64,000 bases of DNA, from NCBI GenBank assembly GCA_014727915.1, contig WJMO01000005.1, positions 192,001 to 256,000 on the forward strand, in the 5' to 3' direction. The notes below the pieces were generated by a model. That model searched no databases. It saw only the letters and a program-made list of their open reading frames with translations, and was not told the DNA's origin. Below are positions 1 to 64,000 of the stretch, piece by piece (the first letter of the stretch is position 1; every line of letters begins with the position of its first letter). This DNA is from Candidatus Altiarchaeales archaeon (GTDB lineage Archaea > Altiarchaeota > Altiarchaeia > IMC4 > SCGC-AAA252-I15). A program made the position numbers and the translations under genes.

Positions 1-128
1 TCAACCGCCTCCAAGTAGTTATTCCTGAGGCCTTCGTAGGTGGTGTAATAGTAGATTACTATGAATATCATAGCCACTATCACTATCAGCAGCAATCCCA
101 ACAATATCACGTTAACGTTGTGCTTCAT
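1..128 (-). CDS. Hypothetical membrane-anchored protein, 5' part only (runs off window)
   Basis: Manual translation from ATG at 128: MKHNVNVILLGLLLIVIVAMIFIVIYYYTTYEGLRNNYLEAV..., with a single N-terminal TM helix and no stop before the window edge. Confidence 0.6.
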   Translation of the reverse strand, partial: MKHNVNVILLGLLLIVIVAMIFIVIYYYTTYEGLRNNYLEAV

Positions 129-255
129 CCTATCATTCTAGAAAAAGCCATCAACACCCATAAGATAATGTATTCCACGAATATAAGAACATCCCATGCC
201 CCTGAACTGATTTAAATAGAATCAGTGTAATGTTATATACTTTTTCACCTGTAAA

Positions 256-429
256 ATGAAGGTTAACCGGAGCAAGTGCCTCTACTGCGGCGGATGCGTT
301 GGCGTATGCCCCGTTCATGCCATAGAGCTATTGGAGACCAGGATAGCCATAGACGGGGGAAAATGCACCAAATGCGGATTATGCGTTAGATTCTGCCCTG
401 TAGCGGCGATTACATCTGATGATGAGTGA
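256..429 (+). CDS. 2x[4Fe-4S] ferredoxin (57 aa, missing from ORF track)
   Basis: Manual translation MKVNRSKCLYCGGCVGVCPVHAI...KCTKCGLCVRFCPVAAITSDDE has two CxxCxxCxxxCP motifs; overlaps the start of the reductase gene. Confidence 0.92.
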   Translation: MKVNRSKCLYCGGCVGVCPVHAIELLETRIAIDGGKCTKCGLCVRFCPVAAITSDDE

Positions 430-1630
430 ATACGACGTTGATGTGGTGGTTGTCGGGGCCGGCCCGGGAGGAAGCAGAGCAGCGTCAGAGCTGGCTAGGA
501 AAGGCTTGAAAGTGCTGGTGTTGGAGAAGCGCCAGGAGATCGGAGCACCCAAGAGGTGCGCTGAAGGCCTTAACTTCGCCGCAGTGGCCGCCCTGCCCTT
601 CGAAATCGACGGCAGGTGGGCGACCCAGGCCATAAAGTCGTGCAGGCTTTTCTCTCCAGCTGGCAAGGAGGTCATGATAAAGCACCCCACCTACGGGGGG
701 TATGTGATAGAGCGTAAGGTGTTCGAGAAGTTCCTGGCCGAGGACGCTATAAAAGCCGGTGCCAAGTACATGGTGAAGACTAACGTATTTGAAGTCTTGA
801 AAGACGGTGAGGGCAGGGTCGTCGGGGTTAAGGCCGATCACATGGGCGAGGACATAACCGCCAGGTCCAAGCTGGTCTTGGCAGCTGATGGCGTGGACTC
901 CCTGACCGCCAAGAGGGCGGGCATCAACACTGCCAACAAGATAAGCGACTACCACAGCGGATTCCAGTATGAGATGGCGGGTTTGAAGAACGTAGATCCA
1001 GAGTGCCTGTATGTGTTCTTCGGCGAGGAGGTCGCCCCCAAAGGCTACCTGTGGATATTCCCCAAAGGCCATTCTTTCGCCAACGTCGGCATAGGGATAA
1101 CATCCGCGAACTCCGAGAGCGGCGGAGAGCCCAGGAAATACCTGGACCGGTTCATTGCAGACAACCCCAAGTACTTCGAGGGTGCCAGCCCCGTGGAAGT
1201 GAACGGCGGGGGAATACCCTTGAGTGCCTCAGCACCGACTTTCGTCGGCGACGGGATAATGCTGGTGGGTGACGCGGCCCAGCAGGTTAACCCCATACAC
1301 GGCGGCGGCATTGCGTTGGCCATGCGCTCGGCCATACTGGCGTCGGAGGTCGCGGCAGCCGCCATATCGGAAGGCGACCTTTCCAGGGAGCGTCTCATGG
1401 AGTATGAGCGGCGCTGGTTCGAGGGCGGTGACGGAGCCAAGCTCAAGAGGCTCTACAAGCTCAGGATGTTCATGGAGAAGCTCGAGGACAAGGATTTCGA
1501 GACCCTCGCTGAAGTGATGGGCAGCGAAGACCTGCTCAAGCTTTTGGGCGGGGATAACAAGTACATCCTGAAGCTGCTCCTGACCAAAGCCCCCAAGCTG
1601 ATCCCGCTGGCCAAGAAGTTCCTCGTTTGA
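419..1630 (+). CDS. Digeranylgeranylglycerophospholipid (geranylgeranyl) reductase
   Basis: GAGPGG FAD motif, KRCAEG, ERKVFEKFLA, PKGYLWIFPKG, LVGDAAQQVNPIHGGGI. Confidence 0.9.
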   Translation: MMSEYDVDVVVVGAGPGGSRAASELARKGLKVLVLEKRQEIGAPKRCAEGLNFAAVAALPFEIDGRWATQAIKSCRLFSPAGKEVMIKHPTYGGYVIERKVFEKFLAEDAIKAGAKYMVKTNVFEVLKDGEGRVVGVKADHMGEDITARSKLVLAADGVDSLTAKRAGINTANKISDYHSGFQYEMAGLKNVDPECLYVFFGEEVAPKGYLWIFPKGHSFANVGIGITSANSESGGEPRKYLDRFIADNPKYFEGASPVEVNGGGIPLSASAPTFVGDGIMLVGDAAQQVNPIHGGGIALAMRSAILASEVAAAAISEGDLSRERLMEYERRWFEGGDGAKLKRLYKLRMFMEKLEDKDFETLAEVMGSEDLLKLLGGDNKYILKLLLTKAPKLIPLAKKFLV

Positions 1631-1710
1631 AGCTCGCATGAGAGGAGATTGTATTTATTCTCTGAATTTCATATTCAACGGGTCATAGACGCGGCATATG
1701 CCTTGATGCA

Positions 1711-2037
1711 GTGCCCTCCAAGAAAGTGTTTTTAACCAGATTTTTTTATGCCGCATTGTATGCGGTGAACCTGGCCTTCCACATGCTCCGGTCTTCCCTA
1801 GAGACGGGCCTATACTCTGTCACGGGCCGGATAGACCCGCAGGTGATAGAGGTTGAAACCGTACTGAAAAGCCCGTTCTCCCAGGTTCTGCTCGCAAATT
1901 CGATAACTTTGACCCCCGGCACATTGACTGTAGACCTGGACTCCCAGGCCAGGAAGCTCAAAGTCGCCGTGTTGACACCCCGGAAACCCTCTTCTGTGAT
2001 ACCCTTCGAGAAATACATTGGGGGTATGCTAGAGTGA
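1711..2037 (+). CDS. ehbA: Energy-converting hydrogenase B subunit A (MrpE/MnhE-like)
   Basis: LLANSITLTPGTLTVD MrpE signature; first gene of the operon. Confidence 0.8.
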   Translation: MPSKKVFLTRFFYAALYAVNLAFHMLRSSLETGLYSVTGRIDPQVIEVETVLKSPFSQVLLANSITLTPGTLTVDLDSQARKLKVAVLTPRKPSSVIPFEKYIGGMLE

Positions 2038-2282
2038 TAGAGCTGCTAATATCCTCATTGGCCGTGGGCGTTCTCGTAGGAGTCGTTCTCGTGTCCCGGG
2101 GCGGGCCTGAGAACTCGCTGATAGGCTTGAACATAGCGACGATATGTGCGATAACGGCATTTCTCGCAGTCCAGCGTGAACAGAACATACTTTTCACAGG
2201 AGACATACTGTTCTATCTGATCCTCCCCGGAGTCTTCGGTGTCATAGTCTTCACAAGGTTCATGTCGGAGGTGCGGGATTGA
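2034..2282 (+). CDS. ehbB: Ehb subunit B (MrpF-like small membrane protein)
   Basis: 3 TM helices, GTGA overlap, position in operon. Confidence 0.65.
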   Translation: MIELLISSLAVGVLVGVVLVSRGGPENSLIGLNIATICAITAFLAVQREQNILFTGDILFYLILPGVFGVIVFTRFMSEVRD

Positions 2283-2566
2283 TATGGGAAGTCTCTGGAT
2301 CGGGTTTGTTGGAACTGGCATATGGTGTTTCATCAGCTCTCATACTGGCAGCCTCAATAGGGATCCTACAATCCCCCGAGAGGAAGAACATGGTATATGC
2401 GAGGATACACATGGCAGGAGTCATCGACGTAGTATGCATGTTCCTAACGGTCATACTCGGCTACCCCCTCATAGGTTTGATCTACTTTGTGGTCGTCCCC
2501 CTGACAGGACATGCCATAGCCAACGCACACTACCACCGCAGCACCGGCGGGGAGGTGGCGGGTTGA
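2279..2566 (+). CDS. ehbC: Ehb subunit C (MrpG-like)
   Basis: YARIHMAGVID and PLTGHAIANAHY motifs. Confidence 0.8.
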   Translation: MIWEVSGSGLLELAYGVSSALILAASIGILQSPERKNMVYARIHMAGVIDVVCMFLTVILGYPLIGLIYFVVVPLTGHAIANAHYHRSTGGEVAG

Positions 2567-2799
2567 TAGAGTATATACTCATGCTGTCTGCTGTTGTCGT
2601 AGCATACATGTCCCTCAAGCCTAAGGACCTCCTAAAGGCGGTGATAATCGGCACAGGCATAGAAGGCCTTGCTTTGGCGGTGCTCTACCAGCAGCTCCTG
2701 GCCTCGGACGTCGCCCTGACCCAGGCGATAATCTGCTCGGCGATACTGCCCGGCCTGTTCGCGATAGTCGTATATAAGACTCAGAGGTGGGAGGAGTGA
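2563..2799 (+). CDS. ehbD: Ehb subunit D (DUF4040/MnhB-related)
   Basis: TTG start overlapping the ehbC stop; KDLLKAVI...LLASDVALTQAI motif. Confidence 0.8.
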   Translation: MIEYILMLSAVVVAYMSLKPKDLLKAVIIGTGIEGLALAVLYQQLLASDVALTQAIICSAILPGLFAIVVYKTQRWEE

Positions 2800-3155
2800 T
2801 ACAAGAAGCATCTTTCATAACCGCCGCATTCCTGTTCATCATCGGTTTATGGGCTGTACTGTCAAAGGACAACCTGCTGAAGAAGGTGCTGGGGATAACT
2901 TTCATATCGGATGCTGTCAACCTGGTTCTAGTCTCCATGGGCTACCGTGAAGGCGGTATAGTTCCCATAATCATGCCTGGTGTGGGGTCGGGGGAGTTCG
3001 CATCCCAGGCCGCATACCCGCTGCCCATGGCATTGGTTCTGACCAACATAGTAATATCAGTAGCCACGGTTTCTCTGATACTCGGATTGTGCGTGAAGCT
3101 ATACCAGAAGAACAAGACGTTGAGTGCTGGGAGGTTATGGGATGGCGAACGTTGA
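2796..3155 (+). CDS. ehbE: Ehb subunit E (MrpC/NuoK-like)
   Basis: DNLLKKVLG...AVNL...PLPMALVLTNIVI motif. Confidence 0.85.
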   Translation: MIQEASFITAAFLFIIGLWAVLSKDNLLKKVLGITFISDAVNLVLVSMGYREGGIVPIIMPGVGSGEFASQAAYPLPMALVLTNIVISVATVSLILGLCVKLYQKNKTLSAGRLWDGER

Positions 3156-4605
3156 GCTTCTTCCATTGATGGTGGTCCTGCCTCTGGCTGTTGCGGTAGT
3201 ATCCAACCTTTTTCACGGCAGGAACCGCCTGCTGGCATTGACCGCCATGACTGCAACGCTCTTGTTCATGGTGCTGCCGCTGCTAATGCCATATGGCATG
3301 CACACATTCGGCGGCCACGTAAGGGAGGCTCAGAAGACAGAACTGGCCCTTGGAGTCATATACGTGTTCCAACACCACCACCGGATAATAGTGTTCATAC
3401 TGGCTTTGATAGCCCACCTGGTCGTGTCATCATATGCGGGCGCCTACCGGAAGCTATCAGGGCCTTACCTGGGGTTCATGATGATGGGCGTGGCAGCATC
3501 AACTGCCGTATTATTGGCTGATGACTTCTTCAACTTCTATGTGTTCCTGGAGGTTGCGCTGATATCCCAGGCTGCCATGGCCATCGCCTCCGGCACAGAA
3601 CAGGCGTACAAGGCAGTGGTCAAGTACTTGATCGTTGCTAATGTAGCGGGAAACTGCCTACTCCTGGCGGTCGCGTTCCTCTTCTCGCTGGCAGGTTCGC
3701 TGAACATATCGGACATGCAGTCCTTCATATCCGCCAACGGGCCCGCCCTAGCCTACAACCCGGTGTTCCTTGCGTCCTGCGCTCTCACAATCTTCGCGTG
3801 GACCTACGCATCCGGCGTATTCCCCTTCCACAACATCAAATCCGAGCTTTACGCGTCGGCCAGGCCCCACGCGTCCGGGCTCATGCAGACAATGACAAAG
3901 TTCATAATGGTGGCTTTGGCTATCGTATTGCTGAAGCTCTTCGCTGACGTCGGGTCCCTGAGGATGGTCATGCTCTACGCCTCCCTGGGAGCGATGGTCT
4001 TCGGCGTCATCATGGCTTTGAAGCAGGACAACTACCAGCGTATGCTCAGCTACCACGCAATATCCCAGGCGGGCTATGTGGCGTCGGGCCTGAGCATCGG
4101 AACCCCGGTTGCCATAATAGCGGGAATATTCCACGCCGTCAACCACGTGCTCTACAAGACCGCCTTGTTTCTCGGGTGCGAGTGCGTGGAGTACAGGGCC
4201 GGCACCACAGACTTCAAGGGAGTAAGCGGCCTGATACACTCCCTCCCCCTCATAGGATTCCTCGTGTTATGCGCGAAGTTCGCCATATCGGGGATACCCC
4301 CGTTCAACGGCTTCCAGAGCAAGCTCATGCTCATGACCGCAGCATTCGACGCTGGCATGCCAGAAGTGACTCTGGTGATGATACTAGTCAGTGTGCTCAC
4401 GTTCATATCGATGATGAAGGCATTCCACCTGGTCTACATGAGACATCCGACACAGGATACTAGGGAGCCTAGGGAGATTCCGAAGTCTTATGTTGTCGCC
4501 TTGATTATACTGGTGGGTTTGTGCGTTCTGCTGGGCGTGTACCCCCAGCTTGCAACACGTTACATAGAGCCTATAGCCTACGGGATAGGCTTCAATTGGA
4601 GGTGA
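3142..4605 (+). CDS. ehbF: Ehb subunit F (MrpD/NuoN-like ion-translocating subunit)
   Basis: DDFFNFYVFLEV, MLSYHAISQAGY, FHAVNHVLYKTALFLG, ISGIPPFNGFQSK. Confidence 0.9.
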   Translation: MANVELLPLMVVLPLAVAVVSNLFHGRNRLLALTAMTATLLFMVLPLLMPYGMHTFGGHVREAQKTELALGVIYVFQHHHRIIVFILALIAHLVVSSYAGAYRKLSGPYLGFMMMGVAASTAVLLADDFFNFYVFLEVALISQAAMAIASGTEQAYKAVVKYLIVANVAGNCLLLAVAFLFSLAGSLNISDMQSFISANGPALAYNPVFLASCALTIFAWTYASGVFPFHNIKSELYASARPHASGLMQTMTKFIMVALAIVLLKLFADVGSLRMVMLYASLGAMVFGVIMALKQDNYQRMLSYHAISQAGYVASGLSIGTPVAIIAGIFHAVNHVLYKTALFLGCECVEYRAGTTDFKGVSGLIHSLPLIGFLVLCAKFAISGIPPFNGFQSKLMLMTAAFDAGMPEVTLVMILVSVLTFISMMKAFHLVYMRHPTQDTREPREIPKSYVVALIILVGLCVLLGVYPQLATRYIEPIAYGIGFNWR

Positions 4606-4611
4606 TTTGGA

Positions 4612-4920
4612 GTGTACGGCGATCTGCTTAAGGGTTTGTGGAATCGGGATTCAGGCGATAGCGTGCACGCCGCTTCCGTTTTCGCAATAGAGTTCCAGTC
4701 AATCGCGGCATTCCTCCTCCTGACCTTCCTCGCAGTCAGGTTCATATCAGCCTATGCCGCGCTGCCTGCCGTGCTGTTGGCCCTGATGCTACTGCGGGGC
4801 AGGACCCTCACGTTCACTGTTCTGCGGGAGAATGACGACCGTTTCCAGACCCTATTATTCTATCTGATAGTCTCGCTTGGGGTCATATCACTGTCTGTGG
4901 GGTGGTATCTGTGGGTGTGA
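4612..4920 (+). CDS. ehbG: Ehb subunit G-like small membrane protein
   Basis: Hydrophobic ~100 aa protein at the ehbG position. Confidence 0.55.
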   Translation: MYGDLLKGLWNRDSGDSVHAASVFAIEFQSIAAFLLLTFLAVRFISAYAALPAVLLALMLLRGRTLTFTVLRENDDRFQTLLFYLIVSLGVISLSVGWYLWV

Positions 4921-5642
4921 GGAGGGTGATAATGGCGTCCGCGCTTGCGGTTTTCTCCCTGCTCGTCCTGGACGCCATGATGTCCATGTCCATAGACCCG
5001 GGCGTCAGCAGAGTCTACAACACAGTCGGCGTCAAGGTCGCTAAGAACATGGTGACCGCCATATTGTTTGACTTCAGGGGATATGACACCCTCGGCGAAG
5101 CCATAATACTAGTCACGGGCGTGCTGGCCGTTTCCCTGCTGTTCGGCAGGGGCCTCCTCTCCGGCGACGTGCACGAGGACGCAGACGACGAGCTCAGGGA
5201 ATCTCTCGTTCTGAGGACGTACGCCCCCCTGCTAGCGTCACTGGTGGTGGTCCTCGGTGTCTTCGTGACTCTCGGCGGCCACATAACACCCGGCGGAGGA
5301 TTCCAGGGAGGCTCGATAATCGCGTCGGGGATGCTGCTGACCCTCGTCGTCTGCGGCCGCGGCGCGGTGAAGATCTCCCATCCGACGCTGGTTAAGATGG
5401 AGGCAGCCGGGGTGCTGTTATACCTCACTCTCGGAATCTTAGGGCTTTTATCCAGCGGATACTTCCTCTACAACCTGGGCGTCGACTTGTACGGCATAGT
5501 ATCCCCAGACATGGCCTCGATTTTCAACTACCCTGACGGCGTCGACGCAGGCATAGTCCCCTACCTCAACATCGCAGTGCTCATAAAGGTTTCGGCAGGT
5601 CTCACCACGGTGATGCTGGTGCTCCTGGGAGGCAAAAGATGA
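4917..5642 (+). CDS. Fused EhbH-EhbI (MrpB-like)
   Basis: N-half NMVTAILFDFRGYDTLGEA (EhbH/MnhB N-part); C-half GGHITPGGGFQGG (EhbI/MnhB). Confidence 0.85.
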   Translation: MRRVIMASALAVFSLLVLDAMMSMSIDPGVSRVYNTVGVKVAKNMVTAILFDFRGYDTLGEAIILVTGVLAVSLLFGRGLLSGDVHEDADDELRESLVLRTYAPLLASLVVVLGVFVTLGGHITPGGGFQGGSIIASGMLLTLVVCGRGAVKISHPTLVKMEAAGVLLYLTLGILGLLSSGYFLYNLGVDLYGIVSPDMASIFNYPDGVDAGIVPYLNIAVLIKVSAGLTTVMLVLLGGKR

Positions 5643-5848
5643 ACGTAGTAGTCTACGCCATCGCATTCTGCGCTGGAGCATTGTATGGGCGGTGGGTTGA
5701 AAGGGCGAAGGCAGCCCCCCTCCTGCTATTGGGCATTCTGTCGGCTGTGCTGTTGGGCAACTACCCCTACTACTCTGTTGAAGGGTTTTCCACGGTATTT
5801 ATCTCCTCACTCATTGGTGTTGTAGTCGGAGGTCGCATTCGAAGATGA
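5639..5848 (+). CDS. ehbJ: Ehb subunit J-like small membrane protein
   Basis: 69 aa hydrophobic with NYPYY motif, ATGA overlaps on both sides, ehbJ position. Confidence 0.6.
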   Translation: MNVVVYAIAFCAGALYGRWVERAKAAPLLLLGILSAVLLGNYPYYSVEGFSTVFISSLIGVVVGGRIRR

Positions 5849-6300
5849 ATCCGGTGATCCAACTGTTGAAGCACATCACATACGGCATAGCCACGCTGCC
5901 TAGGATAGTCCTCGGTACCGGAAGGCTCACCGACGACCAGATGCGCAAGACCGTGCTGTCAGGGGCTGTGAAATACCCGGACACAGTTGACGTGGACGCG
6001 TGCATCGGCTGCGGAGTCTGCGCCATGGTGTGTCCGATGAAGTGCATAACCATGAAGCCGTTGGAGGAGAAGGTGAAGCTGAGGGAGAACCAGTACAAGG
6101 ACAAATACCCCGAGATCAACCCTGCCCAGTGCATATTCTGCTTCCAATGCCACGACAACTGCCCAGTCTACAAGGTGCATCACCGCTCCTCGGCCATACA
6201 CCCCCGGGGAATCCGAAAGACAGGCATCACCGCAGAAGGCCTGTTCCGCAGGATGGACGAGAAAATCAAAAAACAGGGTGGAGGTGGCGGAAATGGTTAA
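5845..6300 (+). CDS. ehbL: Ehb subunit L, 2x[4Fe-4S] protein (NuoI-like)
   Basis: CIGCGVCAMVCP and CIFCFQCHDNCP motifs. Confidence 0.85.
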   Translation: MNPVIQLLKHITYGIATLPRIVLGTGRLTDDQMRKTVLSGAVKYPDTVDVDACIGCGVCAMVCPMKCITMKPLEEKVKLRENQYKDKYPEINPAQCIFCFQCHDNCPVYKVHHRSSAIHPRGIRKTGITAEGLFRRMDEKIKKQGGGGGNG

Positions 6301-6739
6301 GAGATCAGCCCGTAGGAAGTCAGTCCATGTCATGTTCGTCTACACGGGAGGATGCAACGGCTGCGAGATAGAGATAGCCAACGCGCTATTCTCGCCCTAC
6401 TATGACCTGGAACAATACCGGGTGATGATGACCTTCAACCCCCGGGAGGCCGACGTGCTCATAGTCACAGGACCGATAACAAAGAGGAACGAACCCCAGT
6501 TGAAGGCCATATACGAGCGTATACCCGAGCCGAAGGCTGTCATAGCATGCGGGGCGTGCGCAATAGTCGGGGGCATCTACGTGAACCTCTACGGCGAACT
6601 CGGGCCCAGCGACCAGATACGCGGACCCCTCGGCAACATTCTGCCGGTGGATGCGAGCGCGCGCGGATGCGCTCCCAGGCCGGAGGAGATAATACGGGCG
6701 GTGTCATCGGTGATACCTAAGATAGTGGAGGCGAAATGA
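6293..6739 (+). CDS. ehbM: Ehb hydrogenase small subunit
   Basis: GGCNGCEIE, NPREAD, VIACGACA, GCAPRPE. Confidence 0.9.
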   Translation: MVKRSARRKSVHVMFVYTGGCNGCEIEIANALFSPYYDLEQYRVMMTFNPREADVLIVTGPITKRNEPQLKAIYERIPEPKAVIACGACAIVGGIYVNLYGELGPSDQIRGPLGNILPVDASARGCAPRPEEIIRAVSSVIPKIVEAK

Positions 6740-7902
6740 ACTCGGACAGGGATAGGCTCACGGAAGTGGATGTGGGCACCGTGCACCCGGTGCTGGTCGA
6801 ACCCTTCAGGACCAGGTTCTGGGTGGAAGACGAGATGGTCCGCGACTGTGAGATAACATACAACGCAGCCCACAGGGGCATAGAACGCATACTAGAAGGC
6901 ATACCCTTGGCGAAGGCACATATGATAACAGAGAAGGTCTGCGGGCTCTGCAGCCACTTCCACCTGTGGAACAGCATCCGGGTGACGGAGAAGGCCATGG
7001 ACCTCGAAGTCCCCGAGCGGGCCGAGTACATCCGGGTGTTGATAGCGGAATTGGAGAGGATACACTCCCACCTGTTCTTCCTCGGACACGGCTGCGAGAC
7101 CATGGGCCAGGAGACCTTCACATACCGCGCCTTCGCTCTCAGGGAGCCGCTGATGCGGGTGTTGTACGAGCTCACAGGCAACCGCGTCCACTATGCGGTA
7201 CCAGCCATCGGCGGGGTCAGGCCAAGGGCCAACCCCACACCCGATATGCTCAAAAACGTTTCCTCCATGTTGGACGAGCTGGAGAAGGGGCTGATGTCCT
7301 TCATAGACAGGATCACAACCGACCCTATGGTGTTGGCGAGGGTCACAGGCGTCGGCGTATTGGACCGGAAGGTCGCTGAGGAATACCATGCGGTCGGCCC
7401 CACCGCCAGGGCGTCGGATGTGGACAACGACGTCCGCCATCACATGCACGAGTACGACCACTTCAACTTCGACTACATCACATTGAAGGACGGCGACGTA
7501 AAGGACAGGCTCATACTCCGGTGCCTGGAGATACCCGAGAGCATGAGGATCATACGGCAGGTGCTGGACGAGATACCGCCCGGGAAGGTGGGGACCGTTC
7601 CCAAGTTCAAGTATGACACGGAATTCGCGACGACATACATAGAGGCGCCCCGTGGGGAGTTGTTCCACTCACTCCGCATCGACGCGGAAGGAAAGGTCCG
7701 CAACTACAGGATACGAACTCCAACACCTCCGAACCTCACCTGCATGGAGCAGGCCTGCATCGGCGACCAGCTGACGGACGCGATACTCACCATAATCAGC
7801 TGCGACCCCTGCCTCTCATGCTCCAGCAGGGCATTGGTGGTTGACATGGGCACGGGCGAGGAGAAGGTTGTGGACTTCAGGGAGGTGAAGGCGAAATGCT
7901 AG
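6736..7902 (+). CDS. ehbN: Ehb [NiFe] hydrogenase large subunit
   Basis: L1 EKVCGLCSHFH, EAPRGE, L2 DPCLSCSSR followed by a C-terminal extension. Confidence 0.92.
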   Translation: MNSDRDRLTEVDVGTVHPVLVEPFRTRFWVEDEMVRDCEITYNAAHRGIERILEGIPLAKAHMITEKVCGLCSHFHLWNSIRVTEKAMDLEVPERAEYIRVLIAELERIHSHLFFLGHGCETMGQETFTYRAFALREPLMRVLYELTGNRVHYAVPAIGGVRPRANPTPDMLKNVSSMLDELEKGLMSFIDRITTDPMVLARVTGVGVLDRKVAEEYHAVGPTARASDVDNDVRHHMHEYDHFNFDYITLKDGDVKDRLILRCLEIPESMRIIRQVLDEIPPGKVGTVPKFKYDTEFATTYIEAPRGELFHSLRIDAEGKVRNYRIRTPTPPNLTCMEQACIGDQLTDAILTIISCDPCLSCSSRALVVDMGTGEEKVVDFREVKAKC

Positions 7903-8861
7903 TCGAGTCGCTTGCAGTACTGGCGGTCGCTTTCACAATCTCACTGTTCATATCCGGTTTGGAGCGTAAGATACAGGCCCATATCCAGCAGAGGCGCGGC
8001 CCACCACTGACGACCCCTGGGTTATGGAGCGTGATCAAGTTCCTCCACAAGGAACCTACCGAACCGGACTCTCCCTCCTCATCATTTTACAAGCTATTGC
8101 TGGTCTTGAACGCGGTCTCTCTAGTATTCATACTACTGTTCACGAACCCACTATGGTATGGTGTCCTCGGATTCTCCTCATTGCTCGGCCTGCTAGGCCT
8201 GCTGAAGCTGGAGGAAGTGTCGTATATGCTGATGGGCTCCCTCTCACGTTCTGTGATGAGCAAGTCCATGCCCTTCCCAGACACCATAGCAGGCAGCAAG
8301 CTCGGGGGGGCCCGCTCCTATTTCGAGGACGTCGCCGCAGTCCGCTCGCTGAAGATGATAACCTTCGGCTCCTTCCCCTTCTACATTGCGCTGCTCATGC
8401 CATTCGCCCATGTGATGTCCATGGACGTCGAGGCAGTGTTAGCCGGTCCCCCGCTGATATTCACGCTCTCAGGATTGGTTGCAGCCTTCATATACTTCAT
8501 AGGCTATAACATGCTCATAAACAACCGTCCATTCGACATCATCAAGCCGAAGATAGACGTGATCGAGGGTCCGGTGATGGAGTACGCCGCCGGCTGGAGG
8601 GGAATGTACTACCTCAAGAAAGGATTCTCCATGTTCGTGCTGTCAAGCGTGTTCGTCACTCTATTCATTGGCGTTCCACCGGACCTTTCCGACCCTGGGA
8701 CCCTGGTCACTCACATGTGCGTGGCTCTGGCCTTCCCAGTATGCGCTTCGATCCTGAAGGCCTACAGTCCAGTCTTCACATTCAAGCAGATATATCCCAT
8801 CTCGCTTTCACTCACGGTCCTGGGCGTGCTAGCCCTCACATTGAACATAATAGGGTTTTGA
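7896..8861 (+). CDS. ehbO: Ehb subunit O (NuoH-like membrane subunit)
   Basis: GLERKIQAHIQQRRGPP, RPFDI...IEGPVMEY. Confidence 0.88.
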   Translation: MLVESLAVLAVAFTISLFISGLERKIQAHIQQRRGPPLTTPGLWSVIKFLHKEPTEPDSPSSSFYKLLLVLNAVSLVFILLFTNPLWYGVLGFSSLLGLLGLLKLEEVSYMLMGSLSRSVMSKSMPFPDTIAGSKLGGARSYFEDVAAVRSLKMITFGSFPFYIALLMPFAHVMSMDVEAVLAGPPLIFTLSGLVAAFIYFIGYNMLINNRPFDIIKPKIDVIEGPVMEYAAGWRGMYYLKKGFSMFVLSSVFVTLFIGVPPDLSDPGTLVTHMCVALAFPVCASILKAYSPVFTFKQIYPISLSLTVLGVLALTLNIIGF

Positions 8862-8864
8862 AAG

Positions 8865-9131
8865 ATGCCGAAGATAGTCGTTGAGTCGGGTATGGTTTTG
8901 AACCTTGGAGGTTTCATAGTGGAGAAGAAGGCTAAACTACCTTGCGTAGACGTCATAGTCGGGAACCCCCTACCAGAGGATATGAAGCTGGACGCCCCCG
9001 TCTACAGCGAGGAGATGCTCCGGGAATACGAACGCCAGGGCATGTTCGTAGAATACCTCAGGGACGGGGAGTCACTGAAAGAAAAGCTAGAGGGGATGAA
9101 GAAGAGAGTGGATGAAAAACTGAAGGGCTAG
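8865..9131 (+). CDS. ehbP: Ehb subunit P
   Basis: MPK...NLGGFIVE...VIVGNP...DAPVY pattern typical of EhbP; last gene of the operon. Confidence 0.75.
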   Translation: MPKIVVESGMVLNLGGFIVEKKAKLPCVDVIVGNPLPEDMKLDAPVYSEEMLREYERQGMFVEYLRDGESLKEKLEGMKKRVDEKLKG

Positions 9132-9469
9132 CATTGTCCGTCGGTGAACACCCAATTCACTGCGTAAACGGCAACCACCACTATCGCCACGGACACCGGC
9201 ACCAACACCACCATAACCTTGCTCGCCATCCGCAGCAGCCTATTCGTGTCGCTGTCGCCTTTGACCTTTAAATGTATTATGCCCGCAGCTATCAGGATCG
9301 GGATGTAGACCAGCACTCCCAAGCCGGCAGTGATTGAGAGCAGGAGGAATTTCATGTTCTCCAACACCTGGCAGATGGCCATCTGAGCCTCCGCCTCAGG
9401 TGTCATGTACCCATTTGCTATGCCCGCGCACGCCAAAACAGCCAACACCGTGAACCCCCTCTTTTTCAC
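9128..9469 (-). CDS. Small secreted/membrane protein, TrbC/VirB2 pilin-like architecture
   Basis: Signal peptide, then two hydrophobic helices separated by a charged loop, with a Cys near each end of the mature part. Confidence 0.5.
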   Translation of the reverse strand: MKKRGFTVLAVLACAGIANGYMTPEAEAQMAICQVLENMKFLLLSITAGLGVLVYIPILIAAGIIHLKVKGDSDTNRLLRMASKVMVVLVPVSVAIVVVAVYAVNWVFTDGQC

Positions 9470-9978
9470 TGTGTTATCCTCCTCTTCTCTTCTGCCGGGG
9501 GTTCCGGCTGCAGTCTCTCGAGCTTCCTCACTAATGTGAACGTCTTGACGCCCGTTGACTTCCAGTCCCTGCTACCCCTGAAACGGTATTCGCCCGAGGA
9601 TTTGCTGTATGCGATAGCCCTCCTCACGTTATCACCCACCTCGGTTGTCACCCTGACCTTGCCTCCCGGCTTCACTATGCATCCCGCGGCAGGAAGGAGG
9701 CACTGGATGAAGAAACTGGACTTGTCCCCGTCTGTACCCGGCTGGGGATAGCTTATCTGCACAAGATCAGCCGATCCCTTGAGCTCCTCCGGGATGCTGC
9801 CTGTGACTGTGAGGTCCGCCTTCCGGAAGTCCAGCCGCGGGTCGGTGAACGTCTTCCTGGCCTTCCTCAGACTAGCCTCGTTGAAGTCGAGGCCATAGAC
9901 CCTCTCAGCATCCGGGAACTCGTTCAACAGCTTGTTCGTTCCAAATCCCTCCCCGCAACCAAGGTCAACAGCGATCAT
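9466..9978 (-). CDS. Class I SAM-dependent methyltransferase
   Basis: VDLGCGEG motif I, VYGLDFN, KPGG. Confidence 0.75.
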   Translation of the reverse strand: MIAVDLGCGEGFGTNKLLNEFPDAERVYGLDFNEASLRKARKTFTDPRLDFRKADLTVTGSIPEELKGSADLVQISYPQPGTDGDKSSFFIQCLLPAAGCIVKPGGKVRVTTEVGDNVRRAIAYSKSSGEYRFRGSRDWKSTGVKTFTLVRKLERLQPEPPAEEKRRITQ

Positions 9979-9983
9979 ATCTA

Positions 9984-10670
9984 CTATTGCTTATCCAGCC
10001 ATTCTAACAGCGGCTTGTATGCTGTCCTGTCCAACCTGTCCCTCTGGGTTATCGCCTCTTCCATCCACTCCTGCAGGGTAGTTGGATTTGACCCTCCGAA
10101 TCTCTCCTCCAGGCTCTCCTGTGTTATCTCATCCATCGCCTCGACGGTGTTGTGTATGTCAACGGGCAGGAATCCATCGGTCATTTCGGCCAGCCGGTCC
10201 AGGTCCAGCGACACCGCGCCATCTCCCAGGAACTCCCGGAGAACTGCCTTACGGGCTTCAGGACCCGGTTCCGGCATGAACACGAGGCTGTTGAACCCTG
10301 CCTCCGACAGTCCTTGAATATTCCATGGATGGTTGGTTCCCCCCACCACAAGCACATCCTCTGAGAGATCCTCTATTGAATCCCTTATCTCCTGCACGTC
10401 CATGAACTTTTCAAACTCATCCAGGAACAGTAATGTTTTACCTTGAACGTCCGGCAGTCCTTCATCGATTTCGCCTGCTTTAACATCCTTGAACTCATAC
10501 CCTAACTCTCCAGCTATTGCCTTAGCCAGGAACGTCTTTCCATTCCCCGGTGGGCCGTAGATGACGACGCGGTTCGAACCTTCTTTTCCGGACTTAACAG
10601 CTTCGACGACGTTTTCCCTGACCAAACCGGCCAGATACTCGGAACCTTTCAAATCAGATAGTGTGACCAT
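9984..10670 (-). CDS. Minimal AAA+ ATPase (Vps4/CDC48-like, degenerate)
   Basis: GPPGNGKT Walker A, LLFLDEFE Walker B, GGTNHPW sensor 1. Confidence 0.8.
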   Translation of the reverse strand: MVTLSDLKGSEYLAGLVRENVVEAVKSGKEGSNRVVIYGPPGNGKTFLAKAIAGELGYEFKDVKAGEIDEGLPDVQGKTLLFLDEFEKFMDVQEIRDSIEDLSEDVLVVGGTNHPWNIQGLSEAGFNSLVFMPEPGPEARKAVLREFLGDGAVSLDLDRLAEMTDGFLPVDIHNTVEAMDEITQESLEERFGGSNPTTLQEWMEEAITQRDRLDRTAYKPLLEWLDKQ

Positions 10671-10672
10671 GG

Positions 10673-11137
10673 TTAATTCTTTTCCCTGATGCTATAAATC
10701 TCGTCTGCCAGTTTTCCCACGGATTCCATTACCTCCCTGCTTATGGGCTCTCCCAGCCCCGTCTGTTTGACCTGGACCGCTATGAACCTCACCTCGATGC
10801 CTTCCTGTCTCAGCCGGTTGGCGAACATCTTCATCGGCGCCCGGTGGGTCGAGACGTGCATCCCCTGCAGTCGGCCGATGTCGACCTCCCTGGTCTCCCC
10901 CGGACGTCCCTTGAAGTCGCCCGCATCAACCAATACGGCCTTCTCTGGCTTGAACCCTATTATCTCGTCCGTGAAGTTCTCGGGCGCGGTTGCGGTGAAC
11001 AAAACCTGGAAGTCGCAGTCGCCCATCCCTGATACCATTTCAGCCAGGGCCTTCCCAAGTCCGTCGTCTCCGCTCAGCTCGTTACCTACGCACACCAGGC
11101 TGACCCTACCCTCGAATGCCTGCTTGAGGACCATCAA
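10673..11137 (-). CDS. hycI: Hydrogenase maturation endopeptidase HycI
   Basis: VGNELSGDDGLG, APENF, VDAGDF, STHRAP. Confidence 0.88.
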   Translation of the reverse strand: MMVLKQAFEGRVSLVCVGNELSGDDGLGKALAEMVSGMGDCDFQVLFTATAPENFTDEIIGFKPEKAVLVDAGDFKGRPGETREVDIGRLQGMHVSTHRAPMKMFANRLRQEGIEVRFIAVQVKQTGLGEPISREVMESVGKLADEIYSIREKN

Positions 11138-11187
11138 TAAAGAATGGTCGTGGCTGATTTAAATGGCCTGCCAACCCATAATATCAT

Positions 11188-11676
11188 ATGCCCGGCCCAA
11201 TACCCCCGAAACCCCGCCATGGCAGGGAAGGCGAAGCCGAATCCGCGACTCCGAATGTGGATGTGGGCCTGCGAGAAAGTCGAAGCCAGGCCTCGATAAA
11301 GGGCAGTGTGATCGACAGATTGGGGGCTCGTATCGCGGAAAGCTACCGGCACCGGGGTTTCGCTTTCTACAACCTGGTCATGGACTACCTTCGAGTCGAG
11401 TATGCCCTGAGGGAGATGATAGGGATGGACGTGCCCGCCAGCACGGAGTGGTCGGTGAGCATGGGGGGTTTAGGGACGGTATTCGAGAAGGCCAGGTCTG
11501 AAGGGGGCAGTAAGATGGATCCGGAGTTCTTCACGTCCGGAAGGGACTTGCATCGCCTGGATGCTTATGTGAAGTCAGAAGCTGAGGCCTCCCTGGAGAG
11601 GGGAAGGCTCGCGGGCGAGTTCAAGGAGATATACCTCGGCTTGAAGCAGGTCTATTTCCAGCAGGAGAAGAGGTGA
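11188..11676 (+). CDS. Hypothetical protein
   Basis: 162-aa ORF with genome-like codon usage, followed after 7 nt by the CBS gene. Confidence 0.55.
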   Translation: MPGPIPPKPRHGREGEAESATPNVDVGLRESRSQASIKGSVIDRLGARIAESYRHRGFAFYNLVMDYLRVEYALREMIGMDVPASTEWSVSMGGLGTVFEKARSEGGSKMDPEFFTSGRDLHRLDAYVKSEAEASLERGRLAGEFKEIYLGLKQVYFQQEKR

Positions 11677-11683
11677 TCATGTC

Positions 11684-12100
11684 ATGTTGGTGAAGGAGGT
11701 GATGTCGACGAGGCTCGTGTTGATACTGTCATCAGACACTGTGCTGAAGGCGGTGAAGCTCATGGTCGCCAATGACATCGGCAGTCTGATTGTCGCTGAC
11801 AAGGGCAGGGCAGTGGGAGTGCTTACGATGAAGGACGTCTGCTCCAAGGTGATATCCGAAGAAAAGGATGTTGGGTCCACGCTGGTCGGGGACGTCATGT
11901 CCTCTCCTGTGATCACGGTGCATCCTAACTCGAACGTGGAGAGAGCAGCCAAGCTCATGGAGGAGAACAACATACGGAGGCTTGCGGTTGTCGAATACAA
12001 CAAGGTCCTAGGCATAATAACGATGATGGACATAGTGTCCAACCTACCGGAGCTGCTCGGCGTCATGTTCCAAACCTGGGTGACGCCCACCTGGAAGTAG
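11684..12100 (+). CDS. CBS domain pair protein
   Basis: VKEVMS...IGSLIV...GVLT..D and VGDVMS...IRRLAVV...GIIT..D. Confidence 0.9.
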   Translation: MLVKEVMSTRLVLILSSDTVLKAVKLMVANDIGSLIVADKGRAVGVLTMKDVCSKVISEEKDVGSTLVGDVMSSPVITVHPNSNVERAAKLMEENNIRRLAVVEYNKVLGIITMMDIVSNLPELLGVMFQTWVTPTWK

Positions 12101-12150
12101 GGGTTAAAATAAAAATTATTAATAAAAAAGTTAAAATAATTTAAAAAATT

Positions 12151-12666
12151 CTATTTTTTTCTTTTTGGTGAAGAAGTCATTGGCTGGGCAGCATATCCTT
12201 CCCTGCCTGCAGTCGGGACAGGCTAGCCTCCCGCAGACTACCGGGTTTCCCAGGAGCCAAAGCAACAGCGTCGATAATGTCAAAACCAGGATGGACCAGC
12301 TGAACCGGATGTATAAGAGGAATGCCCCCCTGCGAGCGTTGAAAACAAAGGTATGAACATGGGTATCATATCCCCGATTTTGACCTTCCTATCCCCGAAC
12401 ATGTCGTGGTCGCCTCTCCCGACTATAAAAGGCGCTATTTTTCCCTTTCCGAACGCGCATCTTTTGCCTTAGCAGCAGTAGCTGCAGATCTTCCAGTATA
12501 CTGGGTACTCCAGGGAGACGGTTTATAAAATGTATGCGACACCAAAGGCCAATCATATCCTGGAAAGTATTTAAAATCCGCTGGCTAGCGTGGATAATGG
12601 TATGATATTGGCTGCTAGCGCAATCCACAGTGGCTATTACTCGAAACCTCCGGTTTCTTCCCTCAT
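12151..12666 (-). pseudogene. Disrupted gene for a Cys-rich multi-pass membrane protein
   Basis: Manual translation from ATG 12666: MREETGGFE**PLWIALAANIIPLSTLASGF*ILSRI*LAFGVAYIL*TVSLEYPVYWKICSYCC*GKRCAFGKGK...STLAG / frameshift in G6 run / AFLLYIRFSWSILVL...GNPVVCGRLACPDCRQGRICCPANDFFTKKKK; 6 in-frame stops and 1-2 homopolymer frameshifts. Confidence 0.8.
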
Positions 12667-12866
12667 TCTTTCTTCTTCTTTTTGGGGTTGAGGGTCTCTT
12701 CCGCCTCATGGAATGTGGTGAAGGTTGGGTCGAACTCGTCTTCTTCGGGGGATTGACCTAGGTTCCCTTTTATGTCTGCCGACTCCAAAGGCCCTATCCT
12801 GCCCCTGGCGCCATCCAGCATCCTCATGTACTGGGGGTCCCTGAACCTAGCCTTTCCACTTGTCAA
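12663..12866 (-). CDS. Small hypothetical protein (67 aa)
   Basis: TTG start downstream of an AT-rich TATA-like element; stop overlaps (ATGA) the pseudogene start; the longer ORF-track version overlaps rnhC and is unlikely. Confidence 0.45.
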   Translation of the reverse strand: MTSGKARFRDPQYMRMLDGARGRIGPLESADIKGNLGQSPEEDEFDPTFTTFHEAEETLNPKKKKKE

Positions 12867-12905
12867 TGTGATTATATACTGGCATTCGGTGTTATTATCT
12901 GCATC

Positions 12906-13544
12906 ATGGATCGCATCGGCACTGACGAGTCGGGCAAGGGAGACTACTATGGGCCCCTGGTCGTGGCGGCAGTGTATGTCGGGAAGGGCGATGACCGGAA
13001 GCTCCGCAACATGGGCGTCCGCGACGGGAAGAAGCTCAGGGATGACAGGGTATTGTCCCTTGAGCGTAAGATAAAGGACGGTTTCGAGCATGATGTGGTG
13101 AGGATAAGCCCCGGCAAATACAACGCATTATACGACAAGCTTGGCAACTTGAACGTCATGCTAGCATGGGCTCACGCGCGGGCCATAGAGAACCTTCTTC
13201 CCAGGGTCATATGCGACATGGTCGTGTCGGACCAGTTCGGAGACGAGAGGTTCCTCGAGGAGCGTCTGATGGATGAGGGGCGGAAGGTCAGGCTGGTCCA
13301 GAGGCCGAGGGCTGAGTCTGACCTGGCTGTGGCTGCCGCCTCCATACTCGCGAGGGCTGCCTACCTGAGGTTTTTGAAGGGCATGAGGATGAAGTATGGT
13401 GTGATATTCCCCAAGGGCGCCGTTGAAGTGTATGAGGCTGGCAAGACCTTCATAGAACTGTATGGTCTGGCGAGGCTGGGGGAGGTCGCGAAGCTTCACT
13501 TCAAAACAACCGAGAAGATAAAGGAAAACCTAAAGCAGCTTTAG
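12906..13544 (+). CDS. rnhC: Ribonuclease HIII (no N-terminal TBP-like domain)
   Basis: IGTDESGKGDYYGPLVVAAV, VRDGKKL, DQF, AVAAASILAR, KLHFKT. Confidence 0.85.
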   Translation: MDRIGTDESGKGDYYGPLVVAAVYVGKGDDRKLRNMGVRDGKKLRDDRVLSLERKIKDGFEHDVVRISPGKYNALYDKLGNLNVMLAWAHARAIENLLPRVICDMVVSDQFGDERFLEERLMDEGRKVRLVQRPRAESDLAVAAASILARAAYLRFLKGMRMKYGVIFPKGAVEVYEAGKTFIELYGLARLGEVAKLHFKTTEKIKENLKQL

Positions 13545-13605
13545 CTTGTTGGAATGTCCTGTTGGAAACCCGGATATATTTATTTTAGTATTCGGAATAT
13601 TCTGG

Positions 13606-14856
13606 GTGGTCGAGCTAAAACCCTTCAAACGGCTAAGATACAACATTGAAGCTGTGGGAAGTATAGGGGATGTCGTGACCCTCCCCTATGACATAATAAC
13701 CCCTGAGAAGCAGGAGAGATACTACCGCCAGTCCGAGCACAATTACGTGAGGCTCATCCTCGCCCGGGAGGAAGATGGCGATAACGGGGACAGCAGGTAT
13801 GAGAGTGCTAGGAGGACGTTGGATAAGTGGATGGCCGAGGGTGTCCTAGTCGAGGATGAGGACCCCGGCCTTTTCATATACGAGGAGGAGTTCGACTTCA
13901 ACGGTGGCAGGAAGAGGCAGGCAGGCATTGTCGGATTGGTCAAGCTGGAGCCCTTCGAAAAGGGCGTGATCCTGCCCCATGAGAAGGTATACAACACGGC
14001 CATAGAGGACCGATACAGCCTTTTGAAGGCTACGAGGTCATGTCTTGAGATGATAATAGGCGTCTTCTCGGACAGGGAACGCAGGGTATTGGAGGTCATG
14101 AGGAAATACGTGTCGGAGGCTCCTGAACTGGACTTCGAACACGAGGATGAAGTCCGCCATCGGCTTTGGAAGATAACCGACAAGGACGACTTGGATTCTG
14201 TAATATCTGCTTTTAGGGATGACAAGGTGATCATAGCCGACGGCCACCACAGGTATACGACCGCACTCAAATACTATTCTGACTCCGGCGATGAGCGGGC
14301 GGGTTACATGCTCTTCCTCCTATGGAGCATGGAAGACGACCTCAAGGTCCTGCCCACGCACCGTCTGCTTAAGAGGGATTCGTTCGACTCCACCACCCTT
14401 GAGGGCCTCGAAGGCTTTGAGGTTGAGGATGTGGACTCTGGCTTGGAAGGGCTTTTGGCGCGAATGGGCGATTCTGACGAGTCTCACGTGTTTGGCGTTT
14501 ACGACGGCGGTTTCCATCTGCTGAAGCTCGTTGATGGCGGGCATTTTGTCCTGGACGAGAGCAAGAGCATGGCATGGAATGGATTGGACGTCAACATAAT
14601 GCGCTCTAAGATAATCAAGCCGTTACTGAGCGGCGAGAACGGAGAATGCATCGACAGGGGGGATCTGGCTTTCACCAAGGATGCTAGGAAAGCGGTTGAG
14701 AAGGTTGATGCCGGCGAGTATGATGTGGCGTTCTTCCTGAATCCGCCCTCCATCGATGAGATCCGCGATGTTGTTGATGCGGGGGAGCGGATGCCCCAGA
14801 AATCCACCTACTTCTACCCTAAACCTCTGTCCGGGATCCTCATGTGCAGGCTTTAA
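13606..14856 (+). CDS. DUF1015 family protein
   Basis: PYDII, ILPHE, IIADGHHRY, MPQKSTYFYPKPLSG. Confidence 0.88.
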   Translation: MVELKPFKRLRYNIEAVGSIGDVVTLPYDIITPEKQERYYRQSEHNYVRLILAREEDGDNGDSRYESARRTLDKWMAEGVLVEDEDPGLFIYEEEFDFNGGRKRQAGIVGLVKLEPFEKGVILPHEKVYNTAIEDRYSLLKATRSCLEMIIGVFSDRERRVLEVMRKYVSEAPELDFEHEDEVRHRLWKITDKDDLDSVISAFRDDKVIIADGHHRYTTALKYYSDSGDERAGYMLFLLWSMEDDLKVLPTHRLLKRDSFDSTTLEGLEGFEVEDVDSGLEGLLARMGDSDESHVFGVYDGGFHLLKLVDGGHFVLDESKSMAWNGLDVNIMRSKIIKPLLSGENGECIDRGDLAFTKDARKAVEKVDAGEYDVAFFLNPPSIDEIRDVVDAGERMPQKSTYFYPKPLSGILMCRL

Positions 14857-14880
14857 AGCAGAAGGTTCCAATGGATTACC

Positions 14881-15795
14881 ATGTCTGCTGGCTTGGAGAA
14901 GAAGGTCAGGGATGTAATGACCTCCAAGGTCATGACGGTTAAGCGTAGTGACTCTGTTTCCAAGGCTGTTGAGCTGATGAAGTCGAGGAACATAGGCTCT
15001 GTTGTGGTCGTCGAGAAAGGCCTGGTAGTCGGGATCATAACCGAGCGTGACGTCATAACCAAGGTGCTGGGAGAGGGCAGGGAACCCTCTTCGGCTGTCG
15101 TGGAGGATGTCATGTCCGTGGATCCGGTTATGGTCGACTCCGACCTCCCGATATTCGAAGCTGCCAAGCTGATGGTTGAAGGCAAGTTCAGGAGGCTCCC
15201 GGTCGTGGAAGCCGGGAAGCTGAAGGGCATAGTCACTGAGACTGACCTGTCGAATGCCATGCGGTCCGCGGCAATAGACGTGACCCCCAGGCTGGAGGAT
15301 TATGTCAGTTCGCTCCCTTCAGAGTACCAGCTCGACCCTGGCAAGTCCTATCTGTTCGAGGAGCGCAAGCCCATGAAATGCTATGAGGTATTCGTCGACC
15401 TTGTGAAGCACGGCTATGCTGGTCTGTGCATATCACGGACCAACCCGTCGGTCATAAGGAAAATGCATGGCATATCCGCCACGCCGATGGTTTGGGTCAC
15501 TGACATAAAGACGTCGGAGCCCACGATAGACCCGAAAGACCTTGTTGGAGTGTCCAAGATGGTGTCGGAGTTCGTTGAAAAGGCCAAAAACGGGGTCGTG
15601 TTCATAGAGGCTTTGACCTACCTAATAGGCCACAACGACTTCAACGGCGTGTTGAACATAGTCCAGCACATACGTGACAAGGTGTCCGACAGCAATTCCT
15701 CCCTTATCATATACGCCGACCCCATCGTGTTGAGTGAGAGGGAGCTGGAGATGCTGATGCAGGAGATGGACGAGGTCAAGTTCAGGGCATACTAG
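14881..15795 (+). CDS. CBS-pair + DUF835 (inactive KaiC-like) protein
   Basis: Two N-terminal CBS domains; C-terminal GLCISRTNP...MVWVT...VVFIEALTYLIGHNDF DUF835 pattern. Confidence 0.85.
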   Translation: MSAGLEKKVRDVMTSKVMTVKRSDSVSKAVELMKSRNIGSVVVVEKGLVVGIITERDVITKVLGEGREPSSAVVEDVMSVDPVMVDSDLPIFEAAKLMVEGKFRRLPVVEAGKLKGIVTETDLSNAMRSAAIDVTPRLEDYVSSLPSEYQLDPGKSYLFEERKPMKCYEVFVDLVKHGYAGLCISRTNPSVIRKMHGISATPMVWVTDIKTSEPTIDPKDLVGVSKMVSEFVEKAKNGVVFIEALTYLIGHNDFNGVLNIVQHIRDKVSDSNSSLIIYADPIVLSERELEMLMQEMDEVKFRAY

Positions 15796-15839
15796 ATTGG
15801 TTCTCCTTAACGCTTATAGTTGCAAACCCAATTATTTAC

Positions 15840-17039
15840 ATGCTTCTCCACGGCCGCTTGCGCGAGTACCGTGATCTCTTCAGGCTGGGGCCTGTCCTAC
15901 TTGCATGGACGGTAGGCCACGGTGCGATGTGGTTCCTTATGCCGAACATCGTAGGCGCCATAGTCGGGGATGTGGTCCTTGTGGGCGTCATCATCTCACT
16001 TCCTGCAGTGGTTGCGATGTTAGTCGACCTGCCCATAGGCGATCTGACGGATAGGATGGGGTCCCGCCGTCTTCTGTTGTCCGGGCTTTTCGCCCTCGGA
16101 GTTCTCGGAGCCTCTCTTTCGTATGTTTCCAACCTATTGGGTCTGTTGGCTTTCATGGTCTTCCTAGGACTCCTCTACCAGCTCGTTTACATACCTGCGA
16201 AGGCGTATGTTATGGATGTCAGCCCCCTGGGAAAGAGCTCCGAGTACCTGGGGTTCGAGATGAGCTTCATAATGCTGGGTCTTGCGCTTGGCCCGATCGC
16301 GGCGGGCATGATTATATCCAAGGGTCTTTCCCCCAACCTGGCGGGCTCTCTATTGTACGTGTTCTCATGTTTTTCTGCTTTGACCCTTGGGGTTCTTTTG
16401 TTCAGGGACTGCATGCCGCATGAGTGTTTCACGAAGGCCATACGGGAGGTCCTGGTGGAAGACAAGGTTTTCCTCAAGGAGCTGGTCGAATATGCCCGCC
16501 TCAAGTCGACTGGCTTATCCATACTCGTGCTGACCTTCACCTTCACATTCTATGATGGTATGGTCTGGACCATCCAGCCACTCCACTACCTGTCTTTCAC
16601 GGACTCCGCTCTTGAGGGGGGTCTAATACTCTCCTCGTTCGTCTTGCCTTTCATATTGTTTGACATACCGGGAGGAAGGTTGGCCGACCGTTTCGGGCGC
16701 AGGAAGATACTAATGTTTGGGCTGGCCCTGGGTGGCGTGTCTTCCATAGCGTTCAGCATGGCCTCCACCGTCCCTCAGCTGATGCTTTCAGCGTTCATCG
16801 CTACCTCGGGTTTGGCGTTCGCCTGGCCAAGCATGGAGGGCATACTCACCGTTAAGACCGACCTTGGGGGCAGGGGTTCTGTCATTGGCGTTTGGAGCAC
16901 AGCCCGGGACCTCGGATATGTCCTGGGGCCGATATGCGGGGGTTTGCTGGCTAAGGCTTTGGGGTTGGACAGGGTCTTCATGGTTTTGGGGGTGCTGCTC
17001 CTGGCTGTGATGGCCTTCACTTTCAAGATACGAGAATAG
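15840..17039 (+). CDS. MFS transporter
   Basis: GDLTDRMGSRR and GRLADRFGRR motif A repeats; about 12 TM. Confidence 0.9.
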   Translation: MLLHGRLREYRDLFRLGPVLLAWTVGHGAMWFLMPNIVGAIVGDVVLVGVIISLPAVVAMLVDLPIGDLTDRMGSRRLLLSGLFALGVLGASLSYVSNLLGLLAFMVFLGLLYQLVYIPAKAYVMDVSPLGKSSEYLGFEMSFIMLGLALGPIAAGMIISKGLSPNLAGSLLYVFSCFSALTLGVLLFRDCMPHECFTKAIREVLVEDKVFLKELVEYARLKSTGLSILVLTFTFTFYDGMVWTIQPLHYLSFTDSALEGGLILSSFVLPFILFDIPGGRLADRFGRRKILMFGLALGGVSSIAFSMASTVPQLMLSAFIATSGLAFAWPSMEGILTVKTDLGGRGSVIGVWSTARDLGYVLGPICGGLLAKALGLDRVFMVLGVLLLAVMAFTFKIRE

Positions 17040-17054
17040 GCCGAGATGGTCTTC

Positions 17055-18347
17055 TCAGTGGAGTCCGAGGCTGGAGGCGACTATCTTCTTTATGTCGGCA
17101 GGGCTTCCCCCTAACCTTATCAAGGTCGTGGTTCCCCGCACCCCAGAACCTGACAGCGTCAATGTGACGAGCCCGAGCATCTCCAGCTCCTTGAGATACT
17201 CTCCGAACCACCTCATAGTGCGCGGGTTCCTGTTCAGGTGCTTGCATATGCGCTCGTAGTTCTCGTACACTTCCCCTGAGAAAAGGACATCCGCAGGGGC
17301 GTCGGAGAGCCTCTTGTACTGGCTTCCCCTGGCTATTGCGTCGGCGATGGAGTAAAGGACGATCTGCTGGTGCTCGGGCAGGGTGGTTATTAGCTCGTTT
17401 ATCACATCCTCCTCAACCCGCGCCTTCGCCTCTTTAACATCGTCCTTCTTGACCCTCTTCCTCTTGTTGTTCTGTGCTATCTCCCCGGCCTTCTGCAGTA
17501 GGCGCAGTCCGTAGCGCGCGTCGCCGTTGGTCTGGGCTGCGTAGGCGGCTATCAAGGCGATGTTGGACTCTGAGATGCTGCCCTTCTTGAATCCCATCTT
17601 AACCCTGTGCTTCAGTATCGTCTTCAGCTGGTTGGCGTTGTAGGGCTTGAACACTATCTCCTCCTCGCAGAGGGTGCTCTTGGTCCTGGGGTCTAGGTCG
17701 TTCTTGAACGAGTACTTGTTGGAGATGCCTATTATGGAGATGCTCCCCCTGCATGTCTTCCCGTCGAACTCCACCTCCCCGATCTCGTCGTTCATCCTCG
17801 TGAGAATGTAGATGAGCTCGTTGACGTCCTTCACCATGTCCACCTCGTCCAACACTACTATCATATGCACTGCGTTGGATTCTATCGTCGCTCTCATCCT
17901 CTGCTGGAGCTCGGTGGGCGATCTGCCGCTAAGCTTGCCTCCTCGAACCCCCTCCAGTGGCGTGTCCTTCAGACCCTCCCTGTTCAGCGAATCATCCTCG
18001 ACTATCTTCAACAGGACCTGGTATTTGCTGTTGTAGCCTAGGCGGCAGTTCATGTATGCGACCGCTGCCCTGGCGTTGTTCTTGTTCTTTGACTTGTCCG
18101 CTAGCGTGGACTCCAGCTCCCGGGTGATGTTCTTGACAACGCTGGTCTTTCCCGTGCCGGTCTTGCCGTAGAGGAAGATGTTGTTCGGCTTCACGTTCAG
18201 GAATATCGATGCGAGAGACCGTGTAATCTGCTTTATCTCCTGCTTTCGGTAGGGGAGGTCCTTTGGTATGTAGTGGGGGCTCAGGACTCCCAGGTCCTTG
18301 AACACTCCCTTGTCCTTCAATTCGTCATCGAATAGCTTGCCTGACAT
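17055..18347 (-). CDS. cdc6: Orc1/Cdc6 replication initiation protein
   Basis: YGKTGTGKT, IVVLDEVD, FKPYNANQL, GDAR sensor 2, C-terminal winged helix; alternative start at 18380. Confidence 0.93.
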   Translation of the reverse strand: MSGKLFDDELKDKGVFKDLGVLSPHYIPKDLPYRKQEIKQITRSLASIFLNVKPNNIFLYGKTGTGKTSVVKNITRELESTLADKSKNKNNARAAVAYMNCRLGYNSKYQVLLKIVEDDSLNREGLKDTPLEGVRGGKLSGRSPTELQQRMRATIESNAVHMIVVLDEVDMVKDVNELIYILTRMNDEIGEVEFDGKTCRGSISIIGISNKYSFKNDLDPRTKSTLCEEEIVFKPYNANQLKTILKHRVKMGFKKGSISESNIALIAAYAAQTNGDARYGLRLLQKAGEIAQNNKRKRVKKDDVKEAKARVEEDVINELITTLPEHQQIVLYSIADAIARGSQYKRLSDAPADVLFSGEVYENYERICKHLNRNPRTMRWFGEYLKELEMLGLVTLTLSGSGVRGTTTLIRLGGSPADIKKIVASSLGLH

Positions 18348-18392
18348 TTTCTTTTGGGGGAGAATATATGGGAAGGTCATATATAAAATGGT

Positions 18393-18424
18393 GGGGAATC
18401 CACTGTGTAGGCGGGTGATTCCCC
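18393..18424. promoter_or_regulatory. Inverted repeat GGGGAATC-N16-GATTCCCC between divergent cdc6 and sepF promoters
   Basis: 8-bp perfect arms flanked by AT-rich TATA-like tracts on both sides. Confidence 0.45.
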
Positions 18425-18496
18425 TGATTTATTAATAAACCCTTACTCACATATTATGGTGTATATTTATGCGATTTCATTGTGTGAGGTGTGATA

Positions 18497-18880
18497 ATGG
18501 TGTTTAAGAAGATTTTAGGTGGCGGAGGTGGCGGCGGAGACGACGACCTCTCCCGTGATGATATAGACATTGAGGACTACCTGAATGACTTGAGTGTCCG
18601 GGACGGGAAGATAATCGAGAGCGAGGACATAACCTACGTTAAACCCCTTGAGCTTGACGGCGAGGGCAAGGGCGTGGGCAACGTCCTGGCCGAGCTGGAG
18701 AAGAACAACATAGTGGTTTTGAACGTAAGGGCCTTGCTGCATAACAGGATGCTCTTGAAGTCTGTGGTAAAGGACATGAGGGATGCTTGTGTGGAGATGG
18801 ACGGCGACATCGGAAGGATTTCAGAGGACAAGCTGTTGATAGTGCCTTCCGGTATGCGCATCGTCTCCAAGAGCAGCTAG
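18497..18880 (+). CDS. sepF: Cell division protein SepF
   Basis: Amphipathic N-terminus MVFKKILG; YVKP...ELEKNNIVVLNV...GDIGRISEDKLLIVPSGMRI. Confidence 0.85.
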   Translation: MVFKKILGGGGGGGDDDLSRDDIDIEDYLNDLSVRDGKIIESEDITYVKPLELDGEGKGVGNVLAELEKNNIVVLNVRALLHNRMLLKSVVKDMRDACVEMDGDIGRISEDKLLIVPSGMRIVSKSS

Positions 18881-18900
18881 TCTTTCTCCCTTGTGCTATC

Positions 18901-19656
18901 ATGGTTGAAAGGGTCAAATCCGGAATACCCGGCTTGGACGATCTTTTGAACGGCGGCTTCCCCCTGGGTGGCATGTATGTGATACTCGGCCAGGCGGGCA
19001 CCTGCAAGACGATACTCTCTACTGCGTTCCTCCGTAACGGCGCCGTCAACTTCAACGAGCCAGGAGTCTACATCATGCTGGAGGAGAACAAGGAGCGCAT
19101 GATGTCTCATATGATGGACTTCGGCTGGGACCTTGCCCAGCTGGAATCTGAGGGAAAGCTGAAGGTCATACCCTATGTGCGCTCGATCGTCGGCGATGTG
19201 GACGCAACATTCGAGAACAGCATGATGTCCGGTTCTGCGGGTCGGGTCAGCCAGATGCGCCAGTACCTTACCGTTGACTCGCTTCTGAAGGAGATAACCG
19301 ACACCTGCAAGTCAATAGGCGCCAAGCGGGTTGTGATAGATCCCATCAACGTTGTCACCCTGTTGTCTGAGAGTCAGGTGATCGCTAGGATGCAGATAAT
19401 CTGGCTGCTGGAGAACCTTAGGAAACTGGATGTTACTGTGTTGGCCACTGTCGAGGAGGGCGTTGGCTACTGGGAGGACACAATGTTCCTCTCCGATGGC
19501 ATCGTCCACTTGACCTTGAAGGAGAGGGATGGCATCCACGAGCGTGGCATAATGATCCGGAAGATCCGAGGGACGTCCCACGACACCAGCATACGCCCGG
19601 TTAAGATAGACGAGGGCGGCATGCGCGTCTACCCTGAGGAAGTCATATTCAGATAG
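18901..19656 (+). CDS. KaiC-like (RAD55 family) ATPase, variant Walker A
   Basis: RVKSGIPGLD, GQAGTCKT, MLEE, RVVIDP, IRKIRGTSHD. Confidence 0.88.
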   Translation: MVERVKSGIPGLDDLLNGGFPLGGMYVILGQAGTCKTILSTAFLRNGAVNFNEPGVYIMLEENKERMMSHMMDFGWDLAQLESEGKLKVIPYVRSIVGDVDATFENSMMSGSAGRVSQMRQYLTVDSLLKEITDTCKSIGAKRVVIDPINVVTLLSESQVIARMQIIWLLENLRKLDVTVLATVEEGVGYWEDTMFLSDGIVHLTLKERDGIHERGIMIRKIRGTSHDTSIRPVKIDEGGMRVYPEEVIFR

Positions 19657-19659
19657 GCG

Positions 19660-20364
19660 TTAGCCGAAGACCGACTCGTTGGGGAACACTGTTATCCCCT
19701 CATCGGTTATCTTCATGGGTCTCATGTGCTTGTCGAACGCTGTTCCCCTCATCTTCTGTATGCTCACCGCGCTCAGCCTCTCGCCTTCGCTCTCTATCAG
19801 GTGCAGTTTTATGACTCCGCTCGCTAGGAACTCCTCCATGAGAACGTCGGGGCCTTCCAGCTCTGATGTGAGCAGTGTGGTGCAGTTCGTGGTCTCCAGG
19901 AAGTTGAGGAAACCGAGAAGCTCACGCCGGGCTTCAGTCCGGCTCTCGTATAGCATCTTTATGCTGGTCAGTGAGTCGATGACGACCCTCTTGGGCTTGT
20001 AGGACATGTATATGTTCCTCATGGCCTCTATCAGGTTCTTCAACGTGAATTCCGGCTTTGAGATGACCCCTGCGGTCTTGATGGCCCACAGCCCGGACGC
20101 TAGGTCCTGCATGGTGTCCAAAAGCTTTATCCTTTGTATGTCCCATCCGAAGGATGCCATGTCCTGTTTGAGTTGGCTGGCCTGCTCCTCTAGCGCGACG
20201 TAGAGGCATCTTTCGTTGTTCTTCACGCCGTCCATGAGGAACTGCATGCATAATATCGTCTTGCCCGCTCCGGGGCCGCCGACTATCAGGTACGGCCGTC
20301 CAGATATGAATCCCCCGTGCAGCATCTCATCCAGTCCGTCGATGCCGGTGCTTATCTTCTCCAT
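19660..20364 (-). CDS. KaiC-like (RAD55 family) ATPase
   Basis: ISTGIDGLD, GGPGAGKT, ALEE, RVVIDSLT, IQKMRGT. Confidence 0.9.
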   Translation of the reverse strand: MEKISTGIDGLDEMLHGGFISGRPYLIVGGPGAGKTILCMQFLMDGVKNNERCLYVALEEQASQLKQDMASFGWDIQRIKLLDTMQDLASGLWAIKTAGVISKPEFTLKNLIEAMRNIYMSYKPKRVVIDSLTSIKMLYESRTEARRELLGFLNFLETTNCTTLLTSELEGPDVLMEEFLASGVIKLHLIESEGERLSAVSIQKMRGTAFDKHMRPMKITDEGITVFPNESVFG

Positions 20365-20396
20365 CAGTTTAACAGATTAGAACCAGGTTTAAAAAA

Positions 20397-20936
20397 CTAT
20401 TTCAGCCGGTATTCTCTAACTCGGCTGTACTCAGGCCCTCCCGGGCTTAGTCTGCTCTCCATCAGCGTGAAATCCCCGACTTCATACTCTCCAAATGCTG
20501 CGTCTCTCTGGTTTTCGAGCGCAGTCTTCAGCCCAATGCTGTCCTTGACTTCCCTCACTCTCGCCAATGTGATGTGGGGGTGGAACTTCCCGTCCCGGCT
20601 GAAGCCTAGAGGCTCAAGAGCCTCCTCCAATCTCCCATGCAATTCACTCACTTCAGCAGAGCCTTTTTCGACTCCAGCCCAGAGGACCCTCGGCCTGTTC
20701 CTGCTGGGGAACGCTCCGAGACCCTTGACTGTGACGGCGAACCTGCTGTGCCCGACCCGTTCCAATGCCCGGGTCACGGGCTCAATGTCCTCGATGTCTC
20801 CCAGGAACTTCAGCGTCAAGTGCAGGTTCTCGTATTCGACCGCCTTCATCCTTCCAAAATCCAGGAGTTCTTCCTGTGCCTTGACCAGCTCATCTTTCAC
20901 CTCATCGGGGCATCCGATGGCGAGAAAGCATCTCAT
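20397..20936 (-). CDS. thpR: RNA 2',3'-cyclic phosphodiesterase (2'-5' RNA ligase family)
   Basis: Two 2H motifs, HLTLKFLG and FHPHITLAR. Confidence 0.92.
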   Translation of the reverse strand: MRCFLAIGCPDEVKDELVKAQEELLDFGRMKAVEYENLHLTLKFLGDIEDIEPVTRALERVGHSRFAVTVKGLGAFPSRNRPRVLWAGVEKGSAEVSELHGRLEEALEPLGFSRDGKFHPHITLARVREVKDSIGLKTALENQRDAAFGEYEVGDFTLMESRLSPGGPEYSRVREYRLK

Positions 20937-22087
20937 GGTCCCGGCCCATAGATATCCGAGTGTATGTCAGAGTACTTCTTACTGTAGGCTCTGGCGAAGG
21001 CTTCCAAACCCGCGTCGTCGTCTACCTTCCCGCCTGAGAGGACCGAAGCCAGCCTTAACCTGAAGTCTTTTATCTCATCGTCTGACGCGTTCCACCTGAG
21101 GTCCCGGCCCGGTTCGTACTCATGCCCCCCGGTCAGTGAACCCACTATCCAATTCATCATGCTCATCCTATGGTCTGCATTGTATGGGTTAGCCGAGCTT
21201 TGATCGGCTATTATCTCGCCTTCAATCCGGTCTATGCGGTATTCTCCGAACATGTTTTCCATGTATTCCGGGTTGGCTAGGAAGGTCTTTATCCTGGGCG
21301 CGGTGAATAGTCGTTCCACGTCCATCACCCTCTTCCTGGGAACTCCCTTGAACAGCGGCGTCTCAATGGCGGTAATCCTGGGTATCTCAACATCTTTGGG
21401 CGTGAGATTCAGCGCGTCTATCACCGCGTCCCTGTCCCGCTTCAACGCCTCCGACCTGAAAGATCCCATGGCGATCCCCTTCACTTCCTTGCCTTCAGCT
21501 AGGCTGCTTATTCTCTCATGGAAGTCATCCGCCCTTATCCTGCCCTCCTGGAAGATCACACGTTCCGGCCCGAACGCTCCCAATGCGTGGTGTATCAGCC
21601 ATAGGTCATGGTACCTTCCCTGAAAACCATGCCACCTGGCCTCGTCCGACCGGCGGTTGTAGTCCTCACGGTCTTCGTTGACGTCCTCAGGGGAGGCTCT
21701 GAAGAGGTCGTCCAAGTCTATGAACCTAAGTTTCCCAGGGCGCTCAGCCATCATCCTGAAATCCTCTTCTGTCGCAGTCAAACCTGATAGCACAAGCACC
21801 GTTGAACCGTCCTTGCTTTTTGCCAGCAAATCCTGGAGTATCCTCCTTCCGTTATCTGCCTCCAGCTTCAACTGGCCTTCAGCGGTTTTCTGGCTGTATT
21901 GTTGTCCGCTTACACCCACAAAATGACCTTGGTCGTCGTATGTGCCGAAGTAGTTTGTCCCCCTGAACGGGTGGCTCACCAATATGATCTCAAGCTTCTC
22001 TCTCTGCACCTCAAGCGGCGTGGGGACTGTAACGGTATCCGGGCTCGAAGCCTCCCTCTTTGCCTGTGCAGTGCCCGTCTTGCCCAT
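20933..22087 (-). CDS. Hypothetical protein (384 aa)
   Basis: Long ORF coupled to thpR by ATGA overlap; no recognised family. Confidence 0.7.
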   Translation of the reverse strand: MGKTGTAQAKREASSPDTVTVPTPLEVQREKLEIILVSHPFRGTNYFGTYDDQGHFVGVSGQQYSQKTAEGQLKLEADNGRRILQDLLAKSKDGSTVLVLSGLTATEEDFRMMAERPGKLRFIDLDDLFRASPEDVNEDREDYNRRSDEARWHGFQGRYHDLWLIHHALGAFGPERVIFQEGRIRADDFHERISSLAEGKEVKGIAMGSFRSEALKRDRDAVIDALNLTPKDVEIPRITAIETPLFKGVPRKRVMDVERLFTAPRIKTFLANPEYMENMFGEYRIDRIEGEIIADQSSANPYNADHRMSMMNWIVGSLTGGHEYEPGRDLRWNASDDEIKDFRLRLASVLSGGKVDDDAGLEAFARAYSKKYSDIHSDIYGPGP

Positions 22088-22124
22088 GTATTATTTTTAT
22101 ACGGTATTCGGTAATATACATACC

Positions 22125-22466
22125 ATGTTGCCTGGAGGCATGAACCCGAAGCAGATGAAGAAGATGATGAAGAAGATGGGCATCAAGACCGACGAGATCG
22201 ATGCCGAGCAGGTCATCATCAAATGCGTCGACCGTGACATCATAATCGACAACCCCTCGGTGGTGAAGACCGTCATACAGGGGCAGGAGATGTTCCAAGT
22301 CCAAGGCGACGTCCGAGAGGCCGCTGCAGAGGAGGATGTTGAGATCAGCCAGGAGGACGTGGACATGGTAAAATCCCAGACCGGCGCATCCGACGAGAAG
22401 GCCATTGCCGCATTGGAGAAGTCGGGGGGCGACCTGGCCCAGGCCATACTCGACCTGCAGAAATAA
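22125..22466 (+). CDS. nac: Nascent polypeptide-associated complex protein
   Basis: GMNPKQMKKMMKKMGI N-terminus, C-terminal UBA-like GDLAQAILDL. Confidence 0.93.
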   Translation: MLPGGMNPKQMKKMMKKMGIKTDEIDAEQVIIKCVDRDIIIDNPSVVKTVIQGQEMFQVQGDVREAAAEEDVEISQEDVDMVKSQTGASDEKAIAALEKSGGDLAQAILDLQK

Positions 22467-22467
22467 G

Positions 22468-22911
22468 ATGGACGCTGAAGGCGCTTTCGAGAAAATTGTC
22501 ACGGGCATACATGTGATAACCGTAAAAGCAGGTGATAAGGTTAATGGCATGGCTGCCGCGTGGGTCACGCGCGTCTCCCACAGTCCGCCGCTCGTAATGG
22601 TATCCGTTGCCCACACCAGGTTCACCCACAATCTAATACAGCAGGCCGGGTCCTTCTGCGTTAACATATTGGCCGAGGGACAGGACGACCTCGTCACACG
22701 GTTCGGGTTCAAGACCGGCAAGTCAACGGACAAATTCGACGGCCTCCCATATGGCACTGGCGAAACAGGTTCTCCCATACTGGATGGCACCGCGGGATAC
22801 CTGGACTGCAAGCTCATCTCATCCCATGAGGCAGGGGATCACACGATATTCGTCGGGGAAGTCGTGGACGCGAAAGCATACGATAAGAATCCCATGTCAC
22901 ATGGAGGCTAA
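22468..22911 (+). CDS. Flavin reductase family protein
   Basis: NGMAAAW, PPLVMVSV, GSFCVNIL, AGDHTIFVGEV. Confidence 0.9.
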   Translation: MDAEGAFEKIVTGIHVITVKAGDKVNGMAAAWVTRVSHSPPLVMVSVAHTRFTHNLIQQAGSFCVNILAEGQDDLVTRFGFKTGKSTDKFDGLPYGTGETGSPILDGTAGYLDCKLISSHEAGDHTIFVGEVVDAKAYDKNPMSHGG

Positions 22912-23517
22912 AGCCCTTTCAGCAAGCTGCCTGAACAGTTCACTGCCCTTCTCTGATGTTGCCCTGGTAGGGTCTCCCAATACCCCGGATTCGCTGAATT
23001 CCTTCGTGTCCTTCCATTCTCCCCTCCCAGGCCATCTGAACTCGTGCTCTCTGATCTCGTCCTCTTTGACCAGTTCGGGGTGCAGGTGCATCATCAGGCT
23101 GGTCTCCACCTCGCCCGCGTGGTCGTACCTTTCGAGCAGTGAAGTCAGATTGACGGCTTTGACATCGATGTTCAACTCCTCCAGCGCCTTGTTGTTCCCG
23201 CCGTGGCCGTTAATGATGATTATCTCGGCGAACCCCTGCCTGCGAAGGGACTCGACAACCTCCTCGACAACAGACTTGAAGGTGTCGGGTTTCAAGCTGA
23301 CAGTACCGGGGAAGCTCATGTGCTCCGGCGACACCCCCACGGGTATGGTCGGCCCGAGGACGGCGCCCACTTCCACCGCGACCTTCTCAGCCACTGCCTC
23401 AGCGATCAACGTGTCAGTCGACAACGGCAGGTGAGGCCCATGCTGCTCAAGGCTACCTGTTATGGTAACAACCCTACTGCCCTTGACATCGGGCCAACGA
23501 CTGTCCTTTAGCTTCAT
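22897..23517 (-). CDS. Creatininase/amidohydrolase family protein
   Basis: GSLEQHGPHLPLSTD, SPEH..FPGT, NGHGGN, DHAGEVETS. Confidence 0.9.
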   Translation of the reverse strand: MKLKDSRWPDVKGSRVVTITGSLEQHGPHLPLSTDTLIAEAVAEKVAVEVGAVLGPTIPVGVSPEHMSFPGTVSLKPDTFKSVVEEVVESLRRQGFAEIIIINGHGGNNKALEELNIDVKAVNLTSLLERYDHAGEVETSLMMHLHPELVKEDEIREHEFRWPGRGEWKDTKEFSESGVLGDPTRATSEKGSELFRQLAERALASM

Positions 23518-23569
23518 CCTAGTGAAACTTTAGGATAAATGTATAAAATACTGCGGGCCTCACCCGCTT

Positions 23570-24622
23570 TCAGTAGCTGAGCTTACTCCAGATGTTGTCG
23601 TCATCGAGCCGTGAGGGTATGTCCACATCGTAGAAGCCCTGTATGGGCTCTAGCACCTCGGGGCTGCCTTCCCAGACACTCTTCAACGCCTCCCTGACCG
23701 ATTCAACGCCCTTGGCTGTCAGCTTGCCCAGAGGCCTCTTGCAGGTTCCGGCTATCATCCCCAACCCCGCCATCATCGTCTTCACAGGCACAGGGTTCGG
23801 AATCCTGTACTCCACCTGTGACGTGCTGCCGTCCGGGAGCGCCACCTCCTCGACCGTCTTAACACCCACGACGTTGAACAGGGGCTGGAGGCTCTCATCC
23901 ACCGCCTTAGCCTCTTCTGCCTTGCCTTCAAGTATCATCCGCACGTATCTCTCTATGGCTGCCGGCGTGATGTTGCTTATCACCGATATGACCCCCGACG
24001 ACATTATCCTGGCGTCTGTCATCATCTCATACGTGTTCGGGTCGTCGCCGGAAATTATGTTGAAATCGTCATCCGCGAGTTCCCTGGTCTTCCTCATCCT
24101 CTCGAAGTCGCCGGTCGCCTCCTTTACGGCCACGAGGTTCTTATGGCCTGCCCGGATCAAGGCAAGGTCTTCAGGCGATATGACTGTCACGCTCCTCCCG
24201 GGTATCGCGTAGGCTATGAAGTCGGTTTCGGGGAACTCTGACAGTACCGGCTCATAGTATTCCCTCCTGAGCTCGAGCGAGGACGGCTTGTTATAGTAGC
24301 AGTCCACCAGCAGGCAGGTTTCAACTCCCGCCTCGACCGCCCTCTTGGTCTCGAAGATAGCCTCGTCGGTGCTGTTCGAGCCGGTGCCCGCCAAAACCTT
24401 GGTTTTGCCGTCAGCGTAGCCCACGGTGTTCTCTATCACCTTGGAATGTTCCCTGTGGGTGACCGTGGCCGACTCCCCCGTGCTGCCCATCGGCAGCACC
24501 CCAGTTACTCCCTGTTCGGACTGGAATCTCACGTTCTTCTCCAACTGGCTCCAGTTGACCTTGTAGTCGTTGTCGAAGGGGGTGACCAGCGCAGTCCAAC
24601 ATCCGCAGTATCTCGAATCCAT
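23570..24622 (-). CDS. dapA: 4-hydroxy-tetrahydrodipicolinate synthase
   Basis: TALVTPF, GSTGESAT, AGTGSNST, YYNKPS, VKEATG, SGDD. Confidence 0.9.
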   Translation of the reverse strand: MDSRYCGCWTALVTPFDNDYKVNWSQLEKNVRFQSEQGVTGVLPMGSTGESATVTHREHSKVIENTVGYADGKTKVLAGTGSNSTDEAIFETKRAVEAGVETCLLVDCYYNKPSSLELRREYYEPVLSEFPETDFIAYAIPGRSVTVISPEDLALIRAGHKNLVAVKEATGDFERMRKTRELADDDFNIISGDDPNTYEMMTDARIMSSGVISVISNITPAAIERYVRMILEGKAEEAKAVDESLQPLFNVVGVKTVEEVALPDGSTSQVEYRIPNPVPVKTMMAGLGMIAGTCKRPLGKLTAKGVESVREALKSVWEGSPEVLEPIQGFYDVDIPSRLDDDNIWSKLSY

Positions 24623-24681
24623 CTTATACCCGGTCAAGCTCTTTATTATTACAATAATACCTTAAAATAGTAATCCAATAA

Positions 24682-24740
24682 AAGTGTGAGCGACTCCGCT
24701 GTTTTCCGGCGGAGTAGGCACATTTCCATGTGTGGGATGT
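24682..24740 (+). promoter_or_regulatory. Structured leader upstream of glmS
   Basis: Hairpin ACTCCGCTG-TTTTC-CGGCGGAGT (24693-24715) with competing flanking pairings. Confidence 0.35.
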
Positions 24741-24744
24741 CAGA

Positions 24745-26514
24745 ATGTGCGGTATCGCAGGCTATGTGGGTGGTAAGAACGCTCCTGTCGTCCTTTTCGA
24801 CATGTTGAAGCGGTTGGAGTATCGTGGTTATGACTCTGCGGGCATAGCGTATGTCGGAGAGGATGGCATTAACATACCCAAGGGAAAGGGCAAGGTTGAC
24901 GAGGTCAGGGCTAGCTTGAACCCAGAGTCACTTATGGGCCAGATTGGCGTGGGCCACACGAGATGGGCAACCCATGGGGTGCCTTCCACGGTCAACGCTC
25001 ACCCGCACACCGACTGCACAGGCGTCTTTGCGGTAGCCCATAATGGCATCATCGAGAACTTCCTGGAGCTGAAGGATGAGCTGGAGGAGCGTGGTCACAG
25101 CTTCAAGAGCGAGACAGACACGGAGGTCATAGCCCACTTGATCGAGGAATACTATGATGGCGACTTCCTGGAGGCGTTCGCCAAGGCGTTGGGCAAGCTG
25201 AAGGGCAGCTACGCCATCACTGCTTTGTCCACGCATCACCGGGATATGATACTGGTCGCGAGGAACGAGAGTCCCCTGCTGATTGGCTTGGGGGAGGGGG
25301 AGAACTTCATCGCCTCCGACGCGCCCGCCTTCCTCGGTGAGACGAAGGAGGCGGTCATCTTGGACGACCTGGAATATGGTGTTGTGACAGCGGGAAATAC
25401 GGCATTCTACAGCCTTAAATCCGGGAGGAAGCTGAGGAAGAAGCATGAGACGTTATCCTGGAGTTTCCGGGAGGCGGAGCGGGGCGGCTACCACCACTTC
25501 ATGCTCAAGGAGGTGCATGAGGAGCCTGACGCTGCAGTTAACGCGTTGAAGGGCGAGAAGGAGTTGAGGGCGGTCTGCGATAAAATCTCGTCCTGCAGGC
25601 GGGTGTACTTCGTCGCATGCGGCACCGCATACCACGCTGGACTGTATGGGAAATACCTGATGGAACGTCTCGGCCTTGCTGCGGAGGCGTCCATAGCCTC
25701 TGAGTTCAGGTACTCTACTGCAGGGTCTTTGAACAGCGAGTGTGCTGTGATTGCCATATCACAGAGCGGGGAGACTGCAGACACCATAGCGGCCGTTAAG
25801 GCGGCCAAGGCTCGTGGGGCCTACACGGCGTGCATAGTCAACGTCGTCGGGAGCAGCCTGACCCGTTTATGTGATGATTCGGCCTACACATACTCCGGTC
25901 CCGAGATAGCGGTGGCATCCACCAAAGCGTACATAGGCCAGCTGGTATCCGTTGCTCTTCTGAGCCTTGAATCCGCCAAGAAGAAGATGAAACTGGACGA
26001 AAAGGACTTTTTAGACTATTTTGACGAACTTAAGAATATCCGCGAAAGGATCCAGGATATCCTGGATTCCAACGAGATCCGGGCTTTGGCGGAGTCGGAG
26101 GCTAACACCCGCACCTTCTTCTATCTTGGCAGGCGGGAGAACTACCCGACTGCATTGGAGGGCGCGTTGAAGCTGAAGGAGATCAGCTACGTGCACGCGG
26201 AGGGCTACGCTGCAGGCGAACTGAAGCACGGGCCGCTCGCATTGATGGATGAGACAGTGACGGTCCTGGCCATTATGCCAGACGACGAGCTCAAGCGGAA
26301 GGTGGAGAGCAACATCAGCGAGATAAAAGCCCGCGGCGCGAAAGTGATAACCGTCGGAGTGAACAAGGACATCAGAATACCCAAGACCTACCCCATCTTC
26401 GCCCCAATCCTGGCAATAGTACCCCTCCACCTCTTTGCATACTACATCAGCGTGCTGAAGGGCTTGGACCCCGACAAGCCACGCAACTTGGCGAAGAGCG
26501 TGACCGTCGAATAG
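24745..26514 (+). CDS. glmS: Glutamine--fructose-6-phosphate aminotransferase
   Basis: MCGI start, LEYRGYDSAG, GHTRWATHG, SQSGETADT, PRNLAKSVTVE. Confidence 0.97.
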   Translation: MCGIAGYVGGKNAPVVLFDMLKRLEYRGYDSAGIAYVGEDGINIPKGKGKVDEVRASLNPESLMGQIGVGHTRWATHGVPSTVNAHPHTDCTGVFAVAHNGIIENFLELKDELEERGHSFKSETDTEVIAHLIEEYYDGDFLEAFAKALGKLKGSYAITALSTHHRDMILVARNESPLLIGLGEGENFIASDAPAFLGETKEAVILDDLEYGVVTAGNTAFYSLKSGRKLRKKHETLSWSFREAERGGYHHFMLKEVHEEPDAAVNALKGEKELRAVCDKISSCRRVYFVACGTAYHAGLYGKYLMERLGLAAEASIASEFRYSTAGSLNSECAVIAISQSGETADTIAAVKAAKARGAYTACIVNVVGSSLTRLCDDSAYTYSGPEIAVASTKAYIGQLVSVALLSLESAKKKMKLDEKDFLDYFDELKNIRERIQDILDSNEIRALAESEANTRTFFYLGRRENYPTALEGALKLKEISYVHAEGYAAGELKHGPLALMDETVTVLAIMPDDELKRKVESNISEIKARGAKVITVGVNKDIRIPKTYPIFAPILAIVPLHLFAYYISVLKGLDPDKPRNLAKSVTVE

Positions 26515-26601
26515 CTTCGCCGATTTCTGAAATAGTATCTGCCATTAATTTACCTGTTCCTCCTTTGTTTTAACCATAGTTTTTGTTTTTGGGTTTTATT
26601 C

Positions 26602-26991
26602 ATGGATTTGGAGGTCTCATTTCCGGGGGGTTTGCGGGTTGACGTAGGCTACAAAGGGCATAATATAAGGACCGACCAGCCTGTTGCTTCAGGAGGCGGG
26701 GATGCTGCTCCTGCCCCGTTCGACCTTTTCCTGGCGTCTATAGCTTCGTGTGTTGGCATCTACGTTCTCCAGTTCCTGAGAGCCCGGGACCTGCCTACGG
26801 AGGGTTTGAAGCTGAAGATGAGCACGGACTACAGCCGGGAGGAGCGGAGGATAACCAACATAGCCTTTGAGTTAACCCTCCCGGACGGTTTTCCGGAAGA
26901 GTACCGGGATGCGGTTGTCAGGTCTGCGATGCAGTGCGCTGTCAAACGGCACATGGAGAAACCGCCAGAATTCGATGTGAAACTGGTTTAA
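26602..26991 (+). CDS. OsmC family protein
   Basis: TDQP...GGG...PFDLFLASIASC and second Cys in QCAVKR. Confidence 0.88.
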   Translation: MDLEVSFPGGLRVDVGYKGHNIRTDQPVASGGGDAAPAPFDLFLASIASCVGIYVLQFLRARDLPTEGLKLKMSTDYSREERRITNIAFELTLPDGFPEEYRDAVVRSAMQCAVKRHMEKPPEFDVKLV

Positions 26992-26992
26992 A

Positions 26993-28294
26993 ATGCCTCC
27001 CAGATGGTTGGACTTCAGGGGTTGGTTCGGTCCCCGGCAGATACCTCCGGTGGACCCCGAGGAGATTGCCAAGCTGGACGAGCAGCTGAGGGACGTTGGC
27101 ACCCCCGATGAGCTGCTCAGTTTGAGGGGGACGTCCCTGGTATCCAAGCAGATGGACCGTACAATGGGCCTGGTCCTGAGGCGGACTAACAGGTTCGGCG
27201 AGGGCGAGTCCGAGTCGTCTCTGGCCTTCCTTAGCAATCGCATGGCTGCGGAGGAAAACCGCCTCGAATGGAATAGGATGCTCGCCTACAGTCTGCCCGT
27301 TCTTTTGAACACGGGGGCAGTGAGGGGTCGAAGAGATTGGAGGAGCTTCCAGGCTATCGTTGAGCGATTTCCCTCGGGCGATGCCGGGTCGATTCTAAGG
27401 CTAACCGAGGACACTCTGCCCCGGCTGGTTTCTGCATGCGGGGGTGGCAGGGAGTTCAGCCGGCAGGGCATGTGGGGTGCACTGGACCGCTCGTTAGATG
27501 ATGTATCCGCAGAGGAGAGGATGAACCCACGTCGCATGCTGGCTTTCACTGACTCCCTATCTGCTGCCATGGCCGCCAACAGCAGGTTACTGGTGGCTGA
27601 TGATGCCCTGCCCAGGATCGCGAGGAATCACACGAGAAACTTCACAGGTTCGTTCACTTACCTCCGTGACGACGTCGGTTTGAGAGGTGACTACCTTGAC
27701 ATGTGGGTCGACTTCATGCCTGCTGCGTTGAACCACCGGCAACCCATGGGCGATATGGGGAGCGAGCGGATGCTTGACATGCGGCCGGACATATGGGATG
27801 ATGTGGCCGACAGCTTCACGCGGATGGCCGAGCAGATGCAGGGGCTTTCCCACGAGGAGAGGGTGAGTTTCGGCAGGCTATTACCCGCTATAGTGGGGAG
27901 GGGGACCATGGTCCGCCGCAATGAACTGCCCAGCCTGTTAAGCACCGAGAGACAGCACCCCCAGTTCAGGAACCAACAACACGGCTACCTTGACCTCGTA
28001 GGTCTGCTTCCCCGCGGGGAGGGCAGGCACTCGGACCCCCAGATACTGGAGAGGTTCGCCTCCAACATGCTCAGCTTCATAGATGCCGGCGGCATAGACG
28101 TTGAATCCCGGCTCATACGTGCTGAGAACACGCGCTTCTGGATGGACGGCGTATACAGTCTCATGTCCGGGCTTCCGGAGGATCAGAGGGGTTTGGAGGG
28201 GGTGATCGAGCAGATGACTGCAAGGGCTCGGACGGGCGGATTCCGAACCCCTGAGGGATGGGGCGAATTCCTGGCTGGAAGGCGGATCACCTAG
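26993..28294 (+). CDS. Hypothetical protein (433 aa, Arg/Met-rich, likely helical)
   Basis: Long ORF starting 1 nt after the osmC stop; no recognised motif. Confidence 0.7.
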   Translation: MPPRWLDFRGWFGPRQIPPVDPEEIAKLDEQLRDVGTPDELLSLRGTSLVSKQMDRTMGLVLRRTNRFGEGESESSLAFLSNRMAAEENRLEWNRMLAYSLPVLLNTGAVRGRRDWRSFQAIVERFPSGDAGSILRLTEDTLPRLVSACGGGREFSRQGMWGALDRSLDDVSAEERMNPRRMLAFTDSLSAAMAANSRLLVADDALPRIARNHTRNFTGSFTYLRDDVGLRGDYLDMWVDFMPAALNHRQPMGDMGSERMLDMRPDIWDDVADSFTRMAEQMQGLSHEERVSFGRLLPAIVGRGTMVRRNELPSLLSTERQHPQFRNQQHGYLDLVGLLPRGEGRHSDPQILERFASNMLSFIDAGGIDVESRLIRAENTRFWMDGVYSLMSGLPEDQRGLEGVIEQMTARARTGGFRTPEGWGEFLAGRRIT

Positions 28295-28335
28295 CTTTTT
28301 TATTCTAATCTGTCATATGGCTTTATTCTCAAAAG

Positions 28336-29214
28336 ATGATTTTCGGAAATATTTCCGTCTTGGACGGTCATCTGCTGTTGGCAGCTGAGATATTGGCCGT
28401 GCTACTGGCCACCCTGCTCACAGCCAAGTCCGTTAACAAATTATTGCAGAGGATATTCCGGAGGAAGTCCAGGCGGCTGAGGATCGACGAGACCCAGTTC
28501 GTCGTGCTAAGGCGGGTGACTGTCTTCACAATCTATCTCGTGGGCTGCCTGTACGCCCTGAGCCTGATACCCGGCTTCGCTTCCCTGGGCACCTCCCTCC
28601 TCGCGTCCGCTGGGATACTGGCGTTGATACTTGGATTCGCAGCCCAGCACGCCTTCTCCAACGTGATATCCGGCATATTCATCGCGATTTTCGAGCCCTT
28701 CAGGGTAGGGGACAAGATAAAGCTCGTCGACGAATACGGGACCGTGGAAGACATAACCTTGCGTCATACTATCATCAAGACCTGGCAGGAAAAACGCATT
28801 GTAGTGCCTAATTCCAAGATTAGCGAGGAGTCCATCGTAAACTACTCCCTCCGGGACCCAAGGATTCTGGGGACATTGGAGGTCGGGATAAGCTACGACT
28901 CCGACATCGACAAGGCCCGGAAGATAATGGTGGAGGAGGCTCTGAAGCACCCTGACATAATGCGCGGGGTCAAGGACGACGAAAACGCCTTCCTGCCCAG
29001 GGAAGAGATAGCGAAGGTAAGGCTGGTGGAACTGTCGGATTTCGCCCAGGTCATGCGACTCTATTATTGGGCGCCGGACAAGACCAAAGAGTATCAGATA
29101 AGGTTCGACCTGACCGAGGCCATAAAGAAGCGCTTCGACAGGGACGGGATCGAAGTGCCGTTCCCCTACCGGACGATAGTCTACAAGAAGGACATCGGAA
29201 AGCCGAAAAGATGA
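28336..29214 (+). CDS. mscS: Small-conductance mechanosensitive channel
   Basis: GFAAQ..SNVISG..I...PFRVGD, GTVEDITLRHT, VPNS, GIEVPFP. Confidence 0.92.
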   Translation: MIFGNISVLDGHLLLAAEILAVLLATLLTAKSVNKLLQRIFRRKSRRLRIDETQFVVLRRVTVFTIYLVGCLYALSLIPGFASLGTSLLASAGILALILGFAAQHAFSNVISGIFIAIFEPFRVGDKIKLVDEYGTVEDITLRHTIIKTWQEKRIVVPNSKISEESIVNYSLRDPRILGTLEVGISYDSDIDKARKIMVEEALKHPDIMRGVKDDENAFLPREEIAKVRLVELSDFAQVMRLYYWAPDKTKEYQIRFDLTEAIKKRFDRDGIEVPFPYRTIVYKKDIGKPKR

Positions 29215-29447
29215 TATCAAAGGAGAAGGTATTCTGGCTGCTGGCATCCCTCGCATCAGCTGCCTATATGCTTAACCCCGGCATGGGCGTCTTCGAATTA
29301 ATACCGGATAACCTGCCGGTGATAGGAAACTTCGACGAGATGTGGGCTGTCATAATACTGCTCAGGTCCCTGGTCGAGTTGAAGCTGGTCCCCGAGGACA
29401 AGATGAACCGGATACTCAACTTGAAAAAGAGCCTGTCAAAACCCTAG
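29211..29447 (+). CDS. DUF1232 (YkvA-like) membrane protein
   Basis: ELIPDNLPVIGNFDE motif; ATGA overlap with mscS. Confidence 0.85.
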   Translation: MISKEKVFWLLASLASAAYMLNPGMGVFELIPDNLPVIGNFDEMWAVIILLRSLVELKLVPEDKMNRILNLKKSLSKP

Positions 29448-29465
29448 CATTCTGCTATGATATGG

Positions 29466-29996
29466 TCAGCTGGCGGGTTTTATCTCTGCGCTGCACCTGT
29501 CCCACCGGGGCGGCTTCTCGTAGACGGCCTTGAACTCCCTTGTGACTCCGGGGCCTAGGTTGCTGACCTTCAACGTCTTCTCTCCGCCTTCCACCACCTT
29601 CTTGTCGTCCGTCATCAGGTATGTTACAATTGTGAAGGCGTTGCTGGCCCTGCCTGTGGGGTTGGTCACATAGCCTGCGACCATCGCGTTCCCGTAGTCG
29701 TCTTCCGCGCAGGCAGCGACCACAGCCTTGACCTGCTTCAGGTCGAACTTGACCGTTGTGGTCGTGGGCTGAGGCTCCAAAGTGGCGGTCGTATGTGTCG
29801 TGTCAGGCGCAGGCTGCGAAACGTCAGTCGATTCCACGGCTGTAGTCGAGGTTGTCCCCGCCTCGTCTGCTTCTCCTTCCTGCTGGACTGAAGCGGCAGT
29901 GCTATAACCGCTAATCCCATCTCCAGGACTGCATATGCAACCTGCCAAGAAGGCCACAGCCACTAGTGTTAGAAAATTATTTTTCATTGAATCCAT
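29466..29996 (-). CDS. Lipoprotein with Thr-rich linker and FxLYD-like Ig domain
   Basis: Lipobox FLAGC, Thr/Ser-rich stalk, VAGYVTN...NLGPG..REF. Confidence 0.7.
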   Translation of the reverse strand: MDSMKNNFLTLVAVAFLAGCICSPGDGISGYSTAASVQQEGEADEAGTTSTTAVESTDVSQPAPDTTHTTATLEPQPTTTTVKFDLKQVKAVVAACAEDDYGNAMVAGYVTNPTGRASNAFTIVTYLMTDDKKVVEGGEKTLKVSNLGPGVTREFKAVYEKPPRWDRCSAEIKPAS

Positions 29997-30040
29997 TATT
30001 GTAGTGGGTTTATTTATATCACTTGCATGTATTGTCTACT

Positions 30041-31666
30041 ATGGTTTTTGACGTGCTTACCAACTGGGAGCTGATATTCGCAATATTCCCTGGTCTGGTC
30101 CTATTCCTCTATGGGATAGAGCATTTCAGCGCTGAAATACAGCGCGTTGCTGGGGAGAGGTTCAGGGAGGCTCTTGGAAGGCTTACTAGCAATAGGCTAA
30201 AGGGTGCGTTTTTGGGATGTATCGTAACCGCACTGATACAATCCAGCACTGCCACGACTGTCATAGTTGTTGGTCTGGTCAACGCTGGAACCTTGTCTTT
30301 CGTCCAGAGCCTTGGGATAATCTTCGGCGCGAACGTTGGCACAACGATCACAGCTCAGCTGGTAGCCTTCAAACTAACATCGTTTGCTCCGATTTTCATA
30401 GTCTTGGGATTTCTACTTGGTTTGGTGGGTGGTAGGTATCAGTTCCTCGGAAAGCCCATCTTCTATTTTGGATTGGTGTTCTTCAGTTTGAACCTAATAT
30501 CTGACGGGATAATACCTTTGAAAAACGATCCCTCTGTCAACTCCCTTTTTGCCAGTCTCTCAAGCATACCTATTGCTATTATCGTGGGTTTCGTTTTCAC
30601 CACGCTAGTGCAGTCGAGCTCTGTCACCTCTGGGATAATCGTAGTTTTGTCCGAGGCTGGGTTGATAGGTTTGGATCAGGGCATACCCCTGCTGCTGGGT
30701 GCGGCGATTGGCACGACCACGACAGCACTGATTGCCTCCTCCAAGATGAGTTTGCATGCCAAAAGAGCTGCATATGCGAATCTGCTCTTCAATGTGGTTG
30801 GGGTGATATTATTACTTCCCTTCCTTGTTCCATTCACCTCCTTCATCGCCGGCTTTGGGGGTTCTCCAGGCCAGCAGATAGCGAACGCCCTTACAGTTTT
30901 CAGGTCAATATTTGCTGTGTTTTTCCTCTTCGTTCTCAAACCCTTCAAGAACCTGGTCGAGAAAATCGTCCCGGGAGAAGAGGAGGAGATACTTTTCCAA
31001 ACCAGATACCTACCTGACCGTCTTCCAGATGACAATGGTGAAGCATTCAAACTTGTTGAGAAGGAGCTGGGTTATCTGCTTGAGATAGTTGATAAACTTT
31101 ATGATGACTCAATACTAATGCTCAAATCCCAGAAGATAACGGGATTCCAGAGAATTGTGAAGATGGAGGCGTTGGCAGACTTTCTTGACGAAAAGATCGA
31201 GAAGAAGATTCTTGAGATATCACACAGGAAACTCGGAACTGAGGATGCCAGGCATATGATTCTGCTAGTCAGGATTTCAAACGCTTTAGAGCAGCTAGGT
31301 GACAAGGGCAAAGACATAAGCTCCACCATAAAGAACATGTGGGATTCAGGCACCTACCTGTCATCTGAATCAAGGGATGAGTTGGGCACTGTATATGACA
31401 GATTCAACGATAACATCGCAGTTCTCAGAAGAACATTCCCTAGTATATCCAAAAGTGAATCTGATTCCATGGTCAAGAACGACGAAGGTCTGATGGAGCT
31501 TATCAACACCTACTATGAGTCCCATCTCAAACGGCTTGCTGATAAAACCGACGATAGCATGTTCGTCGAGATACTTTCGCTAATAGAGGCTGCTAACTCT
31601 AAAACACGTGACATACGCAAATTATCCGAGGCTTATGGCGGGTCTGTGACGAGTAAAACGCATTAA
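30041..31666 (+). CDS. Na+/Pi cotransporter family protein with PhoU-like C-terminus
   Basis: Two QSS repeats (IQSSTAT, VQSSSVT), GANVGTTITA, C-terminal LEQLGD. Confidence 0.9.
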   Translation: MVFDVLTNWELIFAIFPGLVLFLYGIEHFSAEIQRVAGERFREALGRLTSNRLKGAFLGCIVTALIQSSTATTVIVVGLVNAGTLSFVQSLGIIFGANVGTTITAQLVAFKLTSFAPIFIVLGFLLGLVGGRYQFLGKPIFYFGLVFFSLNLISDGIIPLKNDPSVNSLFASLSSIPIAIIVGFVFTTLVQSSSVTSGIIVVLSEAGLIGLDQGIPLLLGAAIGTTTTALIASSKMSLHAKRAAYANLLFNVVGVILLLPFLVPFTSFIAGFGGSPGQQIANALTVFRSIFAVFFLFVLKPFKNLVEKIVPGEEEEILFQTRYLPDRLPDDNGEAFKLVEKELGYLLEIVDKLYDDSILMLKSQKITGFQRIVKMEALADFLDEKIEKKILEISHRKLGTEDARHMILLVRISNALEQLGDKGKDISSTIKNMWDSGTYLSSESRDELGTVYDRFNDNIAVLRRTFPSISKSESDSMVKNDEGLMELINTYYESHLKRLADKTDDSMFVEILSLIEAANSKTRDIRKLSEAYGGSVTSKTH

Positions 31667-31712
31667 TCAAGTTTTATATACGTATTTCAAATCTGCTTAT
31701 TGAGGGTATTGT

Positions 31713-32243
31713 ATGTATCTGCTAGGTGAATTGACCGGAATGAAGGTATTTGATGGTGCTGGGGTCGATATAGGGTTGGTGGACGGCCTTAATTTTGTAT
31801 ATCCAGAATATCGTGTCTTGGACGTCTATTTCAGGGTGGTCGGGGAGAAAATGTCCGAGATACGTAATAGGCGCCTTGAATTCATACCCCTCGGGGAGGT
31901 GGATCTGATAGACGAAAACGTACGCCTCTACAAGGACATTGATTCTCTCAACCCTGTCATAAAAAATATAGACCTTGAATATGTTCACATGGTATTCCGC
32001 GCCAGGGAACTGGTGGGGGAGGATGTAATAAGCTTTGATGGTATTAACCTTGGCGAGATAGTTGACGTGGGTATCGGAAAAAGAGATAGAAAACCCTCCC
32101 TGATAGTCAAAGGCCCGAGGATATCTGCCATCAGGGGGCGAGATACGGAGGCTATACCCTTTGAGGAGGTTATTGAGATCGGTGATGAAGTTCACATAAA
32201 CTTACAGTATGACATGCTAGCAAAATCAGTGAAAGAGAGGTAA
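31713..32243 (+). CDS. Tandem PRC-barrel domain protein
   Basis: ELTGMKVFD..G..IG.V and ELVGEDVIS..G..LGEI.D repeats, IP..EV..I. Confidence 0.8.
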   Translation: MYLLGELTGMKVFDGAGVDIGLVDGLNFVYPEYRVLDVYFRVVGEKMSEIRNRRLEFIPLGEVDLIDENVRLYKDIDSLNPVIKNIDLEYVHMVFRARELVGEDVISFDGINLGEIVDVGIGKRDRKPSLIVKGPRISAIRGRDTEAIPFEEVIEIGDEVHINLQYDMLAKSVKER

Positions 32244-32268
32244 TGATTTATCTTTTTAGGTGTTTACT

Positions 32269-32529
32269 ATGGTGGATTGTGAGAGTTGTGGGATGCCCAT
32301 GGAGAAGCTGGGGGATTTCGGCGGCGGCAAGATGGAAAACCGTTTTTGCGTGCACTGCTGCGACGGTGAAGGGAATTTGAAGAGCAGAGAGGAGGTAAGG
32401 AGCGGCATGGCCCGTTTCATGATGTCTCCCGAAGGTGAGACGATGCTCGGCCGAAAGATAGAATCCATCGAAGAAGCCGAGAAGCTTGCCGAAGCCCACA
32501 TGAGCAACATGCCAGCCTGGAAAGACTGA
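32269..32529 (+). CDS. Putative zinc-ribbon domain protein
   Basis: CESCGMPM...FCVHC...W motif. Confidence 0.8.
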   Translation: MVDCESCGMPMEKLGDFGGGKMENRFCVHCCDGEGNLKSREEVRSGMARFMMSPEGETMLGRKIESIEEAEKLAEAHMSNMPAWKD

Positions 32530-32557
32530 ACCTCCCAAACTATTACTATATTTTTTT

Positions 32558-32592
32558 AAATAATATATAAAAAAACACAAATAATATATAAA
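32558..32592. promoter_or_regulatory. Direct repeat AAATAATATATAAA x2 upstream of the trp operon
   Basis: Identical 14-mers at 32558-32571 and 32579-32592 (21-bp period) in the AT-rich promoter region. Confidence 0.4.
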
Positions 32593-32649
32593 TTGTACTT
32601 ATATGTCTATTTTTGAATTTTTATAGTCGTTTTCCTTATATTTTGGGTA

Positions 32650-34038
32650 ATGGATGTTAGTCAGACTTTCATGAAGGCGGGGGAGTTGGACCCTGAGGTG
32701 GTTTACTTGAGCCTTAGGGGGGAGAACACCTATCTTTTGGAGAGTATCGAGGGCAGTGAGAAGATGGCCCGCTACAGTTTCATCGGGTTCAACCCTGCGG
32801 CGAAGATAACGGTCAAGGACGGGCACGTGGACTTCAAGGCGTTCAACGGGGACTTCACCGGCAGGCCCGTCGGGGATGACCCGTTGACTGCGATTAAGAG
32901 CCTGGTGGAAGATCACTCCCAGCGGGGACCGTCCCTCGCACGGTTCGGCGGCGGGTTCGTCGGATACCTCGGCTACGATGCCATAAGATACTACGTTGAA
33001 TTGGAAGACAGCCCCGACGTGTTGAACCAGCCGGACGCGGAGTTCTTCCTAACCAGGAACAACATCATATTCGACCACGTGAAGAAAGAGACCTACTTCG
33101 TGGAGAACCATTTCATGCCAAGCCATGAGATCGACGTGGAAGAGTCGCTGCGTGAACTGGAGTCCATTGCATTCGCGATAAGTGAGGCCGACTTGGACGA
33201 GAACGTCAGCAGCAACGGGTTCGAGAGCAACACGACAAAGCACGAGTACGAGGAATCCGTGCGGGCGGTGAAAAAATACGTCTACGACGGGGACATATTC
33301 CAGGCTGTCATATCCCAGCGGCTCATGACAGACTATGCCGGCGACAAGTTCAACGCATACCTCAGATTGAAGGACATCAATCCCAGCCCGTACATGTACT
33401 ACCTGGACTTCGGCGACCGGAAGATTGTGGGCAGCTCCCCTGAGACGCTCGCCCGCGTGGAAGGCCATGTTGTATCCACTTATCCGATAGCCGGGACCAG
33501 GCGGAGGGGCAGGACCGGAGAAGACGACAGGCACATGGAGGAGGACATGTTGGCCGACCCCAAGGAGCGGGCCGAGCATGTGATGCTCGTCGACCTAGGC
33601 CGGAACGACGTGGGTAAAGTATCAGAGTATGGCTCTGTTAACGTGACCAAGTTCATGGAAGTGGAACGGTACAGCCATGTGATGCACATGTCGTCTGAGG
33701 TGACCGGTAAGCTGAGACTGGACCTGTCCGAGTATGATGCGTTGCAGAGCATCTTCCCGGCGGGCACGGTGTCGGGGGCGCCGAAGGTGCGGGCCATGGA
33801 GATAATCAACGAGCTTGAACCCGACCGGCGGGGCGTCTACGCCGGCTGTGTGGGCTATTTCAGCTTCAACCGCACGTTGGACACGGCCATCGCCATACGC
33901 ACGGTCATCTTTGAAAAGGACAGGGCGTATGTTCAGGCTGGGGCTGGTATTGTGGCGGACAGCCAGCCGGAGCTCGAATACAAGGAGACGATGAACAAGG
34001 GCAGGGCGTTGTTGAAGGCTTTGGGGGTGGAAGGTTGA
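32650..34038 (+). CDS. trpE: Anthranilate synthase component I
   Basis: LLESIEG, NPSPYMY, PIAGTRRRG, KERAEHVMLVDLGRND, FPAGTVSGAPK. Confidence 0.96.
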   Translation: MDVSQTFMKAGELDPEVVYLSLRGENTYLLESIEGSEKMARYSFIGFNPAAKITVKDGHVDFKAFNGDFTGRPVGDDPLTAIKSLVEDHSQRGPSLARFGGGFVGYLGYDAIRYYVELEDSPDVLNQPDAEFFLTRNNIIFDHVKKETYFVENHFMPSHEIDVEESLRELESIAFAISEADLDENVSSNGFESNTTKHEYEESVRAVKKYVYDGDIFQAVISQRLMTDYAGDKFNAYLRLKDINPSPYMYYLDFGDRKIVGSSPETLARVEGHVVSTYPIAGTRRRGRTGEDDRHMEEDMLADPKERAEHVMLVDLGRNDVGKVSEYGSVNVTKFMEVERYSHVMHMSSEVTGKLRLDLSEYDALQSIFPAGTVSGAPKVRAMEIINELEPDRRGVYAGCVGYFSFNRTLDTAIAIRTVIFEKDRAYVQAGAGIVADSQPELEYKETMNKGRALLKALGVEG

Positions 34039-34160
34039 CTTTGTTTGATTCTTGTGAAGTGCGTGCCGTCGAAGACGGCACTCGCTGCGCGTGTGCACGG
34101 AGCGAGCCGTGCATGAACAAGGGCAGGGCGTTGTTGAAGGCTTTGGGGGTGGAAGGTTGA
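33991..34160 (+). repeat. Perfect 48-bp direct repeat (33991-34038, 34113-34160) enclosing a 74-bp double-hairpin spacer
   Basis: Both copies read ATGAACAAGGGCAGGGCGTTGTTGAAGGCTTTGGGGGTGGAAGGTTGA. Confidence 0.95.
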
Positions 34161-34735
34161 GGACGTTGGTTGTTGATAACATCGACTCGTTCGTGTATAT
34201 TCTATTCCAGTATGTGGGGGAGTTGGGAGGGGATCCTCTGGTGGTGGATAATCGCACTGGTAGGGAGGAGGTTGACAGGCTCATGTCCGAGGAGGATATC
34301 GGGCGTATCATCATCAGTCCGGGGCCCAAGAGGCCGGAGGACGCTGGAATATCCAATTATGTGATCACAAAATACGGGGTTGAAGTTCCTCTGCTTGGTG
34401 TGTGCCTGGGCCACCAGTGCATCGGCCACTGCTTCGGGGCGGAGGTCAGGAACGCGAAGACGCTGATGCACGGGAAGACCAGCAGGATAGAGCATGACGG
34501 GTCTGGGGTCCTGGTGGGGATGCCAAACCCATTCGAGGCCACACGATACCATTCCCTCGTCGTCGACAACCTGCCTGAAGAGCTCATAAAGACCGCGGCC
34601 AGCTTGGATGACGGGGAGGTGATGGCGTTGAAGCACAGGGACTACCCAATCTATGGGGTGCAGTTCCACCCCGAGTCGATACTCACAAGCGACGGTAAAA
34701 GGATCATTGAGAACTTCCTGGGTGATGGTTTATGA
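34157..34735 (+). CDS. trpG: Anthranilate synthase component II
   Basis: TTG start; VVDNIDSF, ISPGP, LGVCLGHQ, RYHSL, GVQFHPES. Confidence 0.95.
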   Translation: MRTLVVDNIDSFVYILFQYVGELGGDPLVVDNRTGREEVDRLMSEEDIGRIIISPGPKRPEDAGISNYVITKYGVEVPLLGVCLGHQCIGHCFGAEVRNAKTLMHGKTSRIEHDGSGVLVGMPNPFEATRYHSLVVDNLPEELIKTAASLDDGEVMALKHRDYPIYGVQFHPESILTSDGKRIIENFLGDGL

Positions 34736-35739
34736 AGGAGTTGATAAGCAAACTGAGGGATAAGCGGGACTTGACCGCCGACGAGGCCGGGTCCGCGATG
34801 AAGAAGATGATGTGCGGGGACGCGTCTGAGGATGAGATGCGCGAGTTCCTCCTGGCCTTGAAGGAGAAGGGGGAGTCCCCGGTTGAGATAGCCTCGCTGG
34901 CCAAGGTGATGCGCGAGTACTCGACGAAAGTTTCTCCTGAAGTCGGGGGAACTTTGGTTGACATGTGCGGTACCGGAGGGGACGGCAGCCACACCTTCAA
35001 CATATCGACTGCTGCAATGTTCGTGGTTGCCGGCGACGGTGTGCCGGTGGCCAAGCACGGGAACCGGAGCATCACCTCCAAGAGCGGGAGCGCCGACGTC
35101 CTGGAAGCGTTGGGCGCCAACATACAACTGCCGCCCGAAAGAATAAAGTCATCAATCGAGGAGGTGGGTGTGGGGTTCATGTTCGCCCCCGCCCACCATC
35201 CTGCGATGAAGCATGTGATGCCCGTACGGAAGAAGCTTGGCGTGCGGACGGTTTTCAACATACTGGGTCCGTTGACGAACCCTGCCAACGCGGACGCCCA
35301 GCTGATGGGCGTGTTCGACCCTGAGCTCACGGAGACGCTGGCTGAAGTCTTCAAAATCCTCGGTTTGAAGAGGGCGCTGGTCGTCCACGGCGAGCCCGGA
35401 TTGGACGAGCTCTCCACCTTCGGCAAGTCCAGGGTCAGCGAGCTAAAAGACAGGAAGGTCAGGACCTACGAGGTCGACCCGTCAGAGTATGGCTTTAGCG
35501 GCTCACAGCTGTCTGTGGGGTGCACTGCGGAGGAGAACGCCCGGCTGATACGCGGGATACTAGAGGGGAAGGTCGAGGGTGGTGACAGGGACATAGTATT
35601 GCTGAACGCGGCAGGAGGTCTCATGGTCGCTGGGGTGGCCGACGATCTCAAGGAGGGGCTGAAGATGGCGTCGTCGACGGTCGACTCGGGCAGGGCATCA
35701 AATAAATTGGTGGAGTTCATAGAGTATACGAACAGGTGA
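34732..35739 (+). CDS. trpD: Anthranilate phosphoribosyltransferase
   Basis: DMCGTGGDG..TFNIST, AKHGNRS..SKSGSAD, RTVFNILGPLTNP. Confidence 0.96.
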   Translation: MKELISKLRDKRDLTADEAGSAMKKMMCGDASEDEMREFLLALKEKGESPVEIASLAKVMREYSTKVSPEVGGTLVDMCGTGGDGSHTFNISTAAMFVVAGDGVPVAKHGNRSITSKSGSADVLEALGANIQLPPERIKSSIEEVGVGFMFAPAHHPAMKHVMPVRKKLGVRTVFNILGPLTNPANADAQLMGVFDPELTETLAEVFKILGLKRALVVHGEPGLDELSTFGKSRVSELKDRKVRTYEVDPSEYGFSGSQLSVGCTAEENARLIRGILEGKVEGGDRDIVLLNAAGGLMVAGVADDLKEGLKMASSTVDSGRASNKLVEFIEYTNR

Positions 35740-36455
35740 AGATGTCATTCTTGGACGATATAGTCGGGGAGAAGAGGGTCGAGCTGGAGCGTAAGAGGCG
35801 CAGCCTCGTTGATGCGGTAGCGAAAAGGGGGGTTTCGGTTATTGCGGAGGTGAAGCGTCGAAGCCCTTCAGATGGGGAGTTGAACCTCGTGGACTCCGTT
35901 GGTACAGCGGTTACCTACGAGAGCAGCGGAGCATCTGCAATATCAGTCCTGACCGATGAGAAGCACTTCGGCGGAACCTTGAACGACTTGAAGGCCGTCA
36001 AGGCCGCGGTTGACATACCTGTGCTGCGCAAGGACTTCATCGTGGACGAGCTACAACTGTATGAGTCCCTTGTCTACCGGGCTGACGCAGTGCTTTTGAT
36101 CGCCGCAATATTGAAGGAGGAGACGCCAGTGTTCGTTGAAAAGGCGCGGTTGCTCGGTTTGGACTGCCTGGTAGAGGTCCACGACGAAGATGACCTAAAG
36201 TATGCGCTCTCTTCCAAGGCCAAGCTTATCGGGGTGAACAACAGGAACCTGGAGACGTTCGAGGTTGACCTGGCTGTCACTGAGAACCTCGCGCCCATGA
36301 TCCCCAAGGACCGTCTGATAGTCGCGGAGAGTGGAGTCCACACACGGGAGGATGTCCTGCGTATGAAGGAGGCTGGCGCGGACGCTATCCTGGTCGGCAC
36401 GTCGCTGATGAGGTCGGGGGACCTGGAGTCGAAGATGAGGGAGCTGCTGCAATGA
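35736..36455 (+). CDS. trpC: Indole-3-glycerol phosphate synthase
   Basis: IAEVKRRSPS, SVLTD, PVLRKDF, GVNNRNL, AESG. Confidence 0.95.
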   Translation: MKMSFLDDIVGEKRVELERKRRSLVDAVAKRGVSVIAEVKRRSPSDGELNLVDSVGTAVTYESSGASAISVLTDEKHFGGTLNDLKAVKAAVDIPVLRKDFIVDELQLYESLVYRADAVLLIAAILKEETPVFVEKARLLGLDCLVEVHDEDDLKYALSSKAKLIGVNNRNLETFEVDLAVTENLAPMIPKDRLIVAESGVHTREDVLRMKEAGADAILVGTSLMRSGDLESKMRELLQ

Positions 36456-37093
36456 AGGTCAAAGTGTGCGGAGTCACCAACGCGGAGGATGCGCGGATGG
36501 TGTTGGAAGAGGGAGCGGACGCGTTGGGCGTGATAGTGGACGTTCCAGTGGGGACTCCCCGTAAGATAACCTTGGAAACAGCGGTCGATATACGGGATTC
36601 AATAAGTGGCATGAATCATACGCTGATCGCCGTGCTGATGCCAGAGTCCGCTGATGAGGTCGTGAACGTGGTTGAACGATTGGCTCCTGAGGGAATACAA
36701 TTGCATGGCATGGAGTCTCCGGAACTCGTCGCAGATATCCGCGGGAAGGTGGGGTGCACATTAATCAAGGCAATACACGTGGATGAATCCATTGACCTGG
36801 AATATGTAAAACGGGTTTCGGAACATGCTGATGTCATCCTATTGGATACCAAGGTGGGTGACGCAGTCGGCGGCACAGGTGAACAGCACGATTACTCCAT
36901 AGACAATCAGGTCAAGCGGATAACGGGCAATCCCATCATGCTATCCGGCGGATTGAACGCCGAGAACGTTGTGGCAGCGGTCGAACGGGTCAAACCATAC
37001 GCTGTTGACGTCTCCAGCGGCGTGGAGTCGGAGCCGGGCCGCAAAGACCCGGTTAAGGTTCGTAAATTCATAGAGGTGACGGCATGCCTGTAG
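36452..37093 (+). CDS. trpF: Phosphoribosylanthranilate isomerase
   Basis: [33 protein letters not shown]. Confidence 0.95.
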
Positions 37094-38256
37094 GCAAATT
37101 CGGACAGTATGGGGGCCAGTTCGTTCCCGAGACTCTTATGCCTGCATTGGAGGAGCTGGAGAAAGCCTACAAAAAGCACATGAAAGACAAAGGCTTCAAA
37201 AATGATTTGGCTCATCTGCTATCGGATTTCGCCGGCAGGCCCACGCCACTATACCTGGCCGGGAACCTTTCAGACGAGTATGGTGTCAGGATATATCTGA
37301 AGAGGGAGGACCTGGTCCACGGCGGCGCCCACAAGCTCAACAACACCCTCGGCCAGGTGCTTTTGGCCCAGAGGATGGGAAAGCCCCGCGTAATCGCGGA
37401 GACGGGCGCGGGACAGCATGGGGTGGCGACCGCAATATCATGCGCTGCCCTGGGCCTCGACTGCGAGGTCCACATGGGCACGGAGGACATGGAACGGCAG
37501 AAGCTCAACGTGTTCCGTATGGGGCTGTTGGGTGCTAGGGTGATCCCCGCGACGTCAGGCTCCTGCACTTTGAAGGACGCGACCAACGAGGCATTGCGTG
37601 ATTGGTTGGCCAACGTGGAAGAAACCTACTACTGCATCGGCAGCGTAGTCGGACCCCATCCCTACCCCACGATTGTCAGGGACTTCCAGAGGGTGATCGG
37701 ACGGGAGACGCGCAGGCAGGTATTGAAGCTGGAAGGCAGGCTTCCTGACGCGATAGTTGCATGCGTTGGCGGAGGCTCGAACGCATTGGGCTCTTTCACC
37801 GACTTCATAAAAGACGGGGGTGTCCGGTTGGTTGGTGTCGAGGCCGGCGGCAAGGGAGTCAACACAAGAGACCATGGCGCAACATTGGGCAAAGGCTCTG
37901 ATGGTGTGTTCCATGGCATGCATACCAAGCTACTGCAGGATAGATACGGTCAGATACAGACGTCTTACAGCATATCAGCCGGCTTGGACTATCCCGGTGT
38001 CGGCCCTCAGCTTTCGGATCTCGCGGCTTCCGGCAGGCTTGAAACCGCACATGCGACGGACAGGCAGGCGATAGAGGCGGTGAAGGTCTTGTGCGAGAAG
38101 GAGGGTATTCTGCCTGCTTTGGAGAGCGCCCATGCAGTCTCCCATGCTCTGAAGATGGCAGGGGAGATGAAGGAAGGCGTTATAGTTATAACCGTCTCCG
38201 GGAGGGGGGACAAGGACGTCCACACCATAGCAGATGCCCTGGGGGTGGAATTATGA
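37084..38256 (+). CDS. trpB: Tryptophan synthase beta chain (TrpB1)
   Basis: [42 protein letters not shown]. Confidence 0.96.
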
Positions 38257-39011
38257 GATTGGAAGACGCACTGTCCGGCGGTGGCAAGCTGGTTGCATTC
38301 ATCGTCGGCGGAGACCCGAGCATTGAAGACTCTTTCAACATCGCATGTGATGTTATCGAAGCCGGCGCCGATGTCCTGGAGATAGGGTTGCCTTTCAGCG
38401 ACCCCCTCGCCGACGGTCCTACGATCCAGGCCGCGGGTCAGAGGGCGTTGGAGGCCGGCATGAACACGGACAAGTACTTCAACCTCGTGAAGAGGGTGGA
38501 TGGGAGATATGACACGCCTCTGGTGTGCCTGACATACTATAACATCTGCCTCCAGTATGGGCTGGCCAGGTTCGCAGTGAAATGCGCCGAGTCAGGGATT
38601 GATGGTGTGATAGTCCCTGACCTGCCCGTCGAGGAGGCGGGTCCGTTCCTCAAAGAGCTGCAGGGGAACAATGTGGACTTCATATTCCTCGTGTCGGAGA
38701 CGACAACCGACGACAGGCTCGAGAAGATAGTCAAGAAGGCGTCAGGTTTCATATACGTGGTATCACTGTTAGGCACTACAGGCGCGCGGAAAGAGGTCAA
38801 CCCCAGACTAAAGGGGCTGATATCACGCATAAGAAAACAAACCAGCCTCCCATTGGCGGTGGGGTTTGGCATCAGCCAACCGGAGCATGTGAGGCGGGTG
38901 TTGGACATGGGCGCCGACGCGGCAATAGTTGGTTCTGCGATAGTCAAGAGAATCGAGAAGGGAGAAGACGCCAGATCCTACGTGAAAAAGCTGAAGAAAG
39001 CATCAGAATAG
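38253..39011 (+). CDS. trpA: Tryptophan synthase alpha chain
   Basis: [37 protein letters not shown]. Confidence 0.96.
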
Positions 39012-39070
39012 CATTTTTTTGCTTTTTAATTGTTTGTTCGAATTATTTGGTATTTTCATGGTGGTTGAGA

Positions 39071-40435
39071 ATGGATGATGTTAAGTTTGTTCTGGACGAG
39101 AATGAGTTGCCTAAGAAATGGTATAATGTGAACGCTGATCTGCCCAAGCCATTGGACCCTCCGCTTCACCCGATGACGTTGGAGCCCCTGGGTCCGGAGG
39201 ACCTGGCTCCACTGTTCCCGATGGAGTGCATAAAGCAGGAGATGAGCCCTGAAAGGTACATTGACATACCCGGCGAGGTCAGGGACGTGCTGCGTCTCTG
39301 GAGGCCCAGCCCGCTGTACAGGGCCAGGAGGCTTGAGAAGCTGTTGAAGACGCCCGCTAAGATATACTACAAGTGGGAGGGAGTGTCCCCTCCGGGTTCG
39401 CATAAGCCCAACACCGCAGTAGCCCAGGCATACTACAACATGAAAGAGGGCATCGAGCGGATTTCCACGGAGACGGGCGCGGGCCAGTGGGGCAGCTCGC
39501 TCGCCTTCGCGACCAAATTGTTCGAGCTTGAGTGCATGGTGTACATGGTCAAGTGCAGCTACGAGCAGAAGCCCTACCGGAGGATAATGATGGAGGCCTG
39601 GGGCGCTAAGGTCGTTCCCAGCCCCAGCGAGCTGACCGACGCAGGCAAAGCAATATTGAAGAAGGACTCCAAGTGTCCCGGCAGCCTGGGCATCGCCATC
39701 AGCGAGGCGGTCAACGACGCCATGGCCAAGGAGAACACACACTACAGCCTTGGGAGCGTGTTGAACCACGTGTGCATCCACCAGTCGGTTGTCGGTTTGG
39801 AGGCTAAGAAGCAGCTTGAGATGGCAGGCGAGGAAAAGGCAGACATAGTGGTAGGCTGCGTCGGCGGGGGAAGCAACTTCGCAGGTCTCGCGTTCCCCTA
39901 CGTCCACGACAAGGTCAACGGCGCGGACATAGACATAGTCGCTGTCGAGCCCATGGCCTGCCCGACATTGACCAAAGGAACATATGCTTACGACTACGGG
40001 GACACCGCCAAGATGGCGCCGATAGTGAAGATGTACACGTTGGGCCACGACTTCGTCCCGGAGCCCATCCACGCCGGAGGCCTCAGATACCATGGGGACA
40101 GCCCACAACTGTCGCTGCTGGTGAGCGAAGGCGTGATAAGGGCCGAAGCCTACCATCAGATCGAGTGCTTCGACGCTGCGAAGATGTTCGCCGAAACCGA
40201 GGGCTTCCTTGTGGCGCCCGAAACCAGCCACGCGGTCAAAGGCGCGATCGAGGCGGCTTTGAAGTGCAAGGAGTCAGGGGAGGAGAGGGTCATAGTCTTC
40301 AACAACAGCGGCCACGGACACTTCGACCTCGCAGCATATGACGCATACCATCAGGGCAAGCTCGTCGACTACGAGTACCCTGCGGAGCTGATAAAGCAGA
40401 GCCTGAAAAACCTGCCGGACGTCGGGGGGAATTAA
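39071..40435 (+). CDS. trpB2: TrpB2-type tryptophan synthase beta-like PLP enzyme
   Basis: WYN, KIYYKWE...[34 protein letters not shown]. Confidence 0.95.
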
Positions 40436-40519
40436 CCCCCTTCCGCCCATATTTTTCCTCTGCTCTACCACGGAACGCTTTATATCGTGTTCGAATCCTT
40501 TAGTGTAGCTTGTGACTTT

Positions 40520-40595
40520 GGGGGCTGCTTGTGTTCCCCTGATGACGTGAAACGCATTGAAGGAGGCGCTGTGTCATCAGGGGCCGGCAGCAATT
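40520..40595 (+). ncRNA. Candidate structured non-coding RNA (strand uncertain)
   Basis: 11-bp perfect stem CCCCTGATGAC/GTCATCAGGGG plus outer GCTGC/GCAGC and inner CGC/GCG stems; BRE/TATA-like CGGAACGCTTTATAT at 40471-40485. Confidence 0.4.
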
Positions 40596-40681
40596 AAACC
40601 GGTATTTTATAACTTATTTTGAAAAAAACCCGGATAATCTATAAAAAACCCTTTTTATCCTGTTCGTCCCTAGTGTATTCT

Positions 40682-41791
40682 GTGAAAGTCGGCTTTCTCG
40701 TGAATCCGGTCGCTGGCATGGGTGGCAGGGTGGGTTTGAAGGGCACGGATGGCTTAGTTGAGGAGGCGTTAAATAGGGGTGCGCTGCCAGTTGCGCCGGC
40801 TCGCGCAGGGGAGTGCATCAACGTGCTGAAAGCGGGCAGGGACCGCCTGGAGATCCTCACATGCTCGGGCGAAATGGGCGAAGACCTATTGGACGGTTTT
40901 GATTTCGACGTCGTATATGAATGTGGCGGTGATACCACATCCGATGACACTGTGAAGGCCTGCAGTGTCCTCATCGGCTCGGGTGTCGGACTGATATTAT
41001 TCTGCGGCGGTGACGGGACGGCAAGAGACGTCTTCGAGGCTGTGGGAGACTCTGTCCCTGTGCTTGGCATACCCTCGGGTGTTAAGATGCACTCGTCGGT
41101 CTTCGCCGTAAACCCTGTTGCGGCAGGCGAGCTGGTCCTCGACTTCGTGAACGGGGATGCTGGCTTGCACGAGGCCGAGGTGGTTGACGTGGACGAGGAA
41201 GCCTACCGGGAGAACGAGCTGAAGACGAGACTATATGGCTTGATGTATACTCCGTACAGGCAGGACCTGGTCCAGGCATCCAAGGCAGTCTATCATGCTG
41301 TTGACGACGAGCAGGCTAAGAGGGAAATAGCCGAGTTTGCGGCGGAGTTCATGGGTGACGGTTCGGCATACATAGTGGGCGCGGGTTCAACTACTAAGGC
41401 AATTGGGGACCGGCTGGGAGTCGACAAGACCCTATTGGGGGTTGATGTCCTTAAGGACGGGGAGATGGTGTTCAAGGATGCTGGCGAGAAGGACCTGCTA
41501 ACTGCTTTGGAGGGGGAAGATACGGCGAAGATAATCGTCTCTCCCATTGGAGCCCAGGGTTTCGTATTCGGCAGGGGAACCCAGCAGATAAGCCCTGAGG
41601 TTATCCGCAGGGTCGGTGTGGATAACATAATCTACGTTTCAACGCAGCATAAGCTGAATGCGGTTCCCCATCTCCTGGTGGACTCCGGTGATATGGGTTT
41701 GGACTCGGAGATTGCCGGCTACCGGAGCGTTGTCATAGGTTATCGGCTTTCTCAGCGCAAGGATATCAGAGCAGTCGCCGGAGGAAGCTGA
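40682..41791 (+). CDS. ATP-NAD kinase family protein (COG3199-like)
   Basis: NPVAGMGGRVGLKGTDG, GGDGTARD, GIPSGVKMHS, IGAQGFVFGRG.QQ. Confidence 0.9.
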   Translation: MKVGFLVNPVAGMGGRVGLKGTDGLVEEALNRGALPVAPARAGECINVLKAGRDRLEILTCSGEMGEDLLDGFDFDVVYECGGDTTSDDTVKACSVLIGSGVGLILFCGGDGTARDVFEAVGDSVPVLGIPSGVKMHSSVFAVNPVAAGELVLDFVNGDAGLHEAEVVDVDEEAYRENELKTRLYGLMYTPYRQDLVQASKAVYHAVDDEQAKREIAEFAAEFMGDGSAYIVGAGSTTKAIGDRLGVDKTLLGVDVLKDGEMVFKDAGEKDLLTALEGEDTAKIIVSPIGAQGFVFGRGTQQISPEVIRRVGVDNIIYVSTQHKLNAVPHLLVDSGDMGLDSEIAGYRSVVIGYRLSQRKDIRAVAGGS

Positions 41792-42188
41792 CTATGGCTT
41801 CCCATGCCCTGTTGCCGGGTTCTGGAGCGGTTGTGAAGCCTACCATGGCCGGTTCTGCCCGTGTGGTTGTGGTGTGTGTCGTGTAAGCGGTCTTTGATAT
41901 GTTCCTGTAGACTATCCTGGCATATGGCAGGGTCGAGGATGTTGTCTTCTGGTCCTGGTAGAATGCGGATGCGGATCCGACCACCATTGGAACGCCCTCT
42001 GCAAACTGGCTGCCGATTTCATCCTCGTCTCCGCGGGTCTCCCGGCCTTGATGGAGGTCTGTCCCGTCGTCTCCAGCCTGCTCTTCGTCGTATGGCACGT
42101 AGACTTTCATCATGACTTCGGCTCCGGCGGCAAAGATGGAGAGGCATAGCAGTAAACATGTCAGAATAAATGCCTTCCTTACGGTCAT
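41766..42188 (-). CDS. Hypothetical secreted protein
   Basis: Signal peptide, Thr-rich segment, amphipathic C-terminus. Confidence 0.6.
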   Translation of the reverse strand: MTVRKAFILTCLLLCLSIFAAGAEVMMKVYVPYDEEQAGDDGTDLHQGRETRGDEDEIGSQFAEGVPMVVGSASAFYQDQKTTSSTLPYARIVYRNISKTAYTTHTTTTRAEPAMVGFTTAPEPGNRAWEAIVSFLRRLL

Positions 42189-42232
42189 GTTTAACTAGAA
42201 GCATGATTTCTTTAAATAATTCCAAATAGTAT

Positions 42233-42760
42233 ATGATGGTCAATGTGCTATTGACCGGTTCTCCGGGTGTCGGGAAGACCACCGTCGTGAGGAAGGTAAT
42301 CTCCCGCCTTCCCGGTAGTGTGGGTGGTTTCTATACAGAGGAGATGCTGGAGTCCGGTAAACGCGTCGGCTTCAGAATCCGCACGGTGGATGGTATGGCC
42401 GGGGTACTGGCTCATAAGAAGTCTCACGGGACTTATTTCGTCGAGGATGACAGGACCGAGTATAGGATAAATCTCAGGGACTTGGAGGATATCGGGGTGA
42501 AGTCCATCATTGACGCGGTCGAATCAGATGATGTGGTCGTCATAGACGAGATCGGTCGTATGGAGTTGTTCTCAGATCATTTCAGGGATGCGGTCTCCCA
42601 TGCGTTTGATTCCGGGAAGACGGTTTTTGCGTCCATAAGCAAGTATGGCGGGTCTTTTGAGGAGGAGTTGAAGATGAGGGAGGGTAATCGGGTCTTTGAG
42701 GTAACGGCGGATAACCGGGATTCCCTCCCTGATGTTGTGTTGCAGGCTTTGAAGGGGTGA
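42233..42760 (+). CDS. Nucleoside-triphosphatase (THEP1 family)
   Basis: TGSPGVGKTT, GGFYTEE, RVGF, VIDEIGRMEL. Confidence 0.92.
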   Translation: MMVNVLLTGSPGVGKTTVVRKVISRLPGSVGGFYTEEMLESGKRVGFRIRTVDGMAGVLAHKKSHGTYFVEDDRTEYRINLRDLEDIGVKSIIDAVESDDVVVIDEIGRMELFSDHFRDAVSHAFDSGKTVFASISKYGGSFEEELKMREGNRVFEVTADNRDSLPDVVLQALKG

Positions 42761-42765
42761 TTGTG

Positions 42766-43011
42766 TTGCATGGTTTCTCGGTTGCGGAGGGTATTGCAAA
42801 GGCGGTGTCGGACGAGCGGGAGGGAGGTCGAGGGTCTTTGGCTGCAGTCAGGGTCCGGGTCGGGAGGAACATGTTCCACAGCCTTGAGGAGCTTCTTTCA
42901 GCTTGGGATATCGTGTCTCCCGAGTATGGTCTTGACGGTGTCCGTTTGGAGGTTGAGGTTGTCGATGGGGGGGATTGCGTTCTTGATAAGCTATTATACT
43001 CTACTTCTTAA
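42766..43011 (+). CDS. HypA-like protein lacking the zinc-finger domain
   Basis: TTG start gives MHGFSVAEGI...VRVRVG...L..AW......GVRLEVE; no CxxC pairs. Confidence 0.55.
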   Translation: MHGFSVAEGIAKAVSDEREGGRGSLAAVRVRVGRNMFHSLEELLSAWDIVSPEYGLDGVRLEVEVVDGGDCVLDKLLYSTS

Positions 43012-43022
43012 TTGTGTATGCT

Positions 43023-43250
43023 ATGGTCGATGCTGATAGGATACGGGAGGAGGGCGTAAAGTTGTTGGATGAGTTCAGCGAGAAGCTCAGGGATGTTCCT
43101 GAGACTGGGGAGACCCATTATGTTGTGGATCTTAAGAATGTGTGGAGGCCTGACGCCAGGCCTGAGAGGTGTGAGGGTTTCCGGGAAAAGCTTGGTAAGC
43201 TGGCTCCGAAGTTTGAGAAGGGCTATGTTGTGGCTGAAAAGGGAGAATAG
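43023..43250 (+). CDS. gatC: Asp-tRNA(Asn) amidotransferase subunit C, archaeal type
   Basis: LLDEFSEKL...ETHYV...NVWRPD...FREK....AP....YVVAEKG. Confidence 0.8.
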   Translation: MVDADRIREEGVKLLDEFSEKLRDVPETGETHYVVDLKNVWRPDARPERCEGFREKLGKLAPKFEKGYVVAEKGE

Positions 43251-43332
43251 CCGAATTTACTATCTTATGTATACTCTGGTCTTTTCCTGTCTTTTTAATC
43301 CGTTTAATGTGCTTTAAGTTTATTTATTACAT

Positions 43333-43382
43333 ATCTAAATATCTAAATCCCCTTTTTAATTTATAAATCTAAATATTTAAAA
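43333..43382. promoter_or_regulatory. Putative ArsR operator: two imperfect 16-bp palindromes
   Basis: ATCTAAATATCTAAAT (43333-43348) and ATCTAAATATTTAAAA (43367-43382) directly upstream of arsR. Confidence 0.55.
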
Positions 43383-43389
43383 TGATAAT

Positions 43390-43641
43390 ATGCGGAGGGA
43401 TAAGCTCAATCTCTACAAGGCACTATCCGACGAGACCCGATACCGGATACTGGAAAACCTGCTGTCAGGCGAGAAGACAGTCCAGGAGATAACAAAACAC
43501 TGCAAGCGCGCCCAATCAACGACCTCACTACAGCTAAAGAAGCTTGAGAACTACGGGCTTGTGACCTCCAGAAGGGAGGGCAAGCACATGTACTACCGGA
43601 TAGACCACGACAAGCTATCCCTTGTGCACAGGCTGCTATGA
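43390..43641 (+). CDS. ArsR/SmtB family transcriptional regulator
   Basis: KALSDETRYRIL...QSTTSLQLKKL...GLV..RREGK..YY. Confidence 0.9.
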   Translation: MRRDKLNLYKALSDETRYRILENLLSGEKTVQEITKHCKRAQSTTSLQLKKLENYGLVTSRREGKHMYYRIDHDKLSLVHRLL

Positions 43642-44106
43642 GGAGCTGAGCTCCCTCCTCAGATCCTTCAATATCCTGAGATGGGTGGCCTCGAAATCTA
43701 TCAACCACTTGAAGATCTCACACCCCTCCTCATCGCTAAGGTCGCACTCCCGGAGGGCGGACTTATAATGCTCTATAGACTCCTCCTCCGCCTTGATGCC
43801 CATGTCCACGGCAGACAGCTCGTCAACTTCATCGTCATGGAAGTCCTCGTCAAAAACCTCTGGCGGGCTTTCACGCCGGGTCTCCATGAGGTCCTTCATT
43901 ACCAGCCATTCATTGTTCTCCGCGAGATTGTCGTACACAAGCTCCAGCTTCTCAAGATGCTGCAGCTCATCATCCGCCAGCTTCCTGAAGACCTCAGCGC
44001 TGCTCTTGTTCCTGGAACACTTGGCAACCCTACGATAGAACTTGACACCCTCCCGCTCGAGCTTCATAGCCTCTCGAAGAACCTCAAGGGCGTTCACCTG
44101 TTCCAT
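43636..44106 (-). CDS. Ferritin-like/rubrerythrin family protein
   Basis: E..G..FY, DE..H, EE.S..HY, FE..H diiron pattern. Confidence 0.88.
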   Translation of the reverse strand: MEQVNALEVLREAMKLEREGVKFYRRVAKCSRNKSSAEVFRKLADDELQHLEKLELVYDNLAENNEWLVMKDLMETRRESPPEVFDEDFHDDEVDELSAVDMGIKAEEESIEHYKSALRECDLSDEEGCEIFKWLIDFEATHLRILKDLRRELSSS

Positions 44107-44195
44107 AAAAAAATATTGTCCGTAACATTAAAAAATGAGATTCAACCTTCGCAGAATACAAAATCAACATTAAAAAGAAACTAAAATGCTGCCGT

Positions 44196-44744
44196 TCATA
44201 TCTCCTGCCATCTCCTGTATAGGTTGTGCTCCACCTGCAGGGCGTCAAGTACCTTCCCTGTTATGAAGCCCGTCATGTCGTCTAAGCTCTTGGGCTCATG
44301 GTAGAATCCTATGTTCGGAGGAAGTATTATGGCGCCAGCCAACTTCAGCCTCCTCATGTTTTCGATGGCAGCCAATGTCAGGGGAGTGTCCCTTGGAACC
44401 ACAACCAGCCTGCCGCCCATCTTGAGTACGTTCTCAGCGGACCGGGATATGAGGTTATCAGCGTATCCGTTGGCGATGGCGCTCAAAGTCTTCATCGTGC
44501 AAGGTATGACGACCATCGAGTCAATGCGGTTGCTGCTGGAAGCCAATGGGCTGAACATGTCATGCTCTCCGTGGACTCTGCCCGCCTCCGCCTCCAATGA
44601 TCCAACCTCAACCCCCTCGTGCCCTGCCACTTCAACGGCTCCCTCGCTGACGATGAGATGGGTCTCATGGCCTTTCAAGCCCTTAAGGAGCTTTTCGGCT
44701 AGTATGACGCCTGAGGCTCCTGTGACAGCCACCACTACCTTCAT
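44196..44744 (-). CDS. ubiX: Flavin prenyltransferase UbiX
   Basis: VVAVTGASG, PCTMKTLSAIANG...NLI.R.A, VPRDTP, FYHEP. Confidence 0.92.
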   Translation of the reverse strand: MKVVVAVTGASGVILAEKLLKGLKGHETHLIVSEGAVEVAGHEGVEVGSLEAEAGRVHGEHDMFSPLASSSNRIDSMVVIPCTMKTLSAIANGYADNLISRSAENVLKMGGRLVVVPRDTPLTLAAIENMRRLKLAGAIILPPNIGFYHEPKSLDDMTGFITGKVLDALQVEHNLYRRWQEI

Positions 44745-44784
44745 GTTGGAGAGTATATAACACGTTTGTTTATAATATTGTGTC

Positions 44785-45879
44785 ATGCAGTACCATTCCG
44801 TCGTTGAGGGATCCACACGCCTTAAAGTCCCGGTTGGTGGTGGCGTAACCAAGCGGGAGGAGGTGTTCTACAACCCTCATATGGCATTGAACCGGGACCT
44901 TACGGTCGCATTGTGCAAACGCCTTAATCCCGGGTCTTTCCTGGATCTGATGGCTGGAACCGGCGCGAGAGGGTTGAGAGTCGCATGCGAGTCTGGCGTG
45001 GATGTCACATTGAACGATCTGAACCCTCGCGCGGTTGATTTGATAGGCGAGAACGCCCGCTCGAACGGTTTGGATGTGTCTGTGGAGAATATTGAGGCCC
45101 GGAGGATCCTAGCTGATAGGATGTTCGACTACGTTGACGTCGACCCGTTCGGGACGCCAGTGGAATTCGTCGAATCTGCAGTATCCTCCGTTAGGCGGGG
45201 AGGCGTCCTCGGCGTTTGCGCTACGGACACAAGCGCACTGTGCGGCTCCTATCCAAGGGCTTGCATGCGCAAATACGACGCCACCCCCTTGAGGTGCGAC
45301 TGCTATGATGAGATAGGCCTCCGCATACTGGTCGGTTTCATAGCCAGGACTGCGATGAGGCAGGGCAGGGGTGTGGAGCCCCTCCTCTCACATTCGACGA
45401 GACATTACATCCGCTGCCAGGTTAGGGTCGTGGGCAGGCCGTCGCAGACCCTGAAGAACCTATCCTACCTACAGTATTGTTTCAACTGTTTGTGGAGGGG
45501 CTACAGGCGGCTCGAGGAGATACGGCCTCTGTGCGAATGCGGCGGTGAACTGAGGGTTGCAGGCCCTTTGTGGTCTGGGAGATGCTCTGACCAGCAGACG
45601 TGCAATGTCTTGGCCGACGAGATACTTTCGGGAAACTATGGGTGCAGGAGCGAGGCATCACGGCTTTTGGAACTGCTGGCTGGGGAGCAGACCCTAAACC
45701 TGCCCTACTATGACCTCCATAAGCTTTGCAGCAGAAATTCTGTTTCAGCCCCTCCCATGAAATCGGCCTCGAAAGAGGCTGAGTCTCTGGGTTTCATGTT
45801 CCTGCGTGTGCACTTCAACAGCACGGGGTTCAAGACTGACATGCCAATAGGGCAGTTGGGAGAGCTTATTAGGGGCTAG
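44785..45879 (+). CDS. trm1: tRNA (guanine26-N2)-dimethyltransferase
   Basis: VFYNP.M.LNRD, AGTGARGLR, DVDPFGTP, ATDTSALCG, GPLWSG. Confidence 0.92.
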   Translation: MQYHSVVEGSTRLKVPVGGGVTKREEVFYNPHMALNRDLTVALCKRLNPGSFLDLMAGTGARGLRVACESGVDVTLNDLNPRAVDLIGENARSNGLDVSVENIEARRILADRMFDYVDVDPFGTPVEFVESAVSSVRRGGVLGVCATDTSALCGSYPRACMRKYDATPLRCDCYDEIGLRILVGFIARTAMRQGRGVEPLLSHSTRHYIRCQVRVVGRPSQTLKNLSYLQYCFNCLWRGYRRLEEIRPLCECGGELRVAGPLWSGRCSDQQTCNVLADEILSGNYGCRSEASRLLELLAGEQTLNLPYYDLHKLCSRNSVSAPPMKSASKEAESLGFMFLRVHFNSTGFKTDMPIGQLGELIRG

Positions 45880-46754
45880 AACTCATCATGGCAGTTGTCT
45901 CTTATCACTTCCCGGTTTATCTCATCACATAAGCTTCTATCCCCCCTGACGATAGCCATACAGTAGGTTCTATAGTCTCTCTCATCGCATTCGCCGTTGC
46001 AGAGGCTTTCGCTTATCCTGTTGCATGCTTCCTCTGTCCCCTCATCCAGGCCTACCTCATAATAGCATCTGCGCTTGAGCCCCCCTATGCCCACTTTATC
46101 GCACATCAGAAGGTCTGATAGTGCGATCCCCACGTTCATGTAGCAGTAGTCACTAGCGTGTTTGTTCTCTAGTATATCGCAGATCGAGGAGTTCTTCTGG
46201 TTCACTCCCGCGTTCGCAAGGCATATCTGCTTGATGACATCGTCCTTTATGCTGTTGCATTCCTCGGGGCTGGTGGCGTTTGTCTGCTCTGGGATTTTCT
46301 GGCTGGTCAGGTTCGGGTTGGGGTCTACGGTGACCTCGACTGTGTCGAGCACTGTGCTTCCCCGGGAGTGGGTTATGGATGGTATTAGCTTGTACTTCCC
46401 AGGCTCCTGGGGTATGAAGTACAGGACAGATCTTCCTTTCTCGTTCTCATCTATGAGTCCTATCCTGTCTGTCAACTCCTTTACCTTCTCGTCGACCTCT
46501 CCTTCCCCGACGATCATGTGAACGCCCACTATGAAATTGGCGTCTTCAACAGGTTCCCTGTACCTGTTATGGAACTCGCCGACTATTATGAAGCTTTCTC
46601 CCATGAGCGTTCTGTTCTTGTCCAACACCATGGTCGCTGTGACCCCCCTGCTACCCCCGGAGGTCAGTACAAAGAATAGCATTAGCCCGAGGCTGACGAT
46701 GACCAGTATCCGGTAGTCTTTGAGCGAGAACTGTATCTTGTCCGAGGAGGTCAT
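45876..46754 (-). CDS. Membrane-anchored surface protein with Ig-like domain and Cys-pair repeats
   Basis: N-terminal TM, beta-rich middle, C-terminal ~26-aa C-x2-I-x7-C repeats. Confidence 0.7.
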   Translation of the reverse strand: MTSSDKIQFSLKDYRILVIVSLGLMLFFVLTSGGSRGVTATMVLDKNRTLMGESFIIVGEFHNRYREPVEDANFIVGVHMIVGEGEVDEKVKELTDRIGLIDENEKGRSVLYFIPQEPGKYKLIPSITHSRGSTVLDTVEVTVDPNPNLTSQKIPEQTNATSPEECNSIKDDVIKQICLANAGVNQKNSSICDILENKHASDYCYMNVGIALSDLLMCDKVGIGGLKRRCYYEVGLDEGTEEACNRISESLCNGECDERDYRTYCMAIVRGDRSLCDEINREVIRDNCHDEF

Positions 46755-46787
46755 GTAACTTACTTCTTCGAAGAGGCTTAAATAGCG

Positions 46788-47414
46788 TCATATCACCAGT
46801 GGGTGCGCGGGTAGTTCTGTCACGTCCCTTATAGTGTCTGTCACCCCCCATTCACTGAATTCTTCCCTGCTGGTACCCCCGCTTAAAACGCCTATGAATC
46901 CCACGCCCGCTTTGGAGCTGCATTCGGCGTCCACTATGCTGTCGCCCACGTACACGGAATCAGAGGGTTCGAATCCCAGCTCCCTGCAGACCTGCTCTAG
47001 GGATCTGGGGTCTGGCTTGGGGTATTCGAGGTTGTTCTTATGGTATACTGCCTTGAAAAGGCTCAGGTCCAAAGATGCCGCTCTAATGTGGTTGTAGAGC
47101 GTTTCCCTTCCACGGCCTGTCATTATGGCTAGTGTATGCCCCTTTGAGAGCTTCTTCAGGGCTTCCTCCTCTCCTTCGAAGAGGGATGCCTTCTCAGCCC
47201 TTATGTTGTAGTGTCTTGTGAACTCAGCGGGGTCTATGCCCCTCCACAGGGACCTTATCACATCATCCCATGATCTCCCCACATGTCTGTTGAACTCCGC
47301 TCTTGTGACCTTCTCCAAATCCATGGTTTCCATCACATTCTGGAATTCGGCCCATACGCTGCCTATGCTGTCCACCAGAGTCCCGTCGAAGTCGAAGACC
47401 AAAAGTTCTGCCAT
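46788..47414 (-). CDS. HAD-superfamily hydrolase (phosphoglycolate phosphatase-like)
   Basis: FDFDGTLVDS, KPDP, YVGDS..D. Confidence 0.92.
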   Translation of the reverse strand: MAELLVFDFDGTLVDSIGSVWAEFQNVMETMDLEKVTRAEFNRHVGRSWDDVIRSLWRGIDPAEFTRHYNIRAEKASLFEGEEEALKKLSKGHTLAIMTGRGRETLYNHIRAASLDLSLFKAVYHKNNLEYPKPDPRSLEQVCRELGFEPSDSVYVGDSIVDAECSSKAGVGFIGVLSGGTSREEFSEWGVTDTIRDVTELPAHPLVI

Positions 47415-47452
47415 GACTTAAATATTCGGGTCTAATTTATTAATGGGTCACA

Positions 47453-48352
47453 ATGGCATCCGATCTTATGAGTATGGGTGGCTTAGAGTTCTCCTTGAAC
47501 GCAATAACGGTTCTCGTGTCGTTTGCTGCGGTGGTCTACTGGGTCAAGTTCTTCCGGAGGATAGCATTGTCTGGCAGGCAGGGGATAGGTTGGATATGGA
47601 TATTCGCGTCTGTCCTCATGGTTTTGTTGCTCAACCTCTCTGCGATAGTGATGTTCACGAGCGAGAGCGTGGTCCTGGTGGGTTCTGGAGATACGTTCGT
47701 CGTTGAAGTGACTAAGATGGAGCTGATGAACACTCTGGCCCGGACTATAATAGCCGTTTCAGTCACTTTCGGCGCGTATCTCCTCTATGAGTCAATGGGC
47801 AGCGCCGACGGCATGAAGTACATGTTCAAGCCTGTTCAGTCGCTTGCCGAGGCTAGAAGCAAGGCAGAGCAGAAATTCAGCTTGGAACCCGGTCAGACCT
47901 ACCTTGTCCTGTCAGGCCCTAACGTCACCGATGACGCTGGCGTAGAATGGGATATGTTCGTTGACATGGTCACTCACGGGACCTACGGGTTCGCCATAAC
48001 CCGCACCTATCCCCCTGCCCTAAGGGAGAGATACGGTGTTGTTAAGACGCCCATCCTCTGGCTTACCAAGGACAAGGCATTCAAGGACTGCATACACCCC
48101 ACATCCCTCATCGACTTGAGCCATATGGTGAAGGATTTCATATCCCATGATGGGAAAACGGTAGTGCTCCTCGACGGTCTGGTATACCTTATATCCCACA
48201 ACGACTTCAACGATGTCCTCAAGATAATTCAGGGCTTGAACGATGTTGTGGTGCAGTTTGATTCGCGGATTATAATGCCAATAGACCCTGAGGCGCTGAC
48301 CGAGCGCCAGTTCCACATGCTGAAGACAGAGGCCAAATTGTGGGTGCCCTGA
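47453..48352 (+). CDS. Membrane sensor + DUF835 protein (paralog 1)
   Basis: N-terminal TMs; C-terminal AITRTYP...ILWLT...VLLDGLVYLISHNDF. Confidence 0.82.
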   Translation: MASDLMSMGGLEFSLNAITVLVSFAAVVYWVKFFRRIALSGRQGIGWIWIFASVLMVLLLNLSAIVMFTSESVVLVGSGDTFVVEVTKMELMNTLARTIIAVSVTFGAYLLYESMGSADGMKYMFKPVQSLAEARSKAEQKFSLEPGQTYLVLSGPNVTDDAGVEWDMFVDMVTHGTYGFAITRTYPPALRERYGVVKTPILWLTKDKAFKDCIHPTSLIDLSHMVKDFISHDGKTVVLLDGLVYLISHNDFNDVLKIIQGLNDVVVQFDSRIIMPIDPEALTERQFHMLKTEAKLWVP

Positions 48353-48401
48353 TAAAGGCTGGTTTTCTTTAATATTTGATTGCATGTAATATGATTCAAT
48401 A

Positions 48402-49292
48402 ATGGATGTGCTGCCTGGAGACTTTGTGGATTTGCCCTTCACATTGAATGTTTTCACGATAATAGTATCCCTGGCGGCAGTATACTACTGGGTCAAGCTT
48501 TTCAAGAGGATCTCGATTTCCGACCGCCGGGACGAGGGTTGGATGTGGATATTCGCGTCTGTCCTCATGGTCCTGCTGCTGAACGTTTCCACCATGCTCC
48601 TCGTTTCCACCAGCGGCAGAATACCCGTGGACTCCTATCGCGTGTTCGTCGTTGACGTGAAGACGCTGGAGTTCGTGAACGCTTTCAGCCGGACTGTCAT
48701 GGCTTTGTCGATGACTATCGGAGCCTACATGCTCTATAAGTCCATGAGGTCCCGGGGCGATGTGAAGTTCATGTTCTCCCCCGTCGAGCATGTTATGGAG
48801 GACTCCAGCACCTCGGAGCAGAAGTTCGATCTGAAATCGGGGTGCAGCTACCTGGTCAGCGCTGACCAGGAAGATGGTTCGGTGTCCGGCTGGGACCTCT
48901 TTGTCGACCTGGTTACGCACGGCACAATGGGCTTGGTGGTTTCCCGCCACCATCCCCCGGAACTAAGGGATAGATACGGTTTGGTGAAGACGCCGATGGT
49001 ATGGCTGACTCAGGAGAAGGTCGATGACTCCCTTCACCCATCCGACCTGACGGAGCTGAGCCATATAATCAAGGAGTTCATATGGAAGGGCGGTGAGACC
49101 GCGGTCCTGTTGGACGGGATAGAATACCTCGTATTGCACAACAGCTTCGAGGACGTTCTGAAGACCATCCAGGGCGTTGACGATGTCGTGGTGCAGAACA
49201 AGTCATGCTTGATACTGACAATCGATCCCTCTGCGGTCTCCGAGCAGGAATTCCATCTTCTGAAGAGGGAGCTGAACGAGTACATGGCATAG
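48402..49292 (+). CDS. Membrane sensor + DUF835 protein (paralog 2)
   Basis: Same architecture; VVSRHHP...MVWLT...VLLDGIEYLVLHNSF. Confidence 0.82.
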   Translation: MDVLPGDFVDLPFTLNVFTIIVSLAAVYYWVKLFKRISISDRRDEGWMWIFASVLMVLLLNVSTMLLVSTSGRIPVDSYRVFVVDVKTLEFVNAFSRTVMALSMTIGAYMLYKSMRSRGDVKFMFSPVEHVMEDSSTSEQKFDLKSGCSYLVSADQEDGSVSGWDLFVDLVTHGTMGLVVSRHHPPELRDRYGLVKTPMVWLTQEKVDDSLHPSDLTELSHIIKEFIWKGGETAVLLDGIEYLVLHNSFEDVLKTIQGVDDVVVQNKSCLILTIDPSAVSEQEFHLLKRELNEYMA

Positions 49293-49300
49293 CCTGAGAC

Positions 49301-50302
49301 ATGAAGCCCTTGAACGCTGACTTCCGAACGGGGTCCGGTATTGATTCGCTCGTTGAGAGCATGTCTTTCACAGAACAGGGGGAATTGGACGTCAGCGAGC
49401 TCAGGAACCGTCTTGAGACTGGCGGTTTCAAGTTCGAGGATTTGAGGGTTACCCCGTCTCCTGGCGCTTCCCTCTTGGCTGTCGACTCGTCCTTTTCGAT
49501 GAGGGAGCTGAGTTACCATGCCATCTGGGCAACTCACGCTGTCGCATTATACGGTGAATACGATGGTGGCGAGAACGATGACATCCTGGTCGGGCATGGT
49601 TCCATCCCCTACGGGAACCTGCTTTACTCCAGCTACCTGGAAGCCGGCGAATTCATTCCCTACAGTGAGGTCGACTCCCGGGGTAATGCGGCTCGCGTGT
49701 CTTTCGAGTTCAGCTCTTTAAAGAGGGCTTATGGTGAGTTGGAGTCCTCAGGCCTGAAACCTGACTTCATACTGGTTGACGGGAGCCTGTACACCAACCT
49801 ACGGAACATAAGGGCCAAGGATGGTGTTTTTCCCGAGTGTGAGGCGGCTCTAAGGTCTTTCGGGGAGGTCCTTGGGATGGAGCGTGTGGTGGGCATGGTG
49901 GAGGACAGCCATGCGACGGACCTTTCGCGCGATTTGGGTTACAACTTCACCAACATGCTGCTGTTCGAGATTGCGCTGGAGCCTGGCGAGTATGTGGTGG
50001 ACGAGAGGGAGGGCATAAGCATATGCTATGTGAAGATGCCCTCCAAGCCGCTTCCATTCTCTGCTGCAGGCTCTTCCAAACCCCTTACTGTGAGGTGGGA
50101 GTTCAACTACCCTGGCTTCAGGGACGACCTTGGTTTGTTGGCTGGGATTTGGATGTCCGAGTCGGACATACTCCACCCTCAGATTTACATGTTGCGGACG
50201 GCCGACTATCTGACCAGGAAGATACGTGTTCAGGGCCTTCTGGAGAGGATCGTATCGGAGAAGGGACTGGGTCTAAAGTACAGGGAGCAGCGGGAGATTT
50301 GA
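49301..50302 (+). CDS. nurA: NurA-family nuclease
   Basis: LAVDSS and ILVDGSL acidic motifs; C-terminal Y.L..AD...K. Confidence 0.7.
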   Translation: MKPLNADFRTGSGIDSLVESMSFTEQGELDVSELRNRLETGGFKFEDLRVTPSPGASLLAVDSSFSMRELSYHAIWATHAVALYGEYDGGENDDILVGHGSIPYGNLLYSSYLEAGEFIPYSEVDSRGNAARVSFEFSSLKRAYGELESSGLKPDFILVDGSLYTNLRNIRAKDGVFPECEAALRSFGEVLGMERVVGMVEDSHATDLSRDLGYNFTNMLLFEIALEPGEYVVDEREGISICYVKMPSKPLPFSAAGSSKPLTVRWEFNYPGFRDDLGLLAGIWMSESDILHPQIYMLRTADYLTRKIRVQGLLERIVSEKGLGLKYREQREI

Positions 50303-50339
50303 CTATTTTTATTCCCATGGGCTTAATCTCTATTCTACC

Positions 50340-51845
50340 ATGGATGTTACTGTCAGGTTGTATGAGATCGAGACCGGGAAGCCCATTGTGGTCTTGAACG
50401 AGGAGGACATGAAGGACTTGGGCGTTCACATAGGCGACCGTATAAGGATATGCAAGGGCGAGAAATGTTACGTTACTGCGATAATCGACGCTACCACGTC
50501 CATGGTCAATGAGGGGGAGATAGGCATATTCGAGGAGGTCAAGAAGTCCCTCGACCTCAATGCTGGCGATGTCGTTGGCATACAGGCCACTTCCAGGCCA
50601 AAGTCCATCGAGTTCATAAAGAAGAAGCTTCACGGTCAGCACCTGCACGGCCATGAGATCACCACGATAGTCGAGGACATCGTTGAGAACAACCTCTCCG
50701 ACATAGAGTTGACCGCTCTGATGGTGGGCGCCTACATAAACGGATATGACATGGATGAGACTGTGGCTTTGACCCAGGCGATAGTCGAGACCGGCGACCA
50801 GATCGACTTCGGCGAGGAGGTCGTTGACAAGCACTGCATAGGCGGCGTGGCCGGGAACAGGACCACGATGCTCGTTGTTCCCATCATCGCGGCTGCGGGA
50901 CTGACGATGCCGAAGACCAGCTCGCGCGCGATCACTTCCCCTGCCGGCACCGCTGATACGATGGAGGTACTGGCTAAGGTGGAGTTCAAAATCGACGAAC
51001 TGAAGGACATAGTCAACAGGGTGGGTGCGTGCATAGTCTGGGGTGGTTCCGTCAACCTAGCGCCTGCCGATGACAAGATCATACGCGTCGAGTATCCGTT
51101 GTCCATAGACCCGGAGGGCCAGGTGCTGGCGAGCGTGATGGCCAAGAAGAAGAGCGTTGGCTCCGACTATCTGGTTATAGACATCCCAGTAGGCCATGGC
51201 GCCAAGTTGGACGACATGAACGAGGCCAACAGCTTGGCTAGGAAGTTCATAGAGCTGGGCAACAGGTTGGACATCAAGACCAAATGCCTTGTGACCGATG
51301 GCAGCTCTCCGATCGGCAGGGGCATAGGCCCTGCTTTGGAGGCCAGGGATGTGATGATGGCTTTGGATGGCAGGGGCCCCTTGGACCTGGTGAACAAGAG
51401 CATTGACTTGGCTGCCGCGTTGCTGGAGCTGTCTGGCAAGGTACGTAAGGGGAATGGCAGGGCTCTCGCAGAGGAGATACTAAACTCCGGGAAGGCCAGG
51501 GACAAGATGATGGAGATAATCGAGGCTCAGGGCGGTGACCCGAAGATAAGTCCGGAGGACATACCCTTGGGCGATAAGAAGTATGAGATCACATCGGGTG
51601 TGACCGGCAGGGTTCGTTCCATAGACAGCAAGCGGATATCAAAGGTCGCGAGGGCTGCTGGAGCTCCTAAGGACCATGGTGCGGGCATCGACCTCCAAGT
51701 CGGCGTCGGGGACACCGTTGACAAGGGAGGGGTACTTTACACCATATACTCCTCCAGCGAGAACAAGTTGGAGGATGCGATCAAACTGGCCCATGAGGCC
51801 CAGCCCATAAGGGTAGGGGGGGTCATACTCGAAGAGCTGGTCTAG
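50340..51845 (+). CDS. AMP phosphorylase
   Basis: N-terminal double-psi barrel extension, DKHCIGGVAGN, PKTSSRAITSPAGTAD, LAPADD. Confidence 0.95.
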   Translation: MDVTVRLYEIETGKPIVVLNEEDMKDLGVHIGDRIRICKGEKCYVTAIIDATTSMVNEGEIGIFEEVKKSLDLNAGDVVGIQATSRPKSIEFIKKKLHGQHLHGHEITTIVEDIVENNLSDIELTALMVGAYINGYDMDETVALTQAIVETGDQIDFGEEVVDKHCIGGVAGNRTTMLVVPIIAAAGLTMPKTSSRAITSPAGTADTMEVLAKVEFKIDELKDIVNRVGACIVWGGSVNLAPADDKIIRVEYPLSIDPEGQVLASVMAKKKSVGSDYLVIDIPVGHGAKLDDMNEANSLARKFIELGNRLDIKTKCLVTDGSSPIGRGIGPALEARDVMMALDGRGPLDLVNKSIDLAAALLELSGKVRKGNGRALAEEILNSGKARDKMMEIIEAQGGDPKISPEDIPLGDKKYEITSGVTGRVRSIDSKRISKVARAAGAPKDHGAGIDLQVGVGDTVDKGGVLYTIYSSSENKLEDAIKLAHEAQPIRVGGVILEELV

Positions 51846-51849
51846 CCTG

Positions 51850-54800
51850 TCATCTTGTTTGCCCTATTTTATCAAGTTCGACTTCGATGTCCTGGTAGCT
51901 TGTGGCGTTGTTGAGTATCCTGTTGGCCTCCTCCTCGGGGAGCTTTTGCCTCAGTTTGATCATCACATTTATCGCCTGGTCCAGCTCCTCTGGCGTCCTG
52001 GTCTTCGCCAGAAGGTCGTTAACGGCGTTCCTCGAGAGTCCGGTCTGGCTTATCCTCTGCATTGCCTCTGCGGTGACGGACATGTCGTCTGTTGTGTTAT
52101 CCTTCCACATTAGCTTGTTTATGACCTGTGTGGACAGGCCTCTGGATCTTAACTCCTCTATGAACTCCTCCTCCCTGCCTGATATCGCAGCCGTTCCGCT
52201 GGAAACCATCTTCTTGAGCTCTGCGTCGCTTTTCTCGCCCCATCTGCCGTTGAATTCATCGTATCTCCTTGATTGTCCCACCGCTGCCGCGATGTCCTTC
52301 TCATTCCACCCGGCATTGTCCATCCTCTCGATCGTGTCCACCGACCTGTCAATATCCTCCCTTATCTCCTCATAACCCTGCTCGTTCTCGCTCACGCCAA
52401 CGTATGTCGGGTCTTCCCGCACCCTGCCCCTGACTTGGCTCCAGGTGTACGCTCCGGCTGCGACTCCCCCCGCCATTGAAAGCATAGAACTCGAGAAGTT
52501 GCTGTACCCTATGGCATGCGGCTCGGTTGAGTAGTAGCCGCTGAGCTTGTTATACTCGTTTGATATGTTATCTGCGTTGTTCGAGGGTGTTACTACTATG
52601 CCAGTCATGGATAGGGGTCCGCTGAACTTCTCTCCACCCTCCAGGTAGGTCATATGGTGAGCGCCCCTGCTGAAGGATGCGAACTCCTCGATGTTCCTCC
52701 CGCTAGTCTCGCCTTCGAATGTGAGCATCCCAGGGTCTATGCCTGGCTTGACAGTGCTCTGGTGCTGTCTCAGGAGTTCAACAGCCCTCTTCTCTGCTTG
52801 GAGCCTGGATGTCAGGCTGGCCTTCAATGCGTCGCTGTCTGTGATCTCCGCGCTGACTGCACATCCACTATCGTCCAATGTGTAATCGCATCCTTCAAGG
52901 GCGTATCCGCTGCGTTGGCTGTTGTATAGGCTGACCAGGTTGGCGGAGGCGGTTTCCGGACTCCCGGCATTTTCCAACGTGCTGTTGACCAGTTCCATCC
53001 TCCCGGTTCTTGCCTGTATGTTCTCGTCCAGGGTCTGGTATTTCAGTGTGGTCATCTGACTCGCGTCGTATCTGCCGTTGCTGCTCTCTACTAGCCACTG
53101 TTTTGAGGATTCTCTCTGCTTCACCTCTCTCACCCTGTCAGCATCCAAGCCAGAGGCCTCTGCTATACTATCGACCTCCGCGTCGGTCACTGCTGCCATG
53201 GCTTCGCTGTCAATTCTCCCGCCTTTGACTAATCGTCCGCCCTCCACCCGGCCCAGCATCCTTATCTCATCCCTTGCGGCCTCTTCATACCTCAGCCCTG
53301 AGAGGCTTTCCTGAACCTTTGGCGCGGCCTCCGACCCGCGTGTGACCCTGATATCCCGGGCTCTCCTCTCTGCTGAGGTGTAGTCCATCGATTTTATGCT
53401 GTCAAGGTCGAACTCCGATGCGTTGGCGACCGGCAGGAAAAGGTGCACCTTCCTCCTCTCGTCGCTGCTGAGCATCCTGTACTCATCCTGGGATATAGAA
53501 CCCCTGAGGTGCTTGGGAACTGCCATGAGGTAGACTTCTTTCATCATGGTCTCGGCATTGGAGGCTGCCGGGCTACCAGGGTTGTCGTCAACGACTTCCT
53601 GAAGGACGTCCATTGCTCTCAAATTCTCTCCCCTGGAAGTTAGCGTGTCCACAGCGTCAAGGGCGTCTTCAGGGCTTCCTTCCTTTATGCTGGTCTCGGC
53701 CCGTCTGACCACCGAGGCGGTCGGTTCCACCGGCTTCTCCGGACGTGTTTCCTCCGCTGCTCTAGACTCCTCTTCTGCCCTGGTGCCTGCAGGTGTCTTC
53801 GCTGCTGCCGGGGGAGCTGAGGGTTTTGGAGTTGCATACCTCCTCAGGAAAGCGTCCGGGCTTCCCCCGTCCTTCACAGCTCCTGTTAGAGGGCCGTCGG
53901 CGGTGCTCCAGTTGTCGTCCTGGGATGACATGAGACTGTCTAAGGCGTCAACCGCGTTATCCGGTTTGGCTCCTTTCTCTCCGGCGACGAACCTGTCGAA
54001 CTCCTGGGCGTTCTGCCGCCCTATGAAGGCGACTCCCACGCCTTCGACTCCCTTCACGTTGCCCGATGTCCGGAGGTTCTCCAGTTTCCTGTTGTTGCCG
54101 ACGTATCTGATCATCTGTTCGGTCTTCTCGTCGGTGCTCATCGGCCTGTCGCCTCGAGCCTGCTGTCTTGTGTCCTTTTCCTCGACTGCGGCCGACATGG
54201 AGGGGACTCCGAGGTTGGGGTCCGTCCAGACAGGCTCCGTTATGCCGCCAGTAGCCTCTATTATCCTGTTAGCCTGGCTGGGGTTCAACCCGTTCATCCT
54301 CTGTAGGAACCGTCTGGCGAATAATCTGGCATCCCTCTCCACCTGCATCGAATAGGCTTTTGCCTTCCTCTCCTCTTCCAGAGCCGCTCTCTCACCCTCC
54401 CTATCAGCCTTCTTGTTGGCCTCTATCCTCTTCTGCTCCCACTTCTTCCATTCACTGTCGCTCGCCTCCTTTTCCCTGCTGTAGCCTTGCATGCCCTCTG
54501 TGAACCTCTGAACTGCCTTCTTCCTGTGCTCTGGGGTTACTGGTGTCCTCCGTTCCTGTTTGGGACGTCCTGCCTCCGCAGCTCCCAACCTGCTGCCTGC
54601 AGGTTTTGGCGGCGGCTCCATTATCCTGCCTCCTCCAGTTGTAGAATGTGATGCGCGTATCCCCGAGGGTGATCCGCCCACTCCGCCTAATCCGCCGGCT
54701 GGCGATCCTCCCGGTCCCCCAGCACGCTCAGCCTTGGCTCCGAAGCCTCCACGCCTCCCCGGATGTCGCATGTCCACATGCCCTGGCATGGCATCCGCTT

Positions 54801-56556
54801 GCATCTCGCCCGGCCTGGCCCTTCCATGTTTCCGCGTTACAGAACCTGGCTCGATGGTCTGAGTGGTTCCCGGCCGATTCATTTGGGTCGTGCCTGAAAC
54901 ATACCTTGATGTCGAGGTGTCCCTTATGGTGCTCCTACGGGGTGCTGTCCGGCGGTCTTCGCTGGCGTCCCAGCTCTTGCCCCCTTCCTCGCGGACCTGC
55001 TCCTCCTGCAGCGGTGGCTCTCCACCCTCAGAGTGTGTTGAGCTTGATTCTCTGACTGCAGAGCCTGTGTCTGCAGCCCATTGTATGTGGGATCCTCTTC
55101 TGATGTGGCGTCCTGGCATCCGGGAGGGCATGTGGACTGCTCCGCTGCCCAGAACCCCCGTCGCTCCCATCATCCCCGGCCTATGGAAAAGGCTGCTTCC
55201 ATGTCCTGAGATGCCGGGCATAGAAGTCAACCCCACCTCCCCGGGGGAGGGAAGATATCGTGCTCCGCCTACTGCGCCTTTGCTGCTGAAGTACGGTTCC
55301 GGGGCGCTCCCTATAGTGTCCGCGTCCGGGTTTGGAATGGTATACCTGAAGCTTGTTGAGGGTCCGCTGGCTTCTCCGCCTGCGTGGTCTCCCATGCTGT
55401 GTCCCATCATATACTGTCCGCTGGCGGTCTCCAGGGCGGTGTTCAGCCTGCCGGTCCTCATGTATGTTGCGACGAACCTTGACATGGAGTCTCCGCCCCT
55501 CGTGGAGTATATGTGGAGAACGGCACCCACCCATGACATCATCTGCAATCCGATCAATGGGCTGAAGACTACTCCAAGGTATGATGCTGTTAGGAGAACG
55601 AAGTCAGTTATGGGGTCTCCTGTTCCGCTGTCGATCATCATCAGCAACCCGATGACTATGAACAGGACTTGGATCAACTGTATGACCAGGAGCATTACCG
55701 TGAACCTGAGGAACCTCGTTCCAAGCCCTCGGAGAGAGAAGAAGGGGTTGGGTATGTCTGTGAAGTACATGAAGAGTATCAACGGGAAGAATGCCGCCAT
55801 CACATAGGTCAGGAAGTACCTGAACGCTGCCATCATAGCCGCTATCATTATTATGACTATGAAGATGTACATGGAGCAGCAGTATTGGCTTCCTCTCATG
55901 GTGGTTATCTTCCCGTAAAGTATGTTGAAGCTGTTTTCGGTCTGGTCTATCAGGGGAGTCACGACCAGCCTCTCAAGGTCGAACATCATCTGGAGGAGGA
56001 CGGGCGCCTGTGACACTAGTATCATGCCCACCAGCAGGCGGGTGAATGTGTCCTTTGCGTTGGCCCTCCCCTGGGGCGATCCTGCCATGAATATGAGGTA
56101 TGCTGCCACTATGATTATGCCAAAGATGTATACTATCTGTAGCGCCTCCATGACCCTCATGTTTATGACCCTTATGTTCGGGTCCACAGGCATCTGTATG
56201 GATATCTCCACGGCCTTGCCTTCCTCGTTGGTGTATACGACATATGGGTCGCAGAGTCCGCTGCTCGAGTATACGCATGGGTTTATCTGGGACATTATGA
56301 CCGTGGGTCGCATCATCGTCACCACCCCATACGCCCCCCATTCAACCAGGTATGTTATCATGGATTCGACGACGTTCTCCCAGAAGTTGTCCCACATGTC
56401 GACGAAGAAGTCCTTCGTCGCCTCCAGGTTCTCCTCGAAGTAATGCCAGTAGACGTCCCAGTTCACTCCCGCAGATACGTTTTGCACGGATAGCAGGGCC
56501 AACGCTATGACTGCGAGCGCGAGCACCAGCTTCCTGCGGTTATGCAATGTTTTCAC
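51850..56556 (-). CDS. Giant membrane protein with N-terminal VirB6/TrbL-like domain and ~1200-aa soluble tail
   Basis: Signal peptide, 6-7 TMs with GSPQGRANAKD loop and RYFLTYVMAAFFP helix, then a Gly/Pro/Arg-rich disordered region, coiled coil, TPR-like pair and helical repeats; GTGA overlap with the upstream gene. Confidence 0.75.
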   Translation of the reverse strand: MKTLHNRRKLVLALAVIALALLSVQNVSAGVNWDVYWHYFEENLEATKDFFVDMWDNFWENVVESMITYLVEWGAYGVVTMMRPTVIMSQINPCVYSSSGLCDPYVVYTNEEGKAVEISIQMPVDPNIRVINMRVMEALQIVYIFGIIIVAAYLIFMAGSPQGRANAKDTFTRLLVGMILVSQAPVLLQMMFDLERLVVTPLIDQTENSFNILYGKITTMRGSQYCCSMYIFIVIIMIAAMMAAFRYFLTYVMAAFFPLILFMYFTDIPNPFFSLRGLGTRFLRFTVMLLVIQLIQVLFIVIGLLMMIDSGTGDPITDFVLLTASYLGVVFSPLIGLQMMSWVGAVLHIYSTRGGDSMSRFVATYMRTGRLNTALETASGQYMMGHSMGDHAGGEASGPSTSFRYTIPNPDADTIGSAPEPYFSSKGAVGGARYLPSPGEVGLTSMPGISGHGSSLFHRPGMMGATGVLGSGAVHMPSRMPGRHIRRGSHIQWAADTGSAVRESSSTHSEGGEPPLQEEQVREEGGKSWDASEDRRTAPRRSTIRDTSTSRYVSGTTQMNRPGTTQTIEPGSVTRKHGRARPGEMQADAMPGHVDMRHPGRRGGFGAKAERAGGPGGSPAGGLGGVGGSPSGIRASHSTTGGGRIMEPPPKPAGSRLGAAEAGRPKQERRTPVTPEHRKKAVQRFTEGMQGYSREKEASDSEWKKWEQKRIEANKKADREGERAALEEERKAKAYSMQVERDARLFARRFLQRMNGLNPSQANRIIEATGGITEPVWTDPNLGVPSMSAAVEEKDTRQQARGDRPMSTDEKTEQMIRYVGNNRKLENLRTSGNVKGVEGVGVAFIGRQNAQEFDRFVAGEKGAKPDNAVDALDSLMSSQDDNWSTADGPLTGAVKDGGSPDAFLRRYATPKPSAPPAAAKTPAGTRAEEESRAAEETRPEKPVEPTASVVRRAETSIKEGSPEDALDAVDTLTSRGENLRAMDVLQEVVDDNPGSPAASNAETMMKEVYLMAVPKHLRGSISQDEYRMLSSDERRKVHLFLPVANASEFDLDSIKSMDYTSAERRARDIRVTRGSEAAPKVQESLSGLRYEEAARDEIRMLGRVEGGRLVKGGRIDSEAMAAVTDAEVDSIAEASGLDADRVREVKQRESSKQWLVESSNGRYDASQMTTLKYQTLDENIQARTGRMELVNSTLENAGSPETASANLVSLYNSQRSGYALEGCDYTLDDSGCAVSAEITDSDALKASLTSRLQAEKRAVELLRQHQSTVKPGIDPGMLTFEGETSGRNIEEFASFSRGAHHMTYLEGGEKFSGPLSMTGIVVTPSNNADNISNEYNKLSGYYSTEPHAIGYSNFSSSMLSMAGGVAAGAYTWSQVRGRVREDPTYVGVSENEQGYEEIREDIDRSVDTIERMDNAGWNEKDIAAAVGQSRRYDEFNGRWGEKSDAELKKMVSSGTAAISGREEEFIEELRSRGLSTQVINKLMWKDNTTDDMSVTAEAMQRISQTGLSRNAVNDLLAKTRTPEELDQAINVMIKLRQKLPEEEANRILNNATSYQDIEVELDKIGQTR

Positions 56557-59500
56557 GGCCAATTACCTTGGTTCTGCCTTCTTCTCATCTCCATGAAGAA
56601 GTCCAGCATGTTGTCCGATTGGGTGCGGTTCTGGTCTCTGCTGTCCATGTTCCCCAAACTGAATGACTGGCGCATGTTCCTCCTCCAGGGAGCAGCCCTC
56701 CTTGCGTCATATCCTATTATCCTATTATGTAGGGATTGTGCCAGCTGGTCGTACTCGGTCTGCTGGGCGTCCGTCCTCTGTGCTAGGCCCTTTAGTGTGT
56801 CCAACCTGTCCAGGTCGGTGCCATAGGCGTCTAGGACACCTGTCACCTGACGGTCTGATATGCCCGTGGCGGCAGGGTCCATCAGCCCGTTGTCGAATCT
56901 GTCGTTCCAGTCCGTGTCGCTCATCATATGAGGGCTTGGGGCCGCTGCTCCTGTCTGCTCGCTGTGCCATTCCCGTATGGCTGCCGCGGCACCGCCTGTG
57001 ACTTCCCGCCTTTCCGCGCCCCAGCTGTTACCGTGCCTGAATACACGGTCGCCTTCGATTGTGTACATTTCACCAGTATCCCCGTACACTCTGTTGCCTC
57101 TTATCTGGTATTCCATCCCTCCAGTAGCTGATGTTCTGCCCAGCTGCGCCAGCGTCCTGCTATGTTCCGCTTCGAACTCTCTCATCTCAGGGTTTCCTCC
57201 CTTGTTGGGGCTCACCGTTCCCCTTGCGCTGACCAGGTCGTCCCTCGCCTGCTGTTGCTCGAACCTCTCCCGGTGGCTGTCGTATGCGGTGTTCTGTGCC
57301 ATCGCCAAGGCCTGGGCTTCGAAGTTGGGGTCGCTTGGGTTCATGCCACTTGCCCTCAGCTGGGACTTAGCAGCCTTCAAGTGCTTTTTCCTGCCCCTAC
57401 CCCAGAGTCCCTGCCATACCGCTTGCCTTTCGACCATCTCATTTGCCATGTTGTCCCTGACTGCCTCGGTGTTGAGGCCGTGCTCGTCCATCGCCCGGCT
57501 CTTCGCTGTGGCGTCCGCCTGATTCTGCTGGGCCCTTGTCAAGACGGCCGTCCTATCTCCGTAGGCCTGCTGCTTCGCCCTTTCCATGTCCCCTCCGTTC
57601 TGGTCCAGGTAGTCCACCTTCTGGGATGCTGTCAGCTGGTCCCATACGGCGTCCCTGCTGTATCCTTCCTGGTGCGCAGAGTCCAGGCTGTTCCATACGT
57701 TGTCCTGGTCTCCCTTGTCGTTCAAAGCCAGCTGCCCTGCAGTCTTCCCCGCCTGGACGAGTTGTTCCGGAGTCAGCATGTCGGTGGACTCCCGGAAAGC
57801 TAGCCTCTTGGCGGAGTCCGTGTTCCCCCCTGTTATGTTGAGGTAGTCCGTCTGTTGCTGTGACGTTAGCGAGCTCCACACTCCCTCGGTCATGTAGTTC
57901 TGCCTTTCCTCCTGGGTCAGGGCTCCGCTGTTCCAGAGCGCGTCCGCCCTCACCTGCCGGCTGCGGTCCGCGCCGGAGGTGCTGACTCCATCCTCTCCAA
58001 AACGCTGCAGGCCGTCCTGGTAGGCGTTCGCCAATGCGATCCCCCTGACACCTTCTTCGTCGGCGTTCGGGTTAGCAGTTCTCGCCTGCTCTATGTAATT
58101 TTCCTGTGTATTCGTGTCAAGACTGTTCCAGTATTGGTTGGCTCTACGGTATTCTCTCCTACCCTGGGTGTATGCCTGGTCCCTCGCTTGGAGGGCGTCA
58201 CTCTGGTCCTGCCTAGATACCCTGAGGTTCCTCTGGGCGGTCTGGTTAGCCGTCTGCGCGGCTGTCAGATTAGCCGTCAGCTGGGCTCCGTTGTAGTTCC
58301 TGTTGAACCACTGGTCCACGTGCTGGTCGAACAAGGCCCTCTGCGTGGGGTCTAATGTCGAGGGGTCGACGCCCCTCCATGTCCTTGAGTTCCTGACATC
58401 CCGTTCCGCGTTCTGCCGGGCCTGGTCGTATGCGCTCTGGGCGTTGGCTTCGCTGGTCTGCGCGGTGTTGGCGGAGTTCTGGGCGGTGTTCAGGCTGTTA
58501 CTGGCGTTCGTGACCCTCGTGTCGTGCTGCTGCCTGTTGTTCACGAACTGGTCCCTTACGGTCTCATTGCCCCAACCCATCGAATCCGCCTGGCTCTGGC
58601 CAGCGGCATTTACTGTGTGCAAGCCAGCCTGCAATTCCCTCGCATAATGGTTGAAGGCATTCTCCTTAGCTGCGGTCTCTTCGGGCGACCCTGCTGCCAT
58701 GCCCGGATCCCACCCGAACCGTTTCTTCTGGTCGTCGGACATCTTACCCCAGAGTTCGTCCCGCAGGGGCTCGTGCATTGTGTTGGCCTGCCTGTCAAGC
58801 CGATTGGCCGGCCCTCTCCTTCCCTGGCTCCTTGCCTGCGCCGCCTGCTGCCGTGTCTGCCGCCTCTGATCCCCCATCTCCGCCAGCCTCTCAGTGAAGC
58901 TTGGGCTTCCGTCGTCGGGTCGCTGGCTCAGTTGCCGCATGAACTCCTCGTCCTCTCTCATGGTCTTGCCCGCCGGCTGAAGTATCTTGGCGCCTATAGC
59001 GGTCGTCAATGCGGCGACTCCAACGAAACCTGTTATTGACATTCCCAGCCCAGGAGCTGCCAGTATTGCGACGGGCAATGCGATGCCCACGGCGGTCATA
59101 GCGGCTGAGACCATCGGAGGGGCTCCCTTGGAACCTCCTTCCTCGTAGCTCTTGTAAAGGTTGTCCGCTCCCCTGGCCAAATTCCTCCTCACGCCACGGA
59201 AGCTGTGGACTCCATAGTTGAATTTTTGCTCTCCGGTCCTCGAGTCCTGCGTCCACCACCCGGTCATATAGTAAGACGCTCCTAAGAGCGTTCTACCAAC
59301 ACCCCAGTCGCCGATGCTATGCCTTAGAAAACCCCTCAAGGCGTATCCTACAGGAACCAGCAGAAGCTTCGGGGATAGGTTTGCGGCCAGTCCCATGCCC
59401 AGCCAGTAGGCCTTGCTCCAACCGCTCCTTGACGTGGCATACCTGACTCCATAGTATTGCTGTGCTGTCATCTCGTCTGGCCGGGTGCCTGCGGTTACCG

Positions 59501-60893
59501 CGGTTCCGAATGCCGCCCTGGTGGCCCGCTCGCCCCAGCTGACATCCCCCCATCCTCCGACCTCTCTTTCTCTGCCCCCGAGCGCCGAACCATATACCAT
59601 CGGGGGCTCTCCGTCCGGGCCCTGACCGATCGGCTGATGCCCGCCCCACGGGCTGTGGGGTTGTGAGGTGGCCGCGGAAGACGGAGGTCCTCCACCCCTG
59701 TCCGGGTAGCTGTGCCCTGCGGCCGACTCCCTTGGTCCCTCCAATCTGGCGTCTGACCTCTGCTGGATGTAAGCTGCCTGCGTGAACGCCTGACCCCCGT
59801 AGCCTTGCATCACATAGCCTACGAAAGCCAGCCTCGCGCTGCCCGTCGTCTGCGCCACGAATATGGTGCCCGACCCTACGGTGCTGAGCATCCCTGTGAT
59901 CATCATCGGCGACAATCCGATAAGCATGTATGCTATCAGCGCGGCTATGGCAGGGCCAGGGTTCAAATAGTCGAATGGCGACTGCAGTATCATCCAGGAC
60001 AGCACTATGAACACGGACATCGGTATGGGCATCATCGCCCATGTTATCGTCCACTTGGCCAGCTTGTATCCTATGCCCTTGAGGAAGTCGAATGCGAGGC
60101 AGAATATCGTGAACGGGAACAGCGCTCCGAACACCAGCACCATGTTGTACCTGACCGCGAGTACGAGGTATGGCAGGAAGATCATCGCGAGTATCATGCA
60201 TATTATCCCGAGTATCAGCGGCCATCCTATGCCGAAGGTGAAGAACGCTATCAATGCGATGGCTCCCGTTGCCATCCCTGCCCCGGCCGCGGCAGGCCCC
60301 ATCCCTACTATGGGGTCCCACGACACAGGCACACCTCCTATAGTCAGTATCTGGTGCACTATGAAGTTGTTCAGCTCCAGTAGCATGTCGTACATGGGGA
60401 ACGCGAGCCCGGAGAAGACCAACCCCATTATGAGCTTTTGGAGCATGGACTTCGCCTGGGTCCTGACTCTGGGAGCGGTCGCACCCCATATGAAGTATAC
60501 GGCAACCAGGAGTATCAGGACCATGTACAGGGGGACGAGTATCTGCATTATGATCCTCCCCACCGTCTGGATGACTGGATGGGTTGTGTCAGCGCATTTC
60601 ATGCCTCCCGGGTTGTTGCACCCTGCGAACATATAGCTCATGAAGGTGTTCTTGTACTCCTTGAGGGAGTCCGACATGAGCGACTGCAGGTTGTCCCCTC
60701 CCTTCTTTAAGATGCCTGTTGAATCCCCTTTTGCGCCTGCCTTCGTCGGGCTGTCAGAGCCCTCACGGTCGTGGAATGACGTCTTGGGGCTTCCGACGGT
60801 ATCTCCAGGGGCTGCGAAAGCGGTCGATAAGAACAATAGTACGGCGGTGGCGGAGATCAGTAATAGTAGGCCTCTTCGGTTGACCTGGGTCAT
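56553..60893 (-). CDS. Giant membrane protein with N-terminal VirB6/TrbL-like domain and Gln/Asn/Ala-rich repeat tail
   Basis: Signal peptide, TMs with TAPRVRTQAKS loop and RYNMVLVFGALFP...W helix, further hydrophobic segments, coiled coil, W-x2-L-x3-QQ-x2-Y repeats. Confidence 0.75.
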   Translation of the reverse strand: MTQVNRRGLLLLISATAVLLFLSTAFAAPGDTVGSPKTSFHDREGSDSPTKAGAKGDSTGILKKGGDNLQSLMSDSLKEYKNTFMSYMFAGCNNPGGMKCADTTHPVIQTVGRIIMQILVPLYMVLILLVAVYFIWGATAPRVRTQAKSMLQKLIMGLVFSGLAFPMYDMLLELNNFIVHQILTIGGVPVSWDPIVGMGPAAAGAGMATGAIALIAFFTFGIGWPLILGIICMILAMIFLPYLVLAVRYNMVLVFGALFPFTIFCLAFDFLKGIGYKLAKWTITWAMMPIPMSVFIVLSWMILQSPFDYLNPGPAIAALIAYMLIGLSPMMITGMLSTVGSGTIFVAQTTGSARLAFVGYVMQGYGGQAFTQAAYIQQRSDARLEGPRESAAGHSYPDRGGGPPSSAATSQPHSPWGGHQPIGQGPDGEPPMVYGSALGGREREVGGWGDVSWGERATRAAFGTAVTAGTRPDEMTAQQYYGVRYATSRSGWSKAYWLGMGLAANLSPKLLLVPVGYALRGFLRHSIGDWGVGRTLLGASYYMTGWWTQDSRTGEQKFNYGVHSFRGVRRNLARGADNLYKSYEEGGSKGAPPMVSAAMTAVGIALPVAILAAPGLGMSITGFVGVAALTTAIGAKILQPAGKTMREDEEFMRQLSQRPDDGSPSFTERLAEMGDQRRQTRQQAAQARSQGRRGPANRLDRQANTMHEPLRDELWGKMSDDQKKRFGWDPGMAAGSPEETAAKENAFNHYARELQAGLHTVNAAGQSQADSMGWGNETVRDQFVNNRQQHDTRVTNASNSLNTAQNSANTAQTSEANAQSAYDQARQNAERDVRNSRTWRGVDPSTLDPTQRALFDQHVDQWFNRNYNGAQLTANLTAAQTANQTAQRNLRVSRQDQSDALQARDQAYTQGRREYRRANQYWNSLDTNTQENYIEQARTANPNADEEGVRGIALANAYQDGLQRFGEDGVSTSGADRSRQVRADALWNSGALTQEERQNYMTEGVWSSLTSQQQTDYLNITGGNTDSAKRLAFRESTDMLTPEQLVQAGKTAGQLALNDKGDQDNVWNSLDSAHQEGYSRDAVWDQLTASQKVDYLDQNGGDMERAKQQAYGDRTAVLTRAQQNQADATAKSRAMDEHGLNTEAVRDNMANEMVERQAVWQGLWGRGRKKHLKAAKSQLRASGMNPSDPNFEAQALAMAQNTAYDSHRERFEQQQARDDLVSARGTVSPNKGGNPEMREFEAEHSRTLAQLGRTSATGGMEYQIRGNRVYGDTGEMYTIEGDRVFRHGNSWGAERREVTGGAAAAIREWHSEQTGAAAPSPHMMSDTDWNDRFDNGLMDPAATGISDRQVTGVLDAYGTDLDRLDTLKGLAQRTDAQQTEYDQLAQSLHNRIIGYDARRAAPWRRNMRQSFSLGNMDSRDQNRTQSDNMLDFFMEMRRRQNQGNWP

Positions 60894-60946
60894 AGTAAAT
60901 AACATTAAATCTTGAGATATTTATTTAGTATAATATACTGTTTCCC

Positions 60947-61657
60947 TCAGTTTCCCGATAATATCTCAGGCATCCTCCCCCATGCGCCCACCGTATCGTC
61001 TTTCACTATCAGGACGCCCCTTATGCCCCCGATACTCCTTGCTTTTTCTATGGCCTTCTCCACGTCACCCGCCTCACATACTACATTGGCTATCGCCGTT
61101 GCCGCAGCGTCCGCTATAGCGCCCTTGTCTGCGAACACTGTGACGGAGTCGGCTTCTCCCAGGCTGATGCTGTGCCCCACGGAACCCGAGCTGGTGCATA
61201 TGTTGCAGGGTGTCTCGCCCGCAGTAACCCTTAATGCTATCCTGCCTGTTGTGCTCGATGGCCCCGAGTCCAAACCCACTATCATCTCGTCTTTTGTCTT
61301 CAGGTATATGTCTCCCCCGTTCTCCACTATGACTTCCTGCGCGCCTTTTGACACTATGTATTCGCCTATCAGATGGGAGAATGTCCCTGCCACGGCTGCC
61401 ATCGGCCCCACATCGCACTCTCCTGACGCTTCTATCAGGCTCCTGACTATCTCCGGGGCTGAAGGGTCTTCTTCAACGGGCTCATATGTTGACTTGAACA
61501 GCGGGTTCCTGTTTATGTAATCGACAAGCAGGTTGTAGTGTCTGATCAGTTCGTCCAGTGCGTCAACCTGAGCGTCAACGTCCGATTTGACCTTGATGTG
61601 GGTCTCACCGTAGTCGAGGCCGAAGGAGTTGAGAGGACGGTCGGTCAATCCCATCAC
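60947..61657 (-). CDS. UPF0280 (ApbE-like, COG2122) protein
   Basis: VGPMAAVAG, VENGGDI, ICTSSGSVGHSISLGEAD, ADAAATAIAN. Confidence 0.92.
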   Translation of the reverse strand: MMGLTDRPLNSFGLDYGETHIKVKSDVDAQVDALDELIRHYNLLVDYINRNPLFKSTYEPVEEDPSAPEIVRSLIEASGECDVGPMAAVAGTFSHLIGEYIVSKGAQEVIVENGGDIYLKTKDEMIVGLDSGPSSTTGRIALRVTAGETPCNICTSSGSVGHSISLGEADSVTVFADKGAIADAAATAIANVVCEAGDVEKAIEKARSIGGIRGVLIVKDDTVGAWGRMPEILSGN

Positions 61658-62049
61658 CCCTCTTGGAGGCTCAGCGCCCTAACGGGGCAGACTTCTATGC
61701 ATGCCTTGCACCGGATGCATTCGTCTTTGTCCAACTGCATCTTCCAGTCCTTGATTGTGATGGCCTTTGTGGGGCATACTCCATAGCATGCGCAGCAGTC
61801 AATGCATCGGTCGTCGTCTTTCAGGATGGTGCTCTCCAGCTTCTCCACCTCGACACTGTGCTTTCTGAGGTAGTCTGTGAGCTTCTTCTGCTTTTTATCG
61901 TCTCCTAAGACGGCGACTACCATCATTCCCTTGCTGTACTCCACGTCCGCCAGGAGTATGTTGACCATGACGCCAGTCTCTAGTATAGCCTCTGCTAGCG
62001 CTGGCTTCTTCACCTCATCCGTGGAATACTTCAGGACGTACTTGTTCAT
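61654..62049 (-). CDS. NIL domain + 2x[4Fe-4S] ferredoxin (homocysteine synthesis partner)
   Basis: VNILLA NIL motif, CIDCCACYGVCP and CIRCKACIEVCP. Confidence 0.9.
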   Translation of the reverse strand: MNKYVLKYSTDEVKKPALAEAILETGVMVNILLADVEYSKGMMVVAVLGDDKKQKKLTDYLRKHSVEVEKLESTILKDDDRCIDCCACYGVCPTKAITIKDWKMQLDKDECIRCKACIEVCPVRALSLQEG

Positions 62050-63545
62050 TTGCTCAACCTCCCGTATACCCTGTTTATGTCTGACACGGTTATTATGCCC
62101 TTGATCTTCCCCTCATCGTCGACGACGGGGGTCGCGTTGTAGCCGTGCTTCTCCAGCTTCCTTGACGTCTCGTCTATTGTGTCTGTCGATTTTGAGGTTA
62201 TGACGTTCCGTGTCATCACCTCCGAGAGCTTCCTCTTACCCTGGGACAGTGCCTTGGTGAAGTCGAAGGAGGTCACGATGCCGACGACCTTGCCTTCACC
62301 GTTGACTATGGGTATCTGGTCGACTCCCTTCTCCACCATCAGCTCCGACACCTTCTTCAGCGAGTCCTTCTCTGATGCCGTGTGCACCTTCCTCGTCATC
62401 CCGTCCGAAACATGGTATGTCCTGTCCCTGACTTTCATGGCCTTGACTTCTCTCTTGCCTGGCAGGCTCTCCACGCCGTTGGCTAACGTGAACTCTCCCT
62501 CTTCGATCCACTTCTTCAGCTCGTCCATGATGTCATATGCTATCTTGAAGCTGGACAGGGGGGCGGCCTTCACCTTATCCCCGTTCAACTCTACCTTGCC
62601 TGTTATGAGCTCGCTGTATCTCACCTTCCTGAGCACTGGCCTGTCAATCCTTGGAACGCCATAGTCGGTCAGGCTAGATTCTATCTCGTCGTTGGTGACC
62701 GCGGTCGACCTGGCGAGCTCATCGTTCAATATGGGTATTGGGATTCCGATGCCGACGAACAGGCTTGTCCCGTACTCTGGCAGCGTCCCGCCCCTCACAT
62801 AGTCTGTGCTCATGTCTCTCAGCTCTCCCTTGACCGCGATCGTGCCCAGTTGCGTCTGGGGCGAGTGCTGTGTTCCCTCCCCCACTATCCTTCCCTGGGC
62901 TCCTCCGAGGAATATCTTGGTGCCGAAACCGATCGTCCTGTACTCGGGGTCGTTGTTCAAGGGGCTTATGTGTCCCGTGCCTGCGAAGTTTATGTTCCCC
63001 GCGTTTGGCAGCAGCGTGCCCATGTACGTCCTTATCTTCCGGTCTGACAGGTTGACTGCGGACACATAGCGTTGATAGTTGTTGCGGGGATTGTAAAGGT
63101 AGGCTTGGTTCAGGTCATCCAATGTTACTGTGGTTTCGAGCCTTCTCTTGGGGTAGCAGTCCGTAGGGTATGCTGTTGCTCTGACCTTTATCTCCTTCCT
63201 GGCGATGAGGTCTTCGATGACGTGGCTTCCACCGTATTCGAATCCACGGTCCTGGCTAAGTTCCGTCGCTCCTATGTAGCAGTCCACTGCCGCGAGACCG
63301 GCGTATGCTTCCACCTCGTTCAGCCAGACCCTCTGCATCTTGATGGGTGGGTTGCTGTGCCCGAAGTTCAGGAAGGCTCCGGATGAGCACATCGCGCCGT
63401 ACGTCCCTGTTGTCACGACGTCCACTTCCTTGGCCGCCTTCTCCGCTCCTTTCTCGGCGACTATCTCTGGCATCTCATCGGCTCTCACGACTACTGCGTC
63501 GCCCTTCCTTATCTTCTCGTTGATTTCGGCTATCGTCTTTACCAT
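62046..63545 (-). CDS. L-aspartate semialdehyde sulfurtransferase (DUF39/COG1900 + CBS pair; homocysteine biosynthesis)
   Basis: KTIAEINEKI, VDVVTTGTYGAMCSSGA, TYMGTLLP, GIGIPIPIL, two C-terminal CBS domains. Confidence 0.93.
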   Translation of the reverse strand: MVKTIAEINEKIRKGDAVVVRADEMPEIVAEKGAEKAAKEVDVVTTGTYGAMCSSGAFLNFGHSNPPIKMQRVWLNEVEAYAGLAAVDCYIGATELSQDRGFEYGGSHVIEDLIARKEIKVRATAYPTDCYPKRRLETTVTLDDLNQAYLYNPRNNYQRYVSAVNLSDRKIRTYMGTLLPNAGNINFAGTGHISPLNNDPEYRTIGFGTKIFLGGAQGRIVGEGTQHSPQTQLGTIAVKGELRDMSTDYVRGGTLPEYGTSLFVGIGIPIPILNDELARSTAVTNDEIESSLTDYGVPRIDRPVLRKVRYSELITGKVELNGDKVKAAPLSSFKIAYDIMDELKKWIEEGEFTLANGVESLPGKREVKAMKVRDRTYHVSDGMTRKVHTASEKDSLKKVSELMVEKGVDQIPIVNGEGKVVGIVTSFDFTKALSQGKRKLSEVMTRNVITSKSTDTIDETSRKLEKHGYNATPVVDDEGKIKGIITVSDINRVYGRLSK

Positions 63546-63590
63546 TGACAAAAAACAGTGTTATTCTCATATAAATACTTGCCTATTTTT

Positions 63591-63703
63591 ATTATGCATT
63601 TATGCATAATTATGTTTTTGGGCATATTCAAAGCCGCAAAATCCACTTAAACCCAAACCTTTTTAACACATAGTCGAATATGCATATGCATTGGTGAATA
63701 TGC
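63591..63703. promoter_or_regulatory. Operator-like palindromes in the divergent promoter region
   Basis: ATTATGCA-TTTA-TGCATAAT (63591-63610), ATGCATATGCAT (63680-63691), GAATATGC three times (one inverted). Confidence 0.5.
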
Positions 63704-63758
63704 GCCGGTGCATACTGTGGGAGCACCTCAGGGGTGGGGTGTCTAAGCAGGTGATGTG

Positions 63759-64000
63759 ATGCAGCTTCCACCGTTGGCTGAAATAGAGAAGCTCAGGAAG
63801 AGACTGGGTCTCACCCAGACGGAACTTGCAGTCAAGGCAGAGGTCAGCCAGAGCCTCATAGCACGCTTGGAAGCCGGCACTGTAGACCCGCGCTACAGCA
63901 AGGTAGCCAAGATATTCCTCGCCCTCGACGAGATGAAGGGCAAGGAACTGGAAGCCCAGCAGATCATGACCAAAGGCGTCGTGGGAATACAGCACACCGC
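63759..64000 (+). CDS. XRE-HTH + CBS transcriptional regulator (COG3620-like), 5' part only
   Basis: Manual translation MQLPPLAEIEKLRKRLGLTQTELAVKAEVSQSLIARLEAGTVDPRYSKVAKIF...AQQIMTKGVVG. Confidence 0.88.
   Translation, partial: MQLPPLAEIEKLRKRLGLTQTELAVKAEVSQSLIARLEAGTVDPRYSKVAKIFLALDEMKGKELEAQQIMTKGVVGIQHT

Follow-up and report, generated by a model that had tools for sequence, protein, structure and literature searches.

A coupled pair of extended VirB6/TrbL-like proteins, probable components of an order-wide, relaxase-less type IV secretion-type machine of Altiarchaeota

Two very large membrane proteins encoded back to back among housekeeping genes of an altiarchaeal archaeon raise the question of what kind of apparatus they might serve. 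An initial annotation of the 64,000-nucleotide stretch analyzed here (the window) had taken the two genes, which we call A and B, for a unit joined by a GTGA overlap, and the junction sequence confirms this: gene A reads ...TGG CCG TGA and the gene B frame TTG GCC GTG AAA, so that the GTG/TGA overlap is real and a TTG at 56562, two codons upstream of the GTG, is an alternative start of gene B. For gene A, the second in-frame ATG at 60893, which the annotation had taken as the end of the unit, is an alternative start.

Gene A, 56553..60905, minus strand: extended VirB6-like protein of 1450 aa, upstream member of the pair (ORF and translation)
Gene B, 51850..56562, minus strand: extended VirB6-like protein of 1570 aa, downstream member of the pair (ORF and translation)
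GTGA overlap, 56553..56556, minus strand: stop codon of gene A over the GTG in the gene B frame (read from the sequence)
A/T-rich stretch tatattatactaaataaata, 60906..60946, minus strand: just upstream of the gene A start, candidate archaeal TATA/BRE promoter (read from the sequence)

Orthologues of A and B occur in the same order and at the same chromosomal place in 7/7 related loci examined, tightly coupled in that the two frames overlap or lie no more than 27 nt apart, and the pair therefore does not consist of chance ORFs; the two genes are probably co-translated from a single operon. They are surrounded by housekeeping genes (Ehb hydrogenase, Orc1/Cdc6, KaiC, GlmS, the trp operon, Trm1, AMP phosphorylase and HcyBio) and, in agreement with the annotation, Pfam and NCBIfam scans of 54 window ORFs (12 + 4 with Pfam and 38 with NCBIfam, smaller ORFs being partly covered) returned no integrase, relaxase or VirB4.

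The sequences indicate that A and B are paralogues whose similarity is confined to an N-terminal membrane domain of ~300 aa. BLASTP of A against B gave a single significant alignment (A 110-444, B 128-433, 22% identity, E 1e-16), all remaining alignments having E >= 0.19, as expected from the earlier description of a common membrane domain with dissimilar tails. The signal peptides proposed for both proteins were also recognizable, in that their N-termini (…AFA/AP in A and …VSA/G in B) resemble Sec signal peptides when read by eye, and both contain multiple hydrophobic helices at residues ~110-340.

A residues 1-400, 59706..60905, minus strand: signal peptide, extracytoplasmic helix with C96-x7-C104, then VirB6-like polytopic domain
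A residues 109-188, 60342..60581, minus strand: VirB2/pilin-like helical hairpin with the basic loop APRVRTQAK
B residues 1-400, 55363..56562, minus strand: signal peptide, C96-x7-C104 and VirB6-like polytopic domain, with the pilin-like hairpin at about 128-194

Several lines of evidence indicate that this domain is VirB6/TrbL-like, as the annotation had proposed. The hairpin, which in the VirB6/TrbL family is related to the cognate VirB2-type pilin, matches the pilin family PF18895 under the cut-off in both proteins (A 111-168, 15.2 bits; B 146-191, 20.9 bits, E 4e-4). The N-domain of B gives a 243-bit match to the profile built from the family alignment (A1), and a jackhmmer search from A 1-400 recovers from the genome five large paralogues together with 11 small ORFs of pilin-like type; relatives of the same region include 222 library representatives at E <= 0.001. 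Pfam TrbL matched 4/42 family members scanned, two of them at or over the 25.9-bit cut-off, with no match in A, in B or elsewhere in the genome, and the family profile found no VirB6 among PDB sequences. Conservation within the family is strongest in the loop of the pilin-like hairpin and in the RY…FP helix, that is, in the VirB6-like core.

With regard to fold, an AF2 model of A residues 1-400 (pLDDT 79.3, pTM 0.69) was compared with 48,161 chains using VIA-align, which placed TrwI/VirB6 first (230 residues aligned, rmsd 6.0) with a Z of 9.5, under the ~13 at which, by the tool's own note, helical matches become safe. DotA followed (Z 8.8, 235 aligned), and the next row aligned just 91 residues. 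Foldseek ranks 1-4 and 6 were TrwI chains (probability 0.84-0.99, E 0.08-0.65), no match reaching E <= 0.001. The Aeropyrum CedA1 pilus chain 8dfu_B aligned with the model over 80/84 residues (rmsd 2.7, Z 5.8); the N-termini of CedA and VirB6 are described as homologous to their own pilins (Beltran 2023, PMC9905601). These fold scores are moderate. What the model of A shares with its best structural matches, TrwI of R388 (PDB 7o3v, 8rtd) and DotA of the Legionella Dot/Icm system (PDB 9ngy), is a polytopic helical membrane domain; A and B differ in having an archaeal host, a chromosomal location away from VirB4 and no direct Pfam or PDB sequence match, and TrwI has no counterpart of their tails of >1000 aa.

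The annotation had staked its reading on a VirB4-like ATPase and pilins being encoded in the genome, and both are. The VirB4 ATPase (768 aa) matches the CD1110 VirB4 family at 294 bits and the TraG P-loop domain at 92 bits, and a separate protein fuses PrgI/VirB3 to a VirB4 N-terminus (PrgI match, 36.8 bits). PF18895 gives 10 matches over the cut-off genome-wide, one inside gene B, and the genome contains at least 10 VirB2-like pilin genes. Three more VirB6-like paralogues bring the total to five; those of 682 and 1665 aa lie within the VirB4/pilin locus on contig C3, and the one on C12 adjoins a 2241-aa protein with an M23 peptidase domain (51.9 bits). A VirD4-type coupling protein was not found in the genome, the only matches being P-loop hits in HerA helicases, nor was a relaxase of the three families searched; as the genome is 90.6% complete, these genes are not found rather than absent. 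Clear partners of A and B are on other contigs (C3, C6), with one pilin gene on C12, far outside the window. The pair lies away from VirB4 and the pilins, and it is therefore paralogy and co-distribution that connect it with the machine. A gene at 9128 of the window, which the annotation had suggested as a pilin-like partner, has a pilin-like layout and, in BLAST, resembles one pilin over just 35 residues (E 2e-4), but has no PF18895 or TrbC match.

The distribution of these genes fits the annotation's proposal of a chromosomal, domesticated apparatus. VirB4 is present in 38/41 related genomes at 59-82% identity, and the VirB6-like N-domain family in 47/49 genomes of the order, against 0/12 from sister families, in which VirB4 was likewise found in 0/5 sampled genomes; these counts come from related, non-independent genomes. 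Two genomes have the family and no VirB4 match (G015, G030) and one has VirB4 and no family match (G035); all three are incomplete (82-92%). The A-B pair abuts the AMP phosphorylase gene in 6/7 loci (six relatives, four genera), the seventh locus being cut off by a contig end. On the strength of the VirB4 and family counts and of the pair's fixed chromosomal place, the machine looks inherited, chromosomal and non-mobile. Genomes with the family carry 1 to 16 copies of the N-domain, whose tails range from 0 to about 1900 aa in length.

The tails of A and B are lineage-specific orphans.

A residues 451-650, 58956..59555, minus strand: another conserved region, containing additional hydrophobic segments (596-640)
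A residues 651-1450, 56556..58955, minus strand: divergent tail rich in Q/N/R/D/A (composition)
B residues 401-700, 54463..55362, minus strand: G/P/S/R-rich linker, probably disordered

Across six orthologues the conservation profile of A is 0.33-0.37 at 451-650, with hydrophobic peaks at 598-616 and 620-638, and 0.10-0.16 farther along, where a VW(N/S/D)(S/Q)L motif recurs in five copies (residues 990-1167). The A tail is only 28-31% identical to orthologues in two of the genera (g1 and g4) and has no match in Pfam, NCBIfam, PHROG or PDB sequences. In B, the linker holds 29-41 G+P+S per 100 residues with a net charge up to +10, and conservation among orthologues ends beyond about residue 510. 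The topology check that had been suggested was made with average K+R counts over 69 sequences, which are high in loops 141-157 (4.26) and 273-284 (2.81) and low in loops 190-203 (0.32) and 308-316 (0.46); by this positive-inside pattern, in which residues 204-272 are ambiguous, the tails probably start on the cytoplasmic side. Given its hydrophobic segments at 505-530 and 596-640, A could have an extracellular distal tail.

The B tail also contains a module of ~400 aa.

B residues 1059-1463, 52174..53388, minus strand: module common to standalone proteins of 619-854 aa and B orthologues
N1335-E-Y-N-K1339, 52546..52560, minus strand: degenerate HExxH counterpart in B, the downstream conserved Glu being replaced by Ser1359

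BLASTP of the module against four standalone proteins, which have neither signal peptide nor TM segment, gave E 2e-24 to 8e-14, and its profile matches 9/49 genomes of the order; its core is also detected in the B orthologue of one relative (G004), and it occurs within a 3297-aa protein. An HExxH...E motif (H277, H281 and E301 in alignment A4) is kept in 10/11 sequences, B being the exception. The module of B, for which an AF2 model reached pLDDT 82.9, thus seems to be a motif-dead relative of putative HExxH...E metalloproteases, having lost all three residues, and would bind rather than cleave.

Could the VirB6/pilin-like domain merely be an inherited membrane anchor, with A and B acting independently of VirB4, for instance as scaffolds, envelope-associated or cytoskeleton-like, in an archaeon that forms biofilms? 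We regard this as unlikely. The distance of the pair from VirB4 and from the nearest clear pilin gene would fit such an anchor, as would domain and family searches that recognized no secretion-related domain in the tails, and the spread of copy numbers and tail lengths suggests a reusable module. However, other paralogues are encoded within the VirB4/pilin locus or, in one family (f5), form arrays of short copies <= about 5 kb from VirB4 (e.g. G040:C9), family and VirB4 are co-distributed across the order yet found in neither case in sister families, and conservation peaks in the VirB6-like core. Still less probable, in our estimate, is that the pair is the decaying, now functionless cargo of a former ICE or plasmid, a reading that we disfavor to the point of thinking it very improbable: both ORFs are intact across 4.3 and 4.7 kb, gene order and chromosomal place are constant in four genera, VirB4 is retained at the identities given above, no integrase or repeat-bounded island was seen in the window, and the GC of the pair (0.57-0.61) is only slightly higher than that of the window (0.46-0.58). 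This holds even though the closest matches of VirB4 are VirB4 families from ICEs of Gram-positive bacteria and Mycoplasma, and the failure to find a relaxase and a coupling protein is what decay would predict.

The annotation had itself leaned towards polymorphic tails acting as effector, tether or recognition determinant. On such a reading the channel domain would export or display its own variable tail, swapped from strain to strain, to serve extracellularly in toxicity, tethering or kin recognition. Large portions of VirB6-type proteins can be exposed or released (F-plasmid TraG, DotA), and the tails have diverged past BLAST recognition while neighboring proteins are 52-79% identical at the same genome distance (the closest genome compared being of the same genus, with AMP phosphorylase 79% identical). 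The occurrence of the B module both standalone and in the 3297-aa protein indicates modular shuffling, and most of its homologues carry HExxH...E. Against this, the tails probably start in the cytoplasm, the standalone module proteins lack signal peptides, and the B motif is dead in this genome. Moreover, the A tail is collinear, if weakly similar, with its orthologues up to residue ~950-1400, and so has diverged rather than been swapped, and neither the ORF list nor the Pfam scan of the window yielded a small immunity-like gene downstream of B, where just 4 nt separate it from the end of the convergent AMP phosphorylase gene. We find this account of the tails distinctly improbable.

Instead, we judge it probable, with some reserve, that A and B are paralogous extended VirB6/TrbL-type proteins of an order-wide, vertically inherited, relaxase-less T4SS-type machine of Altiarchaeota, whose other parts (at least 10 pilins, the PrgI/VirB3 fusion, VirB4, the three further VirB6-like paralogues and the M23-peptidase giant) would be encoded at dispersed sites. 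By analogy with TrwI/VirB6, DotA and CedA/TedA, the proteins would first be inserted in a Sec-dependent manner, after which the N-domains of A and B would oligomerize in the cytoplasmic membrane above the VirB4 motor, forming a platform for pilin extraction and polymerization as well as a substrate conduit. A and B may co-assemble or provide alternative channels. Their >1000-aa tails, cytoplasmic at the start, would probably serve as lineage-specific scaffolds, or as substrate adaptors in a machine without a VirD4-type coupling protein, the module in the B tail acting in binding. The cargo could be DNA, by analogy with Ced, or protein, as has been suggested in Patescibacteria; alternatively, the machine may make no more than a pilus.

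The initial annotation, partly supported as a whole, had put the system forward as its best candidate for an undescribed one. Within the literature searched no paper describing this Altiarchaeota system was found, and to that extent the claim stands, but close functional parallels (Ced/Ted and the Patescibacteria T4SS) have been published. Among extended VirB6 proteins, F-plasmid TraG and Clostridium TcpH offer further comparisons. Extended VirB6 proteins of bacteria mostly belong to host-associated effector-translocating or conjugative systems with VirD4, whereas here five paralogues occur in a probably free-living archaeon in which no coupling protein was found; no similarity between the tails was detected at the sequence level. 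A comparable arrangement is described for Rickettsiales (PMC7648143; e.g. VirB6-4 of Anaplasma phagocytophilum): a genome carries several virB6-like genes, in tandem or as pairs, whose products share a conserved core followed by very long, poorly conserved, lineage-specific C-terminal extensions, much as A and B do.

In the account of Ced (Sulfolobales) and Ted (Thermoproteales) given in PMC9905601, domesticated archaeal conjugation machinery is likewise chromosomal, inherited and minimal, lacks a relaxase, and combines a VirB2-like pilin, a VirB4-like ATPase and a VirB6-like membrane protein with a pilin-homologous N-terminus. The proposed Altiarchaeota system differs in phylum, in its PrgI/VirB3 and M23 peptidase, in the large number of its pilin and VirB6 paralogues, in its giant tails, and in a VirB4 scoring just 53 bits to CedB (cut-off 700) against the 294 to bacterial CD1110. 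The chromosomal T4SS of the patescibacterium Southlakia epibionticum, as presented by Wang et al. 2023 (PMC10633639), belongs to a bacterial epibiont and is essential by Tn-seq; the main text of that paper has no mention of VirB6. As in Altiarchaeota, it is described there as having a series of PF18895-type pilin genes, no recognizable coupling protein or relaxase, and a resemblance to Gram-positive conjugative T4SSs.

Two long minus-strand open reading frames (ORFs), A and B, occupy positions 51850–60905 of the window, which comes from a genome of 1.81 Mb in 13 contigs with a completeness of 90.6%:

56553..60905, minus strand: A, ORF of 1450 aa
51850..56562, minus strand: B, ORF of 1570 aa

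The initial annotation had described a GTGA-overlapping pair of giant genes, set among housekeeping genes, whose products share an N-terminal membrane domain and differ in their tails, and this observation is confirmed. The 3' end of A reads ...TGG CCG TGA and the B frame across it TTG GCC GTG AAA; the overlap is genuine because the B frame reads GTG across the A stop, with a TTG two codons 5' of this GTG as an alternative B start. An A/T-rich, TATA-like stretch lies immediately upstream of A. Judged by eye, the N-termini of both proteins are Sec-type signal sequences, and the two have in common a cysteine pair, C-x7-C (residues 96 and 104). BLASTP aligned A residues 110–444 with B residues 128–433 (22% identity, E 1e-16) and gave no other alignment below E 0.19. 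The annotated neighbours are Trm1, a HAD hydrolase, two DUF835 proteins, a NurA-like protein and AMP phosphorylase downstream, and NIL-ferredoxin and HcyBio upstream; elsewhere the window carries Ehb hydrogenase subunits, Orc1/Cdc6, KaiC, GlmS and the trp operon. Since a tRNA scan found no tRNA genes in the window, there is no tRNA-linked island in it, and none of the window ORFs scanned is a VirB4 or a clear pilin. A look-up of sequencing runs for the 9-kb locus of this uncultured archaeon listed none, RNA runs included.

Both N-terminal regions have the layout of VirB6/TrbL proteins, a polytopic domain of at least five helices behind an N-terminal export signal. Between residues ~110 and 340 we counted seven hydrophobic peaks in A and six in B, in agreement with AlphaFold2 helices. 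Pfam gave no match to TrbL (PF04610) for A or B at E ≤ 1, and none was found genome-wide; the type IV secretion system (T4SS) pilin family PF18895 (VirB2-like) fell on the first helical hairpin with 15.2 bits in A and 20.9 bits in B (cut-off 26.6). A jackhmmer search of the source genome seeded with A 1–400 converged on 16 ORFs, five large (A, B, a 1443-aa protein on contig C12, and 1665- and 682-aa proteins on contig C3) and eleven small and pilin-like (98–224 aa). Because this search joins large and pilin-like ORFs, the large proteins start with a pilin-like hairpin followed by further helices, the arrangement that Beltran et al. (PMC9905601) describe for CedA versus CedA1 and VirB6 versus VirB2. 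An exhaustive HMMER search with A 1–400 recovered 222 cluster representatives at E ≤ 0.001 (81 at E ≤ 1e-10), those among the best 150 of the 222 measuring 149 to 2261 aa. Among 42 shorter representatives, Pfam detected TrbL/VirB6 in four (at or above the gathering score in two, 25.9 and 27.6 bits) and PF18895 in nine.

To these sequence comparisons we added an AlphaFold2 model of A 1–400, built from a 69-sequence alignment (pLDDT 79.3, pTM 0.69). Among 48,161 PDB representative chains, the best VIA-align match was TrwI/VirB6 of R388 (7o3v_F; Z 9.5, 230 of 261 residues aligned, rmsd 6.0) and the next the Dot/Icm protein DotA (9ngy; Z 8.8, 235 residues); coverage drops to 91 residues in the third row and is at most 145 in those after it. 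The CedA1 pilus of Aeropyrum (8dfu_B) aligned 80 of 84 residues on A 109–188. The Foldseek comparison with VirB6 proposed in the initial annotation returned TrwI chains at ranks 1–4 and 6 (probability 0.84–0.99, E 0.08–0.65), with no match at E ≤ 0.001. The modelled fold resembles the solved VirB6 protein TrwI, with scores that are moderate for a helical protein. Run against PDB sequences, the profile of the N-domain family alignment picked up a designed protein (E 9e-5), some low-complexity matches and no VirB6. Taking together the TrwI and DotA fold matches, the pilin-like hairpin and the TrbL matches of homologues in place of direct ones, the N-domain of A and B is very probably VirB6-like, as first proposed. 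A complex prediction for A 60–395 with B 60–400 (score 0.01, mark 0.32) was uninformative about binding.

The orientation of this domain was estimated from loop charge, expressed as mean K+R per loop over 69 aligned sequences (A numbering):

141–157, hairpin loop: mean K+R 4.26, predicted cytoplasmic
190–203, loop: mean K+R 0.32, predicted outside
273–284, loop: mean K+R 2.81, predicted cytoplasmic
308–316, loop: mean K+R 0.46, predicted outside

The N-region is acidic. These charges together place the N-terminus outside, with the last core helix (317–337) running inward and the tails starting in the cytoplasm. The tails of A and B therefore probably begin in the cytoplasm, the stretch 204–272 being ambiguous, and later hydrophobic segments of A could shift the side of its distal tail.

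A genome search for a VirB4-like ATPase and pilin paralogues, set beforehand as a refuting test of a T4SS-like apparatus, found VirB4 on contig C3 and ten PF18895 matches over the cut-off, one of them inside gene B itself, so that the apparatus is not refuted by this test. The main T4SS-like locus lies on a single strand at 63.2–77.4 kb of C3, adjoins SepRS and comprises:

three pilins (PF18895/TrbC)
VirB4, 768 aa (TraG P-loop 92 bits; NCBIfam CD1110-type VirB4 294 bits)
PrgI/VirB3 fused to the VirB4 N-terminal part, 305 aa (PrgI 36.8 bits, cut-off 27)
398-aa protein, function not recognised
682-aa VirB6-like paralogue
155-aa protein
1665-aa VirB6-like paralogue
one further pilin

The VirB4 score to the CD1110 family is just below the cut-off of 325. 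Further pilin genes lie on C6, as a tandem array, and on C12, which also carries a second giant pair:

C12:50829–61936 (extracted as locus L027:4829–15936), minus strand: 2241-aa protein, a 50-nt gap, then the 1443-aa VirB6-like paralogue

At its N-terminus, the larger of the two carries Peptidase_M23 (51.9 bits, cut-off 28.7). Wall hydrolases of the M23 type are a kind of part present in Gram-positive T4SSs; a peptidoglycan-type hydrolase within an archaeal T4SS-like system is odd. In this 90.6%-complete genome, neither a coupling protein (T4SS-DNA_transf, TrwB_AAD_bind and FtsK models) nor a relaxase (Relaxase, Rep_trans and Mob_Pre) was found, and both are best called "not found" rather than "absent" because the genome is incomplete. 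Three HerA helicases were considered as coupling proteins and rejected: they have the HAS-barrel, DUF87, HerA_C architecture, and match T4CP models only over 42–50 residues of the P-loop.

The initial annotation had also named a pilin-like gene of the window as a probable partner:

9128–9469, minus strand: 113-aa ORF of pilin layout (signal peptide, two TM helices)

Flanked by Ehb hydrogenase genes and a methyltransferase, this ORF matches neither PF18895 nor TrbC, and its similarity to a C3 pilin extends over just 35 residues (E 2e-4); we discarded it as the partner pilin.

The apparatus is widespread among relatives. VirB4 is present in 38 of 41 related genomes (full-length matches at 59–82% identity) and the N-domain family in 39 of the same 41, a co-distribution that is suggestive rather than statistical because the genomes are kin. 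By profile search, 47 of 49 genomes of the order carry the N-domain family in 1–16 copies each, and none of 12 genomes of two sister families does; VirB4 was found in none of five sampled sister-family genomes. Two homologous proteins have a named source, in both cases 'Candidatus Altiarchaeota archaeon'. At all seven related loci examined, drawn from four genera (g1, g2, g4 and g8), the orthologues stand in the order A then B and either overlap or leave a gap of no more than 27 nt; the pair abuts AMP phosphorylase/NurA-like genes in six, and the seventh ends at a contig end. Within one family of the order (f5), the paralogues are short (300–400 aa) and form tandem arrays of 4–6, some within about 5 kb of VirB4. 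The proposal of a domesticated chromosomal apparatus is upheld by this distribution and by the fixed place of A-B: the T4SS-like apparatus, with predicted pilin, VirB6-like and VirB4-like parts, appears to be chromosomal and vertically inherited, not mobile.

Several features of these loci are recorded here in their own right. Between A and the NIL-ferredoxin and HcyBio genes, immediately 5' of A and in its orientation, lies a 236-aa ORF (window 60947–61657, minus strand) with no Pfam match, and a 224–225-aa ORF holds the counterpart position in two relatives (G002 and G012). Two DUF835 paralogues in tandem (299 and 296 aa) precede a protein with a weak NurA domain (E 8.7e-7; window 47453–50302, plus strand), and relatives keep this block in synteny with the A-B pair; no HerA gene adjoins the NurA-domain gene, the genome's three HerA helicases being encoded elsewhere. 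In one genus (g8), the A orthologue is overlapped on its immediate upstream side by the gene for a 157-aa protein (L059:6822–7295, minus strand, in G008; L060:562–1035, plus strand, in G019) whose signal sequence is of class III (type IV pilin-like; …QAAIEFIL…), and this gene has no counterpart upstream of A in the window. Several matches in relatives, both in VirB4 and in short VirB6-like paralogues, are flagged as interrupted by one in-frame stop (TAA, TAG or TGA); these may be gene boundaries, assembly errors or pseudogenes.

Beyond the N-domain, A has a second conserved region with hydrophobic segments (residues 451–650) and then a Q/N/R/D/A-rich tail, collinear with its orthologues to residue ~950–1400 at only 28–31% identity. 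In B, residues 400–700 form a G/P/S/R-rich linker, and BLAST finds no similarity to orthologues beyond residue ~510. Searches of full-length A and B against Pfam, NCBIfam and PHROGs gave no tail domain, phmmer of both tails against PDB sequences gave no match at E ≤ 1, and BLASTP self-comparison gave no internal repeats at E ≤ 0.01 in either tail. For B 1050–1570, none of 8000 candidates scored in a word-indexed homologue search and no ESM Atlas match was usable. Comparison with a genome of the same genus (G001) sets this divergence beside that of other genes:

Identity of selected proteins to their counterparts in a same-genus genome
VirB4: 82%
AMP phosphorylase: 79%
Trm1: 60%
NurA-like protein: 54%
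HAD hydrolase: 52%
B: 45% over 460 aa, with no similarity beyond
A: 31% over 1044 aa

By these identities, the A-B pair is evolving faster than its neighbour genes.

One part of the B tail does recur. A module of ~400 aa (B residues 1059–1463) is common to four standalone proteins of 619–854 aa that have no signal peptide or TM segment, and its core is also present in the B orthologues of four genomes (G002, G003, G004 and G006) and in three other proteins. In 10 of 11 aligned module sequences there is an HExxH motif with a Glu 20 residues past the second His, which is the thermolysin spacing. B of the window carries N1335, K1339 and S1359 at the three putative metal-ligand positions, and its module thus lacks the HExxH motif and downstream Glu of a gluzincin-like metalloprotease. 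With the whole AlphaFold2 model of the module (405 residues, pLDDT 82.9), Foldseek and VIA-align listed no protease among their matches, only helical bundles for residues 103–217; since the fold searches gave no protease, it is the motif that argues for a protease assignment. The 1665-aa paralogue on C3 also has HExxH in its tail, which gave no match to the module profile, and a word-indexed search with the module alignment found one protein only, already known. In one relative (L061:3338–8664, G016:C11), two standalone HExxH-module proteins (663 and 652 aa) whose N-terminal halves have no Pfam match lie 1.4 kb apart on the same strand, followed by an unrecognised 442-aa protein.

The reading that we favour, with reasonable though not high confidence, makes A and B extended VirB6-type subunits of a T4SS-derived machine that is inherited and relaxase-less. 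Their N-domains would serve as platform or channel subunits, their tails would act as cytoplasmic scaffolds or adaptors, and the B tail would carry a pseudo-protease module. A and B lie apart from VirB4 and clear pilins, as membrane anchors independent of a T4SS might; the 682- and 1665-aa paralogues sit with both in the C3 locus, and we judge such independent anchors unlikely. Fast-diverging tails would also suit exported polymorphic effector or recognition parts, a use that the initial annotation had entertained. The predicted cytoplasmic start of the tails speaks against export, and the pair departs from the polymorphic toxin (CDI/Rhs-like) plan, in which a variable toxin forms the C-terminus and its immunity gene comes next: no small ORF lies downstream in the B orientation, and AMP phosphorylase, convergent with B, ends 4 nt from the B stop. 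We consider exported tails quite improbable. That neither relaxase nor coupling protein was found might suit the decay of a mobile element; set against the order-wide distribution and the fixed locus, that account is scarcely credible.

Extending the T4SS-derived reading, it is conceivable, if doubtful, that the Altiarchaeales made a conjugation-type machine into a permanent organelle, replacing the coupling protein by interchangeable VirB6 channels (up to 16 per genome), every one with a giant cytoplasmic adaptor or processing tail of its own and some tails having a zincin-like module, and that A-B would be a heteromeric channel dedicated to one particular cargo in the exchange of protein or DNA between cells of their biofilms.

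To our knowledge, experimental support for domesticated conjugation machines in archaea comes from the Crenarchaeota only (Ced and the related Ted). Like Ced/Ted (PMC9905601), the Altiarchaeota machine combines chromosomal pilin, VirB6 and VirB4 without a relaxase. It differs from them in its C3 VirB4, which reaches only 53 bits with NCBIfam CedB (cut-off 700) and 52 bits with CedD (cut-off 600), and the NCBIfam Ced models do not match A or B. Because the CedB similarity is far below threshold, the machine is not a Ced/Ted member; by analogy, it would work like Ced/Ted. The VirB4, with CD1110 as its best family below cut-off, and the PrgI, M23 hydrolase and PF18895 pilins may point to a T4SS of the monoderm (FATA-type) or Patescibacteria-like kind. 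A close parallel is the Patescibacteria T4SS (PMC10633639), an essential system of Gram-positive character with several pilins and neither coupling protein nor relaxase. In their number and length, the VirB6 genes are reminiscent of Rickettsiales (PMC7648143).

Full-text searches that paired names for Altiarchaeota with T4SS terminology turned up, in the paper library searched, no account of a T4SS-type system in Altiarchaeota, and neither PMC8275790 nor PMC4858521 connects the two; the T4SS-derived apparatus is apparently undescribed. What is newly shown is the fixed A-B chromosomal locus over four genera, the order-level distribution and the motif loss in this B. An order-wide, vertically inherited system would widen the known range of domesticated conjugation machines, and this one is distinctive in its multiplied VirB6 subunits, giant tails and a coupling protein that was not found. 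Altiarchaeota are abundant, biofilm-forming subsurface archaea, and the system is a testable candidate for how their cells build appendages or exchange material. The interest of A-B lies chiefly in being part of this apparatus; a VirB6 core fused to long cytoplasmic tails bears on substrate recruitment in T4SSs without VirD4.

Two further loci of the source genome deserve mention. C3:190576–201935 (L067) encodes another VirB4-like ATPase, which at 593 aa is shorter than the main VirB4 (TraG P-loop 77.9 bits; 38% identity to the main VirB4 over residues 258–766) and is codirectional with unrecognised 690-, 569- and 151-aa proteins and a 1701-aa giant; by jackhmmer none of these neighbours belongs to the VirB6-like family, and the locus may represent a second, different machine. 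At C6:83780–88377 (L025:5780–10377), five or six PF18895 pilin genes in tandem are convergent with a gene whose 968-aa product resembles STT3/AglB oligosaccharyltransferases (E 7.5e-28, score under the cut-off of the family), and these pilins may be glycosylated.
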